This document shows, in pieces, positions 1 to 64,000 of a DNA stretch of 64,000 nt. Within the stretch, counting starts at the first letter, position 1; every line of letters begins with the position of its first letter. The DNA is taken from the NCBI GenBank assembly GCA_963705505.1, contig CAVPJU010000003.1, positions 128,001 to 192,000 on the forward strand. Reading direction: 5' to 3'. The notes under the pieces are model-generated. The model did no database searches. It saw only the letters and a list, made by a program, of their open reading frames with translations, and was not told the origin of the DNA. The DNA is from an uncultured bacterium (GTDB taxonomy: Bacteria; Desulfobacterota_D; UBA1144; Nemesobacterales; UBA2774). The position numbers and the translations under genes were made by a program.

Positions 1-30
1 TTCTTCCGGTGTGGGAATTTGTTTTTCCAT
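1..30 (-). CDS. Possible N-terminus of a gene running off the left edge (MEKQIPTPEE...)
   Basis: ATG at 30 with open frame to the edge, divergent from gshB; only 10 codons visible. Confidence 0.3.
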   Translation of the reverse strand, partial: MEKQIPTPEE

Positions 31-203
31 ATTTAATCCCGCCTGCTGACACTCCGATCAACAATATCGATTGTAAAAGTATACATGAAGCTTAAATGCG
101 GTTTAACTTATATTGATGAATTCCATATAGGAGTTTATTTGTCCGCAACAATAAAATTCGGTAGAATCAAACGGAATCTTTTTCGGCAGGGAGGATATGT
201 GAA

Positions 204-1154
204 ATGAAGCTCAAAATGGCGTTCGTCATGGACCCGGTGGGGACCATAAATACTGAGAAGGACACGACATACGTCCTGATGCTCGAAGCTCAGGCGAGGG
301 GACACGAAGTCCGGTACCTCGAGCATAAAGACATCTTCGTGAAAGATACGAGGGTGTACGGCAACGCAGCTGAAATCAAACTAAAGAGGGGAACGGATCA
401 TTACAAGCTCGGCCCGGTAGAAACTATTAGTCTGGATACATTCGATGCCGTGTGGATGAGAAAAGACCCCCCCTTCAACCAGGACTACATCTATGCGACC
501 TACATTTTGAGCCTCATAGACCAGAATAGAACGAAAGTGATAAACAACCCCCGCGGTATCAGGGAGTCCAATGAAAAGCTCTACACGCTATATTTCCCCG
601 AATTGATACCGAGCTCGATAGTAACCAAGGACATACCGCAGCTCAATAAATTCCTCGCAGAGGTGGGGGGGGAAATAGTGGTGAAACCGCTCGACGGGCA
701 CGGCGGAGAGGGGGTCTTTTACGTGCGGGAGGGGGACAGGAACTCTAACGTAATACTGGAGACCGTCACGAATTCGGGAAGACAGTTCGTGCTCGCGCAG
801 AAGTTCATAAAAGAGGTGAGCGAGGGGGATAAGAGGATAATAATATTAAACGGTGAACCCCTCGGCGCGGTACTGAGGGTGCCGAAGCCCGGAGGGGAAT
901 TCAGGTGCAATTTCCATTCCGGAGGGAGCCCCGCGAAATCAGAGCTTACGGACAGGGACCTGAAAATTTGTAGGGCGCTGTCGCTGAGACTCAAGAAGGA
1001 CGGTCTCTATTTCGTCGGCATCGACGTCATAGGCGGATACATAACGGAGATAAATACGACGAGCCCCACGGGGGTTCAGGAGATCAACAGACTCAACGGA
1101 GTGAAGCTCGAAGAGGAAATCATAGATTTCGCAGAGGAGCTCTGCTCGTTTTGA
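204..1154 (+). CDS. gshB: Glutathione synthetase
   Basis: FVMDP...KDTT N-terminus, MRKDPP, NEKL, KPLDGHGG, EINTTSPTG motifs; 316 aa. Confidence 0.95.
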   Translation: MKLKMAFVMDPVGTINTEKDTTYVLMLEAQARGHEVRYLEHKDIFVKDTRVYGNAAEIKLKRGTDHYKLGPVETISLDTFDAVWMRKDPPFNQDYIYATYILSLIDQNRTKVINNPRGIRESNEKLYTLYFPELIPSSIVTKDIPQLNKFLAEVGGEIVVKPLDGHGGEGVFYVREGDRNSNVILETVTNSGRQFVLAQKFIKEVSEGDKRIIILNGEPLGAVLRVPKPGGEFRCNFHSGGSPAKSELTDRDLKICRALSLRLKKDGLYFVGIDVIGGYITEINTTSPTGVQEINRLNGVKLEEEIIDFAEELCSF

Positions 1155-1210
1155 GGTCTGAATAATTTCTCGTAAAACATCTGTCAGTGCGGAGAAACCG
1201 GGAGCAGCGA

Positions 1211-1501
1211 ATGAAAATCACAAGGGATGACGTAATCAAGGTCGCAGAGCTGGCGAGGCTCGAATTCAAAGAGGAGGAGCTCGGAAAATTCACTGAGCAG
1301 CTCGGCAATATTCTTACATACATCGGGAAGTTAAACGAGCTCGATACCAAAGATGTCGAACCCACCTCCCACGTGCTCGATCTCGCCACACCGCTCAGGG
1401 AAGACGCGGTCGAGGACTGGCTCACAGTGGGCGAGGTCCTGGAGAATGCGCCCCGGGAGGAAGACGGGTTCTTCGTCGTCCCCCAGGTGATCGAGGATTA
1501 A
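1211..1501 (+). CDS. gatC: Asp/Glu-tRNA amidotransferase subunit C
   Basis: VAELARL, VEPTSH, LRED, FFVVPQVI; directly upstream of gatA; ATG 1211 chosen. Confidence 0.95.
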   Translation: MKITRDDVIKVAELARLEFKEEELGKFTEQLGNILTYIGKLNELDTKDVEPTSHVLDLATPLREDAVEDWLTVGEVLENAPREEDGFFVVPQVIED

Positions 1502-1513
1502 GGAGAATTTCGA

Positions 1514-2974
1514 ATGGAACTCCCGTTTTTATCGATAGGGGAAGCCTCGCGGCTTATAAAGAAAAAGGAGATTTCCCCTGAAGAGCTCACAGAGTCGGTC
1601 CTCGATAGGATTACAAAGCTCGACGGGGAGCTCAATTCCTATATCACTGTGATGGGGGAAAAAGCCCTGGAATCGGCCAGAAAAGCCGGGGAGGAAATTT
1701 CCTCGGGCAGCTACCGCGGCCCCCTGCACGGTATCCCGTTAGGCTTAAAGGACATATTCGTTATGAAGGGCGTCCCCGCTACATGCGGTTCGAAAATGTT
1801 GGAGAACTTCTTCCCGCCCTACGACGCCACGGTAACTAAAAAGCTTCTCGACGCAGGGGCGGTTATAGTCGGCAAGAACAATATGGACGAGTTCGCAATG
1901 GGCTCATCGACGGAAACCTCCTACTTCGGTCCTGCAAAGAATCCCTGGGACACGGCAAGGGTGCCCGGCGGCTCAAGCGGAGGTTCAGCGGCTGCGACAG
2001 CGGCATCCCTCTGCCTCGGTTCCGTAGGCACGGATACCGGAGGCTCGATAAGACAGCCCGCCTCATTCTGCGGCGTCGTCGGGATGAAGCCCACATACGG
2101 GCGCGTGAGCAGGTTCGGAATGATAGCGTTCGCATCTTCCCTCGACCAGGCGGGCCCTATAACAAAAACAGTCGAGGATGCCGCCCTGATCCTGAATGCG
2201 ATCTCGGGTCACGACCGGAGGGACTCTACATGCGTGAATGCTCCGGTGCCCGACTATACGCAGAGTCTTAAAGACAGTATAAAGGGGATGAAAATCGGAG
2301 TGCCCAGGGAATATTTCATTCCCGGTATGGACAGAGAGGTCGAAGAGGCCGCGAAAAAGGCGATCGCTCTCGTCGAAGACCTGGGGGGCGATGTAATCGA
2401 GATATCCCTGCCACATACGGAATACGCGGTCCTGACCTACTATATCATCGCGCCCTCGGAGGCGAGCTCGAACCTCGCCCGCTACGACGGCGTGAAATAC
2501 GGATACCGGACGGCTGATGCAGAAACGCTCAGGGACATGTACTTCAAGACGAGGGCGGAAGGGTTCGGGAACGAAGTAAAGAGGAGGATAATGCTCGGCA
2601 CTTACGCTCTTTCGGCAGGCTACTATGACGCCTATTATCTGAAGGCTCAGAGAGTGAGGACGCTCATAAAAAGGGATTTCGAAGAGGCGTTCAAGAAGGT
2701 CGATGTGATTATGGCGCCCACGGCGCCCGAGGTGGCTTTCAGGTTCGGAGAAAAAACCGGTGACCCGATAAAGATGTATCTGTCAGACGTCCTTACCATA
2801 CCCTGCAACATAGCCGGGCTTCCTGGGATATCCATCCCCTGCGGATTCTCCTCAAACGGACTGCCCATAGGGATTCAGGTCCTCGGGAAACCTTTCGACG
2901 AAGAAGCTGTAATCCATGTGGCACACGCATACGAGCAGCACTCCAAATGGTACCAAAAGAGACCCCCGATTTAA
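1514..2974 (+). CDS. gatA: Asp/Glu-tRNA amidotransferase subunit A
   Basis: Amidase signature [49 protein letters not shown]. Confidence 0.97.
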
Positions 2975-3052
2975 GGTTCGTTATGAATCTCGTATAAATT
3001 TATTTATATATAGCTGCGCGGTTAAGCGGAATGAAAGAACGAGGAGAATGAA

Positions 3053-3241
3053 ATGGCTGAGAAGAAAAAGGTATGCATGATTTGCGGAAAACCGTCTGAA
3101 TCCTCTATCTGTGATGAGTGCAAGGCGAAGATTCAGGGAGAGGCGGCCGGCGAGAAGCAGAAAGTAGAGAAGCAGGTCAGGGTCGGCTCTGAAGTGGAGA
3201 AGGACAGGTTAGTGAAAAAGCATTTAAAAGAAAAAAAGTAA
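3053..3241 (+). CDS. Small hypothetical protein with CxxC-x8-CxxC putative zinc site
   Basis: GAGGAG RBS; CMICGKPSESSICDEC followed by a charged helix. Confidence 0.7.
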   Translation: MAEKKKVCMICGKPSESSICDECKAKIQGEAAGEKQKVEKQVRVGSEVEKDRLVKKHLKEKK

Positions 3242-3261
3242 AAGACTATTCCGTACTTATT

Positions 3262-4102
3262 TTATCCCTGCCCCCAGATATCGAGCGCCCTCTTGTACGT
3301 CTTACTCTTAGAATAGCCCGAACCCTCGGAAACTTTTTTTACCGCGTCTTTAAGACTGAGCCCGCTTTTCTTATAGGCGCCGAGCATCTTGTCAATGTTC
3401 TCCGAATCGACTCCCCCTGCTTTCGGCCGGAGCTCCCTCTACTACGAGTGTCACCTCGCCCTTTATCTCGCTCCGCTTACCGAGAGTTTCCAGAACCCCT
3501 GAAATCTTCCCCCGCAGTGTCTCTTCATAGAGCTTCGTTATCTCGCGGCTGAACGAAATGTTCCTGTCCCCGAACACTTCAAGCATCACGCGGAGGGTCT
3601 TCATAACCCTGTTTGGCGATTCATAGAATACGAGCGTCTCGGGATAACTTTTTATAGTCCCGAGATAATCAGTCAACCGCTTCTTCGTCCGCGGGAGGAA
3701 CCCGAAGAACGCGAAGCTCGACGTGGGAAGCCCCGAGACGCAGAGCGCAGACACGACTGCCGAGGGGCCCGGAACGGGGAGCACGTCGATACCGTGTTCG
3801 GATGCGAGTTTGACGAGCCTGTATCCGGGGTCTGAAATGCCGGGGGTGCCGGCGTCGGAAACCATTGCTATGCTCTTTCCCCCTTCGAGCAGCGAGAGGA
3901 GCTCTTTTGACTTTTCAATCTCATTGTGTTCGTGGTATCCGATGAGTGGCTTATCGATCGCGTAGCGGGAAAGGAGCTTCCTCGTCGTTCTCGTGTCTTC
4001 GCACGCTATCAGGTCGGCTTCTTTAAGTATTCTGATTGCCCTGAGTGTGATATCTTCGAGGTTCCCTATAGGGGTTGAAACGATGTAAAGCTTTCCGCTC
4101 AT
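3262..4102 (-). CDS. rsmI: 16S rRNA C1402 2'-O-methyltransferase, with an apparent +1 frameshift near 3412-3423
   Basis: LYIVSTPIGNLEDIT, ACEDTR, VSDAGTPGISDPG, YESP, SREITK; the typical C-terminal tail (GLSLKDAVKKVSEGSGYSKSKTYKRAL) continues in another frame to TAA at 3262. Confidence 0.92.
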
Positions 4103-4211
4103 CTGGTCTGAGAATAAATCAATACCGGTACTTCAATAATTACATTATAGCCTTAAACCGTATCGACCCTTTATCGGCCTGTGAAACAAATTACCGCCGA
4201 TTCCGACATGA

Positions 4212-4703
4212 CTAATCCACGTTGCATCTCTTATTCGACTCGTAGTTTATGCACTTATCCTGGTCTTTTCCGCCGTCAATGCTGTCAGTGCCCATTCCCC
4301 CGTCGAGGAAGTCCTCGCCATCGTTGCCTTCAAGATAATCATTACCGTCGCCGCCATAAACGACATCGTTGCCTTTTCCGCCTCTGATATCGTCATTCCC
4401 GGCGTCTCCGTAGAGGATATCATCGTCCGCACCACCCGTAATGGTATCATTACCGTCGCCGCCACAAATAACGTCATCGCCGTCAAGCCCTTTGATCTGG
4501 TCATTGCCCCCGAGACCTACAATCACATCCGGGCCAAGTGACCCGTTCAGAGTATCGTCTCCGTTTGTGCCCACGATAGTCGGCGTTTTCCCCTGGCAGG
4601 TGGGCGGAGGCTGCTGAGCCTGATTCGTTGGTGCAGCGTATGAATTGAACACAAACAGTGTTATAGCTAATAAACCGGAAATGCTCATTATTATCCTTTT
4701 CAT
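4212..4703 (-). CDS. Secreted protein with RTX/hemolysin-type Ca-binding nonapeptide repeats
   Basis: Signal peptide; CQGKTPTIVGT followed by repeated GGxGxDxI/L units. Confidence 0.85.
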   Translation of the reverse strand: MKRIIMSISGLLAITLFVFNSYAAPTNQAQQPPPTCQGKTPTIVGTNGDDTLNGSLGPDVIVGLGGNDQIKGLDGDDVICGGDGNDTITGGADDDILYGDAGNDDIRGGKGNDVVYGGDGNDYLEGNDGEDFLDGGMGTDSIDGGKDQDKCINYESNKRCNVD

Positions 4704-4832
4704 GTCACCCCTCGCTAAGACTGTTTATCTAATTCCAATTAAACTCCCAGAGGGGAGAAAAGTCAAGCAAGAACGTCTAGTTATGATGAAGATTAAATCT
4801 TGCCGGATATTGGATCGTATATATGAATAATA

Positions 4833-5036
4833 TGGCGGAGGGCGAGGGATTCGAACCCCCAAGTCCTTTCGGACGCCGGTTTTCAAGACCTAATTAGCAT
4901 ACATTCCTAACTTTCCGGAATCGCTCGAATATTTCTAATCCCCATTCAACAAACGATTTCCATCTATTCCATATGGTCTATTGATTCCGTGTGGTACAAA
5001 TAATTATGGATGGTTCTTAGAAAATGCTTAGAAAGG
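4833..5036 (-). repeat. att-like repeat copy 1: tRNA-Ser 3' fragment (4833-4890) plus conserved arm
   Basis: 58 bp match to tRNA 8142-8199 with one mismatch, then an arm homologous to 7093-7242 ending TTCTTAGAAAATGCTTAGAAAGG. Confidence 0.92.
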
Positions 5037-5043
5037 ATTTGTA

Positions 5044-5370
5044 TCACAGACCAGATAACTTCGAATCATCTCGATACTTACACCAACCACATTCCGAACT
5101 ATGAGGAGGTGGTTCCGGTAAGTCCAGGATGTCCGGAACATCTCCAAGAAATTTTTTGAAGGCAATGTCATCACGCTTAACTTCCGTCCACGACACATTT
5201 CCAGATCGGTCTGCTATGTCTCCTGCTGAATATATAGCCGCTATAGTTTCACGCATTTTATGAGTCCAGTTGAACTGTGTCAATTTAGAATATGAGGAAG
5301 CCTTTCGTGAAGACCGGAGCCCGACCGATTTCAGGGTTAAGTCAGCATACACCGACAAATATTCACTCAA
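5044..5370 (-). pseudogene. Probable C-terminal remnant of a PD-(D/E)XK nuclease-family protein
   Basis: Tail WTEVKRDDIAFKKFL...PEPPPHSSECGWCKYR resembles Cas4/AddB-like nuclease ends; the N-terminal half does not look protein-like. Confidence 0.45.
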
Positions 5371-5430
5371 TAATCATGAAACAAGCATTATAATTATTCA
5401 GCGAAATTTATACCCCAGACGAGGCGGATC

Positions 5431-6912
5431 ATGAGTAAGAAATATGTATCGGTAATATCAGGATTTATCCTTGCGCTTGGACTCTGCGCAATCATAAGCT
5501 TTCAGAACAGCTCTGCAATGGCCGAGAGCGGCAACAGGAAGGAAGATTACACACCGGAGCAGGTGAAAACCCTCAAGAACTGGACTTATTCTCTCGCCCT
5601 TGATGCCGCCACCTGGGGTAGTCCGGCTGTCATTATGTACAACTTGCGGGCCCTCGATGCTTTCGGGTCGAGGCCCAAGGCTGCGCCAAACTCAATCTGG
5701 CGCATGGAAGACATCTCTACCCCCGAACTTTCGGTCGAGGCGGGTTACGTAACACCCAACGTCAATGTGATATATGGCTTTGGCTTCCTCGATCTCGAGC
5801 AGGAGCCGATCATACTGACCGCCCCCGATTCCCACGGACGTTACTATATGGTGGAAATCGTGGACATGTATACCAACGCATTCGCATACGTGGGAGGAAC
5901 GGTTACGGGTTACAAGGGGGGTAAATTTGCTCTAGTCGGCCCGGGTTTCAAGGGCAAACTCCCGGACGATGTCAAAATTATCAATTGCCCCACCCGCTGG
6001 GTGCTGATCCAACCGCGGGTGCGTGTTTTCGACAAGGCCGATCTGCCGGCGGCGAGAGAAGTCCTGCAAGATATTAAAGTGGAGGGGCTGGCCAAGCACA
6101 CAGACCAACCCGCGCCCCCTGCGCCCGAGTATCACTATCTAATCCCAAAGGTGACGGACTCCAAACAACCTGCCAGCGCCATGAATTACGAGGACCCCCT
6201 CCAGTTCTGGGAAATCCTCTCGGCAGTGATAAACGAGAATCCGCCACCTGCGGATCAGGTGACGGCTCTGCTGCCGTACTATAGGTCTCTAGGTATAGAG
6301 CTCGGCAAGAGCTGGGACAGATCAAAGCTCAATCCAACTGTGGTCGATGCAATGAGGCAGGCAGCCGCCGACATCGGACCAATGTTGAGCAACCTGCCCA
6401 CCGAGCGAATTGCGAACGGCTGGTTCATGCCGCCTCCGACCATCGGCAACTCGCAGACGGATTACAAGACACGTGCTGTCGTCGCTCGAGTCGGTCTTAC
6501 GGCCAACGTACCGAGTGAAGCGATCTACTACCTGAGCACGGTGGACAGCAGCGGCAACCAGTTCGACGGCACCAAACAATACACGATTACATTTCAGAAA
6601 ACGCCGCCCTTCATTGCACCGGGTTTCTGGTCGCTTACGATGTACGATGCCACAAACAATTACACTGTACCAAATCCTATAAACCGTTATTTTCTGGGGA
6701 GCGATACCGGAATGAAAACGAATAAGGACGGGTCGCTCACAATATACATTCAACAGAAGAGCCCTGGCACGGATAAGGAATCAAATTGGCTGCCCGCACC
6801 CCCCAAGCCGTTTTATCTCATCCTCCGTTCCTATGCGCCGGCACCCGCTATGATTGAATCCTTATCAGGGGGTAAGGGGTATATACCCCCTCCGGTAGTG
6901 GAAACGAAATAG
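5431..6912 (+). CDS. Exported DUF1254/DUF1214 domain protein
   Basis: Signal peptide; TPNVNVIY, LDL..EP, GRYY...DMYTN, FWSLTMYD, NWLPAP, LRSYAP. Confidence 0.88.
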   Translation: MSKKYVSVISGFILALGLCAIISFQNSSAMAESGNRKEDYTPEQVKTLKNWTYSLALDAATWGSPAVIMYNLRALDAFGSRPKAAPNSIWRMEDISTPELSVEAGYVTPNVNVIYGFGFLDLEQEPIILTAPDSHGRYYMVEIVDMYTNAFAYVGGTVTGYKGGKFALVGPGFKGKLPDDVKIINCPTRWVLIQPRVRVFDKADLPAAREVLQDIKVEGLAKHTDQPAPPAPEYHYLIPKVTDSKQPASAMNYEDPLQFWEILSAVINENPPPADQVTALLPYYRSLGIELGKSWDRSKLNPTVVDAMRQAAADIGPMLSNLPTERIANGWFMPPPTIGNSQTDYKTRAVVARVGLTANVPSEAIYYLSTVDSSGNQFDGTKQYTITFQKTPPFIAPGFWSLTMYDATNNYTVPNPINRYFLGSDTGMKTNKDGSLTIYIQQKSPGTDKESNWLPAPPKPFYLILRSYAPAPAMIESLSGGKGYIPPPVVETK

Positions 6913-7037
6913 GAGCCGAATCAAGCAGCGATATAATGTAATGAATCTGTTATTGTCACTCCGCTCGTATCGACAAACTAAAAGAATTTTATACCTGATT
7001 GTTCACTCCGCCCATATTGTCAATGTGGTCTAATCTA

Positions 7038-7242
7038 TGGCGGAGGGCGAGGGATTCGAACCCCCAAGTCCTTGCGGACGCCGGTTTTCAAGTCCTATTC
7101 AGTGTGTATTCATAACTTTCCGGAGTCACTGAAATATTTGTAAACACACTTAAAAAAACGATTTCCATCTATTACATCTGGTTCAATTGGTTCTATATGG
7201 TGACAAGAATTATGGATGGTTCTTAGAAAATGCTTAGAAAGG
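7038..7242 (-). repeat. att-like repeat copy 2: tRNA-Ser 3' fragment (7038-7092) plus conserved arm
   Basis: 55 bp identical to tRNA 8142-8196, ending exactly at the anticodon-loop edge; arm homologous to 4891-5036. Confidence 0.92.
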
Positions 7243-7353
7243 CAAATTCAGCAATATATTGATATGCCTGCAAACTAATCGCAATAAACTACAATTATTA
7301 GATAATTATGGCGGTGTCTGTTTGAAAATATCCGAACCGAAATCGCTGGGCTC

Positions 7354-7534
7354 GGCGGGCGGAATTCCCCCCAGACCCCCCTTCCGCCCGCCTCGCCTAC
7401 CCGACGAATAGGCGGGAAGCGGAAGCGAAAAGGGCGATTTCAAGTTTTTCGCGGGCGAAGCCCGCAAGGAAAATCATAAATGATTTTCCTCTTTGGTGGT
7501 ATATTCTTTTGTGAAAATTTTTGATTCAAAAATT
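7354..7534. repeat. Cluster of inverted repeats
   Basis: GGCGGGCGGAA/TTCCGCCCGCC (7354-7392), GCGGGC-GAA-GCCCGC (7451-7465), AGGAAAATCAT-AA-ATGATTTTCCT (7467-7490), AATTTTTGA-T-TCAAAAATT (7516-7534). Confidence 0.85.
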
Positions 7535-7600
7535 GAAAAAGAAAAAGGCTCCGTGCGAAACTTCCGCAAGGGGCCCGGGTGCGAGACACGTTGGACTCGC

Positions 7601-7945
7601 TTACTCTTGCCTGACTATGTCGACCGAGATCTCCACCGCCGGAATCGTTCCTCTGTTTTCAAGCCAGTGTGTGGTGTTCCTATCCTCGGGCCAGCCCACT
7701 CCCGGCCCATAGTCAGTAGCGACGCCATTTCGATGGTCAGTGATCGTTCCTTGCAGTATATAGACGGTGCCTGGTCTGTCTTTATGGTCGTGAATCGGGC
7801 CGAAGACGCCTCCAGGTTCGATGGTCACCATACGCATTCGAAGTTGGCGCCCTGCCATGCCCTCGATCTCGGGGCCAAGGTCAACCGTTGCAAGTAACTT
7901 CACCGTAACACCTTTCGTCTCAGGTGCCACCTGTTCGTTGTTCAT
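7601..7945 (-). CDS. Cupin domain protein
   Basis: GAGGAGG RBS before ATG 7945; IEPGG...HDH..RPGTVYILQG and HWLENRG cupin motifs. Confidence 0.88.
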   Translation of the reverse strand: MNNEQVAPETKGVTVKLLATVDLGPEIEGMAGRQLRMRMVTIEPGGVFGPIHDHKDRPGTVYILQGTITDHRNGVATDYGPGVGWPEDRNTTHWLENRGTIPAVEISVDIVRQE

Positions 7946-8141
7946 CGTGTCCTCCTCTTTGTAACTTCCAGGGCCTAACATAGAATTACGTTACAATCTT
8001 ACTAGATGACAACAAATTTCTTAAATTTCTTCTAGAAAAGCCCGCTTTTGGCCTTACCTGAATTCAAAACGGCTTGAATTTTTGGCGAAAAACGGCTGGC
8101 GAGCCCGCGTAGCAGGCGAGCCGACAAACGCATTTCCTAAC

Positions 8142-8227
8142 TGGCGGAGGGCGAGGGATTCGAACCCCCAAGTCCTTGCGGACGCCGGTTTTCAAGACCG
8201 GTGCATTAGCCGTTCTGCCAGCCCTCC
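8142..8227 (-). tRNA. tRNA-Ser(UGA)
   Basis: GGAGGGC acceptor strand; anticodon arm CCGGT-CTTGAAA-ACCGG; long variable arm GTCC-GCAA-GGAC; GTTCGAATC T-loop; G discriminator plus CCA. Confidence 0.96.
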
Positions 8228-8313
8228 GGGGCTCATCGTTATCAGGTACTTACGGGATTTACGGCTATTCTCATAAATGGTTTTTCTAGTAAATTTCTAG
8301 TCGGACTTGGAGA

Positions 8314-8342
8314 ATTGTACTTTATCCCTTCTAGCCATGCAA
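8314..8342 (-). promoter_or_regulatory. Sigma70-like promoter pointing at tRNA-Ser
   Basis: TTGCAT-N17-TACAAT on the minus strand, -10 box about 85 nt upstream of the tRNA. Confidence 0.55.
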
Positions 8343-8354
8343 GGAGAGTGGGTC

Positions 8355-8420
8355 ATGGCCGGTTTATCGAAGAAGGGCAAAGTTTATTACGCGATATTTA
8401 ACATCGGTGGTGGGGCTTGA
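8355..8420 (+). pseudogene. Short stub resembling a tyrosine-integrase N-terminus (MAGLSKKGKVYYAIFNIGG)
   Basis: AAGGAG RBS; basic/aromatic beta pattern like integrase arm-binding N-termini; next to tRNA and att-like repeats; stops after 21 codons. Confidence 0.4.
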
Positions 8421-8446
8421 CATGGTTTAGCCACCTATACGATAAT
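8417..8446 (+). promoter_or_regulatory. Sigma70-like promoter for ORF 8461
   Basis: TTGACA-N18-GATAAT. Confidence 0.45.
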
Positions 8447-8460
8447 CTGTAATTAGAATC

Positions 8461-8898
8461 ATGAAAAAGTTGTGTTTGTTGATAATTGTAAATATTGGAG
8501 TGTTCTGCACTTTAATTGTTGTCATTGAGATTTCTGGTCAAATAGCCTACTATCTCCGTCACGGAAAATTTATTTTCCAGACATCAGATTATAACAGTGA
8601 AGATTATCAAGATCATCTCCAAGCATTCGAGCTACACCCCTATCTCGTAGGAAGGCTCAAGAAAAATATTACTATCAATAGTGTCGAAAACAGCGCGAAG
8701 ATAAAAACCACGAACCGCCATACCCGGTGGACCGGCGCTCCCGAAGACGATAGAAATCTTATAAGAGTTGCCGTACTCGGTGGGTCCACTGCTTTCGGCA
8801 CGGGAGTGACCGATCGCGTGCATTTTGCGACCCTGCATAGCAGGCACAATGAGCGCTTCACCTTTTGTGCTTTCCATCCGATATTTGCCCTCGAGTAA
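8461..8898 (+). pseudogene. Truncated membrane-anchored SGNH/GDSL hydrolase-like gene
   Basis: N-terminal TM helix and block I RVAVLGGSTAFG; similarity ends near 8812 and later SGNH blocks are absent. Confidence 0.6.
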
Positions 8899-9112
8899 AT
8901 AGTTAACCCATTGTATGCGTGAATGTTCTCTATTACTATTCTCTGACAAAGAGGAGGCTCTTGTCAATATCCCTTCCGGCCGCGCAAGGAAAGTATATGA
9001 TGGGTCCAGCGTGGCTGAGTCAAGCCATTGCAGCAGATCCTGTATACAAGCGCGATTTAGCTATTCCGAGTTGAACAAAATCTGTCGAAAGAAATTTGCG
9101 CCGCGGGCAATA

Positions 9113-9472
9113 TTACGACCCCTGAGCGTACCGGGCCATACCAGTGATATCGATTACAACCACAGGCTCGTTCCCGACCACCCACGCGTCATGCCCGGGC
9201 GGTACGTACGACACGTCGCCCGGCCCGAATTCTTCCTCCGAGCCGTCATCCATTTTGACCCTCAAGCGCCCGGAAACGTGATATTGGGTGTGAGGGGCCT
9301 CGCAGCTTTTCGTCTTGGCGATCGGCTTTATACTCTCAGACCACTTCCATCCCGGCTCTAGGGTGGCCCGGCCAAAAGATATGCCGGCCAGTGAAACCAG
9401 CTCGAGTCTCCCATTCGGGAACGACCGTAATTCATCCGGAACGTCCAGGTTTTTCTTTTCCATTTTAGCCAT
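9113..9472 (-). CDS. Cupin domain protein
   Basis: AAGGAG RBS; EPGWKWSE, CEAPH, VPPGHDAWVVG. Confidence 0.88.
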   Translation of the reverse strand: MAKMEKKNLDVPDELRSFPNGRLELVSLAGISFGRATLEPGWKWSESIKPIAKTKSCEAPHTQYHVSGRLRVKMDDGSEEEFGPGDVSYVPPGHDAWVVGNEPVVVIDITGMARYAQGS

Positions 9473-9679
9473 GTTCGGTCATCTCCTTTAATCTAAATAT
9501 AGCATTTGTTATATGTATATTTCAGATTTTCTCATAAACAATAAAATTTTGCAATAGAAGCCTGCAGTTAATCAGGGATGACGGATTTTTTGTCAATGAA
9601 GGATAAGGCTGTATAGGAGCCGGGAGCCGCATTGTGACTTCAATAACTCAATCCGCACGGTTTACAAATGTACATATAA

Positions 9680-10858
9680 CTACGTTCTATAGGTCTTTAA
9701 AAAACCAATAAACCCCCCATATATAAGCGATATAAAAGGTAAAGGGTCACGCATCGAGAGAACGGCGAACGATTTTACGCCGTAGAGAGATTTAAGCCAC
9801 CCCCCTAAAGACAGCCTGCCCATTCTGTAATAGGCCCAGGCGGAAAGAATGTCCTGATGAAGGGAAATCCATTTTACGCCTGCATACCGCTGCCCGTCGT
9901 ACGAAGGTAAAGGTAGTCCCGACGCATCGCAGTACATCGTATATAGTATGGGCACGCCGGCAGCTTCGACGAGACCTATCCTCGTAACAGGACGTCCTAT
10001 GTTGGGCTCGATTATGAAATATCTGCCGCTCGAATTGTCCAGTTTAAATTCGATCGAGCCTATCCCTCTGAACTTGATCCTGCCGAGCACCTCCGCCGTC
10101 GTATTCAATACCAGATCATTCCTGCATTCTTCGGCCAGGCACGCGTCCCCATCGTCTATAAACCATTGTCTCAGCTTACGCGACGTGAACGTAACCGATT
10201 GATTATAATCCTTATCGTGATAAAAAATGCACGAATACAGGTCGGAATCACTGCCATTAATCCATTCCTGGACTATTACATTCTCTCCCGCTCCAGAGCA
10301 TGTCTCGAACACATCTGAGAGCTCCTGAGGGCTCTTAACTTTAATCACTTTATTTTTAAAATATCTGAACCAGTTTGGGGTCCTCACGACGGGCTTGACT
10401 ATATAAGGGAACTTGGCCTTGTTTAGTATCTCGTCCAAGTCCGATTTGTTCGAGGGAAAGAAGGTAGCGGGGATCGGAAGGCCGTTATCGAACGCATACC
10501 TGTAAAAATTTTGCTTGTTCATATAGAGGTCCAGAACATCCGCGTCGGGGATTACGAAGTTATAGAATTCCCCGAGTCTCTCCCTGTTGTCCGATACAAT
10601 GCGCACACTTTCGTCGCTGCACAGGAAGAGCACGGGCTTTCCCCGCAATTTTCGGGCTAAGCTCAATAACGTATCTAAAAGTTTCGCGTCTGAAGTGTCG
10701 GCAAAGAGAATTTCCTCACATGAATTGGTCTTGCAGCAGTAATGCCCTGGATCATCGGCGATACCGACGACCGGTACTTTATAGCGCGACAATACCCTTG
10801 CTGTATCCAATCCAGTTATGGAATCGAGTTTTATGACGACTGCAGGCGGCCTAATCAA
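9680..10858 (-). CDS. ATP-grasp carboxylate-amine ligase (D-aspartate ligase-like)
   Basis: NKQNFY, FPYIVKP, IVQEWING, KLRQW, IEFKLD, IEPNIGR. Confidence 0.8.
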   Translation of the reverse strand: MIRPPAVVIKLDSITGLDTARVLSRYKVPVVGIADDPGHYCCKTNSCEEILFADTSDAKLLDTLLSLARKLRGKPVLFLCSDESVRIVSDNRERLGEFYNFVIPDADVLDLYMNKQNFYRYAFDNGLPIPATFFPSNKSDLDEILNKAKFPYIVKPVVRTPNWFRYFKNKVIKVKSPQELSDVFETCSGAGENVIVQEWINGSDSDLYSCIFYHDKDYNQSVTFTSRKLRQWFIDDGDACLAEECRNDLVLNTTAEVLGRIKFRGIGSIEFKLDNSSGRYFIIEPNIGRPVTRIGLVEAAGVPILYTMYCDASGLPLPSYDGQRYAGVKWISLHQDILSAWAYYRMGRLSLGGWLKSLYGVKSFAVLSMRDPLPFISLIYGGFIGFLKTYRT

Positions 10859-11056
10859 TGGTCTCCTGATGAATGCTAAAGAATTTTGATAAGAGGATAT
10901 TATATACGGCTCTGAATTAAAGACGAATACGGAACACTAAATCGAAATCGGCTCATTTAAACCCGTGGATTGCATAGAATTTTAAGGAAGCTCCCAGAGG
11001 TCCTCGTCCGGGAGCGTGATAGGTTCTACGGCTTTGTTATGAAGTTTCCGGATTGG

Positions 11057-12430
11057 CTATTTTAAAAAATTCTTGACATCGAGCAAAATGAATTCGTTAT
11101 CATCGTTCTTCCCCAGAGTCCGTCCGGACGAATATCCGAAATTGTTATCGTTGGAAACGACTATATGCGTCGGATCGTATATATCGACGCCTTCGACCGT
11201 TTCAAAAGGGAACGTGAATACAGGCCGCTTAGCTTCGAGCCGCGAGACACCGTTGGGGTCTTTTATATCGAGTAAGTCGATATAAGCCACCTTCTTAACG
11301 AATCCGTCCTTGTCTAAATCGCCCATGTCGATCTTATAAATCCGCTTGAATTTCGCGGGATCATCGAAACAATTTCCCGCTGCCGCTTCCTTTTTATTAC
11401 CATCACAGGCGAATCCAGCATCGCCCTCACCGGGATCCCTCTCTATGACAAGCCCCATAGTCTCGTTTATGAGATTAAAATCAGTTACGGAATGACTCTT
11501 ATCTTCAAGAGCGTATTTATATGACTTCCCCGTAAAACCGCCTTTCTCAATATCGAACTCGAAAATCCGGACGTAGTATTTCCCGTCACGGTTCTCAAAC
11601 GATTTGGTCTCTTCGATCCACAACGGCGCTTCTACTATCGGGTACAGGTATCTCCCGTCGGGTGAAACAGCTATGCTCTCAAAACCGCGGGACTTCTTCA
11701 CATCGAATGTCACAACGCCGGGAACCGGAAGAGACTGGAACGTGTAGTGATCGGGAGACCTGAGTATTTTGCCGCCGACATCGAATTCCCAGAATCCGGT
11801 CAGCTTTCCGTCCGGATCAGTGCGAATAATGTAGGGCCCGAACTCATCTCCTATGTACACCGAATCCCCGACCACCTGTATGGACTCGGGATCGATGTCA
11901 GCCCCCGTCAGATAACGCTTCTTGGTCGCCTCATCGGTAATGCGGAAAGGCAGAATCCGGTCGGGGTCATGTAAAAAGACCGTTTGTAAAACCTTTACCT
12001 TACCCTTATCCCAGTCGAACTTAATACGATGGAACATGAGCATCGCGTCGGGCGAGTTTTTGGCGGTGCCGATAACCGTTATCGGTAATTAAAACCGCGG
12101 TGCCGTCTTTTAACATCTTTATGCCGGAAAAACCCTGTAAGGGCTGCCCTTCGATAGGCAGAATAAATATCCTTTACACGGGGCTTATTACGATCCTTCC
12201 CCGATATCGATCCCACCTCGTCCCTCCGTTTCGCATCGGGATGAGTGTATTTGCCCGTAACCTGCAAATGCTCCGGAGCATCACCGGGGAGGCTTAAAAC
12301 AGACATGGCGGGAATGATTGCGTGGGCGGAGAGGACGGCTTCGACTTTCTCCTGCTCCCGATGCTAAAGGAGAGAAATAAAGGGTGACTGTTAATAGAAT
12401 CAACGCAGAGATAAATGTCCGGTTTCTCAC
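11057..12430 (-). CDS. Exported esterase-like activity of phytase family protein, broken by three +1 frameshifts (~12358, ~12162, ~12072)
   Basis: Reconstruction gives signal peptide, AHAIIPA, GQPLQGFSGI, DNG.G..KNSPD, then DPESI, GDEFGP, SRGFE, PFETVEG, NDNNF. Confidence 0.78.
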
Positions 12431-12538
12431 TCCCGGTAAAAATACTTTAATTGCGGATTTGTTTCCAGATGCCGCCTGAATATTGAAATTGGCTCAATTA
12501 GATTGATTAGAACGCGTCAGGATTCACGAAACCGACCT

Positions 12539-13138
12539 TCAGAGCAGCTTCGCGAGGTCTTCGTCCGAGAGCTCGATGGGCTCGACGGCCTCGTTGATGT
12601 TCTTTCTGAAATTGGAGAGGCTCTCTCCGAGGAGATAGCATGTGAGGAGGGACCTTATGTGCTTGTGCATTATTACGAGAACCTTTTCACCGGGATACCT
12701 GAGAGCGATCTCCCGGATCGTCTTCCTGATGCGCGTCTGGACTTCCTCGAGGGTTTCAGGTCCGTTCGGTATCGGTATGCTCGTAATCCCGTCTATGAAC
12801 CATTCCCTGAACCTGGTGGACGGGTCGCTCAGAAGGTCTTCGTATTTCTGTCCGTTCCAGTCCCCGTGATCCAGCTCCCGTAAACCCTGGTGAACGTCGA
12901 GCGGTATTTTCAGATTGTCCGCATAGTACTGCGAGGTCTGCCGGGCGCGCTTGAGGGGACTCGAAACTATCCTGTCGAATTCGTACTTTTCCACTATGGG
13001 AAGGGTGTCCTTTGCCTCGGCCCACCCGACGTCGCAAAGCGGCAGATCGGTGGTTCCAATGAGTCTCCCTTCGAGGTTCCAGTCAGTTTTACAATGACGG
13101 CCAAGATATATCTTTGCGGTATTCAACGGTTCGCTCAT
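12539..13138 (-). CDS. Histidine phosphatase (phosphoglycerate mutase) family protein
   Basis: RHCKTDWN, SSPLKRARQT, LRELDHGDWNG, second His in VIMH. Confidence 0.88.
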   Translation of the reverse strand: MSEPLNTAKIYLGRHCKTDWNLEGRLIGTTDLPLCDVGWAEAKDTLPIVEKYEFDRIVSSPLKRARQTSQYYADNLKIPLDVHQGLRELDHGDWNGQKYEDLLSDPSTRFREWFIDGITSIPIPNGPETLEEVQTRIRKTIREIALRYPGEKVLVIMHKHIRSLLTCYLLGESLSNFRKNINEAVEPIELSDEDLAKLL

Positions 13139-13233
13139 CTGATTTTACGGGTTGTCGGGGTTATGAATTAAAGCGCCATTCGACGCAAGCAAGGCATCAA
13201 TATACCGAAGGAAACATTTTTTACAATACGGTG

Positions 13234-14922
13234 TTAATTAATCGAGCCCACCCTCTTCTCCACCGTTTCGTTTTCCTCATCGGCTATCAGGGTGCTTTTC
13301 TTTAAATGCGGGAGGTATTTCCCTCCGAGCGTAATATGCCCCTCCTCCACGCCTTCAGTGAGCCTCTTTACGAGATAGTCCCTGTTGAGCCCGAGTATGT
13401 TCACTCCGTGATCCGATTCCACGAGGCAGAGCATCTTGATGCTATCCCCGTTCCTGTTCGCGAGCTCATATATCGCCGAGTAGTTAAGCAAAGCTGCCTC
13501 GACCGTGCCGCATGGCAGCGACGGGTTCCTTGCCCCCGCGAAATACTCGCTCTGTCCGAACCAGGCAGGGTCCGGGTATCCGTGGAAGTGGAGAATTGGC
13601 AGCCCTTCCTTTATCAGCTGCGGCGTGTACAGCGCGGCCGCCATCGCCTGAGCCAGTATCACATAGGTATCGAAAGACGGCCTTATGTCCCTCCTGTGAA
13701 GGTCGACCCCCCTCGGGGTTTCGAGATTGAGCTTCCCTTTTATGAGACCTATCCTGACGACGTCAGTGTTGGGGTCAAGATTGGTCTTATTGCTTCCGGA
13801 GCGCGACGTTACTATCCAGAGGTCGGGCACCTGCTGGTAGGCCTCCTTCCCCCTAAGAAGCGTTTTAACATACCACCTGCCTTCTTCGTTCTCTCTCACC
13901 GTATCGTCATTCAGGCTTTCGACTTTCGAGAACCTGTCCCATTCCTCTTTCGTTACCGTTACGGGACCTTCGTACCTGGGCGCTTCGGCTATGGCGATGA
14001 ATCCGTAAGAAACTCCCGTCCTGCCTTCGAGTATCTTCTCGACGACGTCCCTGTGGGATAGCCTCGTAATTTTTTCGCTGAACTTGGACCCCTGAGGGAA
14101 AAGAGACGTCGACTCCACGAGCTTCCCGAGGTCGGACAGCTGCCTGGGGAAAACGGAGTGGGACGGTTCGTATTCCCCCTTCTTGAACCTCGTAAGCACG
14201 GGGGGCTTTATAGGGGCGTAAATCTTGGGGATTAAGGAATTCAGCACGAATTCGTCAAGCTCATCGTTCCGGTATATAGAATCCGAGAGATTCATGTTGA
14301 CGAGCGAAAACCTGTCGGGCGCTATACCCATAACGATTTCGGACATTGTGGTGATAAGGTTATTAAGCCCGATCGCTATCTTTCTGTCGTAGGTCGTGTT
14401 CCCGTCGGCAAACTCGGGCTCAAGGGGCATGAGGGTGATTATCTGAGTATTGAATGGGTCCTGAACGTACCTTGCGGTAAAGTCGTCAGCCCAGCCGCTT
14501 ATTTTTAGTATTTCCATCACCGATCTTTCGGGCTTCCGCGCGCGGACGTAGATCCTTTCAGCGAGACTGCTCAATATATTTCTGGTAAGAGAGTATTCCC
14601 TTTTGACATCGACCACGGCATGGATGCTGCTCTTTACCTTCCTCGTCCGCAATATCCTCGAAATAATCCCCGGAGGGACTTCGGCAGCCTCGTCCCAGGG
14701 TATCACCTGGACTCCGTTCTCTCTCAGTTCTTGCTCGAGCTTTTCCCTGAAGCGTATTACTATATGGTTGCCGAAATCTTTCGGTAAAGGCCTGAATGTA
14801 ACCCTTACCCTTTTTGCCATTTCGGAGGGCATCCTGGGATTGACCAGCTCTTTCTGAGGGGGCATACCGGTCAGGCTTATAATAGTGCTGAGCTCAAGAT
14901 CAGCTAATTTATGATTATCCAT
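13234..14922 (-). CDS. Hypothetical protein (~562 aa) with class II aldolase/adducin-like C-terminal motifs
   Basis: Long ORF with GGAGAG RBS before ATG 14922; LHFHGYP, PCGT, ESDHG. Confidence 0.75.
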   Translation of the reverse strand: MDNHKLADLELSTIISLTGMPPQKELVNPRMPSEMAKRVRVTFRPLPKDFGNHIVIRFREKLEQELRENGVQVIPWDEAAEVPPGIISRILRTRKVKSSIHAVVDVKREYSLTRNILSSLAERIYVRARKPERSVMEILKISGWADDFTARYVQDPFNTQIITLMPLEPEFADGNTTYDRKIAIGLNNLITTMSEIVMGIAPDRFSLVNMNLSDSIYRNDELDEFVLNSLIPKIYAPIKPPVLTRFKKGEYEPSHSVFPRQLSDLGKLVESTSLFPQGSKFSEKITRLSHRDVVEKILEGRTGVSYGFIAIAEAPRYEGPVTVTKEEWDRFSKVESLNDDTVRENEEGRWYVKTLLRGKEAYQQVPDLWIVTSRSGSNKTNLDPNTDVVRIGLIKGKLNLETPRGVDLHRRDIRPSFDTYVILAQAMAAALYTPQLIKEGLPILHFHGYPDPAWFGQSEYFAGARNPSLPCGTVEAALLNYSAIYELANRNGDSIKMLCLVESDHGVNILGLNRDYLVKRLTEGVEEGHITLGGKYLPHLKKSTLIADEENETVEKRVGSIN

Positions 14923-15183
14923 TTTCTCTCCTGCTTCCGATACTTCCCATTCCCGAGGTGCTCTTGACCGTGCTCGCTTACTCAAATTCCATATTTATCA
15001 GACACTCGTGCATTCAAATCATGTAAATGAAAACGTATCTTTTAATTTTTTTAGTGAACCGAAGTTAACAGCTTATCATTATAGACTATGGATCGCAGTT
15101 ACTCAACAAAGGGCTCGGTCATGGTTAAGTATAGACGATAATAATTATTAAACAATTTCCGCGGGACGGGCAAAGGCTGCTCC

Positions 15184-15906
15184 TCAGATAGACGCCTGAC
15201 CCTCCTCGCGGTCAAGTACTTCCTCCATCTGAGCCCTCACAATCCTCATGAGCTCCTCCCTTCCCTCCCTGCCCGGAGGCAGATGCCCGACGTCGATCGG
15301 AGGGAGTATCCTGATTTTCATGGTGCCCGGCTTGAGCACCTTCGAGCCTTTGGACATGATGCTCAGTCCGCCCGTTATCACCATCGGTACTACCGGTACT
15401 CCGGCAAGCATGGCGATGAAGAATCCGCCCTTCTGGAAGGGCAGCAGCTTGCCCTCTTTGCCCCTCGTGCCCTCGGGGGCGATCAGTACCGACGGCCCCG
15501 ACCGTATTTTGCTCACGATCTTTTTGACTTCTTTCGTATCCCTCTCGGAGCCGTCCCTCGCGACGAAATAGTGACCGGCGATCCTGGCGACCCAGCCGAT
15601 GAACGGCATATTCCCGACTTCCTTCTTCATTACGGCCTTCCAGTCTATGGGAAGTGCGGCCATATATGCGAATATATCGAATACGCTCTGGTGGTTATAC
15701 ATTATTATGGAAGGCTCTTCCGGGATATTCTCGAGGCCTTTCACGTCGAGCTTCACTCCGGCTGTGTACAGTATCGAGCGTGCCCACGGCCTCACGGCGT
15801 ATTTAACCGCCGCCGACGGCGAAAACACAGCCAGTATGACACCGTAAATCCCGAAAAACACCGTATAAATTACAAACGCAATCCAGCAGAGAATAGTTCT
15901 GAACAT
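15184..15906 (-). CDS. plsC: 1-acyl-sn-glycerol-3-phosphate acyltransferase
   Basis: NHQSVFD (HxxxxD), PEGTR, FQKGGF, VPVVP. Confidence 0.88.
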   Translation of the reverse strand: MFRTILCWIAFVIYTVFFGIYGVILAVFSPSAAVKYAVRPWARSILYTAGVKLDVKGLENIPEEPSIIMYNHQSVFDIFAYMAALPIDWKAVMKKEVGNMPFIGWVARIAGHYFVARDGSERDTKEVKKIVSKIRSGPSVLIAPEGTRGKEGKLLPFQKGGFFIAMLAGVPVVPMVITGGLSIMSKGSKVLKPGTMKIRILPPIDVGHLPPGREGREELMRIVRAQMEEVLDREEGQASI

Positions 15907-16058
15907 AAAATTGAAAATGGATTCTAGTCCGGTATCCCTCTCTAAAAAGATTCATACGACGGCAGGGCCCTGTCAAGAACCGCCGTCGGGGAAAAAGAGC
16001 AAGACTCAGCTCACATCAAAATAAATAAGCATCCGCCTCGTTATTTCAAGGTAAATCT

Positions 16059-16997
16059 CTATAATCCTTCTGCCGACATTATCCTGAGCGCACCGGGTGC
16101 GACCTCGATCCTGTGCGTGCCGGGGTCGATGTAAAAAGGCTCCCCGTCCATGTGAGCGGGCTCCGGGCGCTCGAGAGTTATTTCCATCCGCGGCCCTGTT
16201 CGCAGCTCCACCTCCGCGAGGCCCGAATGGGTCCCCTTGAGCACTTTCGGAATTTTGATGAGCCTCTGTAAAGGCGGCATATCCTTTATGATGTGGAAAT
16301 CCAAAAGCCCGTCGTCCACTTTAGCCCCCGGGGCGAGTTTGAACTTCCCGCCCTGATATACGCCGTTCGATGCCCCCGTCAGAAGAAGCGTGCCTGAGTA
16401 TTTCCAGCCCCCTATCGCAATCTCGGTCCGGAACCCCTTGAAGGAAAAGGCTTCCTGAACCGCCCCCAGTAAATAGCCCAACTGTCCGCGGAACCGCTTG
16501 AGCTTCTTGAACCGGTGGGATACGGCCCCGTCAAGCCCGATACCGAGCCCGTTGATAAAATAGATGTCCCCCAGTTTACCCACGTCCACCGAGCGCTCAC
16601 GCCCCGAAAAAACGGTTTCTACCGCCTGGGCGGTTTCGAGCGGAATACCGGCTGATTTGGGGAAGTCGTTGCCGCTCCCCGACGGAATCGTCCCGAAAAT
16701 CAGGGGCGACCCCATGATACCGTTCACGACCTCGTGAGAAGTCCCGTCCCCCCCGACCGCGACGATATGAGTAAAGCCGCCGGAGAGGGCGTCCCTTGCG
16801 AAAGCCTCCGCATCACCCTGTCCTGACGTGAATCTGCACTCAAACGCAACGTCCCGGTTCTCGAGCAGGGGTATTATCGAGTCGAACAAGCCGGCCGTCC
16901 TGCCCTGTCCCGCAGCCGGATTGACAATGAACAAATATTTTGCGTCTTTCAAATTCTGGCCTTTCAAGTAAAATCTAAGAAGCATAAAACATAGCAT
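16059..16997 (-). CDS. Diacylglycerol kinase family lipid kinase (YegS/BmrU-like); true start may be TTG at 16952
   Basis: IVNPAAG, AVGGDGT, IPSGSGNDF, DDGLLD, HMDGE. Confidence 0.9.
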   Translation of the reverse strand: MLCFMLLRFYLKGQNLKDAKYLFIVNPAAGQGRTAGLFDSIIPLLENRDVAFECRFTSGQGDAEAFARDALSGGFTHIVAVGGDGTSHEVVNGIMGSPLIFGTIPSGSGNDFPKSAGIPLETAQAVETVFSGRERSVDVGKLGDIYFINGLGIGLDGAVSHRFKKLKRFRGQLGYLLGAVQEAFSFKGFRTEIAIGGWKYSGTLLLTGASNGVYQGGKFKLAPGAKVDDGLLDFHIIKDMPPLQRLIKIPKVLKGTHSGLAEVELRTGPRMEITLERPEPAHMDGEPFYIDPGTHRIEVAPGALRIMSAEGL

Positions 16998-17111
16998 TTT
17001 TCAACATCGTTTACAAAGCAAACCGTCGAGATACTTGAAATAGGCTATATTATATGTTAATAAAGTTCGTTTTATCCAAATAAAAATCGGTATAAATCAG
17101 GAGGCATTTTA

Positions 17112-18113
17112 ATGGTAGAAGAAATCCAGCCTACCGAACAGGTGAATGAGGTCATAAGCATGAAACAGCTTCTCGAAGCGGGGGTTCATTTCGGCCACCA
17201 GATAAGCCACTGGAACCCGAAAATGAAGGAATATATTTTCGGGAGCAGGAACGGCATACACATCATCGATCTTCAGCAGACCGTGGGTCTCTTCAAAAAG
17301 TCCTACAACTTCGTGAGAGATGTTGTTGCTAACGGCGGGGAAGTACTGTTCGTAGGGACCAAGAAGCAGGCGCAGGGCATAATAGCGGAGGAGACCACGC
17401 GCTCCGGCATGCCTTACGTAAACACCCGCTGGCTCGGGGGCACGCTTACAAACTTTCACACCATCAGATCACGCGTTGACTACCTGCTCGAACTAAAGAA
17501 GCTCGAAGAGGAAGGGCAGATGGAGCGGCTGCCCAAGAAAGAAGCCAAGGGATTAAAGAGGGAGATCCAGAAGCTCGAACTGCTGCTGGGCGGCATAGTG
17601 AATATGAAGAGGATCCCGAATATATTGTATATCGTCGATACGAGAAAAGAACATATAGCGGTTCACGAGGCGAGGAGGCTCGGCATTCCGATCGTCGCCG
17701 TAGTGGATACCAATTCCGACCCTGCTGACGCCGATTTCGTAATCCCCAGCAACGACGACGCCATCAGGGCTATAAAACTTTTCACGTCCAGGATCGCGGA
17801 CGCATGCGTTGAGGGAAAGCACGCCTACGAACAGAAGCTCCAGGCGGGAGAAGTCGTCAGAAAGCGGGACGAAGGCCAGGTCATAGTCGAAAGGAAGGTC
17901 TTCGTGTTCAAGGAATTCGGAGAAGAACCCGAAAAAGAGGTAACGACGTCCGTTGCGGTATCGGAAAGCAGTACGGGCGTGGAGACGCCTCACCACGGAG
18001 AGCCGGAAAAGAAAGATAAGCCGGCCGCCAAACCTAAAGCGCCGACGCCGACAAAGAGCGCTGAAGAAGAGGAAGATACCTATACCTACACTCATACCGA
18101 TAAAGTCGAATAA
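17112..18113 (+). CDS. rpsB: 30S ribosomal protein S2 with long C-terminal extension
   Basis: [41 protein letters not shown]. Confidence 0.97.
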
Positions 18114-18173
18114 TTTGCGGTTCGATCCGAATGAGGGACATCACGGAAGAAACACAGGAGGAATTGTTACGAA

Positions 18174-20104
<1,931 letters not shown>

Positions 20105-20253
20105 CTAGAACCTTTACCCGTGCCGTTTCAATCAGACCTTTACCGATTCATATCCGGCTTTAAAACCAAAAAGTCTCTAAATCACAAGCAATTGTAGGTT
20201 TTGGGGAATTACTCTATAATTACGGTAGAGAATAAAGGGAATATGGACGGGCG

Positions 20254-20499
20254 ATGAGAGACCAGCTTTCAAATGTTTTTTCTTATATGTTTATGGCATC
20301 AATCTTTGTATCTGTTGTCTCCCTATTTGCTGTTTTAATCATTTTTCTGAGGTCCTTCATAATGGAAATAGGAGAGATGGAGAAACAGACCGGATACGCC
20401 TTTTTATATATTTTCATAATATGTATAATCTTAGCTCCGGTTTTTCTATTCTTATCCAACAGGTTGGAGAAATACAAAAGGCGGATGGACGGGGTTTGA
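20254..20499 (+). CDS. Small two-TM membrane protein
   Basis: Two hydrophobic segments; TATAAT upstream. Confidence 0.6.
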   Translation: MRDQLSNVFSYMFMASIFVSVVSLFAVLIIFLRSFIMEIGEMEKQTGYAFLYIFIICIILAPVFLFLSNRLEKYKRRMDGV

Positions 20500-20740
20500 G
20501 CGTATCAATTTTTCTATAATTAAGGGAAGCAAACACATACCGGTTACGAAGTACATACAGGGATTTAAACCGATATGCAATAAGCTGTGATTAGAGTCGC
20601 TCGGGTTCTATTTGCAGCATCAACCCCGAAAGTACTGGATGATGGGTTCATGGATCAAATTCTTATAATCACGCGAAATACCGCGAACCGGTGTTATACC
20701 CGCCGATATGCGGCATCAGTGAATCCGTTCGGGTTTTATC

Positions 20741-22663
20741 ATGAATAATAAAAGAAGACCGAAAATTCTTGTAGGGTCCGACGAGAGGCTGTTTTCAGAC
20801 CTCAGCAAAATTCTCAGCAGACAGAATAGTCAAACTGATTTGGCCTCGAGTGCCGAGGAATTTATAGGAAAACTGAGAGACAAGCCCTATGACGTAGCTG
20901 TAATCGACACAACCGCTATCGACTTCTCGATCCCGGAGTTAATTACGCGCGTCAAATCGATTTCTCATAACACCGAGTTAATAATGATCACGGAGCCGGG
21001 CCGGGATTCCGATCCCCTATCGGATAATCCTCTCGATAACCTGGTGTACGGTTATATTGAAACGCCGGCCAGCGCTAAATACGTAGCGACCCTCGCGCTT
21101 AAGGCGCTTGAGAAACAGAGACTCCTTAAACCGGCAGCGGGTCAGAGCAAAGTCAGCCTGAACAGCGTGATCGAAACGGCCAGGAGCGGCCACAAGGATG
21201 ATGAAAATTTTCTCCTGGCCACTTCCGTGAACAGCCTGAATTCGGCAGTCACAATTACGGACATGCGCCGGAATATTATTTACATCAACCAGGCTCACAC
21301 GAGAACGTTCGGATACAAACCCGAGGAACTCATAGGAAAGAAGAGCGATGTGCTGTACCCGCTTGACGACCCCTCCGGGGTCAGCAGCAAGATTTATGAA
21401 GCGCTCGTAATGGTGGGATGGGAAGGTGAAAGGCTCGCCTTAAGGAAGAACGGGAACGCGTTTCCGGTGTACGAAAAAACTTCCGCCATCAAGGAGAAGG
21501 ACGGGACTCAACTGGGCATCGTCTCGATAATCGACGACATCACGGCCAGAAGAAGGCTCCAGCAGGCTTTGAAAGAATCCGAGGAGCGGTACAGGAGTTT
21601 TGTGGAAACGGCAAAGAGCGCAATCATAGCCGTGGACGGAGACGGTAAAGTTATCCTTTTCAACCCCGCTGCGGAAAAAATATTCGGATACCCGAAAGAC
21701 GAGATTATCGGGAAAGAGTTCAGCTGCCTGTTCCCCGAAAGGTATAAAGACATCACCGGGGTGGAGCTCAGCAAGGGCGGCTGGAACGGGTTTTCAGGTC
21801 TCATAGAATCGACGTCCGAGCTCACGGGACTCCACAAGAACGGTGATGAATTCCCCGTGGACGCATCTTTCTCCACGTGCAGGGTCGAAGGGAGATCCAT
21901 CCTGACCGCGATAATATTCGACATCACCGAAAGGAAGAATTTACAGGAGCAGCTGCTGCAATCGGCAAAGCTCGCAGCCGTGGGAGAGCTGATATCGGGC
22001 ATTACTCACGAGGTTAATAACCCGCTTGCCGTCGTTATCGGCTATTCCGAAATGCTCCTTGCCGAGTCCGATCTCAGCAACGAATCGAGGGAAGCCATAA
22101 AAGCCATACACGGCGAATCTGAGAGGGCTAAAAAGGTAATACAAAACATGCTCTCCTTCGCACGCAAGCACAGTCCCGTAAAGGAAGTAATACAGGTGAA
22201 TGACATCCTGGAAAAAACACTGGGCCTGACGGATTACGAGCTTAGAAAAAATTCCGTAAAAGTCGTCAAAGACCTCGATCCCAACCTCCCCGAGACAGTA
22301 GGCGACCCGAATCAGCTGCAGCAGGTTTTCCTCAACCTGATAATCAATTCACAGCAGGCAATGATGGAAATGAAGGACAACAGGCTGCTCACGATAAGAA
22401 GCAGGGTCAGGGAGACCGGAGACCCGGACAAGGCCGGGACCGGAAGCGTCATCCAAATCGCTTTTGAAGATAACGGCCCGGGCATCCCTGAAAAAATAAT
22501 AAAGAAGATATTCGACCCCTTCTACACGACAAAGCCCAAGGGAAAGGGCACGGGGCTCGGGCTCTCCGTATCTTTCGGCATCATAAAGGAACACGGCGGG
22601 GATATCTACGCCAGACCGAACGAGGGAAATGGAGCCACGTTCTTCGTCGAACTTCCGGCCTGA
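20741..22663 (+). CDS. Sensor histidine kinase (degenerate REC-PAS-PAS-HisKA-HATPase)
   Basis: THEVNNPL H-box, QQVFLNLIIN, DNGPG, FDPFYTTK, GTGLGL; two PAS/PAC units. Confidence 0.92.
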   Translation: MNNKRRPKILVGSDERLFSDLSKILSRQNSQTDLASSAEEFIGKLRDKPYDVAVIDTTAIDFSIPELITRVKSISHNTELIMITEPGRDSDPLSDNPLDNLVYGYIETPASAKYVATLALKALEKQRLLKPAAGQSKVSLNSVIETARSGHKDDENFLLATSVNSLNSAVTITDMRRNIIYINQAHTRTFGYKPEELIGKKSDVLYPLDDPSGVSSKIYEALVMVGWEGERLALRKNGNAFPVYEKTSAIKEKDGTQLGIVSIIDDITARRRLQQALKESEERYRSFVETAKSAIIAVDGDGKVILFNPAAEKIFGYPKDEIIGKEFSCLFPERYKDITGVELSKGGWNGFSGLIESTSELTGLHKNGDEFPVDASFSTCRVEGRSILTAIIFDITERKNLQEQLLQSAKLAAVGELISGITHEVNNPLAVVIGYSEMLLAESDLSNESREAIKAIHGESERAKKVIQNMLSFARKHSPVKEVIQVNDILEKTLGLTDYELRKNSVKVVKDLDPNLPETVGDPNQLQQVFLNLIINSQQAMMEMKDNRLLTIRSRVRETGDPDKAGTGSVIQIAFEDNGPGIPEKIIKKIFDPFYTTKPKGKGTGLGLSVSFGIIKEHGGDIYARPNEGNGATFFVELPA

Positions 22664-22710
22664 TCTCAATTCCCTTGTGCCACTCCAAGTAATATATACT
22701 CGGCAGATTG

Positions 22711-24033
<1,323 letters not shown>

Positions 24034-24169
24034 TTAATTAGCGTTCCCGGCCATACACACTACGAGCCTCGCTGCGCATCCTGCTCCGCCGGGTCTCGTC
24101 ACGATTTCCTTATTGTTTTTGACTGCAAAAAGCAGCATGTAACTCTTTATGATAGAAGGAAAATTTGTT

Positions 24170-24583
24170 TCATATATCGAACACTATTTCGGCCATAAAT
24201 CTATCATTCACCTTTTGTATTTTCAAATTGTGGTATGTGGCCGCCTTTATATCGAGCTCAAGCTCGTGCCTTTCCGGGTCGATTTTTTCTCCCCTGAGCC
24301 TCCCCTTAAGCTTTTTCCCCTCCGTTAATTCGAGCGCGACATCGCTGAATACCATCTTACGGACCTGATGGAGGTAGAGTATCTCCCCGAGCATTTTTAC
24401 GAGGATTTCCTCCCCTGTTTCCCCCTCTACTTCGAATTCAACGTCGCCTTCGGGCTTTACAGCTTCTACCCCGGTTATAAGAGCCATCATGGCGAGAGCG
24501 GCGTTTCTTAATAAATCCACGAAACTCTTCCCGTAAACCCTTACCCTGATGTCGGCTGTATGTTCCAGAATCTCGTAGCTCAT
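24170..24583 (-). CDS. Archease
   Basis: EHTAD, IKAATYH, C-terminal FDI. Confidence 0.93.
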   Translation of the reverse strand: MSYEILEHTADIRVRVYGKSFVDLLRNAALAMMALITGVEAVKPEGDVEFEVEGETGEEILVKMLGEILYLHQVRKMVFSDVALELTEGKKLKGRLRGEKIDPERHELELDIKAATYHNLKIQKVNDRFMAEIVFDI

Positions 24584-24706
24584 TATAAACTATTTTAACA
24601 CGGTTTAACGGGCTGCCCCGAGCCCGTTTGCAATAGGAACCCGGAAGCGGTTACTATATTATATAATCGTTATTATATAACCAGACCCGGTCTATCGGAG
24701 GAGAAT

Positions 24707-25426
24707 ATGGGAAAGCTGAACAAAGATTTCGAACTCACCTACATGGGGCATTCGACCTTTAAGCTCAAAACCCCCGGCGGCAAGATCGTGCTCATAGACC
24801 CGTGGGTGCAAAATAACCCGGCCTGCCCGGACGGGTTGAAGAAAATAAGCGAACTCGACATCATGGCGGTTACGCACGGCCACTTCGACCATATAGGCGA
24901 CGCTGTGTCCATAGGAACGCAGCACCAGCCGAAGGTAGTGGGGATATACGAGATCTGCATATGGCTTAATTCCAAGGGTTTAAAAAATATAATGCCTATG
25001 AACAAAGGGGGCACTCAGTCGGTTGACGGAATCAAGTTCACGATGGTCCACGCCGACCACAGCTGCGGTATCCAGGAGGAGGACGGGTCCATAATCTACG
25101 GCGGGGAAGCCGTAGGATACATAATAGAGCTCGAAAACGGTTTCAGGTTCTACCATTCCGGGGATACGGCTGTCTTTAGCGATATGAAATTGATCGCAGA
25201 GATCTATAAGCCCGAGCTCGTGATGATCCCGATAGGAGACCTCTTCATCATGTCTCCCCTCGAAGCGGCACATGCGTGCAGGTTCCTCGCGGCAAAATAC
25301 GTTATACCAATGCACTACGGGACCTTTCCCGCACTTACGGGGACACCGGCTGATCTAAAAGCGCTTACGCGGGATATCAAGGGTATGGAGATCATTGCGC
25401 TCAAACCCGGAGAGACGCTGAGTTAG
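24707..25426 (+). CDS. Metal-dependent hydrolase (UPF0173, MBL fold)
   Basis: GHS, IDPW, THGHFDH, YHSGDT, PIGD, IPMHYGTF. Confidence 0.92.
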   Translation: MGKLNKDFELTYMGHSTFKLKTPGGKIVLIDPWVQNNPACPDGLKKISELDIMAVTHGHFDHIGDAVSIGTQHQPKVVGIYEICIWLNSKGLKNIMPMNKGGTQSVDGIKFTMVHADHSCGIQEEDGSIIYGGEAVGYIIELENGFRFYHSGDTAVFSDMKLIAEIYKPELVMIPIGDLFIMSPLEAAHACRFLAAKYVIPMHYGTFPALTGTPADLKALTRDIKGMEIIALKPGETLS

Positions 25427-25487
25427 GATTATAAAAGGGGTCGTTGAATTATCGGAACTTAATTGATTGATTTAATGGGGAGGGGTT

Positions 25488-26720
25488 ATGTACAGAATTT
25501 TCCACTTTATTTTCTTCGTATTTCTCATTCCGGTCTTCATCGCGTCATGCGATTCGTCAAGTACGGGAGACAGCGGGGGCGGGGGCGGCGGGGGTGGGAA
25601 CGTAACGTTCGGGCTTGAAGAGGCGTTCCCCGGTGTAACATTTGACAGGCCGGTGGATTTTCAGAACGCAGGAGACGGGACGAACCGCGTGTTCGTAGTC
25701 GAGCAGAAAGGGGTTATCAAGGTAGTGGGCCCCCTGTTAGCAGTTAGCGGTACAAGCGCCTCCCGGGAAAGCGTTATCAGGCAGGAGGACGTAAACGAGT
25801 TCCTCAATATTCAGGACAGGGTGCTATTCGACGAAGGAGAGCGCGGACTGCTCGGTCTCGCCTTTGACCCCGATTTTCAAAACAACGGATTTTTCTATGT
25901 AAATTACACGGCCGATAACCCCAACAGAACCGTGATATCACGTTTCAGGGTAAAAGAGGAAAACCCCAACCAGGCAGACCCTGGCAGCGAGCTTATAATA
26001 TTGGAATTCGACCAGCCCGGCGACCACCACAAGGGCGGCCAGATCGCTTTCGGACCGGATGACGGATTCTTGTACATCGCCGTGGGAGACGGGGGTGCTT
26101 CAAGCTTCACTGCCCAGGACCTGACCGACTTACTAGGCTCGATATTGCGGATTGACGTAAACAACCCTGAGGACGGAATGAATTACGGAATTCCGCCCGG
26201 TAACCCCTTTGCCGGGAACAGCTCCGGATTCAGGGAGGAGATTTTCGCCTACGGTTTCCGCAATCCCTGGAGGTTCGCCTTTGACGATTCGAACGGAAGG
26301 CTCTTCGCAGGCGACGTCGGCGAGGGAAGAATAGAAGAGATCGACGTAGTGGAGAATGGGAAAAATTACGGATGGAATATAATGGAAGGGAGCCTGTGCA
26401 TAACGCCGCCTTCAGGGTGCGACACGTCCGGGCTCGAGCTTCCGATTCATGAATACGGGAGGGACGAGGGGGGAACAATTATAGCGGGCCCCGTTTACAG
26501 AGGCTCGATATCGGAGCTCTTCGGGAAGTTCATTTACGGAGACTTCCTATCGGGCACCATCTGGGCTCTAAGCTATAACGGCTCGAGCGTAACCGAGAAT
26601 AAGGTAATAGTGGATACGGACGATCTCCCGATAACAGCGTTCGGCCGCGACGAAGGCGGAGAAGCTTACGTGTGTACTCTCGACGGTATAATCTATCGCC
26701 TGGTTAAAGCATCCGGTTAA
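25488..26720 (+). CDS. PQQ-dependent sugar/sorbosone dehydrogenase family lipoprotein
   Basis: Lipobox IASC, Gly linker, ERGLLGLAFDP, H.GGQIAFGPD, GDGG, YGFRNPWR. Confidence 0.9.
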   Translation: MYRIFHFIFFVFLIPVFIASCDSSSTGDSGGGGGGGGNVTFGLEEAFPGVTFDRPVDFQNAGDGTNRVFVVEQKGVIKVVGPLLAVSGTSASRESVIRQEDVNEFLNIQDRVLFDEGERGLLGLAFDPDFQNNGFFYVNYTADNPNRTVISRFRVKEENPNQADPGSELIILEFDQPGDHHKGGQIAFGPDDGFLYIAVGDGGASSFTAQDLTDLLGSILRIDVNNPEDGMNYGIPPGNPFAGNSSGFREEIFAYGFRNPWRFAFDDSNGRLFAGDVGEGRIEEIDVVENGKNYGWNIMEGSLCITPPSGCDTSGLELPIHEYGRDEGGTIIAGPVYRGSISELFGKFIYGDFLSGTIWALSYNGSSVTENKVIVDTDDLPITAFGRDEGGEAYVCTLDGIIYRLVKASG

Positions 26721-26930
26721 AGAATATAGAGCGGACAGGGCGACCTCACACCAAAACCAATGAGGCCTCCCCCCCGGAAAGGAGCTCAGATTTATTGACA
26801 GTATTTTAATTATTTAATTGTCGTACGTTCCCGCCGTCTTCATTCGCGTATCCGCCTGAAATACTGCTCATGGCCGCCTAGGTTGCTTAAAATATTGAGA
26901 ATATTAAGAGAAGTCCCGTTCAGCACAAAA

Positions 26931-26960
26931 TTGACAACAGCCCTCAAATGTGCTAATAAT
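26931..26960 (+). promoter_or_regulatory. Putative sigma70 promoter of the ffh operon
   Basis: TTGACA followed by TAATAAT at 17-18 nt spacing. Confidence 0.45.
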
Positions 26961-27005
26961 AATGGCTTGCCTTTTAAACAGGGGAGTTTTGTCTTCTGAA
27001 CGGCT

Positions 27006-28340
27006 ATGTTTGAGGGAATATCTGAAAAATTAAACGCCACTTTAAAGAAAGTAAGGGGCTATGGAAAGCTAAGCGAAAGCAATATTCAGGACGCTCTGAG
27101 GGAAGTCCGCCTGAGCCTCCTCGAAGCGGATGTGAACTTCAAGGTGGTAAGGGAATTTATCGAATCGGTAAAAAACCGCTCGCTCGGCCAGGAAGTTATG
27201 GGGAGCCTCTCGCCGGGCCAGCAGTTTGTAAAAATCGTCCACGAGGAGCTGATCAAGGTCCTCGGGGATGAGAGCTCCGAGCTCGACCTCAAGTCATCCC
27301 CTCCCGTCGCAATAATGCTCGTAGGGCTGCAGGGTTCGGGAAAAACCACCTCTGCTTCCAAGCTGGCCAAGCACCTTAAAGAGAAAACAAGAAGAAACCC
27401 CTATCTCGTTCCGGCCGACGTATACAGACCCGCTGCTATAGACCAGCTGAAGGTGCTCGCAAAACAGGTGGGTGCCGGTATATACGATACAAAACCGGGC
27501 ACGGGGCCATTGGAAATCTGCAAAAACGCAATGGAAGAAGCGCGGCTCGGCGGATACGACACCGTAATTATCGACACCGCCGGAAGGCTTCACATAGACG
27601 AAGAGCTCATGGAAGAGCTCAAAACAATAAAAGCGGAATTGAACCCGCATCAGGTGCTGCTCGTCGCGGATGCGATGACGGGTCAGGATGCGGTAAACGT
27701 TTCATCGAGTTTCAACGACGCGCTCGATATCGACGGAGTCATCCTTACGAAGATGGACGGTGACGCCAGGGGCGGAGCTGCGCTGTCGATCAAGTCGGTA
27801 ACGGGAAAGCCCATTAAATTTTTCGGCACCGGCGAGAAACTCGAAGCGCTCGAGGTATTTCACCCGGACAGGATCGCGTCCCGGATTCTCGGAATGGGGG
27901 ATATGCTCACCCTGATCGAAAAAGCGCAGACTGCATTCGAAGGGAAAAAAGCGGAAGAGATGGCGAGAAAGCTTTTGAAAAAGGAGTTTTCGCTCGTCGA
28001 TTTCAGGGAGGCCATGCTCGCTATGCGCAAGCTCGGCTCTCTTGACAGCATGACCCAGATGATCCCGGGCATGAAGCAAATCGCAAATAACCCCCGGGCC
28101 CTGGAAACGGCCGAGAAAGAAATAAAAAAAACTATCGCCATAATCGACTCGATGACCGAAAAAGAAAGAATCGATCATACATTGCTCAACAGCAGCAGGC
28201 GGAAGCGAATAGCAGGCGGAAGCGGTACGAGGGTCGAAGACATCAACCGGATGATAAAAAATTACATGCAGATGAAAAATATGATGAAGAATATGGGCAA
28301 AATGGGCAAAATTGCAAAAAGAATGATGAAATTTATGTAA
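27006..28340 (+). CDS. ffh: Signal recognition particle protein
   Basis: LLEADV, GLQGSGKTT, DTAGR, TKMDGDARGG, Met-rich M domain. Confidence 0.97.
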   Translation: MFEGISEKLNATLKKVRGYGKLSESNIQDALREVRLSLLEADVNFKVVREFIESVKNRSLGQEVMGSLSPGQQFVKIVHEELIKVLGDESSELDLKSSPPVAIMLVGLQGSGKTTSASKLAKHLKEKTRRNPYLVPADVYRPAAIDQLKVLAKQVGAGIYDTKPGTGPLEICKNAMEEARLGGYDTVIIDTAGRLHIDEELMEELKTIKAELNPHQVLLVADAMTGQDAVNVSSSFNDALDIDGVILTKMDGDARGGAALSIKSVTGKPIKFFGTGEKLEALEVFHPDRIASRILGMGDMLTLIEKAQTAFEGKKAEEMARKLLKKEFSLVDFREAMLAMRKLGSLDSMTQMIPGMKQIANNPRALETAEKEIKKTIAIIDSMTEKERIDHTLLNSSRRKRIAGGSGTRVEDINRMIKNYMQMKNMMKNMGKMGKIAKRMMKFM

Positions 28341-28401
28341 AAGACTTAATATTTTGAGTAAAGTTTATTAAAATAGATGTATACAAGGAGGTATTTGTAT
28401 T

Positions 28402-28635
28402 TTGGTTAAGATCAGGCTAATGAGGATTGGGTCAAAGAAAAACCCCTTTTACAGAATTGTGGCTACGGATTCGCGCTCGCCCCGTAACGGCAGATTTCTC
28501 GAGATTTTAGGTTATTACGACCCGAGGAAGAAACCCCATCAGTTAGAGGTCGATTCGGAGAGGGTCAAGGACTGGATCAGCAAAGGGGCTCAGACTACCG
28601 AGAGGGTAGGGAAATTGATATCTGCTTTGAACTAG
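28402..28635 (+). CDS. rpsP: 30S ribosomal protein S16 (TTG start)
   Basis: AGGAGG RBS; VKIRL, PFYRIV, RNGRFLE, GAQ. Confidence 0.95.
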   Translation: MVKIRLMRIGSKKNPFYRIVATDSRSPRNGRFLEILGYYDPRKKPHQLEVDSERVKDWISKGAQTTERVGKLISALN

Positions 28636-28710
28636 GTTGGAGGCGGAAACGATATCGAGATAGAAATTACTTGATGGGCGTCGTCATAGAATACAGGGGA
28701 GGTATATGTT

Positions 28711-28950
28711 ATGGAAAAGCTTACGGAGCTCGTGACTTTCATCGCTAAATCACTGGTTGATAATCCCGAAAAGGTCGAAGTTCGTGAAGTCTCCGGTGAA
28801 CAGACGGCTGTTCTTGAATTAAAAGTCGCACAAGAGGACCTGGGGAAAATTATAGGGAAACAGGGAAAAACAGCAAAAGCGATCAGGACGATCCTGGGTG
28901 CTGCCGCTGCCAAAATGAGAAGAAGGGCAGTTCTTGAAATCCTAGAATAA
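28711..28950 (+). CDS. khpA: KH domain RNA-binding protein
   Basis: [24 protein letters not shown]; between rpsP and rimM. Confidence 0.92.
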
Positions 28951-28969
28951 TTTTTACCCGTCAGTCAAT

Positions 28970-29485
28970 ATGGGGCTTATCAGTTACGGGAAGATCACGA
29001 GGGCCCACGGTTTAGCCGGAGGGGTAAGATTCGTACCGTTCAGCCGCCGGTCTGAAAGCCTCAATGCGCTCGAAAGAATCTTCATAGAGACGGCCCGGGG
29101 GCAAGATCCCGAAGGGTTTACTGTAAAGGAGTGCAGGCTCGACAAGGGCTCGGCAATCATAAAGCTCGAAGGGATCGATACAATCGACGAAGCTGCAAAG
29201 CTTATAGGACGCAATGTCTATATCGACAGGTCGGAGCTGCCCGAGCTGGAAGAAGACGAATTTTACTGGTTCGAGCTGATAGGGCTCGAAACCTATACCG
29301 AAGACGGTAAATATGTAGGAAGGGTCGAAAGCTTGATAGACAGGGCGCTCCAGAGCGTCCTCGTTGTAAAAAAAGACGATAAAGAAATACTCATTCCCCT
29401 TTCCGAGCCTATAATTAAGGAAATAAAACTTAAGGAATCGAAAATAATAATCTCTCCGATAGAGGGACTGCTCGACCAGGATTAA
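28970..29485 (+). CDS. rimM: Ribosome maturation factor RimM
   Basis: GKI..AHGL.G, EFYWFELIGL, EILIP; operon context. Confidence 0.93.
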   Translation: MGLISYGKITRAHGLAGGVRFVPFSRRSESLNALERIFIETARGQDPEGFTVKECRLDKGSAIIKLEGIDTIDEAAKLIGRNVYIDRSELPELEEDEFYWFELIGLETYTEDGKYVGRVESLIDRALQSVLVVKKDDKEILIPLSEPIIKEIKLKESKIIISPIEGLLDQD

Positions 29486-29516
29486 CCGCACAAAACGACC
29501 GCCCGAGCTATAGACC

Positions 29517-30819
29517 ATGAAATTCGATATATTGACCATCTTCCCGGAATTCTTCGAATCCCCTTTCTCCTTCGGAATTTTCAAGAAGGCGATCGAGAGG
29601 AATATCGTGGAAATAAACACCCACGACATTAGGGACTACACCGGGGACAAACACAGGACTGTGGACGATGCGCCCTACGGCGGCGGGGGCGGTATGCTCA
29701 TGAAGCCCGAGCCTATAGGGGGAGCGGTCAAAAAAATCAAGAGGGCGGATTTAAGATCACTCGTAATCCTGACAACGCCGGGGGGCGAAATATTCTCCGA
29801 CGAGACAGCGAGGGAGATGGCAACGTACGATCAGCTCGTAATCATCTGCGGAAGGTACGAGGGAATAGACGAGAGGGTCAGGGAAATTCATGTGGACAAG
29901 GAGATATCGATTGGTGATTACGTGCTCTCGGGAGGGGAATACGCCGCCGCCGTCATCCTGGACAGCGTCGCGAGGTTCATTCCGGGATTCCTGGGAAACG
30001 AACTATCCACCCGAAAGGGACTCGTTCAATGAATGGCTCCTGGAGTACCCCCAATACACGAGACCCGAAGTCTATGAGGGCAGTAGAATCCCCGACGTCC
30101 TCCTTTCCGGCAACCATAAGGAGATCGGGGAATGGAGGCGTAAAGAGAGCATTAAGAGGACTTATTTAAGGAGACCCGAGATGCTCGACAGGGCACGCCT
30201 TACAATTGAGGACTTAAGTACGGTGAAAGAGTTAAAAAAGGTGAATCGTCCAATTTTTAAAGCCTATATTGCATTAGTGCATTATCCCGTATACAATAAT
30301 CGGCTCACGATTATAACCACGGCGTTCACGAATCTGGACGTCCACGATATTTCACGGGCTGGCACGACATACGGTATCGAGAAGTTTTACCTTGTTCAGC
30401 CCAACGGTGAGCAGCAGAAGCTTGCAGAGCGCGTGATCAGGCACTGGACCGAGGGAGAGGGGACGGCGGTTAACAAGTCGAGGTCCCAGGCGCTTGAATT
30501 CGTTGAAATTAAAGATTCTCTCGGGGATGCAATCAATGATATCGAGAGGATCGAGGGGCGCAGACCCAAGATAGTGGTTACCGATGCGCGGCCCCGTGGC
30601 AATATGATCGGTTACGGCGAATTGAGGGATATGATGTTCAGCGATAAACAAGACCCGTTTCTTTTGATTTTCGGAACGGGCTGGGGTCTTGCCGAGGAAA
30701 TAATGGAAACCGCCGACTACACCCTGAAACCCGTGAGCGGCTATACGGATTACAACCATCTTTCCGTGAGATCCGCTGCGGCTATCATACTAGACAGATT
30801 ATTTTCTTGTACAATATGA
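29517..30819 (+). CDS. trmD: tRNA (guanine37-N1)-methyltransferase fused to a C-terminal SPOUT methyltransferase domain; apparent +1 frameshift at ~30010-30012
   Basis: [33 protein letters not shown]; other frame continues DSF...[16 protein letters not shown], then [31 protein letters not shown]. Confidence 0.92.
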
Positions 30820-30834
30820 AATGGGAGAAGTAAG

Positions 30835-31284
30835 ATGAATTTTGTAATTGAAATCGAAAAATCCATGATGAGATCCGACCTTCCGGAGTTCCGCTCGGGC
30901 GACACGGTAGCCGTGCACTATAAAATCAAAGAGGGCGACAGGGAAAGGATACAGGTGTTCGAAGGCGTCGTCATAGCAAAGAAGAATGGAGGGGTGCGCG
31001 AGACCTTCATAGTAAGAAAGGTCTCATACGGAGTCGGAGTAGAAAGGATATTCCCCCTTCATTCACCGCTCATCGACAAGATAGAAGTGAAAAGGAAAGG
31101 TAAAGTAAGGAAAGCCAAGCTCTACTACCTGAGAGGGCGCTCGAAGAAAGCGAGCAGGATCAAGGAAAGGTCGAGATACGAGCAGATCCTCCCGTCAAAC
31201 GGACAATCACAGTTACCTGCCGAGACCGACGTCGAGATCGAAGCGGACGCCGGGGGCACGGAAGACAACACCACGGCTCAGTAA
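30835..31284 (+). CDS. rplS: 50S ribosomal protein L19
   Basis: [28 protein letters not shown]. Confidence 0.96.
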
Positions 31285-31389
31285 CAACAAGAATTATTTC
31301 TACTTCCTATCGATGTCTTTTGATCCGCCGGACAGTGCTCCGGCGTTCAAATCCAGCCGGAGTCAGGTCGGAACTCCGCAGATTTACTA

Positions 31390-32496
31390 TTACTCCAGGT
31401 CTTTATACTTGACCACGATATCGTCTTTGAAGTCGAGAACGAAGCAAGTGTGCCAGTACCCTTCTTCATCGAAGCATTCAAAAGACCATTTCTCCCCATT
31501 TTTACCGTTCTCTTTTTTAGACGGCTCTCCCATGGCCCGACGCGCTTCGTCTTTGGTCATCCCCAGCGCAGGGTAATTATTTTTTATTCCCCACCTTATT
31601 TTCTTTAACGCCTTCTCGTCCCTAACGACGACCTCTGTTTTCTTGTCGGTCACACTGACTTCATCGCTGACCTTACCGCCGCCGTTTTTGTCATCTATGT
31701 CGACGTTTTCGGAAACGCTCTCGGAATCACAGCTCCAGACGAGCACGCCGTCGGCAATGGCCGTCGGCTTGTCGGGCATTTTCTCACTCACTTCACCGAT
31801 AGTCTCCTTTATGTACACACCTGCCTTCTCATCGCTTGCGTTAATATATTCTACCGTCCTGTTCTCACACTGGCCCGGCCTCCAGCTCTGCATGACGGAA
31901 GCTACCCCGAACGCTCTCTCACTCAGACGCTCTGTAAGGAGCTTCCCGGAGCCTTCATTTCCGGAATCCTTTACGGCCCTTATGTTGCCGACAAGAAGAA
32001 CGACAGGGGTGTCGCCGATCATCTGTACGACCTCCTTCTCCATCCAGGCGTCCCTCGATACCGGCACGGAGCCGGGCGCGTCGACGGCATGGACCGAGAG
32101 GCACTTTCCGGCTTTGATCTGCCCGCTGAAATCGGTCAGCATCTGCCTGTAAGCGTCGCTCTCCACTATGTCGTTGATCTGAATTTGAGAAACGGGGACC
32201 TCTCCCTTCATGGCGCTGTCGAGAACCGACTGCTGGTCTGAGGAAATCTCGAGCCCCACTTTAAGACACCCTCCCCCGTTCAGATATTCGGTTACTGTCT
32301 TCGAAAAAAACTTCTCCGATTCGGGCTGCCCGTAGGATTCCCCGATGACGAGCACCTGCTTGCTGCCGAGCAGGAACGGGAGCGAGGTCTTATCCTGCTG
32401 CGCAGACGAAGCGCCCGTGAATCCGACGTACAATAATCCCGCAAATAACAAACCATAAAACACACGCATAATGTCACCCGCTTTTACGTTTTTCAT
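31390..32496 (-). CDS. Exported hypothetical protein; ChaN/EreA-like N-domain plus SmpA/BamE-like C-domain
   Basis: Signal peptide; VIGE, VGLEI, RDAWM, LLVGN; GMTKDEARRAMGEP. Confidence 0.7.
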   Translation of the reverse strand: MKNVKAGDIMRVFYGLLFAGLLYVGFTGASSAQQDKTSLPFLLGSKQVLVIGESYGQPESEKFFSKTVTEYLNGGGCLKVGLEISSDQQSVLDSAMKGEVPVSQIQINDIVESDAYRQMLTDFSGQIKAGKCLSVHAVDAPGSVPVSRDAWMEKEVVQMIGDTPVVLLVGNIRAVKDSGNEGSGKLLTERLSERAFGVASVMQSWRPGQCENRTVEYINASDEKAGVYIKETIGEVSEKMPDKPTAIADGVLVWSCDSESVSENVDIDDKNGGGKVSDEVSVTDKKTEVVVRDEKALKKIRWGIKNNYPALGMTKDEARRAMGEPSKKENGKNGEKWSFECFDEEGYWHTCFVLDFKDDIVVKYKDLE

Positions 32497-32728
32497 CGAT
32501 CATAACAAGTTTTTCGCTGCCGATAAAGTGCCAATATCGCTAAGTATATAACCAAAAGAGACCGAAACATAAAAGGATACGGTGCCGCCCCTCCATTCTC
32601 CTTTTATCGACAGTTCCGAATTCCCCGCCTGAATGTAAGCCGCCCGGAAGATAGAAATCAGGGTTTAAACAGACCGGAAATTTTAGTGATGGTACCGGAT
32701 ACATGTTAAGAAATTATTAAGAGAAAAC

Positions 32729-33526
32729 CTACACGCCCCGCCACACAGGGTCTCGCTTTTCTAAAAACGCGTCTATCCCCTCTTCCGCGTCCCGCGCCAT
32801 CATATTTTCGACCATCACGCGGCTGCAGTACTCGTAAGCGCTGCGAAGGTCCTTATCCGCCTGCTCGTAGAACGCCTTTTTGCCGATCTTAAGCGTAAGG
32901 GGGGATTTCGATGAAATTCTCTCCGCCAGCCCGTCAGCAGCGCTGTCGAGCTCGGGAGAAGGCACGACCCGGTTTATGAGCCCGATTTCGTATGCCCGGC
33001 GCGCGGAAATGAAATCCCCGGTTAGCAGCATTTCCATCGCGTGCTTTCTCGAGACATTACGCGAGAGAGCCACCATGGGAGTCGAGCAGAAAAGGCCTAT
33101 ATTTACTCCGGGAGTCGAGAACCTCGCGTTCTCGTCGGCGACCGCGAGATCGCACGTCGCGACGAGCTGACACCCGGCGGCGCTGGCCGCACCGTGGACT
33201 TTCGCGATCACGGGCTTTGGACAGTTAACTATAGAGAGCATCATACGCGAGCATGCCTCAAAGGTCTTCTCGTAAAAATCCCTTCCGGGGTTTCTCCTCA
33301 TCTCTTTAAGGTCGTGCCCCGCACAAAACCCCTTGCCCGCGCCCGACAAAATTACGACCCTGACATTTTCATCGAGGGCTATGGACTCGAACTCCGAGGT
33401 CAGCGCCTCCATACATGCAAGCGAGAGGGAGTTATAAGAGCCGGGCCTGTTCAGGACCAGCCCCGAAACAGCTCCGTTATCGTTTCTGATTACGAGTTCT
33501 TCCGAGCTTTTCTCTGCCAAAGGCAT
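32729..33526 (-). CDS. Enoyl-CoA hydratase family protein (ECHDC3-like)
   Basis: FCAGHDLKE, AAGCQLVATCDL, TPGVNIGLFCSTP, EMLLTG. Confidence 0.92.
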   Translation of the reverse strand: MPLAEKSSEELVIRNDNGAVSGLVLNRPGSYNSLSLACMEALTSEFESIALDENVRVVILSGAGKGFCAGHDLKEMRRNPGRDFYEKTFEACSRMMLSIVNCPKPVIAKVHGAASAAGCQLVATCDLAVADENARFSTPGVNIGLFCSTPMVALSRNVSRKHAMEMLLTGDFISARRAYEIGLINRVVPSPELDSAADGLAERISSKSPLTLKIGKKAFYEQADKDLRSAYEYCSRVMVENMMARDAEEGIDAFLEKRDPVWRGV

Positions 33527-33645
33527 ATAGTGCTTTCTCCGGTGGGGGTCGATCTTTATTTTAGTATATATGGAAAAAACGGGTGAGTTCAAATAGCAAG
33601 GTAATAATGTGAAGTTGATTTCAGGAAAGATTCTGCTTATACCGG

Positions 33646-33903
33646 TCAGTCGAGTCTTACCCGGTCGGTCAGTACGGTTACCTTATCGTCCCTTACCTCG
33701 GCGATCCCGCCTTCGACGATCATCTTTTTCTCATGAGAGCCTTTCTTATACCTGAGCTCCCCTTCGGCAAGGATCGTAATAAAGGGCACGTGCCCGGGCA
33801 GAACTCCGAATTCACCGACCTCGCCGGGTGCAACCACCTCGTCCACTCTTTCGTCCACGACGAGCTTCATCGGTGTTATTACTTGCAGAAGAATGTCCGC
33901 CAA
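33646..33903 (-). CDS. atpC: ATP synthase epsilon subunit (short, beta-domain only)
   Basis: ITP, GEFGVLPGHVP, GGIAEV; follows atpD. Confidence 0.93.
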   Translation of the reverse strand: MADILLQVITPMKLVVDERVDEVVAPGEVGEFGVLPGHVPFITILAEGELRYKKGSHEKKMIVEGGIAEVRDDKVTVLTDRVRLD

Positions 33904-33999
33904 TTTTATATCTCCTCGAAATCCGCTACTCTTTAAAAAACACCTTTACCGTGATTACACGGAGGCGAGCCTGCCCGCCCCCGGTTCCGGATTCTATTT

Positions 34000-36310
<2,311 letters not shown>

Positions 36311-36344
36311 TTTATTTGGTCTCGATTGTCAGGTTATTGGAAAT

Positions 36345-37883
<1,539 letters not shown>

Positions 37884-37893
37884 TTAGGGGGTT

Positions 37894-38436
37894 TCAGGAC
37901 CGCGTGAGGACGTTTCTCACTCTCTCAAGCTGGGTCTTTATACTACCATCGAACACTTTATCTTCAACCTTTGTAATTATTCCGCCGATTATTCCCGGAT
38001 CGACCTTTGACGTAACCTCGATGTCCTGTCCGATCGCCTTGGTCAATGCGCTTTTTATCCTCGCGAGATCGGATTCCGAAGGCTCCGTCGCCATAATGAC
38101 TTCCGCCCTCAGTCTGCCCGAGGCTTTCCTCAGCTTCTGAACGACCGTCTGCTCGGATTTTACGAGCGATTTAACCTTATCGAGCTCGATCGCGAGCGTC
38201 AGGAAATTGACGGTCAGCTTATCGTAGCCCTTCCTCGCCCCGATATCGTCCACGATCCCCTTCCTTTCCTGAAAATCGAAAGTCGAGCTCCAGAGTATGT
38301 TCCTCACCTCTTCCGTACCGGAGAGTAATTTAAAAAAATCCTCGAGGTCCGAAGTCACACGGTCGAGCTTTCCTTCTTCCCTCGCGCTCTCTATGAGCGC
38401 CTCCGTAAGGTCTCTCAGTGTTGCGATTGATGCCAT
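37894..38436 (-). CDS. atpH: ATP synthase delta subunit
   Basis: VDPGIIGG, DGSIKTQL; operon position. Confidence 0.92.
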   Translation of the reverse strand: MASIATLRDLTEALIESAREEGKLDRVTSDLEDFFKLLSGTEEVRNILWSSTFDFQERKGIVDDIGARKGYDKLTVNFLTLAIELDKVKSLVKSEQTVVQKLRKASGRLRAEVIMATEPSESDLARIKSALTKAIGQDIEVTSKVDPGIIGGIITKVEDKVFDGSIKTQLERVRNVLTRS

Positions 38437-38969
38437 TTTTCTTCCTCTATATTTTTGGTGAATTCCTCGACGAACCTTTCCTTATCGGAATCGCCCAGGC
38501 TCCGCCTGATTATCGTTTCCGCGTTCCCGAGCGCCAGGTTTACGACTTCAGACTGAATCTCGCGCTTGGCGCGTTCCGTCTGGAGCGCTATCGTCTCCCT
38601 CGCCTCCTTTCTTATAATCTCGGAAGCCGATTCGGCCTGCTTCAAGAGCTCGCTCCTCTCGGACTCTCCCTGCTTACGGAGCGTATCTTTCAGGGAATTA
38701 ATCTCCGTCTCGATCGCCTGAAGCTTCCTGGCAAATTCCTCGTACTTGGACTTCGCCTCCCCGATCGTCTTCTGAGCCACATCGATCTCGTGCCCGATCG
38801 TGCCGCGTCTTTCCACGAGGAAATTCTTTATCGGGGTCTTAAGGAAATACACGAGCACGCCTAGGAGAATTATCAGGTTGACGGTGTGCTCCATTACGAA
38901 CCGCCAGTTAAACGCCTCGGGCTCCGAGGCGGCTGTGAGGAGAAGATTGATTATTCCGTATTCCGTCAT
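38415..38969 (-). CDS. atpF: ATP synthase subunit b
   Basis: TM helix (VNLIILLGVLVYFL), ERR, long coiled coil. Confidence 0.88.
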   Translation of the reverse strand: MTEYGIINLLLTAASEPEAFNWRFVMEHTVNLIILLGVLVYFLKTPIKNFLVERRGTIGHEIDVAQKTIGEAKSKYEEFARKLQAIETEINSLKDTLRKQGESERSELLKQAESASEIIRKEARETIALQTERAKREIQSEVVNLALGNAETIIRRSLGDSDKERFVEEFTKNIEEEKWHQSQH

Positions 38970-39478
38970 ACACCGGCCTCCCTGCCCAAGATCCTGGACG
39001 CAATTTCCTTCGACAGCATCTGAACGTCGCCCTTAAGCTTCTCTTTTATCACTTCCGACTCCGACTCCAGCTTCTTTTTCGCTTCGTCCAGGAGTCCCGC
39101 TGTCTCCTCCCTGGTTTTCGAAATAATTCCGCTTGCGGCGGCCTCGGCCTCGCGGACTATTTTATTCCGCTCCTCCTGGGCCTGAGCCCTGGCGTCATTA
39201 AGCTTCGCTTCGTATTCGAGAATTATCTCCTTAACCTTCTCTTCGAGCTCTTTGGCTTCCCCGATCGCCCCTTTCGTGAGCTTCTCGCGCCTGTCGATAA
39301 GCTCCATGAAGGGTTTGAAAACGAGCGTGTTCAGAATGAATATTGCGGCGATAAATATTACTATCTGGATGATTACGGTTTTGTTAACGCTCAGCAGGTC
39401 TTCGGCTGCGAAGGCTTGAGACGCGGATATGAGCAGTAACATCAAAGAGACCGCAGAGACAAATTTCTTTTGTTTCAT
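38966..39478 (-). CDS. ATP synthase subunit b'
   Basis: QIVIF...LNTLVFKP..ELIDRRE, coiled coil, ASRILGR. Confidence 0.88.
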   Translation of the reverse strand: MKQKKFVSAVSLMLLLISASQAFAAEDLLSVNKTVIIQIVIFIAAIFILNTLVFKPFMELIDRREKLTKGAIGEAKELEEKVKEIILEYEAKLNDARAQAQEERNKIVREAEAAASGIISKTREETAGLLDEAKKKLESESEVIKEKLKGDVQMLSKEIASRILGREAGV

Positions 39479-39514
39479 GATTCCGATATCTCCTTTACGT
39501 GTGTGTGGCGCAGG

Positions 39515-39922
39515 CTACACCGTCTTCGTATCTCCCGCAAAAGCGATTTTGAGGAGAGGGGGAGCAATAAAAGCAGTCAGCATTACCATAACCGTTCCAG
39601 CAGAAAAAAGCTCCGAATTGAATACGCAGCGACCAAGACCTGTTTGCGAGGAAATATGCCCTGCTTTTCCCCGGGGAATCGCCCCGGACCCGCCGGCGGC
39701 TTTATTTACGCCATACTGAACTGAAACCCCGCCGTTAACAAATTTACCCACTGCAGCGGCAATGAAAAGTACCCCTGAAGCTATCAGTACGGGGATAATT
39801 TTAATGACAACGGGATTTAACACGCCTGAATCCGCCGCCCTACCCATAATCGAGAGTATGTATATGAGTGCGAATGCAAAAAAGAACTTTTCTATGGTGT
39901 TATGGTTTCCTTCTAAACTCAT
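39515..39922 (-). pseudogene. Internally deleted/degenerate cation:proton antiporter (CPA2) remnant
   Basis: AVGKFVNG, IPRGK (cf. PRGE), MVMLTAFIAPPLLK match antiporter C-terminal helices; only 135 aa. Confidence 0.55.
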
Positions 39923-40132
39923 TTATGGGCTTAATTCCTTAAGGGCAGAAAATTAAAAAAACGAAAGTATTTAACATGAAATCATAGGAGTGTCAAACAA
40001 TTTAACCGCACATACACAATCCGGCAGAGAATCAGCTCTCACTTTACCGTTGTCCGAAACTTATTAATATCCCCGCAGGGGACAATGAGGATGAGAAAAC
40101 GCGGACCGTACGAAAAGTCCGTGCCCCCCGGC

Positions 40133-41092
40133 TTAAGCTATACCCTTTTCCTTATTAAATTTATCGAGCTCTATATCGTACTCGGTATAAATCCCGAGGG
40201 AATGGAGGAATTCATTTGCCTCTTCCAGGCTCTTTGCCTTGGATACGGAGCGTGAAAGGCCCGACAGCTTTTCATAGAGCACGCCGGCAGAGAAGTAATA
40301 TGTGACAGTGGATGACATGGAGAGGCTCACCTGTCTCCTCCCGCTCCTTATGCTCGTATCGGAGAACTCCCCCTTTGCATAGAGCGTCGGCATACGGCTT
40401 GCCTCGGTAGGAACTACGGAGATCAGTTTTTCGAGGAGTCCTAGCGCCTCTTTCGTAATCCCCCAGCTGCCGAGGAGCGCCCCTTCCCTCGCAAGTATGG
40501 CCATCGACCTCTCGAGCTCCTCATGAGTGAGCTCCCCGTCGCTCCCGAACCCGAAGAGTCCCATCACGGTCGGAATCCTCTTTTCAATAATTGCGAACGC
40601 AGCGGTCATTATGGAGTCGGCGAGGGGGCTCATAAGGCCGGGCTCGTTCCCGAGCGCGAGCAAATCCCCTCCGACGTCTATGCCGACTATCAAATCCGCG
40701 CCCAGTTCATGCGCAGCATGGAGTATCCCTTCCGCGACGGCCTCGGGGCCCGGGTGTATGTCCACCAAAAGCGTTTCGACCCCCAGAACCTCGGCGACGC
40801 CCGATTCGGCGAACCTTACTCCGGTGCTTGTGACGGTGTCCTTATTGGCGAACCAGACGACTTCGTTCAGCTTACGGGCGTTTCTTACCTCGTCGAACTT
40901 CCGGGGGCCGGGCATGGGGTCGATGACGGACCTCTCCCAGGAGAGACCGCCGAAAACGCATTCGACGCCGAACATTCCCAGCAGGTCGGCAGTGGGTATA
41001 GTACCTACGATGTCCCCGCCGCCGCCGATGCCGATGAGTATGGCTTTATTCGATTTCGAGATTATATGTTTAAGTGACAGGTTCCCTGACAA
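40133..41092 (-). CDS. DUF1152 family protein
   Basis: GIGGGGD, GIDVGGD, SPLADS, GSDGEL, TEAS. Confidence 0.8.
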   Translation of the reverse strand: MSGNLSLKHIISKSNKAILIGIGGGGDIVGTIPTADLLGMFGVECVFGGLSWERSVIDPMPGPRKFDEVRNARKLNEVVWFANKDTVTSTGVRFAESGVAEVLGVETLLVDIHPGPEAVAEGILHAAHELGADLIVGIDVGGDLLALGNEPGLMSPLADSIMTAAFAIIEKRIPTVMGLFGFGSDGELTHEELERSMAILAREGALLGSWGITKEALGLLEKLISVVPTEASRMPTLYAKGEFSDTSIRSGRRQVSLSMSSTVTYYFSAGVLYEKLSGLSRSVSKAKSLEEANEFLHSLGIYTEYDIELDKFNKEKGIA

Positions 41093-41610
41093 GCTCCCGC
41101 TCCAATTTCATTTATATCGGAATCCGCGCAATATAATCTACTGAAAGATGGGCAACTTTCAATCAATTTGTGTTGTAAGGGAATCAGACCGCGGGTGCCT
41201 ATGAGGGATTTACGACCCGGGCTCTTCGAGAAGTATAAAAAGGACGTTGTCGCTGAAAGCGGGGGATTTGGTCAGCCCCAGGTTCGGCCTTCGCACAGGC
41301 CATTAATACCGCAAAAGATGTAAATAGGACCGAAAACAGCTTTTTCATGGCCTCCCCCACCTTGATCCCGCTTAATTTCTGATACGCCTGTTAGCTTCAG
41401 ACGAAATATGAATGAAATTGGATTTATATATTTGGCCGGATATAGCAGAGCCTTCCGACTCTGCTCGTTGGCTCTCGGATTATGTATTCAGGCTGATAGA
41501 TTCATGTTTCGATAAACTTGGGATTGGATCGAGGCCGGAAACTGAAATTATTTTAGACAGAGCTCCGCCCTCTAAAAAGATTTCGTTCAACTTCCGTTGC
41601 TATGATATTT

Positions 41611-41877
41611 TTATTCGGCGAACCGGATACCGAGCCTGACCTGCGTTATCGCCTGGTTGACAAGCTCTAAAGCCTGAACCCTGTGCCCGCCCTTATCGGG
41701 GGACGATACTTCCAGGTTGATCCGAGCCGCATGCAGATTACCGAGCGCCTGCTCCATGTTCGGCTGATAACCGGGCTGGGCATTCGCTTCCCTGAACATA
41801 TTGAATGTCCCCATAAGGACCGCGGCAAAGAGAACGCCCGCTAAAAACGGCAGTGAAACTTTTATTATCCTCGACAT
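41611..41877 (-). CDS. Small secreted helical protein
   Basis: AAGGAG RBS; signal peptide; QPNMEQAL...DKGGHRVQAL...AI..V..GI pattern. Confidence 0.75.
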   Translation of the reverse strand: MSRIIKVSLPFLAGVLFAAVLMGTFNMFREANAQPGYQPNMEQALGNLHAARINLEVSSPDKGGHRVQALELVNQAITQVRLGIRFAE

Positions 41878-41972
41878 GACGACTCTCCTTATTGAAATGG
41901 AATTTATAGAAATAATAAAGCAGTTGATTAATTACCGCAAGTCGAATTCACTGACCGGAGACTGCACAAACA

Positions 41973-43691
41973 TTACCGCTTGACCTTGTACCCCGCCTTC
42001 TCTCTGTCCCAGGTATCTTTGGTGATCCCCATCTCACGCAGCTTATTCTTCTGAACCCTTTCCGTCCCCGTTTTGGGCAGTGTAGCTTCAAACCTCACGA
42101 ATCTCGGGAGCATGAAGTGAGGCATCCTGGGCTCGAGATATTCCATGAGACCGTGCGGCTCGACTTTCTTGCCCTTCTTGAGGACAACGAAGATCATGAC
42201 CTCGTCCTCGGCGTACCTCCCGCCCTCCGCCTTAATGCCTATTACACCGCACTCCTCGACTTCGGGGTGGGAGCTCACTATCTTCTCGACCTCGAACGAG
42301 CTTATATTCTCGCCCCTCCTCCTGATATAGTCCTTCACCCTGTCCACGAAATATATATACCCTTCCTTGTCCATCATTCCCGCGTCCCCCGTATGGAACC
42401 AGAAGTTCCTGAAATCCTGAACGGTTTTCTCGGGCATCTTGTTGTAGAAGTGGAGCATTATATTGGGTGTTCTAGGGCGGACTATAATCTCGCCCACGTG
42501 ACCCCTCGGGACCTCCTCGTCCGTCTCCGGGTCAGAGATCTTGATCTCATACCCGGGCGCTTCCTTGCCGCACGAGCCCACCCTGAAAGGCTCGCCGGGC
42601 CTCATCCACGTGCACTGCCCGATCTCCGTAAGCCCGTACCCTTCCATGAACCTGATATTAAAGCGCTCCATGAATTTCTCTATTATGTCGTGAGGCGCCG
42701 GGGAGCCCAGAACGAGCTTTGCCCTGTGCTCCTTCTCCTCGGGCACCGGGGGGGTATTCCACATGAAATAGGCCATAGTACCGACTATGTTGAATTTGGT
42801 CACTCCGTGGTCCTTGATCCATTTCCAGAACTGGCTCGCCGAGTACTTCTCCTCGACGACCACCTTCGCCCCCTTTATGAGCGCGGGGTATACCGACATC
42901 ACCATCGCGTTCGAATGATATAGCGGCAGACAGGTAAAGCAGACGTCTTTGGGTCCCACATCCATGATCTCGGCGTAGTTCCTAGCGCTCGAGTAATCGG
43001 CAGCGCAGGGCCTCACCACCCCTTTTGACCTGCCGGTCGTCCCCGATGTGTACATGAGACGGGCGTAATCCATGAAGGTAACTTCGACACCGGGGTCCGT
43101 GCTCTTCCGGGAAGTTATGAACCCGGCATATGAGATCATGCTCTTAAAATTGAACCCGTGTTTCTCGAATTTATCGCTGCCGCTCCTCGTCCATACTATC
43201 ACATGCTCGAGCTGGGGCAGGTACTTCGCGATGGGAGGCATTCTGTCGAGATATTCCTCCGCTATGAACAGGACCTTTGAATCGGAGCTGTCCAGTATGT
43301 ACTGGAGGAAGTCCATTTTATACGCTGTATTTATGGGGACCATGACGGCGCCGATGGTCAATATGCCGAACCACGTGATTACGTAGTCATCCGAATTAGG
43401 CATATAGACCGCAACTTTCTCACCTTTCTCTATGCCGAGATTGAGGAGCCCGTTTCCGATCTTGTTTGCATACCGGCTTGTTTTAAAAAAGCTCCAGGGC
43501 TTCCTGTAACCGAACTGGAGAAAGGGTTTTTTACCCAGCTTCTTTGCCTGCGCTTTGAGAATCTTGGGAAGCACCCAGTTGCTTTTATCCTGACCCACAT
43601 ACCACTCCACATCGAACTTCCCGTTCTCCCTCTTGTACGTAATCGTGTGCATCAGGTCGCGGCCTTTTTTCCGCTTGAGTTTTGCTGCCAT
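41973..43691 (-). CDS. Acyl-CoA ligase, crotonobetaine/carnitine-CoA ligase (CaiC)-like
   Basis: YTSGTTGRSKG, GYGLTE, WFHTGD, DRVKDYIRRRGENISSFEVE, LPKT. Confidence 0.9.
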   Translation of the reverse strand: MAAKLKRKKGRDLMHTITYKRENGKFDVEWYVGQDKSNWVLPKILKAQAKKLGKKPFLQFGYRKPWSFFKTSRYANKIGNGLLNLGIEKGEKVAVYMPNSDDYVITWFGILTIGAVMVPINTAYKMDFLQYILDSSDSKVLFIAEEYLDRMPPIAKYLPQLEHVIVWTRSGSDKFEKHGFNFKSMISYAGFITSRKSTDPGVEVTFMDYARLMYTSGTTGRSKGVVRPCAADYSSARNYAEIMDVGPKDVCFTCLPLYHSNAMVMSVYPALIKGAKVVVEEKYSASQFWKWIKDHGVTKFNIVGTMAYFMWNTPPVPEEKEHRAKLVLGSPAPHDIIEKFMERFNIRFMEGYGLTEIGQCTWMRPGEPFRVGSCGKEAPGYEIKISDPETDEEVPRGHVGEIIVRPRTPNIMLHFYNKMPEKTVQDFRNFWFHTGDAGMMDKEGYIYFVDRVKDYIRRRGENISSFEVEKIVSSHPEVEECGVIGIKAEGGRYAEDEVMIFVVLKKGKKVEPHGLMEYLEPRMPHFMLPRFVRFEATLPKTGTERVQKNKLREMGITKDTWDREKAGYKVKR

Positions 43692-43899
43692 TTTTATGTC
43701 CCCTCTCGAGTGCTCTCGAATAATTGATCGCACAAAATTTTAACAGAAACCGATATAAAAAGCCCGCTTATCGATTTCATTTTCTACTTTATTTTTTTAT
43801 GGGGAAAAGTCAAGCTTGTGGAGGCCCTCGCTCGATAACAGTCGACGCCTGAGAAATAATCCGGCGTCGCCGGGCAATCCAGGGTGTTCTCAGAATTCT

Positions 43900-44670
43900 C
43901 TATGAATCCGCACTGTCGGATCCGGACTCCGTCTCTTCGCCTGCGGGCTTCTTTTTCCCGAACATCCACGCCACCAGGATACCGAGCTCATAAAATACCA
44001 GTATGGGGATGAACATCATCATCATCGACAGGGCGTCGGTCGTCGGGGTCAGGACCGCGGCTGCGACGGCGCTCACCAGGATCGCGTACTTCCTTTGTTT
44101 TCTCAGCCATGCGCTGGTCACGATACCGATCTTGGCTAATACAAAGATCACGAGCGGGAACTCGAATATAAGACCGAAGCCCAGAATCAGAGCCATAAAG
44201 AATGAAAGGGCTTCACTGATAGACGGGAACGCCTTTACGTACTCGGACGAATATTCTTTGAGAAGAAATTCGAAAGCCGGAGGGGCCGCGACGTAATAGC
44301 AGAACGATGCGCCGAAGATGAAGAACAATGTCCCGAAGAAAATGAACGGAATGGCTATCTGCTTTTCATGCTTGTAAAGTCCCGGGGCAACGAATTTCCA
44401 GGCCTGATACAGGATAAACGGCACGGCGGCAAACAGCGCCGCAAAAAAAGAAACTTTAAGATAAGTCATGAACCCCTCTGCGGGCATCGTAAATATAAGG
44501 GAACTGCCCTTGGGGAGGTTCGTTATTATAGGGCGCATCAGGAATTCAAAAAGCCGACCGGAAAAGGCGTAAGCCGGTATAAAGCAGACGAGAACGGCAA
44601 GGAGCGACCAGAGTATCCTGCGCCTCAATTCCCCCAGGTGCTCGAGGAACGGCATTTTGGATTCATTCAT
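43900..44670 (-). CDS. tatC: Twin-arginine translocase subunit TatC
   Basis: EHLGELRRR, W.FVAPGLY..EK, FEFP, LTPTTD, YELG. Confidence 0.95.
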   Translation of the reverse strand: MNESKMPFLEHLGELRRRILWSLLAVLVCFIPAYAFSGRLFEFLMRPIITNLPKGSSLIFTMPAEGFMTYLKVSFFAALFAAVPFILYQAWKFVAPGLYKHEKQIAIPFIFFGTLFFIFGASFCYYVAAPPAFEFLLKEYSSEYVKAFPSISEALSFFMALILGFGLIFEFPLVIFVLAKIGIVTSAWLRKQRKYAILVSAVAAAVLTPTTDALSMMMMFIPILVFYELGILVAWMFGKKKPAGEETESGSDSADS

Positions 44671-44811
44671 AGATGGGGCAAAAGCTTAACTCAATAGCGT
44701 ATGGTTCTCAAACAAGAGCGTTTGAATAATATGCCAATGCGGTCTTAAGTTGCCGGAATAATAAAGCCGGGCGCGAGGGTTTGGAGGCGGGATTGTGAAG
44801 AGTCCGTGAAA

Positions 44812-44840
44812 TTGACAACAAATCATAGCTCGCATATATT
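44812..44840 (+). promoter_or_regulatory. Sigma70-like promoter of serA-hisZ-purA
   Basis: TTGACA-N17-TATATT. Confidence 0.55.
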
Positions 44841-44873
44841 GTTATCCCGTTAAATTTTATCCCTTTTCAGCTC

Positions 44874-46472
44874 TTGGAGGACAAATTGAAAGTATTGGTT
44901 ACAGACGGTATGTCCAAGGAAGGACTCACTATCCTGGAATCCGCGGAAGGACTCGACCTGGACATCAGGAAGAGCACACCTAAGGAAGAATTGGCAGGAA
45001 TCATTGGCGGTTACGATGCGATAATAATAAGAAGCGCAACTAAGCTCACGGCAGACCTCATTGAGGCCGGAAAAAACCTGAGGGTTATAGGCAGAGCGGG
45101 CATAGGCGTCGACAACGTGGACGTGGAGGCCGCGACGAAGAAAGGCATAGTCGTGATGAACACCCCCGAGGCAAACGCCATCACGACCGCCGAGCACACT
45201 ATCACACTGATGCTTTCTCTTGCTAGGCAGATACCACAGGCGCATGCGTCCATCAAGACCGGGAAATGGGAAAGGAGCAAATTCAAGGGGATCGAAATCT
45301 ACGGCAAAACGCTCGGATGCATAGGGCTCGGCAACATAGGCAAGCTCGTCGCCGAGAGGGCGCTTGGGCTAAAGATGAACGTGATTGCCTATGACCCGTT
45401 CCTCTCGAAGGAAGCGGCCGAGAAGATAGGCGTCGAGCTCGTCTCCCTCGATGAGCTGCTCAAAAGCTCGGACATCATAACGATACACACCCCTCTCACA
45501 CCCGAAACCAAAGACCTGATAAACAAAGACACGCTGGAAAAGACAAAAAAAAGATTGGTCCTTATAAACTGCGCGCGCGGGGGAGTGATAAACGAAAAAG
45601 ACATCGCCGAGGCTATAAAATCCGGCAGGGTTGCGGGCGCTGCGTTCGACGTATTTGTAAACGAGCCGCCCGAAGAGGGGAATCCGCTGCTCGATCTCGA
45701 TGAAAACGTCGTGTTCACCCCTCACTTGGGCGCTTCAACAGAAGAGGCCCAGACAAAAGTTGGGGTCGCTATCGCCGAGCAAATAGTCGATTTCCTCAAA
45801 AACGGAGTCGTTAAAAACGCGGTAAACATGCCTTCCGTAAGCCTGGATGTGCTCAAAACGATGAAGCCCTACCTTAACCTCGCGGAAAAGCTGGGGAGCC
45901 TCCAGGGACAGATATGCAAAGGCGGGGTAAAGGAACTGCACATGGAGTATGACGGCGAGGTGTCAGAGCTCGATACCGCCCCCATAACGGTTGCGGCGCT
46001 TAAGGGGTTCCTCACGCCCATGATGGACGTGGTTGTGAGCTACGTAAACGCCCCGGTAATCGCCCAGGAAAGGGGTATAAAGGTCATAGAATCGAAATCC
46101 TCGCAAGCCAAAGACTACAGGAGCCTGATATCCATCAAGGTTAAGACGGAAGAAGGCGAGAGTCATGTGTCGGGAACGATATTCGGAAAAGAAGAGCCTA
46201 GATTCGTAAGGATAAACGGTGTTACAATAGACGTAGTGCCGAAGGGCTATCTCCTCGTGAGCGAGAACAACGACAGACCGGGCTTTATAGGGGCTATGTG
46301 CTCCATACTCGGGGATAACGGCGTCAATATCGGCCTCCTCCACCTGGGAAGGGAAGCGATAGGCGGGAGGGCGATAGTTTTTACCAACGTCGACTCGCCG
46401 GTCCCGGCTAAGGTGATCGAAAAAATATCGAGTCTTCCGGATATCATTTCCGTGACGCAGGTTAAGCTTTAG
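44874..46472 (+). CDS. serA: D-3-phosphoglycerate dehydrogenase (with ASB and ACT domains)
   Basis: GRAGIGVDNVD, GLGNIG, INCARGG, TPHLGASTEEAQ, DRPG...GVNI. Confidence 0.95.
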   Translation: MEDKLKVLVTDGMSKEGLTILESAEGLDLDIRKSTPKEELAGIIGGYDAIIIRSATKLTADLIEAGKNLRVIGRAGIGVDNVDVEAATKKGIVVMNTPEANAITTAEHTITLMLSLARQIPQAHASIKTGKWERSKFKGIEIYGKTLGCIGLGNIGKLVAERALGLKMNVIAYDPFLSKEAAEKIGVELVSLDELLKSSDIITIHTPLTPETKDLINKDTLEKTKKRLVLINCARGGVINEKDIAEAIKSGRVAGAAFDVFVNEPPEEGNPLLDLDENVVFTPHLGASTEEAQTKVGVAIAEQIVDFLKNGVVKNAVNMPSVSLDVLKTMKPYLNLAEKLGSLQGQICKGGVKELHMEYDGEVSELDTAPITVAALKGFLTPMMDVVVSYVNAPVIAQERGIKVIESKSSQAKDYRSLISIKVKTEEGESHVSGTIFGKEEPRFVRINGVTIDVVPKGYLLVSENNDRPGFIGAMCSILGDNGVNIGLLHLGREAIGGRAIVFTNVDSPVPAKVIEKISSLPDIISVTQVKL

Positions 46473-49479
<3,007 letters not shown>

Positions 49480-49531
49480 ATAGAATGCCTCCGGTCAGAT
49501 TGCCGATCAGTTAAGAATTATAACACAATCC

Positions 49532-50503
49532 TCACGAATGTTTCTCGTACGCTTCGATAATTTTCCTTACCAGCGGGTGCCTTACGACATCGTTTTTAGA
49601 GAAGTACACGAAGGAAATCCCCTCTATCTTTTTCATCAGCAACTCGGCCTCGAGAAGGCCCGATCTCTCGCTTGCCGCAAGGTCCACCTGAGTGGTATCA
49701 CCGGTAATAACCGCCTTTGAGCTGTAGCCGAGCCTCGTTAGGAACATCTTCATCTGCATAGACGTGGTGTTCTGAGCCTCGTCCAGTATTATGAAAGCGT
49801 CATTCAGGGTCCTCCCCCTCATGAACGCGAGAGGGGCTACCTCTATCGCACCCTTCTCCAGGAGACGCGAGGCCTTTTCATAATCCATCATATCGTAAAG
49901 CGCATCCAGGAGCGGCCTCAAATAAGGATCGACCTTTTGTGACAGGTCGCCCGGAAGGAATCCGAGTTTCTCCCCTGCTTCGACCGCAGGCCTCGTGAGC
50001 ACTATCCTGTTGACTTCTTTATTCACGAAGGCGGATACGGCCATTGCCATCGCAAGATAAGTTTTTCCGGTTCCGGCAGGGCCGATACCGAATACGATAT
50101 CGTGTCTCCTTATCGCCTCTATATATACCTTTTGCGCAATGCTCTTGGGCGCGATAATCCTTTTCCTGGTCGACACGCACACTGTGTCCAGGAACACGTC
50201 CTCAAGCCGTATTTTCCCCTCATCCACAATCCTTGTCGCAAGCTCGATATCGGCAGGATCGAGCGTATAACCTTTTTCCAGGAGACCGTATATCTCCTTC
50301 AAAAACCTGTGCGCCGTCTCGACTCCGGCCGTCTCCCCTTCGAGGTTCAGCTTGCCGCCTCTGGAATGGATCTTTATCCCGTAATGGTTTTCAATTTCCT
50401 TCAGGTTGTCGTTATTTTCCCCGTAAAGCTCCTTGACGAGGTTATTGTCGCCGAATTCCAGTTCCCTTATATTCCCGTTCTCGATCCTTATAGTTTCCTG
50501 CAT
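49532..50503 (-). CDS. PhoH family ATPase (YbeZ-like)
   Basis: [41 protein letters not shown]. Confidence 0.95.
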
Positions 50504-50802
50504 AGTTATATAGCCATCCTCCTCCCGGATGTCCGCCGGGATTTATAGATACTAAATTTTAGCTTTACCGAGTAAATTTTATAGCCGGGGAAAAATGACA
50601 TATAGAATTCATCGTCCGGACAAACAACCGGACAGAGATGGTATATCGAGCGTAACCGTGTGGGTTCCTTTATATATTTTTCCCAACTTTTGAATGCGTT
50701 ATTACCGGGAATCTTATAATTTTTTATAGATAATTAGTATAACAGAACACGAGTCAAATCCAAACCCGAAGGTTTATTAAATCGCGCCGCAGTCTTAGTG
50801 GT

Positions 50803-51621
50803 TTATACATCATCGATATGTGAGGGATCGGGATACTTGAATTCATATTGGAGGAGCCTTTTCAGCTTATCGCTCCTAACCAACTTATAACCCGTTCTGC
50901 CGCCCTCATTGAACAGAGGGGGCTCCAACCCAAGCTTTTCCGCCTGAGCTGTATAGTATTCTTTTCTAACCGGGTGCTCGTCGGCGCATGCATTTAGTGT
51001 CTCCCCCCATACGTCGAGCTCGATGATTCTATGTATAATCCGTATGCAGTCGTCCCTGTGTATCAGGTTTACAGGCGCTCCCCCTCCGGTAATACCCCTT
51101 TTCCCGGCCAGGAACCTGCCCGGCATACGGTCATAGCCTATGAGTCCCCCGAATCTGATTACCGTGGTTTCGAATTCGGTGCAATCCCGGAGCTTTTTCT
51201 CCACAGCCAAAAGCGCCGCACCCGACGGTTTTTCCGGCAGAGCCTGTTCGTCCTCAAACACATCACGGTCAAGATCGGGATAAACGGACGTCGAGCTTAC
51301 GAAGAGGACTCGTTTAATGCGGGAGAGTTTGATTCGGGCAATCAGCGAGCCGATCTGAGCCTGATGATATTCGACGATGTCCTCTCTCCTCTCCGGGGGG
51401 AAGTCGATAACGAGGATATCGCATTTAAAAAAATCCTCGACGTTTTCACCGCTGAGGTGAGGACCGAGGACTAAATAGAAGGGCTTTATACCGTGGGACT
51501 CGATGACCCCAAGCTCGCCCGGCGTCCTCGTCGACCCCTTTAACTCATACCCTCTCCCTCTGAGGTAATCTGCCAGAGGGAGCCCGAGCCATCCGCACCC
51601 CAATACGCTTATCGTCTTCAT
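50803..51621 (-). CDS. NAD(P)-dependent SDR/epimerase family protein (YeeZ-like)
   Basis: GCGWLG, SSTSVY, RFGGLIG, VNLIHRDD. Confidence 0.88.
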   Translation of the reverse strand: MKTISVLGCGWLGLPLADYLRGRGYELKGSTRTPGELGVIESHGIKPFYLVLGPHLSGENVEDFFKCDILVIDFPPERREDIVEYHQAQIGSLIARIKLSRIKRVLFVSSTSVYPDLDRDVFEDEQALPEKPSGAALLAVEKKLRDCTEFETTVIRFGGLIGYDRMPGRFLAGKRGITGGGAPVNLIHRDDCIRIIHRIIELDVWGETLNACADEHPVRKEYYTAQAEKLGLEPPLFNEGGRTGYKLVRSDKLKRLLQYEFKYPDPSHIDDV

Positions 51622-51687
51622 ATAGTCTCGAGGACAGACCGGATCAAGTCTCCGATAAAGTCTCCGGTCCAATGAACTCGGTCGAGT

Positions 51688-52581
51688 TTAATTCGTAAGC
51701 CTATCCAGGGCTTCATGGTACTTTTCGGACGATTTTTTGACCACGTCCGGAGGAAGCGACGGAGCCGGGGGGTTCTTATCCCAATCGAGCGACTCCAGAT
51801 AATCCCTCACGAACTGCTTATCGAAACTCTTCTGCGAGCCGCCGGGTTTATATTCGTCCCTGGGCCAGAACCTGGATGAATCGGGAGTGAGGGCCTCGTC
51901 TATGAGGACGAGCTCGCCCGTTTCTTCATCGATCCCGAACTCGAACTTCGTGTCGGCGATTATTATCCCTTTTTTCTCCGCAATGTCCCTCGCTCTCGAA
52001 TAGAGCGCTATGCTCACGTCCCTTACCCTCTCCGCGAGAACCCGGCCGACCAGCTCGGACGCTCGCTCGAACGTGATATTCTCGTCGTGAGCGCCTTCTT
52101 CGGCCTTTGTCGACGGGGTGAAAATCGGGGTTTCGAGCTTCGAGGATTCTACAAGCCCCGCGGGGAGCGGTATGCCGCACACGGACTTACTCTTCTGATA
52201 TTCTTTCCAGCCTGAGCCCGTTATATACCCCCTCACGATGCATTCGACCGGAAGTGGCCTGGTTTTCTTGACAAGCATGCTCCTCCCCTCGAGCACATTG
52301 CGGTACTTCCGGAACTCCTCCGGGTAATCGTCCACATCGGTAGAGATGAGGTGGTTCGGCACTATATCCTTTGTCCGGTCGAACCAGTATCTCGATATCA
52401 GGTTGAGCACCTTCCCCTTGCCCGGTATCCCCTCCGGAAGGACAACGTCGAATGCCGAAATGCGGTCTGAAGCCACAATCAGCAATTTATCGCCGAGATC
52501 GTAAATGTCCCTCACCTTCCCTCTTCTCGGAGGCTTTACTCCCTCGAAATTAGTCTGCATTACGATACCGTCTTTTGTCAT
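51688..52581 (-). CDS. purC: SAICAR synthetase
   Basis: [45 protein letters not shown]. Confidence 0.97.
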
Positions 52582-52710
52582 CGCAGGCTCCCCCTATTAG
52601 ATGGATGGCAATTCAGCAAAGGAGAATTCTAGTAAAGAAAAAAAGAGATGTCAAAGCGGTAGTATCGTCATCGGAGCGGGCAGAACCGTATTCGCTTTTA
52701 AGCCGCGGTT

Positions 52711-53001
52711 TTAGCCCCCGCGGGATATGAGTGAGCCCGTGATTTCATTCCGCAGCAGCTCCTTTATGCGCCGCTCCACCCCGGGGAACCTGCCCTTGAG
52801 CTCTCCCTCGATCATGAGTACGGCGTCAAGCTCCGTGCCTGTAAGAGTCTCGTCGAGGACCCTGAACGCGCGAGCCCGAACGTCCGGATAACCGGGTGCA
52901 TTCCCGCCCTCCCAGAGGGTTTCCGATAGCTCCTTAAGGAAATCGGCATAAAAACCGAGTATCGAGTTTATTTTCTTCCGTCTTTCGAAAACGCTTTCCA
53001 T
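52711..53001 (-). CDS. Hypothetical protein
   Basis: 96-aa ORF tightly following ORF 53008-53304. Confidence 0.6.
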   Translation of the reverse strand: MESVFERRKKINSILGFYADFLKELSETLWEGGNAPGYPDVRARAFRVLDETLTGTELDAVLMIEGELKGRFPGVERRIKELLRNEITGSLISRGG

Positions 53002-53007
53002 GACCGG

Positions 53008-53304
53008 TCATTTAGCCCCGCCAGCCGCCTTCCCCCTTTCTCTCGAAGCGTCGAGAATGTCTTTGAGAAACCACATAATGAGAAGGGGAAGATAATAAAA
53101 AAGCATTATGTATAAAGCGGTCACGGGATTGCGGTACAACACCCATACACCTGCGAAATCGAGAAGAGAGACTAGAAGCAGCACAACGTATGCCCTCTTA
53201 TAGGGGTCCGAAACCAGCCTTCTCAGAATGAGCTGTGCGCCCCTTGAAAGGAGCGTCACATTTATAAATGCCCCTGCCAGACGCCAGATCATCGGTGTAT
53301 GCAT
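53008..53304 (-). CDS. Hypothetical membrane protein (about 3 TM)
   Basis: Hydrophobic segments; AAGGAG upstream. Confidence 0.65.
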   Translation of the reverse strand: MHTPMIWRLAGAFINVTLLSRGAQLILRRLVSDPYKRAYVVLLLVSLLDFAGVWVLYRNPVTALYIMLFYYLPLLIMWFLKDILDASRERGKAAGGAK

Positions 53305-53476
53305 GCTTCCGGGGATATCTCCTTAAAGTGCGCTGTCTAACATTAAACTTGAAATTCCGACCCGAATCATTATTTTCATTATATCACCCCTCTGGAGAGG
53401 CGTGGAGTTTTGAACCCCTCTCCGGAGGAGCGGATTTAACGGAAATTTAACGGTTTTTTTATCGGGAGACAAGAAA

Positions 53477-54349
53477 ATGAACACACTTAAAAGCCTGATA
53501 CTGCTCGTCGCGCTTTCCGCAATTCTGATGTGGATAGGCGGAGCTATAGGAGGGAAGCAGGGTCTGATAATCGCTTTCGGATTCGCGATGGTAATGAACT
53601 TCGCCAGCTACTGGTGGAGCGACAAGATCGTCCTTTCCCTTTACGGGGCCAAAGAGGTTAAATACGAGGACGCTCCCCAGCTTTACGGCGATATTCAGGA
53701 GCTCGCGCAGAGAGCGGGGCTCCCCATGCCGAGGGTATATATCACGCCCCAGGAGCAGCCGAACGCCTTCGCGACCGGCAGGAACCCCGAACACGCCGCT
53801 GTGGCGGTTACGCAGGGCATTTTGAGGCTCCTCAGCCGCGAAGAATTGAAGGGAGTGCTTGCCCACGAGCTCACGCACGTTAAGCGCAGGGACATACTGA
53901 TCGGGTCGATTGCCGCGACCATAGCGACAGCCATCACGTACCTCGCATACATGGCACAGTTCGCAGCCATCTTCGGGGGCGGCGGAGGCGGGGGGGACAG
54001 GGACAGGGGCGGAAACCCAATCGGGTTGCTGGTCATGGCCATAGTGGCCCCTTTAGCGGCCACCATAATCAGGCTCGCGATCTCCAGGACGAGGGAATAC
54101 GGCGCGGATGAGGGCGGAGCCGAGATTTGCGGGAACCCGATATACCTTGCCAACGCTTTGAGAAAGCTCGGAGCGGCTTCCGACAGGATACCTCTCAGGG
54201 TGAGCGAGCAGGTCGCCGACAGCACTTCCCATATGCTTATCGCGAGCCCTCTTTCGGGCGGGGGACTGTCTTCTCTATTCAGCACCCATCCGCCTATGGA
54301 AGAGAGGATAAGAAGGCTCGAGGCTATGGCTGCAGGAATTTCCGTATAA
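53477..54349 (+). CDS. htpX: Zinc metalloprotease HtpX
   Basis: [31 protein letters not shown]. Confidence 0.95.
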
Positions 54350-54405
54350 CGGAGTTTTCCGGACCGCGGTTACGATCCGGGATGTCTGTGTATATCAGTG
54401 AAGTT

Positions 54406-56457
54406 TCATTCCATCCCGTTATTCTCGAGATGCGCGGAAACGTTCTCCCACCTGTCGTATAATTTCTTTAATTCCTCGTTCAGCCGGCTGAATTCCGCAG
54501 ATGCCTCGGCAGAGCGCTTGTTGTCCCTGAAATTATCAGGGTCTGCGAGGAAGGCCTCCACCTCGGACATCTTCTCTTCGGTATGACGTATTCTTTGCTC
54601 TAACTCCGAAAGTGCGGATTGAAGCTGCCTGCCCGTAAGCTCGTCCCAGTTCTCCATGTTCTCAATGCCGCGATCTCTCAACTCCCTGTAAAGACGGTTA
54701 CGCTTCTCGGCTTCGAGCCTTTTGGCTTCATTAATTTCAGCAGTTTTATTTTCGGTCTCATTAATTTTGCCGGGTTTTCCGTTATTACCCGCTGTGACGC
54801 TCCCGGGCGTATCAGTCACGGACGTCTCTCTCAGACCCTGATGGTATCTGAACTCCGAATACGTGCCCGGGTAAGTAACGATCCCGCCCCTTTCCGCATA
54901 CCAGATCTTATTCGCCACGCGGTCGAGAAAATGCCTGTCGTGGCTCACTACCAGAAAAGTCCCCTTATATTGCCTGAGCGCTTCGATAAGCACATTTCGA
55001 GACTGTATATCGAGGTGGTTCGTGGGCTCGTCGAGAACGAGGAAGTTCCTGGGAGCGAGCAGCGTTTTGGCGAGCGCAACGCGGCTCTTCTCGCCCCCTG
55101 ACAATACGGCCACTTTTTTATAGACGTCCCCTTCTGAAAACAGGAATGCGCCTAAAAGAGACCTTATCTCCGTTTCATGACTCCCGCCCGATGACGACTC
55201 GAGCTCCTCGATTATCGTCTTTGAAGGGTCGAGAGATTCCGCGAGGTGCTGCGCAAAGAACGTGACGGAGACGTTATATCCTTCCTTCCTCTCCCCATCG
55301 AAAGGCTCCATGCCGATTATCATCCTTGCGAGGGTGCTCTTCCCGGCCCCGTTTTTTCCGATGAGCGCGATCTTATCCCCCCTCGACACCGTGAGCGGAC
55401 CCGCGTCCCTGAATACCGAAATCTCCCCACCGTCCTCGTCTCCGTACGATTTGGAGAACCGGGAGAGCTCGAGCACAGATTTTCCCGAGCGGCCGGGCTC
55501 CGGGAACTTAAAATGCATGACGGCGTCGTCCGAGGGGGGAGCCGGAATCCTCTCGAGCTTCTCAAGCGCCTTTATACGGCTCTGAACCTGCTTTGCCTTC
55601 GTGTTCTTATACCTGAACCTCTCTATGAAGCGCTCGGTTTCCCTTATTTTCCTCTGCTGGTTCTCGTATGCCGATCTATGCGTGTCGAGGCGGGACTTTC
55701 TCTCTATTAAATAAGAGGAATAATTGCCGGAATACTCCGTTATACGCCCCATGTGCAGCTCAGCTATCGTATCGGCCATCCGGTCGAGGAAATACTGGTC
55801 GTGGGATACGAGTATGACCGTCCCCTTGAATTCCTGAAGGTAATTCTCGAGCCAGTCTATGCTTTCTATATCGAGATGGTTGGTGGGCTCATCGAGAAGG
55901 AGCACGTCGGGCTTCACCAATAGAAGCTTCGCGAGCGCTACCCTCATCCTCCATCCCCCCGAGAATGTGCCGAGCGGCTTATTCAGGTCTCCCGGCTCAA
56001 ACCCGAGCCCCAAAAGAAGCTTCTCCGTTTCATACCGGACAGTATGGAAGCCCCTGGCATTGAGTTCGTTCTGAATCGCGTCAAGCCTGAGGAGGAGCCT
56101 CTTGCTCCCGTCCGGGACCCGGTCGCTCGTGCGGCCGAGCTCCTCTCTGACAGATTCCATCTCACGCTCGAGCGCCTGAATCTCGGCGAATGCGGTGAGA
56201 CCTTCCTCGACGACCGTCCTCTCCGGGACCGAGTCGCCGACCTCCTGCGGAAGGTAGCCCACTACCGTATCCGGAGGGAATATCACCGTTCCCGAATCCG
56301 CTTCGGTGAGACCGGCGATAACGTTAAGCAGGGTCGTTTTCCCCACGCCGTTGGGCCCGAAGAGGCCAATCCTCTTGCCGTCCTTTATATTCCAGCTGAG
56401 GTTTTTGAATATCTCTCTTGACCCATACGAGAGGGAAATATCGTCGAGCTGTATCAT
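54406..56457 (-). CDS. ABC-F family ATPase
   Basis: Two NBDs (GPNGVGKT/SGGWRMR/DEPTNHLD; GKNGAGKS/LSGGEK), linker FIERFRYKNTKAKQVQSR, coiled-coil tail, no TM. Confidence 0.93.
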   Translation of the reverse strand: MIQLDDISLSYGSREIFKNLSWNIKDGKRIGLFGPNGVGKTTLLNVIAGLTEADSGTVIFPPDTVVGYLPQEVGDSVPERTVVEEGLTAFAEIQALEREMESVREELGRTSDRVPDGSKRLLLRLDAIQNELNARGFHTVRYETEKLLLGLGFEPGDLNKPLGTFSGGWRMRVALAKLLLVKPDVLLLDEPTNHLDIESIDWLENYLQEFKGTVILVSHDQYFLDRMADTIAELHMGRITEYSGNYSSYLIERKSRLDTHRSAYENQQRKIRETERFIERFRYKNTKAKQVQSRIKALEKLERIPAPPSDDAVMHFKFPEPGRSGKSVLELSRFSKSYGDEDGGEISVFRDAGPLTVSRGDKIALIGKNGAGKSTLARMIIGMEPFDGERKEGYNVSVTFFAQHLAESLDPSKTIIEELESSSGGSHETEIRSLLGAFLFSEGDVYKKVAVLSGGEKSRVALAKTLLAPRNFLVLDEPTNHLDIQSRNVLIEALRQYKGTFLVVSHDRHFLDRVANKIWYAERGGIVTYPGTYSEFRYHQGLRETSVTDTPGSVTAGNNGKPGKINETENKTAEINEAKRLEAEKRNRLYRELRDRGIENMENWDELTGRQLQSALSELEQRIRHTEEKMSEVEAFLADPDNFRDNKRSAEASAEFSRLNEELKKLYDRWENVSAHLENNGME

Positions 56458-56497
56458 AATGATTTAATTCGGGGAATTGTGAGAAGCCTTTGATTAT

Positions 56498-56848
56498 TTA
56501 TTTTTTTGTAAATTCGAGTTTGGTCTTGATATAATCGAAATCGGTCTCGGGGACCAGAGTAAGCTTTCTCCTGTCGTCGCTGAATTCGTAGGAGAAAGTC
56601 ACTTCGCTCCCGCTGTCGAATTTTAAAACGAGTGTATGATCGTCGTAGCTGTATTCTCCTTTGAGGTTGACCGAAATCGTGCTGCCCGCGACGAATTTGA
56701 ACGAGCGGTCGCTTTCGAACTCGAGCTCGAACATCCCCGCCTTCCACTTGCCCTGAAAGGGATTGAAGAGACCCTTCATTACATCGCACCCCGTAAGCGT
56801 GAGTGCGAGCAGAGAAAATAAAGCTACGAATCTTAGAAGCCCCCGCAT
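56498..56848 (-). CDS. Putative beta-rich lipoprotein
   Basis: Lipobox LTGC; GKW...GEY pattern. Confidence 0.7.
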   Translation of the reverse strand: MRGLLRFVALFSLLALTLTGCDVMKGLFNPFQGKWKAGMFELEFESDRSFKFVAGSTISVNLKGEYSYDDHTLVLKFDSGSEVTFSYEFSDDRRKLTLVPETDFDYIKTKLEFTKK

Positions 56849-56885
56849 TTTCCTGTATTCTCCAGCTGCTCTACAAGCTATCAGT

Positions 56886-57389
56886 TTAACTGACCGGCAG
56901 CAACCCTAACATAAACAACGTCATATAAGATATACCAAGGGATATCAGCACTGCAAATGTAAATACATATTTATTGAGAAGGGACAAGTAATTACCGTTT
57001 CGCCAGAGGAAAACGACACCCGACAGACTCACTGCGCCGAGCGATATGCCTGCGTAGAAAAGAATGAGAAGATGGAACATCGCCATCTGGACCGGATAGA
57101 GGCCTACCATGGCGCTTGCGGGGAATACAGCCGACAATATAAGCGCGGACACGAGTATGAAAATAGTTTTCCTGACCCTGAAAGGCATACTCTCTCTCAT
57201 TTTCCTCGATCCGCCTCGGAGAGACACCGTATAGACAATAAGACTGAGAATAATTTGAGACCCGAGGAAGACCGGAAAAAGCGTCAGATTGAAGAAGGGG
57301 TGCTCGTACTTGAATAAGGCTCCGAAGAAAATATAAAATAAGCATGCGGTAAGCGTGGAAATCAATATGAAATATAAGCCCTTCAGCAT
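56886..57389 (-). CDS. Hypothetical membrane protein (about 5 TM)
   Basis: Multiple hydrophobic helices; ATG 57389 chosen. Confidence 0.65.
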   Translation of the reverse strand: MLKGLYFILISTLTACLFYIFFGALFKYEHPFFNLTLFPVFLGSQIILSLIVYTVSLRGGSRKMRESMPFRVRKTIFILVSALILSAVFPASAMVGLYPVQMAMFHLLILFYAGISLGAVSLSGVVFLWRNGNYLSLLNKYVFTFAVLISLGISYMTLFMLGLLPVS

Positions 57390-57539
57390 AGTCGAGCCGG
57401 CCCCGGATAATAGGGATAAGAATAATGCGGAAATACGTTTCTCAAAGAAATATTTTTGATGACTTTCAGAGCAAGCTTGCTTTTTCCGCAGGGGCAAATA
57501 TCTTTAGCTTAACCAAGGCTCGGGCTTAATTCCGAATGT

Positions 57540-58244
57540 ATGAACCGTAAAAGACCCCTGATCGGCATAACAACAGACATCAAGGACGGGAATTTCGTTA
57601 TCGAGGATACGTACGCGCGCGCCGTAGCGAAAGCAGGGGGAATCCCCGTGCTCATACCGTCTATACCAGCGGACCCGGAGCTGTTGCAAGAAACCGCAGC
57701 CCGGATAGACGGTCTTCTGCTCCCGGGCTCGAGGGACATGGACCCCAAATTTTACCACGAGGAGCCCCATCCGAAACTGCGTCCTATGAGCATCGAGAGG
57801 ACCAAGACAGAGCTCTCGGTACTCAAAGAAGCCGAAGAGAGAGAAATCCCCGTTCTCGGTATATGCGGCGGAATGCAGCTCCTGAACGTGTTCTTCGGCG
57901 GGTCACTCTACCAGGACATCTCCTCACTCCTCCCCGGCGCATTGGCGCATGAAAAAGGAGCCGTTCACGATGTAGTGCTTGAGGATGAAACGCTCCTGCG
58001 CGCGATTCTCGGGACGAGGGAATTTCCCGTAAAAAGCTATCACCATCAATCGGTGAAGGATATCGGGATTGGGCTAAAGGTATCGGCGCTGGCGCCCGAC
58101 GGGGTCGTGGAGGGGATAGAGCCCGAAGGCGCGCGATACTTATTGGGCATACAGTGGCACCCGGAGCGCGAGGACACGGAGTTTTCCGACCGTATATTCA
58201 GATCGTTTATCGAAGAATGCGGCCTGAGAAAAGCGGGCAGATAA
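57540..58244 (+). CDS. Gamma-glutamyl-gamma-aminobutyrate hydrolase family (peptidase C26)
   Basis: PLIGIT, LGICGGMQ, SYHHQ, DGVVEG, IQWHPE. Confidence 0.9.
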   Translation: MNRKRPLIGITTDIKDGNFVIEDTYARAVAKAGGIPVLIPSIPADPELLQETAARIDGLLLPGSRDMDPKFYHEEPHPKLRPMSIERTKTELSVLKEAEEREIPVLGICGGMQLLNVFFGGSLYQDISSLLPGALAHEKGAVHDVVLEDETLLRAILGTREFPVKSYHHQSVKDIGIGLKVSALAPDGVVEGIEPEGARYLLGIQWHPEREDTEFSDRIFRSFIEECGLRKAGR

Positions 58245-58262
58245 GTAGAAAATTGATAATAG

Positions 58263-58733
58263 CTATTTCGGCCCGCTCTGCTTAAGGAGCGTCAGGAACT
58301 CGGCAAGAGTCCCGGGAGCGTCCGCAGAAGAGCCTACGATGAACCCGGCTATCGCGGCCGTGAGGCCCGACTCGAGCGGATACCTGTTAATGAAGTCCAA
58401 CGGGTCGGATGCGATGCCCGTCTGCCTGGGCTCGGGTTTGAATTTCACTCCTCCGCCACCCTTGATATAGCCCGTAACGAGCCCGGCAATCAACACAAGC
58501 ATGAAAGCAACTGTTATTGCGGCGGCCCCGCTTATGAGCGCAGCCATGTAAGGGTTAAAAAAAGTGCTCAGATAGAGGTATAGGGACCACACGATGAAAC
58601 CTAATCCTAAAACGGCTATCACGGACGCTATGCAGAAGACGATGAATAAAACCAGTATCCTGAGGAGCATCGACCGCACCGCGCCATAGTCGGGTTTGAA
58701 CGAGCTTAAAAGCAGATTTATTATGTCCTTCAA
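58263..58733 (-). CDS. Membrane protein (YqjE/holin-like), partner of DUF883
   Basis: Two TM helices plus tail; follows the DUF883 gene. Confidence 0.6.
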   Translation of the reverse strand: MKDIINLLLSSFKPDYGAVRSMLLRILVLFIVFCIASVIAVLGLGFIVWSLYLYLSTFFNPYMAALISGAAAITVAFMLVLIAGLVTGYIKGGGGVKFKPEPRQTGIASDPLDFINRYPLESGLTAAIAGFIVGSSADAPGTLAEFLTLLKQSGPK

Positions 58734-58744
58734 TTCGCCCGGAC

Positions 58745-59038
58745 CTACCTGTGGTCAAAAAGTTTTCCAAGAACAAGACCGATCAAAAAGGCGATAAGGA
58801 GACTCATAAAGGGCTTTTCCTGAATCTTGTGCTCCACGGTATCGACCGTTTCCCTGCCTTTATCGCGTGCCGACTGAAGATCGAACTTTAGCTCCTCGAT
58901 CACTCTTTCCTTAGCCGTGTCCGTCTCGTTCTTCCCTCTTTCGAGTAGCGACTTCGCAATCTGTGACAGATCGGCTCTCAGCCTCGTGACGTCTTCCCGT
59001 AACGTTTCCAAATCTTCCCCCAATTTTTCCTGACCCAT
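58745..59038 (-). CDS. DUF883 (ElaB/YqjD) family tail-anchored protein
   Basis: L..LREDV..L coiled coil; IQEKPFMSLLIAFLIGLVLG. Confidence 0.85.
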   Translation of the reverse strand: MGQEKLGEDLETLREDVTRLRADLSQIAKSLLERGKNETDTAKERVIEELKFDLQSARDKGRETVDTVEHKIQEKPFMSLLIAFLIGLVLGKLFDHR

Positions 59039-59175
59039 GACAATCACCTTCCACGTTTTGATTTATTAATAATATTAACATCTTTCAGCGCAAAATTAAA
59101 CTAATTTTTTCGCACGGGCGGGTTTTTTTAAGAGGGAGCAATACGGAATTTTGAAACTATTGCAAGCAGTTAAAC

Positions 59176-60030
59176 CTAAGGTGCGCCGTCATATCCTGAG
59201 AGCCGGGCGATCTGTTCGAGGGGCATTGTACCCTCATAATACTTTCCGTTAATCTCCCACGTCGGATAATTCTCTATCCCTTTGGCGAAACAAAGCGAAG
59301 GATTCGCGTTTGGCCCCTTGGGATGGCATTCGACATAAGTTACGTATTTAAAAGCATCTCCGAAGAGTTTTTTCTGTAAACTACAGTGCGGGCATTTGAA
59401 CGAGCCGTACATCACGGCACCGTGCTCACTCAAATACCTTGCAAGACCCAGCTGATACTGATTTGCAGGTTCCGAACTGCCGGACAGGAGGTCTCGCGTT
59501 TCGCCGAACTTTTCAGCCTGCACCATTGCGGCGCCCAGGACGACAGCCGCGGCAACGGCCAGGCTCAGCATCAAAGTAATAGCCGGGGACAATTTCGGGT
59601 TATACTCGGATTTGGCCGCAAGAAGAGCTATAAAAATTATGGTCATCAATACGGCGGAGAAGATGCAGTACATGCACATAGCTTTTATAACGAACAATTC
59701 GAGGTATGTGAGGTATGCCGAGAATATGAATCCGGCCAGGGCAAATATATATAGCAATAGCCACTTCGTGCGTTTCGCGACGGATATTACGGTCAGAATG
59801 AAGATAACCGAGTAGCCGACAACGCCGATTGCGGCAACGGGAATGCCCAGGACCGTGGAGAAAGCGCTCTGCCTGACAGTATCGCAATCGGAGCCCGACG
59901 CACAAAATGCAGCCTGTGTCTGTGTAAAATATAGAAAGGCAAGGTACAGGGAAAGAAGGACACCTATCGCCGAGAGCGTCAAAACTACTGGTTTTAAGTA
60001 ATTGCCTTTTGTTTTTTTACCCGAACTCAT
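59176..60030 (-). CDS. Vitamin K epoxide reductase fused to a thioredoxin-like domain
   Basis: C.SGSDC..V, CMYC in TM segment; CPHC, YVEC, YPTW. Confidence 0.9.
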   Translation of the reverse strand: MSSGKKTKGNYLKPVVLTLSAIGVLLSLYLAFLYFTQTQAAFCASGSDCDTVRQSAFSTVLGIPVAAIGVVGYSVIFILTVISVAKRTKWLLLYIFALAGFIFSAYLTYLELFVIKAMCMYCIFSAVLMTIIFIALLAAKSEYNPKLSPAITLMLSLAVAAAVVLGAAMVQAEKFGETRDLLSGSSEPANQYQLGLARYLSEHGAVMYGSFKCPHCSLQKKLFGDAFKYVTYVECHPKGPNANPSLCFAKGIENYPTWEINGKYYEGTMPLEQIARLSGYDGAP

Positions 60031-60129
60031 AATAAAACCGGAAATTCCTCCTAAATTATAACCAGCGGGCCGAAATTTTCACCCTAAAAAAACCGGACGA
60101 CCGAGCGATCTAAAATGATACCCCGAGGG

Positions 60130-62286
60130 TCAGTTCTCGTAAAATTTATTTCCGCCGACCGCAACGTTTTTAAGAACCGGAGGAGGCGTATAACGTGTGC
60201 CGTACCTCACGCTCAGGTTATGAAGCTTCTTTAATACTTCACCGGCGCCGATCGAATCCACATACCTGAACGGACCCCCTTTGTGTGTCGGAAAGCCGAG
60301 ACCGAGAAGCGCGCCCACATCCCCTTCCTTCGCGCTCCCTATGACCTCGTCCTGAAGGCAGAGCATCGCTTCATTCACCATCGCGAGTACGAGCCGGTCC
60401 TGAATGTATTCCTGTGAGACGCTTTCAGAATCCTCTTCTTCGAGCGCCAGCAACTTGCCGAGCGACCTGTCCAATCTTTTTTCATCTCTCCCGTATCTGT
60501 AAAACCCCCGGCCGCTCCTCAACCCTGTCCTCCCGTCCTCTATCATACGGTCGAGTATGGAGAGCGGCTTCATCCTCTCCGCCGACTGCTTGTATGTGAC
60601 CTGAGAGCCCTTCTGAACAAGATCAATCCCTATTTCGTCCATCGCGCCGAGCGGCCCTTCGGGGAATCCGAACTGCATCATCGCGTCCTCAATACCCTGA
60701 GCGCCGATCCCCTCGCTCAGAAGATGAAGGGCCTCGTTAAAATAAGCGAGCTGTATGCGGGTCGTATAAAACCCCGCTTTATTTTTGACTACGAGCGGGA
60801 TCTTCCCGATGCTCTTCCCGAACTCGACCACTTCGGCGACCGTTTCCTGAGAGGTGCTCTCGGCGACGGCGATCTCGATGAGCTCAGTCTCGTGAACGGG
60901 ACCGGGGATACGCATCCCCACAACCCTTTCCGGCCGCTTGGAGCCGCCCGCAATGAGCGCAACGGGGAGGGCGAACGAATTTGAGACGTATATGAAATCA
61001 CCCCCCGGAAGCGACTCGACCTCTTTAAGTATCCTGCGCTTGGCGTCGAGGTCCTCCCCGGAGGTCTCTATAATAATTGCCGCCCTTCTGAAGCCTGAAT
61101 AATCGGAGGCGGCGCTAATGAGGTCGAGCTTCTTTTCGGCCCCGAGCTCGTCCGTCTCGCGGCTTCCGAGCTTTTCCATAAAGAAATCAAAACACGCTTT
61201 CAGGTTTTTCGCCGCGCCGTTAACGTCAGTCCCCTTTATCCTCACGCGGATGCCGTTCTCGGCCGCGAGGCACGCGATCCCCGCGCCGTGATCCTCCTCA
61301 CCCACTACGGCTATTTTCTCGGCCTTCTTTCTGCCTTTATGACCCGGCTTCGTATACCTGACGTCGTTCTTCACCTCGTCTATGGCGATGCCCGATCTGA
61401 TTAACTGCCTGGAATATCCCGTCACCGCGAGCTCGCCGAAATAAACCGATTCCACGTGGAGTCCCCTGTTGAAGCTTGCCACACCTATCTCCAGCGCCTC
61501 AATCGCCATTCTCGAAGCCGTAACGTAAAGCTCGCGGCTCTCCCTTATCTCCTTTTTCGCTTTGTCGAAAAACATTTTCCTCGATACGGGATTTTCTTTG
61601 ATTAAGGCATTGGCCATCCCGCCGAAACTAAGACGCCTGCGCTTGAATTCCTTGTTGGATAATTCGAGAGCGCGCTTCTTCGCTATTTCAAGGAGGAACT
61701 CCTCGGGGACGACCTCATCGAGGAGCCCTATTTGCATTGAATAATCGGGGCCGAGCGTTTCGCCCGCGAGTATCATATCCAGGGTCTGTTTCGTGCCTAT
61801 GACCCTCGCAAGCCGGAGCATCCCTCCGGCGCACGGGATGAGGCCGAAATCTATCTGGTTGAGGCCGAGCACAGTATGCCGGCTACTGGAGGCGACCCTG
61901 TACTTGCAGGCAATGGCGAACTCCAGTCCTATTCCGAGGCACGCTCCCCCTACCGCGGCCACAAAAGGCGCCCTCGAATTCTCTATCTTTTCCGATATTT
62001 CCTGCGCCTTGAGGCTATAAGACCTGCCTTCGTCAGCGAGTGTGAAATTAAGGAACTCCCCCGCGTCCGCTCCGCTGATGAAGCTCCCCTCTTTTGCACT
62101 CGCGATGACGACCGCCTTTATCTCGTCACTGCTCTCCAGCATGTCGAGTTCCCTGTCAACCTTGTTGAGAAACTCCTCAAGGGATAAGAAGCTCTCCTGA
62201 GTGAGCCTGTTCTCCGCGCTGCCGGGAGTATTTATACTCAGCACCGCGACGCCCGTGTCATCAATTGTGTATGAAATGCCGCTCAT
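60130..62286 (-). CDS. FadJ-like fatty-acid oxidation alpha subunit with degenerate active sites
   Basis: ECH + HAD architecture (FISGAD, ACLG.GLE, GFP.GP...DEIG.D, GLGFP..KGGPFRY) but canonical catalytic and NAD motifs altered. Confidence 0.85.
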   Translation of the reverse strand: MSGISYTIDDTGVAVLSINTPGSAENRLTQESFLSLEEFLNKVDRELDMLESSDEIKAVVIASAKEGSFISGADAGEFLNFTLADEGRSYSLKAQEISEKIENSRAPFVAAVGGACLGIGLEFAIACKYRVASSSRHTVLGLNQIDFGLIPCAGGMLRLARVIGTKQTLDMILAGETLGPDYSMQIGLLDEVVPEEFLLEIAKKRALELSNKEFKRRRLSFGGMANALIKENPVSRKMFFDKAKKEIRESRELYVTASRMAIEALEIGVASFNRGLHVESVYFGELAVTGYSRQLIRSGIAIDEVKNDVRYTKPGHKGRKKAEKIAVVGEEDHGAGIACLAAENGIRVRIKGTDVNGAAKNLKACFDFFMEKLGSRETDELGAEKKLDLISAASDYSGFRRAAIIIETSGEDLDAKRRILKEVESLPGGDFIYVSNSFALPVALIAGGSKRPERVVGMRIPGPVHETELIEIAVAESTSQETVAEVVEFGKSIGKIPLVVKNKAGFYTTRIQLAYFNEALHLLSEGIGAQGIEDAMMQFGFPEGPLGAMDEIGIDLVQKGSQVTYKQSAERMKPLSILDRMIEDGRTGLRSGRGFYRYGRDEKRLDRSLGKLLALEEEDSESVSQEYIQDRLVLAMVNEAMLCLQDEVIGSAKEGDVGALLGLGFPTHKGGPFRYVDSIGAGEVLKKLHNLSVRYGTRYTPPPVLKNVAVGGNKFYEN

Positions 62287-62307
62287 ATGTTTTTTAAGGT
62301 TCAGATA

Positions 62308-63606
62308 CTATTCCTTCTCGAGTATTATCGAAGCTCCGAGACCCCCCGCGGAAGGAAGGCTCACGAGTCCGAAGTTCCCCCTCCTCTTAGACATCCTGTA
62401 GGCGAGAGTCATAATAATCCTTGCTCCTGTGGCGCCTAACGGATGCCCGATTGCGATCGAGCCCCCGGAGACGTTGAGCTTATCCATGTCTACCTCGCCC
62501 ACCGCCTGGCTCCTGCCGAGCTTCTCCTTGGCAAAGCCCTTGGAACCGAGCGCCCTGACGTTGGATATTACCTGAGAGGAAAAAGCCTCGTGTATCTCTA
62601 TGAGGTCAATTTCGCTCAAGGGTATGCCGGCGCGGTCGAGAACGATCGGCGTCGAATACGCGGGGCCCATCAGAAGCTCCTCCGAAGGGTCTATCGCCGC
62701 ATAGGCGTACGCCCTGACGTATGCGATGGGCTTATAGCCCAGCGCTCTGGCTTTATCTTCGGACATAAGCAGTATTACCGAAGCCCCGTCCGAAAGGGGC
62801 GCCGAGTTCCCCTCCGTCACAGTACCGAACTCCTTGTCGAAAACCGGGGGGAGCTCGGTGAGTGCTTCGATGCTTACGTCATACCTCACGCCGTTATCGC
62901 CGGAAACGATATCGGTAAAATCGGGCGGTACGAAAGTATGAATTATTTCATCCTCGAATATTCCCTCAGCCTGAGCTCTCGAGGCAAGCGTGTGGCTCCT
63001 TAACGCAAAGGAGTCCTGCTCATCCCTGCTGATTTTATTTTTGCGGGCGAGCTTCTCCGCCGACTCGCCCAGTGTACGCCCCGCGGAACGCTCCGGCAGA
63101 TGCGCCAGCGAGAAAGACATTTCGACAGCGCCCATTTTTAAAAGGGGCCTGGCCCTCTCGATTAAATTCATACCCTTCGAGGATTCAAAGAGCTTTGACC
63201 TCCCGCCGCTGCCGAAGAGATAGGACAAATCGTGTATCGATTCTACTCCGCCTGTTAAAACGACGCCGGAATCTCCCGCCAATATGCTGTCTACCGCAGT
63301 CGTGAAAGCCTGGGTCGCGGATGCGCATGCGCTCGTCACGGTGAAAGCCGGCACAGCGGGAGGGACGCCCGAGCCGAGCGCTATTTCCCTTGCCAGGTTC
63401 GGGGTTCTCACGGACGGTGTCACGCTGCCGAAAATCACCCGCTCTATTTCCTTGGGCGCGATCTCGGTCCTGTTGAGCAGCTCGACTGTCGCCATCTTCC
63501 CCAGGTCGAGGGAAGTGAGATTTTTAAAAAGTGTCCCGCATTTTGCAAAAGGGGTCCTGAGACCGTGGACTACCGCGACTCGTCTTCCGTTACTGATTTG
63601 ACTCAC
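62308..63606 (-). CDS. FadI-like thiolase lacking the C-terminal catalytic Cys
   Basis: GLRTPFAK, PNLAREI, ACAS, DGAS, HEAF, GHPLGATG; LPSAGGLG instead of CAAGGLG. Confidence 0.87.
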   Translation of the reverse strand: MSQISNGRRVAVVHGLRTPFAKCGTLFKNLTSLDLGKMATVELLNRTEIAPKEIERVIFGSVTPSVRTPNLAREIALGSGVPPAVPAFTVTSACASATQAFTTAVDSILAGDSGVVLTGGVESIHDLSYLFGSGGRSKLFESSKGMNLIERARPLLKMGAVEMSFSLAHLPERSAGRTLGESAEKLARKNKISRDEQDSFALRSHTLASRAQAEGIFEDEIIHTFVPPDFTDIVSGDNGVRYDVSIEALTELPPVFDKEFGTVTEGNSAPLSDGASVILLMSEDKARALGYKPIAYVRAYAYAAIDPSEELLMGPAYSTPIVLDRAGIPLSEIDLIEIHEAFSSQVISNVRALGSKGFAKEKLGRSQAVGEVDMDKLNVSGGSIAIGHPLGATGARIIMTLAYRMSKRRGNFGLVSLPSAGGLGASIILEKE

Positions 63607-63780
63607 TGCCGGCTCCGAAAGAATAATTCATATCTATTTTATCCGTGACTTCCCGGTTAAGGAAGCAAATTAAGACGTGCGAACCTAAATACGGGGAATC
63701 CGGTATCACCCGGCGACCCCTTTATAAAAAGATCTGAAATCCGCCGGCGGACCGTTAATCAATCTCACCCGTGAATCCGA

Positions 63781-64000
63781 TTATGAACCATGGACTTCAT
63801 TTTTAACCTTCATTTTGAGCTCGATGAATTTTGAATGGTCGATATTGAGCATCCTGTAAAGTTTTTGGGCTACGTAGTTTTCGAATTCACCCAGGGTCCC
63901 GTCCGAGTATATGACCTCCCAGACAGATTCCATTAACTCGTACTTTTCTTCGTTAGACAGGTTTTGATTTATGAGATTAGTAAAATACCACATGTCGGCC
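63781..64000 (-). CDS. TerB family protein (C-terminal part; runs off the right edge)
   Basis: DMWYFT..IN..LS.EEK..LME.VW.VIYSDG.L..FE pattern; frame open to the edge. Confidence 0.75.
   Translation of the reverse strand, partial: ADMWYFTNLINQNLSNEEKYELMESVWEVIYSDGTLGEFENYVAQKLYRMLNIDHSKFIELKMKVKNEVHGS

Follow-up and report, generated by a model that had tools for sequence, protein, structure and literature searches.

The window, the whole stretch of 64,000 nucleotides analysed here, contains a single tRNA gene, an intact tRNA-Ser(UGA) at 8142–8227 on the minus strand (ARAGORN, tRNA-Ser(tga); Rfam scan), which is the attachment site of two element families. The other features lie on the plus strand unless stated otherwise. 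The 3′-terminal 58 nt of the tRNA gene (8142–8199) recur at 7038–7095 (97% identity) and at 4833–4890 (98%, 57 of 58 positions, the reverse complement of tRNA sense), with start-to-start spacings of 1104 and 2205 bp, as an earlier note on this DNA had reported. The copy at 7038–7095 matches the tRNA without a difference for 55 nt, as far as the 5′ edge of the 7-nt anticodon loop (8190–8196), and one mismatch and two matching bases follow, which bears out the abrupt end of identity described in that note. The copy at 4833 reaches into the anticodon stem by 3 nt and contains a single internal mismatch. Both distal copies are followed by a shared arm (4831–5036 versus 7036–7242, ca. 85% identical); this 204-bp repeat, which the note had proposed to search for, occurs nowhere else in the 2.88-Mb genome (G000). 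The recurrence of the tRNA fragment and the shared arms at the locus are confirmed observations. An Rfam scan of 4000–10000 at E ≤ 1 returned the tRNA and two chance-level matches only. As the note had stated, the units carry no recombinase: within 4833–8227 there was no PF00589 match, no Pfam mobility domain in the open reading frames and no tblastn match to an integrase. All genomes compared are MAGs; G000 is 93.6% complete, so that a recombinase gene could be unassembled. A search of sequencing runs returned 24 runs, each with at most 0.22 of the sampled words, from which no conclusion on habitat or strain is drawn.

The two junctions of tRNA fragment and arm are, judged by their sequences, probably attR-type ends of a family of tyrosine-integrase/excisionase elements, which we call family A. 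The copy at 4833–4890 would be the displaced original tRNA end and the core of such a junction; it begins 36 bp beyond the conserved left flank, and G001, G002, G004 and G005 have a fragment there too. The adjoining 146-bp P arm (4891–5036) was delimited by alignment and closes with a doubled CTTAGAAA motif at 5016–5036. It is ca. 82% identical to the second P arm at 7096–7242, which carries the motif at 7222–7242. An alignment of 14 copies from 8 genomes has a sharp end after the motif, and the 21-nt arm end gave 2 matches in the window versus 0 in 100 shuffles. Next to the distal arm lies a truncated gene for a PD-(D/E)XK (Cas4-like) nuclease (5044–5370, minus strand), a remnant of the element backbone. 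This reading frame alone had no Pfam match, but its product is 56% identical over 62 aa (tblastn) to the C-terminus of a full 244-aa protein of locus L077, the gene of which adjoins the same arm and matches PDDEXK_1 at 9e-8. The cargo gene at 5431–6912 is intact and encodes a 493-aa DUF1254/DUF1214 protein (Pfam, 7e-36 and 4e-35) with a hydrophobic N-terminus, as read from the translation. The note's description of a distal unit with one intact cargo gene is thus correct, but incomplete with respect to the broken nuclease gene. The tRNA-proximal end of the unit (6913–7037) contains a 21-nt direct repeat (6956–6976 and 7003–7023), whereas the P′ motif of family A was not found in it. The unit thus has tRNA core copies on both sides and an intact P arm but no proximal P′ motif, and may be unable to excise on its own. 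Because it keeps a truncated backbone nuclease gene together with the intact DUF1254/DUF1214 gene, we regard 4833–7037 as a deleted, CIME-like derivative of a family A element.

The second P arm is 96% identical to an arm of G003 that precedes other cargo, and is followed directly by a 66-nt P′ spacer (7243–7308), recognized by comparison with G003, G004 and L092. The segment 7038–7308 is an empty, attP-like scar: its P and P′ arms enclose no gene. The stretch 7222–7314 is 77% identical to the sequence directly preceding the tRNA in G004. The motif precedes the tRNA by 67 nt in G003 and G004, and in L092 it is separated by 76 nt from the tRNA fragment and by 15 nt from the integrase start downstream of it.

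Three members of family A that carry an integrase were found elsewhere (G003:C2, L092 and L077). G003:C2 is a 53.8-kb island in which tRNA-Arg(CCU) is followed after 16 bp by the gene of a 371-aa integrase at one end, then by a relaxase-like gene, coupling proteins and cargo, and finally by the arm and a perfect 46-nt tRNA fragment; no internal tRNA fragment was found in the island. The metagenome locus L092 has a tRNA-Ser(UGA) fragment with the arm, and an intact gene for a 353-aa integrase starts 115 bp beyond the other side of the fragment. The L077 integrase has 349 aa. An excisionase gene adjoins the arm in L077, L092 and L098, and the integrase-bearing relatives possess a primase zinc-ribbon domain and relaxase-like genes. 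The CTTAGAAA motif is also present upstream of the integrase start, and fragments of four different tRNAs (Ser-UGA, Arg-UCU, Arg-CCU and Phe-GAA) are found joined to the arm. From these sequences, a complete family A element would have its tyrosine integrase on the tRNA-proximal side and an HTH_17 excisionase at the far end. The family duplicates the tRNA from the anticodon loop to its 3′ end and closes with the 146-bp arm and the doubled motif, which supports the site-specific integration junctions proposed in the note. Family A tyrosine-integrase elements are now defined by arms, motif, integrase and excisionase, with at least four tRNAs as targets.

The note treated the 1104 bp nearest to the tRNA as one unit of the anticodon-loop system. 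The spacing is right, but the stretch is composed of the empty scar and a separate 833-bp cassette (7309–8141) that contains the cupin gene, is located at the TGGCGG 3′ terminus of the tRNA and belongs to another family (family B) which uses the last 6 tRNA bases. TGGCGG marks both boundaries, at 7309 and at 8142. The arms were recognized by homology to those of Patescibacteria. The left arm, X (7309–7470), starts with TGGCGG and has a GC-rich hairpin; its positions 1–90 are 93–96% identical to arms in Patescibacteria loci, and a 33-nt core gave 109 matching stretches in the genome contig collection. The fold of X is weak (z = −2.6), and with no match in Rfam the arm does not belong to a known RNA family. 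That X might be a decayed piece of a tRNA, or a tRNA-like gene, was considered and rejected, there being no cloverleaf and no ARAGORN call. The cupin gene (7601–7981, minus strand) is intact, as the note had stated for both cargo genes, and encodes 126 aa (Cupin_2, 2e-9). Its nucleotide sequence is 99.7% identical to that in G009 and 98.4% to that in G007, and the protein has 6718 cluster representatives at E ≤ 1e-10, the best being 90–97% identical. The right arm, P′x (8006–8141), ends directly at the tRNA 3′ terminus and contains, as judged by eye, a stretch that resembles a promoter and a T-run hairpin. Its identity is 86–93% to the copies in Patescibacteria, in which it is joined without a break to TGGCGG plus X, and 81% in G002, where the cargo is different.

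Homologues of X (1–90) and P′x are found in loci L120, L127, L142, L146, L162, L164, L174 and L186, with large serine recombinases beside the arms in the Patescibacteria loci L120 and L164. The Patescibacteria elements with these arms sit at tRNA-Ser 3′ ends, and their arm ends are contiguous, like attP. By arm homology, the family B arms appear to be those of a cross-phylum family of large-serine-recombinase elements. A literature search on tRNA-Ser serine-recombinase elements of Patescibacteria/Saccharibacteria, with bioRxiv supplements outside its scope, found no describing paper; the family is apparently undescribed. No Resolvase domain was found in G000, G002 and G007, and the only match to the L120 recombinase in G000 was an antisense-tRNA artefact. 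G009 gave one Resolvase-domain match, on another contig of a genome that is 7% contaminated. The window holds one copy each of X and P′x, and there is no spare, inverted attachment site inside the cassette. Since the cassette carries no serine recombinase gene, it is a non-autonomous derivative rather than a full element of the Patescibacteria type, and we believe it to be the first recombinase-less example of family B outside Patescibacteria. X begins with GCGG in many Patescibacteria copies that have other flanks, so that the 6-bp direct repeat may in part be element sequence. With regard to terminal inverted repeats or a transposon target duplication around the cassette, inspection by eye gave weak subterminal similarity only.

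The cassette is present in three of nine same-genus genomes and in none of the 31 more distant relatives searched. Its identity to the G009 copy is 98.2%, versus 80.1% for the left flank, and the corresponding values for G007 are 97.2% and 79.0%. The non-coding cassette arms also show 98% identity between species with a flank identity of 80%. The site is empty in G001 and G005, the closest relatives of G009, and there the left flank runs directly into the TGGCGG that opens the tRNA fragment; in G009 the same flank is followed by TGGCGG, 823 bp, a second TGGCGG and then the fragment. The cassette occurs at the tRNA itself in G000 and at a tRNA fragment in G009. The block shared by these two genomes starts within 2 bp of the TGGCGG boundary, and since the left neighbours differ there is no shared homology on that side. 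The 97% block common to G007, however, extends into the scar (7204–7258) and thus past the cassette edge, as would be expected if a larger segment had been imported by homologous recombination, and not by cassette integration. Taken together, the comparison of sites and flanks shows what is very probably a recent movement of the cupin cassette between species. The pair of empty and occupied sites makes a recombination assay straightforward.

Fragment and arm are found at the tRNA-Ser locus in 7/9 same-genus genomes, with the arm end only in one and neither in another, and the same arms enclose recombinase-less units of 2–23 kb in 7/9 of these genomes. Relatives carry the arms mostly on recombinase-less units and not solely on islands with an integrase, so that the finding which the note had named as refuting its proposal was not obtained. 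The arrays differ in cargo and unit number and are bounded by the same arms, in line with the variable arrays that the note had suggested looking for. Their units span 0.3 to at least 23 kb, and some contain whole operons for exopolysaccharide and cellulose synthesis. No domain of an integrase, recombinase, transposase or relaxase was found in the 127 array ORFs (31, 46 and 50 scanned at cut-offs of 1e-3, 1e-5 and 1e-8, respectively). A search for PF00589 in all six frames of five of the nine genomes gave one sub-threshold fragment, on the tRNA 5′ side, and tblastn with the 371-aa integrase detected only C-terminal remnants, also on the 5′ side, in G004 and G006. That such 5′-side remnants represent a resident platform integrase was rejected, as G014 reveals a separate element type: its integrase beside tRNA-Ser is part of an independent 19.9-kb element, by which the 5′ 41 nt have been duplicated, and the 3′ side of the tRNA is uninserted. 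No shared features were found among the tRNA-proximal unit ends, and the tRNA fragments are 93–100% identical to the tRNA in all arrays. Where the arrays of close relatives have blocks in common, these are only about as similar as the flanks (G002–G004, 93.9% versus 92.6%; G004–G008, 96% versus 93.6%), so that vertical descent and deletion suffice to explain the family A units. Arm-like pieces without a Ser fragment at loci other than tRNA-Ser were set aside, being arms joined to fragments of other tRNAs; those in Ser arrays that have no adjoining tRNA fragment look truncated. G000 itself harbors nine more units bounded by tRNA fragments (0.65–7.1 kb) at 8 other tRNAs, and 9 of its 44 tRNAs bear such units. 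The 20 ORFs of these nine units include no mobility domain, and the arms are unrelated.

The region behind tRNA-Ser(UGA) is a hot spot of integration and not one array of like units. With a probability of roughly 0.68, the locus consists of what is left of three or more insertions, made by two element families that are unrelated, with no recombinase gene remaining in the interval. Two family A insertions would have left 4833–7037 and 7038–7308, the interior of the scar presumably being deleted by recombination between two direct motif copies, and the cupin cassette of family B would have entered later at the TGGCGG 3′ terminus of the tRNA. The recombinases may have been supplied from elsewhere, acting either in trans or, if an incoming element underwent accretion with the unit, in cis; the acting enzymes and the crossover positions are what we infer. 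It is plausible that recombinase-less units are moved by enzymes from elsewhere, which is best shown for the cupin cassette. A wider proposal, that recombinase-less cassettes of the serine-recombinase family of less than 1 kb circulate from Patescibacteria to Dadabacteria and dock at any tRNA-Ser 3′ terminus, including the fragments of other elements, with the recombinase provided in trans by a transient element, is tentative and in our opinion somewhat doubtful.

The earlier note proposed an integron-like, tRNA-anchored cassette array mobilised in trans. Spelled out, this reading has a dedicated platform at the tRNA that would capture small recombinase-less cassettes, each bearing a recombination site of its own, which one trans-acting integrase would reshuffle singly at the anticodon loop. 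The variation in cargo and unit number between the arrays of 7/9 genomes agrees with this, and so do the lack of a recombinase among the 127 array ORFs and the close match of the second arm to the G003 arm before different cargo. Integrase remnants or an intact integrase adjoin tRNA-Ser in G004, G006, G023 and G014, and some arrays contain 'wrong' tRNA fragments (one of Phe in an array at tRNA-Arg, one of Ser behind tRNA-Phe). However, no resident integrase was found: no intact integrase gene lies beside the tRNA in G000, and that of G014 is part of its own element, with the 3′ side of the tRNA uninserted. There is no uniform site either, as the cupin unit differs in site and family, and conserved proximal ends are lacking. 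Units that reach the size of whole exopolysaccharide and cellulose operons, the broken backbone gene of the distal unit and arms that are ends of ordinary integrase/excisionase elements also argue against the integron-like part of the proposal, which we regard as quite improbable. The note's alternative of heavily deleted islands fares better, since the truncated nuclease gene and the empty scar are as it predicts. In its strict form all three pieces would be dead island relics, and the cupin similarity would be due to homologous recombination or to conservation of a very common gene. The nine other tRNA-bounded units of G000, with unrelated arms and without mobility domains, suggest frequent integration followed by fast deletion, and family A units of close relatives are no more similar than their flanks. 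Also the cupin belongs to a very large and strongly conserved protein family, and the block common to G007 runs beyond the cassette edge. Decay alone would nevertheless leave unexplained the excess identity of the non-coding arms over the flanks, the start of the G000–G009 block at TGGCGG between different left neighbours, and the presence of the cassette in G009 at a fragment that is empty in G001 and G005. With tRNA fragments still 93–100% identical to the tRNA in all arrays as well, this reading is unlikely.

Similar to mobile integrons, the locus has a stack of promoter-proximal cargo units without a recombinase of their own, but the G000 site has no adjoining intI and no attC, its units differ from single promoterless ORFs, and tRNA fragments and element arms form the junctions. 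Staphylococcal SCC and pseudo-SCC composite islands at rlmH, and mobile insertion cassettes, include recombinase-less units that lie in tandem at one site and use large serine recombinases from another element. The likeness to these would be an analogy of mechanism only; no relationship between the recombinases is seen as far as tested, and a tRNA end takes the place of rlmH as target. With the tRNA-Ser serine-recombinase elements of Patescibacteria, the cupin cassette shares the X and P′x arms, the last tRNA-Ser bases and small swappable cargo; unlike these, the G000 copy has neither a recombinase gene nor an internal inverted spare attachment site, the host is outside Patescibacteria, and the target in G009 is a tRNA fragment and not a tRNA gene.

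The definition of CIMEs and the tandem accretion of ICEs and IMEs are outlined in a review (PMC5704250, citing Pavlovic 2004 and Bellanger 2011). As in the CIMEs outlined there, integration and transfer genes are lost while att-type repeats at a tRNA 3′ end are kept, units are stacked in tandem, and related integrase-bearing elements (G003:C2, L092 and L077, which carry the same arm) use the same site. Unlike them, the distal unit keeps only the attR-side arm, the attL-side arm motif being missing, G000 has no conjugative partner, and the host is an uncultured, Dadabacteria-like bacterium and not a streptococcus. In the Prochlorococcus tycheposon islands, as presented in a preprint (bioRxiv 10.1101/2020.12.28.424599), a full tRNA seeds an island with partial tRNA repeats, most of the material is without an integrase, and new elements displace older ones from the tRNA. 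In the view put forward by its authors, cargo is left behind by transient elements; recombinases of the tyrosine and of the large serine type both take part, and tRNA-Ser(UGA) appears in a figure legend. The likeness to G000, a full tRNA with partial repeats in an adjacent variable island, is one of layout. Relative to the islands described in that preprint, the arms here are conserved enough to define a family, and one cassette is shared with Patescibacteria.

The case provides sequence-level junctions for the way in which an uncultured lineage with small genomes gains accessory genes at tRNAs without keeping recombinases. If cross-phylum docking is true, stacked tRNA ends would form a natural platform for cassette capture, comparable to SCC or integrons and supplied by two recombinase families at the same time. 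If the recombinases act in trans on such short arms, they may serve as tools for site-specific integration. On the 5′ side of the tRNA, just outside the interval 4833–8227 and pointing away from the tRNA, tblastn detected a stub of 19 residues (8355–8411) that resembles an integrase N-terminus. Its match to residues 1–19 of the L092 integrase is weak (53% identity, E 0.005 in a 1.5-kb search), and its promoter-to-start stretch is repeated at 8968–9003.

The only tRNA gene of the window, tRNA-Ser(UGA) (8142-8227, minus strand), is accompanied by two further copies of its 3′ part. The 58 nt at its 3′ end are found again at 7038-7095 (copy 2, 97% identical) and at 4833-4890 (copy 3, 98%), the copies being spaced by 1104 and 2205 bp. 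Both distal copies are followed by a shared arm of 146 bp, giving an entire repeat of 204 bp with ca. 85% identity, and copy 2 matches the tRNA over 55 nt, stopping at the edge of the anticodon loop (8190-8196). The interval harbors an intact cupin gene (7601-7981, minus strand) and an intact DUF1254/DUF1214 gene (5431-6912, plus strand), and a domain search detected no tyrosine recombinase between the tRNA copies. The anatomy described in the earlier note, including the end of the copy 2 match at the loop, is thus confirmed by coordinates, identities and domain search. No further copy of the 204-bp repeat was found in the rest of the genome carrying the window (G000; 2.88 Mb, 10 contigs, 93.6% complete). 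Judged from sequence, the region is of a known kind: a stack of island relics that is seeded by a tRNA and lacks recombinases.

Alignment of fourteen arm copies shows two sharp ends, one where the tRNA fragment begins and the other after a doubled CTTAGAAA motif. The arm forms the distal end of genuine integrative elements (family A). In the same-genus genome G003, a 53.8-kb island on contig C2 starts with tRNA-Arg(CCU), 16 bp and a gene for a 371-aa tyrosine integrase, and its far end consists of the arm and a perfect 46-nt tRNA fragment. The interior encodes a TIR protein, metal efflux proteins, a relaxase-like protein, two coupling proteins, a primase zinc ribbon and a serine recombinase, and no internal tRNA fragment was found in it. 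A scan of metagenome data for the arm motif gave 28 loci. Identification of a tRNA-Ser-linked integrase, proposed in the earlier note, succeeded with one of the fetched loci (L092): an intact integrase gene, whose 353-aa product shares 50% identity with the enzyme of G003, lies ahead of a tRNA-Ser(UGA) fragment and arm. The ATG of this gene is separated from the fragment by 115 bp and has the doubled motif 15 nt upstream, and a type I restriction system comes after. Locus L077 carries an Arg-CCU fragment followed by a 349-aa integrase (82% identical). A gene for an HTH_17 excisionase of 70 aa adjoins the arm in L077, L092 and L098, each family A element carries the doubled motif at its two ends, in the same orientation, and the arm was found joined to fragments of four tRNAs (Ser-UGA, Arg-UCU, Arg-CCU and Phe-GAA). 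The integrase, the excisionase and the four tRNA fragments at the arm thus define family A as a tyrosine-integrase/excisionase family whose tRNA cores are interchangeable, and it is this well-defined family, spread across four tRNAs, that gives the stack part of its interest.

Two relics of family A are recognized in the window. The distal unit (4833-7037) is composed of the arm, a truncated nuclease ORF and the DUF1254/DUF1214 cargo. The 108-codon ORF (5044-5370) directly adjoins the arm, and over the final 62 residues its product shares 56% identity with the C-terminal end of a PD-(D/E)XK nuclease from L077, where the gene is complete (244 aa) and in the matching position; the N-terminal part is absent in the window. 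The end beside copy 2 is without the P′ motif, and the unit is a deleted derivative that retained the attR side and one cargo gene. The proximal junction (7038-7308) is gene-free and contains the arm, the motif (7222-7242) and 66 nt, followed by TGGCGG. The segment 7222-7314 is 77% identical to the stretch directly before the tRNA in G004, and the distance from motif to tRNA is 67 nt in G003 and G004 and 76 nt in L092. In the simplest reading, the interior of this element would have been lost completely via recombination between two motif copies.

Comparison with nine same-genus genomes showed that the number of units and their cargo vary at tRNA-Ser, the kind of array variation that the earlier note had proposed to look for. 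The variable region is bounded on one side by the tRNA with the right flank and on the other by a left flank that is conserved and contains rsmI and an RTX-repeat gene; the DNA enclosed between left flank and tRNA is shortest in G007 (1.9 kb) and longest in G003 (61 kb). The last gene of this flank, which is kept in the relatives, encodes a small RTX-type protein that is exported and has calcium-binding repeats; its coding sequence is composed of 27-nt repeats (4212-4703; Pfam HemolysinCabind). Junctions of fragment and arm are present at the locus in seven of the nine genomes (G001, G002, G005, G008 and G009, with two in G003 and three in G004); G007 has only the arm end, and G006 has neither fragment nor arm. 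Individual units between junctions are 2 to 23 kb long and contain accessory operons of an ordinary kind (exopolysaccharide and cellulose synthesis, TetR plus hydrolase, sensor kinases), and G003 has an additional 27 kb with nitrate assimilation genes between left flank and first junction. None of the 127 array ORFs scanned (31, 46 and 50 at cut-offs of 1e-3, 1e-5 and 1e-8, respectively) has an integrase, recombinase, transposase or relaxase domain. A six-frame PF00589 search covering five of the nine genomes (G001, G003, G004, G005 and G009) gave no match within their arrays, and tblastn with the family A integrase recovered C-terminal remnants only, located on the tRNA 5′ side in G004 and G006. 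Elsewhere, a Phe-GAA fragment with arm occurs within an array behind tRNA-Arg(UCU) (L039/L040, G004:C96), and behind a tRNA-Phe gene, at a distance of 7 kb that includes an IS3-type transposase, there is a Ser-UGA fragment with arm (L044, G003:C4). Such 'wrong' fragments suggest that units moved between tRNA loci or that site choice was relaxed.

The cupin unit has a different origin. It spans 833 bp, from TGGCGG at 7309 to 8141, the cupin gene lying between a GC-rich arm, X, and a second arm, P′x, that ends at the TGGCGG of the tRNA. The 33-nt core of X matches 109 stretches in species-representative genomes, mostly labelled Patescibacteria, but also Gammaproteobacteria, Bdellovibrionales, Chloroflexia, Nitrospirae and Dadabacteria. 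Among 80 fetched loci of these matches, positions 1-90 of X are 93-96% and P′x is 86-93% identical to the window, and the P′x end, TGGCGG and the X start are contiguous, in an attP-like arrangement. The cargo flanked by these arms is varied (HNH nucleases, type II restriction systems, a multicopper oxidase, an ion exchanger and others), and in G002 and G007 it is a DUF2975 gene. In L120 and L164 a large serine recombinase of ~500 aa is encoded beside the arms, with P′x against a tRNA-Ser 3′ end as the outer junction. No Resolvase domain was found in G000, G002 or G007, and G009 has one, on a different contig. Since G000 has the arms of this serine-recombinase family (family B) and no Resolvase domain, the cupin unit is a recombinase-less cassette of the family. 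A match of the L120 recombinase in the window was rejected because the ORF reads through the antisense tRNA. A literature search found no published description of a Patescibacteria tRNA-Ser serine-recombinase family. Among the 80 loci (L110-L189), X is in many cases found at a contig end of a Patescibacteria MAG, as expected of multi-copy repeats that interrupt assembly. Copies that continue like the window tend to sit just past the stop codon of a gene; another class lies ahead of a promoter-like stretch and cargo genes.

The two families differ in what their distribution implies. For family A, genomes with 91-94% identity in the left flank still differ in entire units of their arrays, and units common to close relatives are about as similar as their flanks; descent with deletion would fit these data as well as mobility does. 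The alternative of heavily deleted islands fits the distal unit and the gene-free proximal junction; the cupin unit is a separate cassette. The interpretation proposed earlier is supported in part: the units lack recombinases and are stacked at a tRNA, but an integron-like array is not supported. The cupin unit is present in three of the nine same-genus genomes and in none of 31 more distant relatives searched; it is 98.2% identical in G009 (left flank 80.1%) and 97.2% in G007 (left flank 79.0%). In G009 it is placed at the tRNA fragment beside the left flank, not at the tRNA, in the order flank, TGGCGG, 823 bp, TGGCGG, fragment. In G001 and G005, the nearest to G009 (flanks 92-93% identical), the left flank joins the fragment directly and the site is empty. 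Recent site-specific movement is the better reading for the cassette, with the caveat that the block common to G007 continues into the scar formed by the proximal junction. A sub-kilobase cassette of a cross-phylum serine-recombinase family, seen with both empty and occupied site, is the other point of interest. The cupin family is exceptionally large and strongly conserved in environmental data. It comprises 6718 cluster representatives at E≤1e-10, the best and many others being 90-97% identical (one named from Geothrix limicola), which hints at very wide transfer of the gene.

A second tyrosine-integrase type is found intact at tRNA-Ser in the further genome G014 (C1; L071, L072), where the 3′ side is empty. 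The element is 19.9 kb, its integrase reads into the tRNA and is placed upstream of it, and the tRNA 5′ 41 nt are duplicated. This element type explains the integrase remnants in G004, G006 and G023. The same geometry (5′ 41-44 nt duplicated) occurs in G000 at C1:257754-268085 and C10:547230-549276, with an intact 379-aa integrase at Pro-CGG and an integrase fragment at Arg-UCU. In the window, a 19-residue stub (8355-8411) located 5′ of the tRNA resembles an integrase N-terminus (E 0.005) and is preceded by a degenerate doubled TTTCTAG motif (8283-8303); a second copy of its promoter-to-start stretch lies 645 bp beyond (8968-9003). The distance from tRNA to next gene is 885 bp (8228-9112) in G000 versus ~410-440 bp in relatives. 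Beyond it, a 392-aa ORF (9680-10858), present in G000 only, has a weak, sub-threshold Pfam match to the carbamoyl-phosphate synthase ATP-binding domain and is possibly ATP-grasp-like; in G002, G003, G007 and G009 the cupin-2 gene (9113-9472) is directly followed by the homologue of 11057 onwards.

tRNA-Ser(UGA) would accordingly serve as target for at least three element types: family A, probably with crossover in the anticodon loop; the second tyrosine-integrase type, acting on the upstream side with the 41-nt 5′ duplication; and family B, inserting at the last six bases of the tRNA. The units would have shed their recombinases through deletion, and those remaining would move only via an enzyme supplied from elsewhere. 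This could occur through cis-mobilisation by accretion, described for CIMEs (PMC5704250), or through deposition from a transient vector, the model put forward for tycheposon islands (bioRxiv 10.1101/2020.12.28.424599).

Repeats of tRNA fragments are found near many of the 44 tRNAs of G000. Nine more fragment-bounded units of 0.65-7.1 kb (C3, C6, C8 and C10; L102-L109) lie at eight other tRNAs, i.e. Leu-UAA, Arg-CCG, Gly-CCC, Glu-CUC, Met, Leu-GAG, Thr-CGU (two in tandem) and Pro-UGG. Integrases or integrase fragments in this genome are tied to Pro-CGG, Arg-UCU, Leu-CAA and Asp only, and none of 20 ORFs in the nine units has a mobility domain or encodes a recombinase. Their arms are unrelated, and each unit carries one to eight small accessory genes, including SRPBCC, DUF3303, another cupin, TauD plus GNAT, Usp and LMF1.

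Follow-up and report, generated by a model that had tools for sequence, protein, structure and literature searches.

A FadJ-like alpha subunit of Candidatus Dadabacteria, predicted to be a selected pseudo-enzyme, beside a partly altered FadI thiolase

TFEs are alpha2-beta2 complexes around a beta2 core, and both FadIJ and HsTFE are membrane-associated (PMC11301753, PMC9329746). For MtTFE, the two catalytic glutamates of the hydratase have been named (PMC11301753), and for thiolases the fingerprints have been described together with the role of the CxG cysteine as the base in catalysis (PMC3406046), with the catalytic cysteine pair confirmed in PMC4595758. The closest described systems are E. 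coli FadJ/FadI (anEcTFE; PDB 6ysv, 6ysw, 8bnr, 8bnu), for whose fadIJ mutant no obvious phenotype has been demonstrated according to a review (PMC9329746), and human HADHA/HADHB (6dv2, 5zqz), which has roles beyond beta-oxidation (PMC11385086) but is fully catalytic, its side roles being additional to its main activities and no substitute for them. Two further systems show altered catalytic residues in one of the folds concerned: mycobacterial EchA6 is a crotonase fold without catalytic residues that is kept by selection (PMC5501465), and M. smegmatis TLP1 is a thiolase fold with altered fingerprints (PMC3406046). EchA6 is a single-domain paralogue among many, whereas the protein described here is the sole full-length FadJ, has two apparently disarmed domains and occurs with a co-altered thiolase; in TLP1, the nucleophile and all five fingerprints are missing, whereas CxG is the only one absent from the thiolase described here, which keeps CxS, HEAF and GH. 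CurH was considered as a precedent for a Cys-less thiolase and rejected, as it keeps all three thiolase residues (PMC11407993). A paper on a trypanosome TFE gave no precedent for an altered pair (PMC4262433), and no description of an altered FadI/FadJ pair was found in the literature searched, which consisted mostly of main texts of non-subscription papers.

The locus lies on the minus strand of a 64,000-nucleotide stretch of DNA, referred to as the window, in a genome (G000) of Candidatus Dadabacteria (its family is termed f1 and its genus g1). The fadJ-like gene (60130..62286, minus strand) has a stop-free frame for an alpha subunit of 718 residues, P0001, a predicted pseudo-enzyme in which the Pfam domains PF00378, PF02737 and PF00725 are present, giving the order ECH, linker, HAD-N and HAD-C. 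Its top family models are those of FadJ, yet the scores are below the curated cut-offs (PRK11154, 599.3 versus 869 bits; TIGR02440, 517.6 versus 968.45 bits). Among solved structures, E. coli FadJ and human HADHA are the closest; by its sequence and fold, HADHA falls in the same subfamily of TFEs. With E. coli FadJ/FadI, the system shares the domain order, 35% sequence identity, the fadI-fadJ gene order, a HEAF-type thiolase and a cationic stretch at residues 212-250; an AlphaFold model based on a 52-sequence alignment has a pLDDT of 87.7 and a TM score of 0.89-0.90 to the E. coli FadJ structures 6ysw/6ysv, and thus the frame and the predicted fold are both intact, as a sequence-only reading of the window had claimed for the frame and the scaffold motifs. 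P0001 differs from E. coli FadJ by a 7-residue insertion near residues 44-50 and by lineage-specific surface patches, and above all at the active sites.

In an alignment to E. coli FadJ (8bnu), all six motif changes named in the sequence-only reading are present. In the hydratase site (61852..61935, minus strand), GGGLE is replaced by GIGLE at residues 118-122 (61935-61921; G119I, E. coli G115) and LPEV by LNQI at residues 142-145 (61863-61852; P143N and E144Q, E. coli P139 and E140), which leaves the two-Glu pair incomplete, with E122 present and a Gln at position 144. In the NAD-binding loop (61231..61302, minus strand), GGGLMG is GEEDHG at residues 329-334 (61302-61285; G331E, E. coli G317), and KD is KG at residues 351-352 (D352G, E. 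coli D339), so that both the GxGxxG pattern and the Asp of FadJ are missing. In the dehydrogenase site (60898..60984, minus strand), SNTS is SNSF at residues 435-438 (S438F, E. coli S425) and GLHFFSP is GMRIPGP at residues 457-463 (H459R, E. coli H446); the Ser and the His of the His-Glu pair are thereby lost, and E471 is retained. FYTTR in place of FYVNR was rejected as a further loss, as YTTR and YTSR are common in canonical FadJ. Among 145 diverse FadJ-like representatives (50% clustering), 127 keep all of nine marker sites, nine have one change, eight have two to four, and a single one, P0245, has six; the motifs of the latter match the protein of genome G011 from the Dadabacteria lineage. 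At 56 outgroup loci, 52 show no change at the covered sites and four show one. With 127/145 representatives fully canonical and only one with six changes, the P0001 pattern is far from normal variation.

When 32 non-redundant altered FadJ sequences (family f1 without genus g3; P0049 and P0058 left out) were compared with 72 canonical ones, 34 of the 139 canonically conserved sites were lost, 25 partly lost and 80, many of them Gly or Pro, kept. The lost sites cluster at the two active sites, namely at the hydratase positions 119, 143, 144, 147, the 251-256 loop, 299 and 307, and at the NAD or substrate positions 331, 333, 352, 408, 409, 437, 438, 459, 462-468, 542-543 and 667-668 of the dehydrogenase; for the non-catalytic ones among them, the assignment to pockets is our assumption. 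E122, E471 and K416 are kept in all of 80 altered sequences, and E407 in 79. Of the earlier statement that both active sites had been rewritten, the replacement of catalytic residues in both sites thus stands, but with these four residues retained the sites are disarmed rather than wholly rewritten. Loss of the hydratase and dehydrogenase activities of the alpha subunit is what these replacements predict.

Another 52 sites are conserved in altered FadJ but rare in canonical FadJ, and they fall in three patches. The helix patch 77-104 (61975..62058, minus strand) is lineage-conserved and partly common to the canonical Dadabacteria of the genera g19 and g21. The linker helices (residues 213-310; 61357..61650, minus strand) comprise the cationic stretch 212-250, whose net charge of +7 equals that of the stretch in E. 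coli FadJ, and a lineage-conserved patch 260-286, which is again partly shared with g19/g21. The cationic stretch may bind the membrane, and one might guess that the patches 77-104 and 260-286 have a role at the alpha-beta contact. The C-terminal helix patch 681-702 (60181..60246, minus strand) is conserved in the altered family and variable in canonical FadJ including that of g19/g21, which suggests a candidate new binding surface.

The sequence-only reading was silent on the adjacent FadI, which is altered as well. The FadI-like thiolase P0002 (432 residues; 62308..63606, minus strand) is encoded upstream of fadJ, with 21 bases between the two genes. C94 (63327-63325), H339 (62592-62590) and H388 (62445-62443) are kept within the CxS, HEAF and GHP fingerprints, and the acid/base Cys of the CxG fingerprint is replaced by P418 (62355-62353). 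The score is below the curated cut-off of PRK08963 (495.2 versus 560) and above that of TIGR01930 (395.2 versus 240.55). In comparison with E. coli FadJ/FadI, the altered alpha subunit hence lacks a hydratase Glu, the NAD-binding Gly and Asp, the Ser and the His, and the beta subunit lacks the acid/base Cys. The CxG Cys is Pro, Ala or Ser in g1 (10/10), g4 (5/5), g5, g6 (3/3), g3 and g23, and it is present in g2 (9/9), g9, g17, g19-g22 and g24. In g2, FadI is fully canonical in 9/9 genomes beside an altered alpha subunit, and this combination implies that the alpha subunit was altered first and the thiolase second. Of 158 Dadabacteria-like FadI rows, 73 lack the second Cys; G011, which lost both Cys, and G048, which lost one His and the second Cys, were set apart, and C94, H339 and H388 are kept in all 71 others. 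As 41 of 110 canonically conserved non-Gly/Pro FadI sites are invariant in that clade (70 rows, one gapped row dropped), the chance of keeping all three is about 0.05, and their retention is only suggestive. The most diverged pair is that of G011 (locus L042, G011:C1, near 1163400-1166900), in which FadI has neither Cys and FadJ has 6/6 changes, and both are full length. Drift is seen in FadI region 124-170 of g1 and g4 (dN/dS 0.20-0.21), unlike in g2 and g6 (0.06 and 0.03); the value is also 0.17 in canonical g19.

Of the 120 genomes searched in the class, 44 have a match to P0001 at E <= 1e-50, among them 30/32 others of family f1, 12/15 of f7 and 1/1 of f3; six further families of the class, with mostly smaller genomes, gave none, and 76/120 genomes are without a match. 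No second full-length, canonical FadJ copy was found in any class genome searched: where two matches occurred, they came from split or duplicated contigs, from a gene in two pieces (G009; L015/L061, G009:C30:49459-51613, in two frames near residue 532 through a frameshift or an assembly error) or a 9% contaminated bin (G100). Likewise, neither canonical fadIJ nor FadJ/FadB was found elsewhere in the window's genome, whose assembly is 93.6% complete. A dead paralogue beside an active FadJ/FadB was therefore rejected. The loci were examined in 43 of the 44 genomes (G096 left out). All 30 genomes of f1 have five or six of six marker sites changed, save for G021 among them, whose partial gene has 4/4. 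The altered form is thus common to the orthologs at one syntenic site, and close relatives are not canonical (0/10 genomes of the genus, 0/30 of the family), so that the check set by the sequence-only reading, canonical residues in close relatives, did not overturn its view. Outside f1, six sites are changed in G026, five in G048, two to three in g17, two in g22 and g24, and one of two covered in G041; in g19 and g21, with five genomes (G040, G051, G052, G042, G044), none is changed. FadIJ of these two genera shares the locus, about 45% identity to P0001 and the range of dN/dS, but every marker residue is canonical in both subunits, which would make it a natural active control. In 42 of the 43 loci, fadI is directly upstream of fadJ, and the remaining locus ends at a contig edge. 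The gene order terB, fadI, fadJ, VKOR is common to canonical and altered genomes, and because of this shared neighbourhood the P0001 gene is the orthologue and not a spare copy; its orthology and synteny with canonical fadIJ identify it as the fadJ that Dadabacteria inherited vertically. In the one metatranscriptome considered, 5% of words matched, and its contigs cover fadI, fadJ and neighbours in short pieces of low depth that may derive from DNA, which is no evidence of expression. A scan for promoters and terminators gave nothing usable.

The outgroup-rooted FadJ tree, which is a quick tree, forms a ladder that begins with canonical g19/g21 and continues with g22/g24, then g23, g17, G011/G026 and f1. 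All stages between the canonical complex and the altered state are represented in the class. All altered FadJ rows are on one side of a branch with an SH-aLRT of 98 and share an SFxRGLHVESVYF-like patch, and an f7 clade is rejected (p-AU 8e-6) in a test with 26 rows under LG+G4 that included the trait columns. A single origin of altered FadJ is likely, but not more than that, as a neighbour-gene tree separates f7 from f1 and f3 and as long branches meet. G011, G026 and G048 form long branches in the FadJ and FadI trees alike, as expected of coupled subunits. Five FadJ-like sequences without the Dadabacteria patch (P0263, P0283, P0311, P0319, P0354) have changes at three to four marker sites and are possibly independent dead FadJ lineages; the name of P0283 refers to Bacteroidia and that of P0319 to Calditrichota.

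Selection was estimated as dN/dS (Nei-Gojobori with Jukes-Cantor correction) from pairs with dS of 0.05-1.5, which are not independent of each other. For altered fadJ, the medians are 0.102 in g1 (43/45 pairs), 0.103 in g2 (11/36), 0.067 in g4 (15/15) and 0.115 in g6 (3/3), and thus well below 1 and similar to canonical g19 (0.117, 3/3 pairs); g17 gave 0.195 (3/3) and canonical g21 0.181 (1/1). The values for fadI are similar (g1 0.098, 38/45 pairs), and nine neighbouring genes have 0.04-0.18. By domain (ECH, linker, HAD-N and HAD-C), fadJ has 0.119, 0.061, 0.127 and 0.065 in g1, and 0.113, 0.059, 0.138 and 0.081 in g2. The linker, which has the lowest value in g1 together with HAD-C, and HAD-C itself therefore evolve about half as fast as the two catalytic domains in these genera, and this contrast is absent in canonical g19 (0.108, 0.141, 0.110 and 0.094). 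The pattern is uneven, as g4 shows the contrast in HAD-C alone, its linker (0.071) being no slower than ECH (0.065), and as canonical g21 (one pair) has a low linker value of 0.045 as well. A sequencing error or recent decay was rejected, as the altered form is family-wide and dN/dS is near 0.1. Family-wide retention, this dN/dS and the intact predicted fold all support the earlier view of a selected pseudo-enzyme rather than a decaying gene, and with regard to hydratase and dehydrogenase the alpha subunit is very probably just that.

How can a genome afford this? G000 encodes five standalone crotonases, a single dehydrogenase, a further pair of thiolases and three acyl-CoA dehydrogenases. Canonical motifs are present in both of these thiolases, in the dehydrogenase and in one of the crotonases; the activities lost by FadJ are thus probably available, at least for short chains. 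One standalone crotonase (about 32729-33682, minus strand; G000:C3:160729-161682) has neither canonical Glu (AAGCQ, TPGV), and three more deviate from the two-Glu pattern. Pathway inventories do not separate canonical from altered lineages: acyl-CoA dehydrogenases occur in 119/120 genomes, AMP-binding proteins with 8-20 matches in 5/5 genomes, and the FadL family was found in 0/5 genomes. A large cluster of AMP-binding domains in G036 (C5:632000-663000), with open frames of 3077, 2014 and 7177 residues, is probably an NRPS.

We consider it moderately probable that the non-catalytic alpha subunit is kept as a scaffold, i.e. as an assembly or membrane-docking partner for FadI. Its chemistry would have been lost after standalone enzymes had made it redundant, while it would still build the alpha2-beta2 complex and may dock this complex on the membrane, as FadJ and HADHA do; the dependence of FadI on it would be the initial reason for its retention. 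In g1, g4, g5 and g6, FadI would later have lost the acid/base Cys, while keeping the nucleophile and the oxyanion histidines. Without this Cys, FadI should not complete thiolysis or non-decarboxylative condensation. Given a scaffolding alpha subunit, acyl transfer would be the likeliest reaction left to the Cys-less FadI, though on less than even terms: with Cys94 and both histidines retained, it would still be able to form an acyl-enzyme and could serve to transfer or exchange acyl groups; alternatively, the whole complex could be a non-catalytic assembly. If FadI of g1 were dead as well, scaffolding FadI would explain nothing by itself, and E122, invariant in 80/80, stands against a pure scaffold, which has no obvious need for it. 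Cys-His-His is also the catalytic set of FabB/FabF, and a rather doubtful extension is a repurposed complex in which the dead FadJ, having gained a new binding face at its C-terminus, would be the scaffold that docks on the membrane, and the Cys-His-His of FadI, freed of the acid/base Cys, would work as an acyltransferase or a ketosynthase-type decarboxylative condensing enzyme. Judged by its residues, the altered pair would be a FadIJ-type assembly without FadJ chemistry, as it lacks residues that define FadJ and FadI catalytically.

What alternatives exist for the scaffold? The complex could be non-enzymatic and work with a third partner, such as a respiratory complex, the membrane or the TerB-family neighbour, with the Cys and His of FadI as structural leftovers. 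The TerB-family gene upstream of fadI, of which the window holds the 3' part (63781..64000, minus strand; 152 residues, G000:C3:191781-192239), has a fadJ-like profile, as it is present in 44/120 genomes, 42 of them shared with fadJ, and this shared phylogenetic profile makes a functional link to fadIJ conceivable. A third partner would also agree with the conservation of patch 681-702 in the altered family only, and with G011, which keeps both genes full length despite the loss of both FadI cysteines. On the other hand, the genomes without fadJ and terB are mostly small (about 1-2.4 Mb) and have lost many genes, terB remained by the nuoE-like gene in g17 when fadIJ was relocated, no terB match was found in G041 and G048, although both have fadJ, and FadI of g2 is canonical throughout; we regard this alternative, with its putative partners, as unlikely. 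The VKOR-domain gene downstream of fadJ (59176..60030, minus strand) is a conserved neighbour, but it was rejected as a system member: it is present in 96/120 genomes, for which reason it is probably outside the system, and it persists without fadIJ or terB nearby in L150-L159. A lone NuoE-like 2Fe-2S gene (G000:C3:192401-192967; L051:5352-5825) is divergent from terB and is followed by a DUF4147/MOFRL gene, which we take to be of the glycerate-kinase type, and then dnaB. In three genomes (L032, L043, L044), FHA-domain and PP2C phosphatase genes are upstream of terB/fadI; in two that lack fadIJ (L152, L156), they lie upstream of VKOR.

The other functions proposed in the sequence-only reading, an acyl-CoA sensor or a neofunctionalised enzyme, fare worse than the scaffold, as pocket residues are lost and replacements differ between genera. 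A non-catalytic acyl-CoA carrier or sensor would have a precedent in a non-catalytic crotonase that binds acyl-CoA (EchA6; PMC5501465, citing Cox et al. 2016), and it would be compatible with the intact predicted fold and with the retention of E122, G114, G118, G120, G148, G154, G155 and R158. It is nevertheless improbable, since the TxGxYP loop (251-256), F299 and K307 are kept in only 0-6% of altered FadJ, the first oxyanion-hole position (A73) is Pro in g6, and the higher dN/dS falls in both catalytic domains, with stronger selection on the linker and the C-terminal helices, as a scaffold would have it. We presume that the loop, F299 and K307 line the CoA pocket of FadJ-type hydratases. No better are the prospects of new catalysis, e.g. 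by a one-Glu crotonase via E122 or by a HADHA-like acyl transfer from acyl-CoA to lysolipid, which likewise appears improbable. The near invariance of E122, E407, K416 and E471 agrees with it, as does position 438, which is always Phe, Tyr or Leu, and position 459, where the canonical His is Arg in 65, Asn in 12 and Lys in three of the 80 altered sequences; monolysocardiolipin acyltransferase activity has moreover been reported for HADHA, but the same source ties it to the His-Glu site, of which the altered alpha subunit has lost the His (PMC11385086). No new invariant polar residue was seen in either alpha pocket across genera, and as the replacements vary by genus (the canonical Glu at position 144 is Gln in 49, Gly in 25, Glu in five and Ser in one) and the oxyanion hole of g6 has the Pro, no common new active site is visible. 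Slow decay, suggested by the ladder of rising loss, the long branches of G011, G026 and G048, the 76 genomes without a match and the split gene of G009, is largely refuted by dN/dS near 0.1 at dS near 1 and by nearly all contiguous copies being full length, and it is highly improbable, together with normal FadJ activity despite six independent changes at catalytic or cofactor positions.

Most descriptions of bacterial pseudo-enzymes concern a dead paralogue that accompanies an active copy. In this family, the only full-length FadJ appears disarmed, and the thiolase partner is partly disarmed in four of the family's genera and in two other lineages. With living intermediates and active-looking orthologues at one locus, the Dadabacteria may thus provide a series on how a multienzyme complex becomes entrenched and is then repurposed, and the altered series is suited for isolating non-catalytic roles of FadIJ- and HADHA-type complexes. 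For the organisms themselves, the database names hydratase and dehydrogenase that these proteins carry probably overcall beta-oxidation in Dadabacteria.
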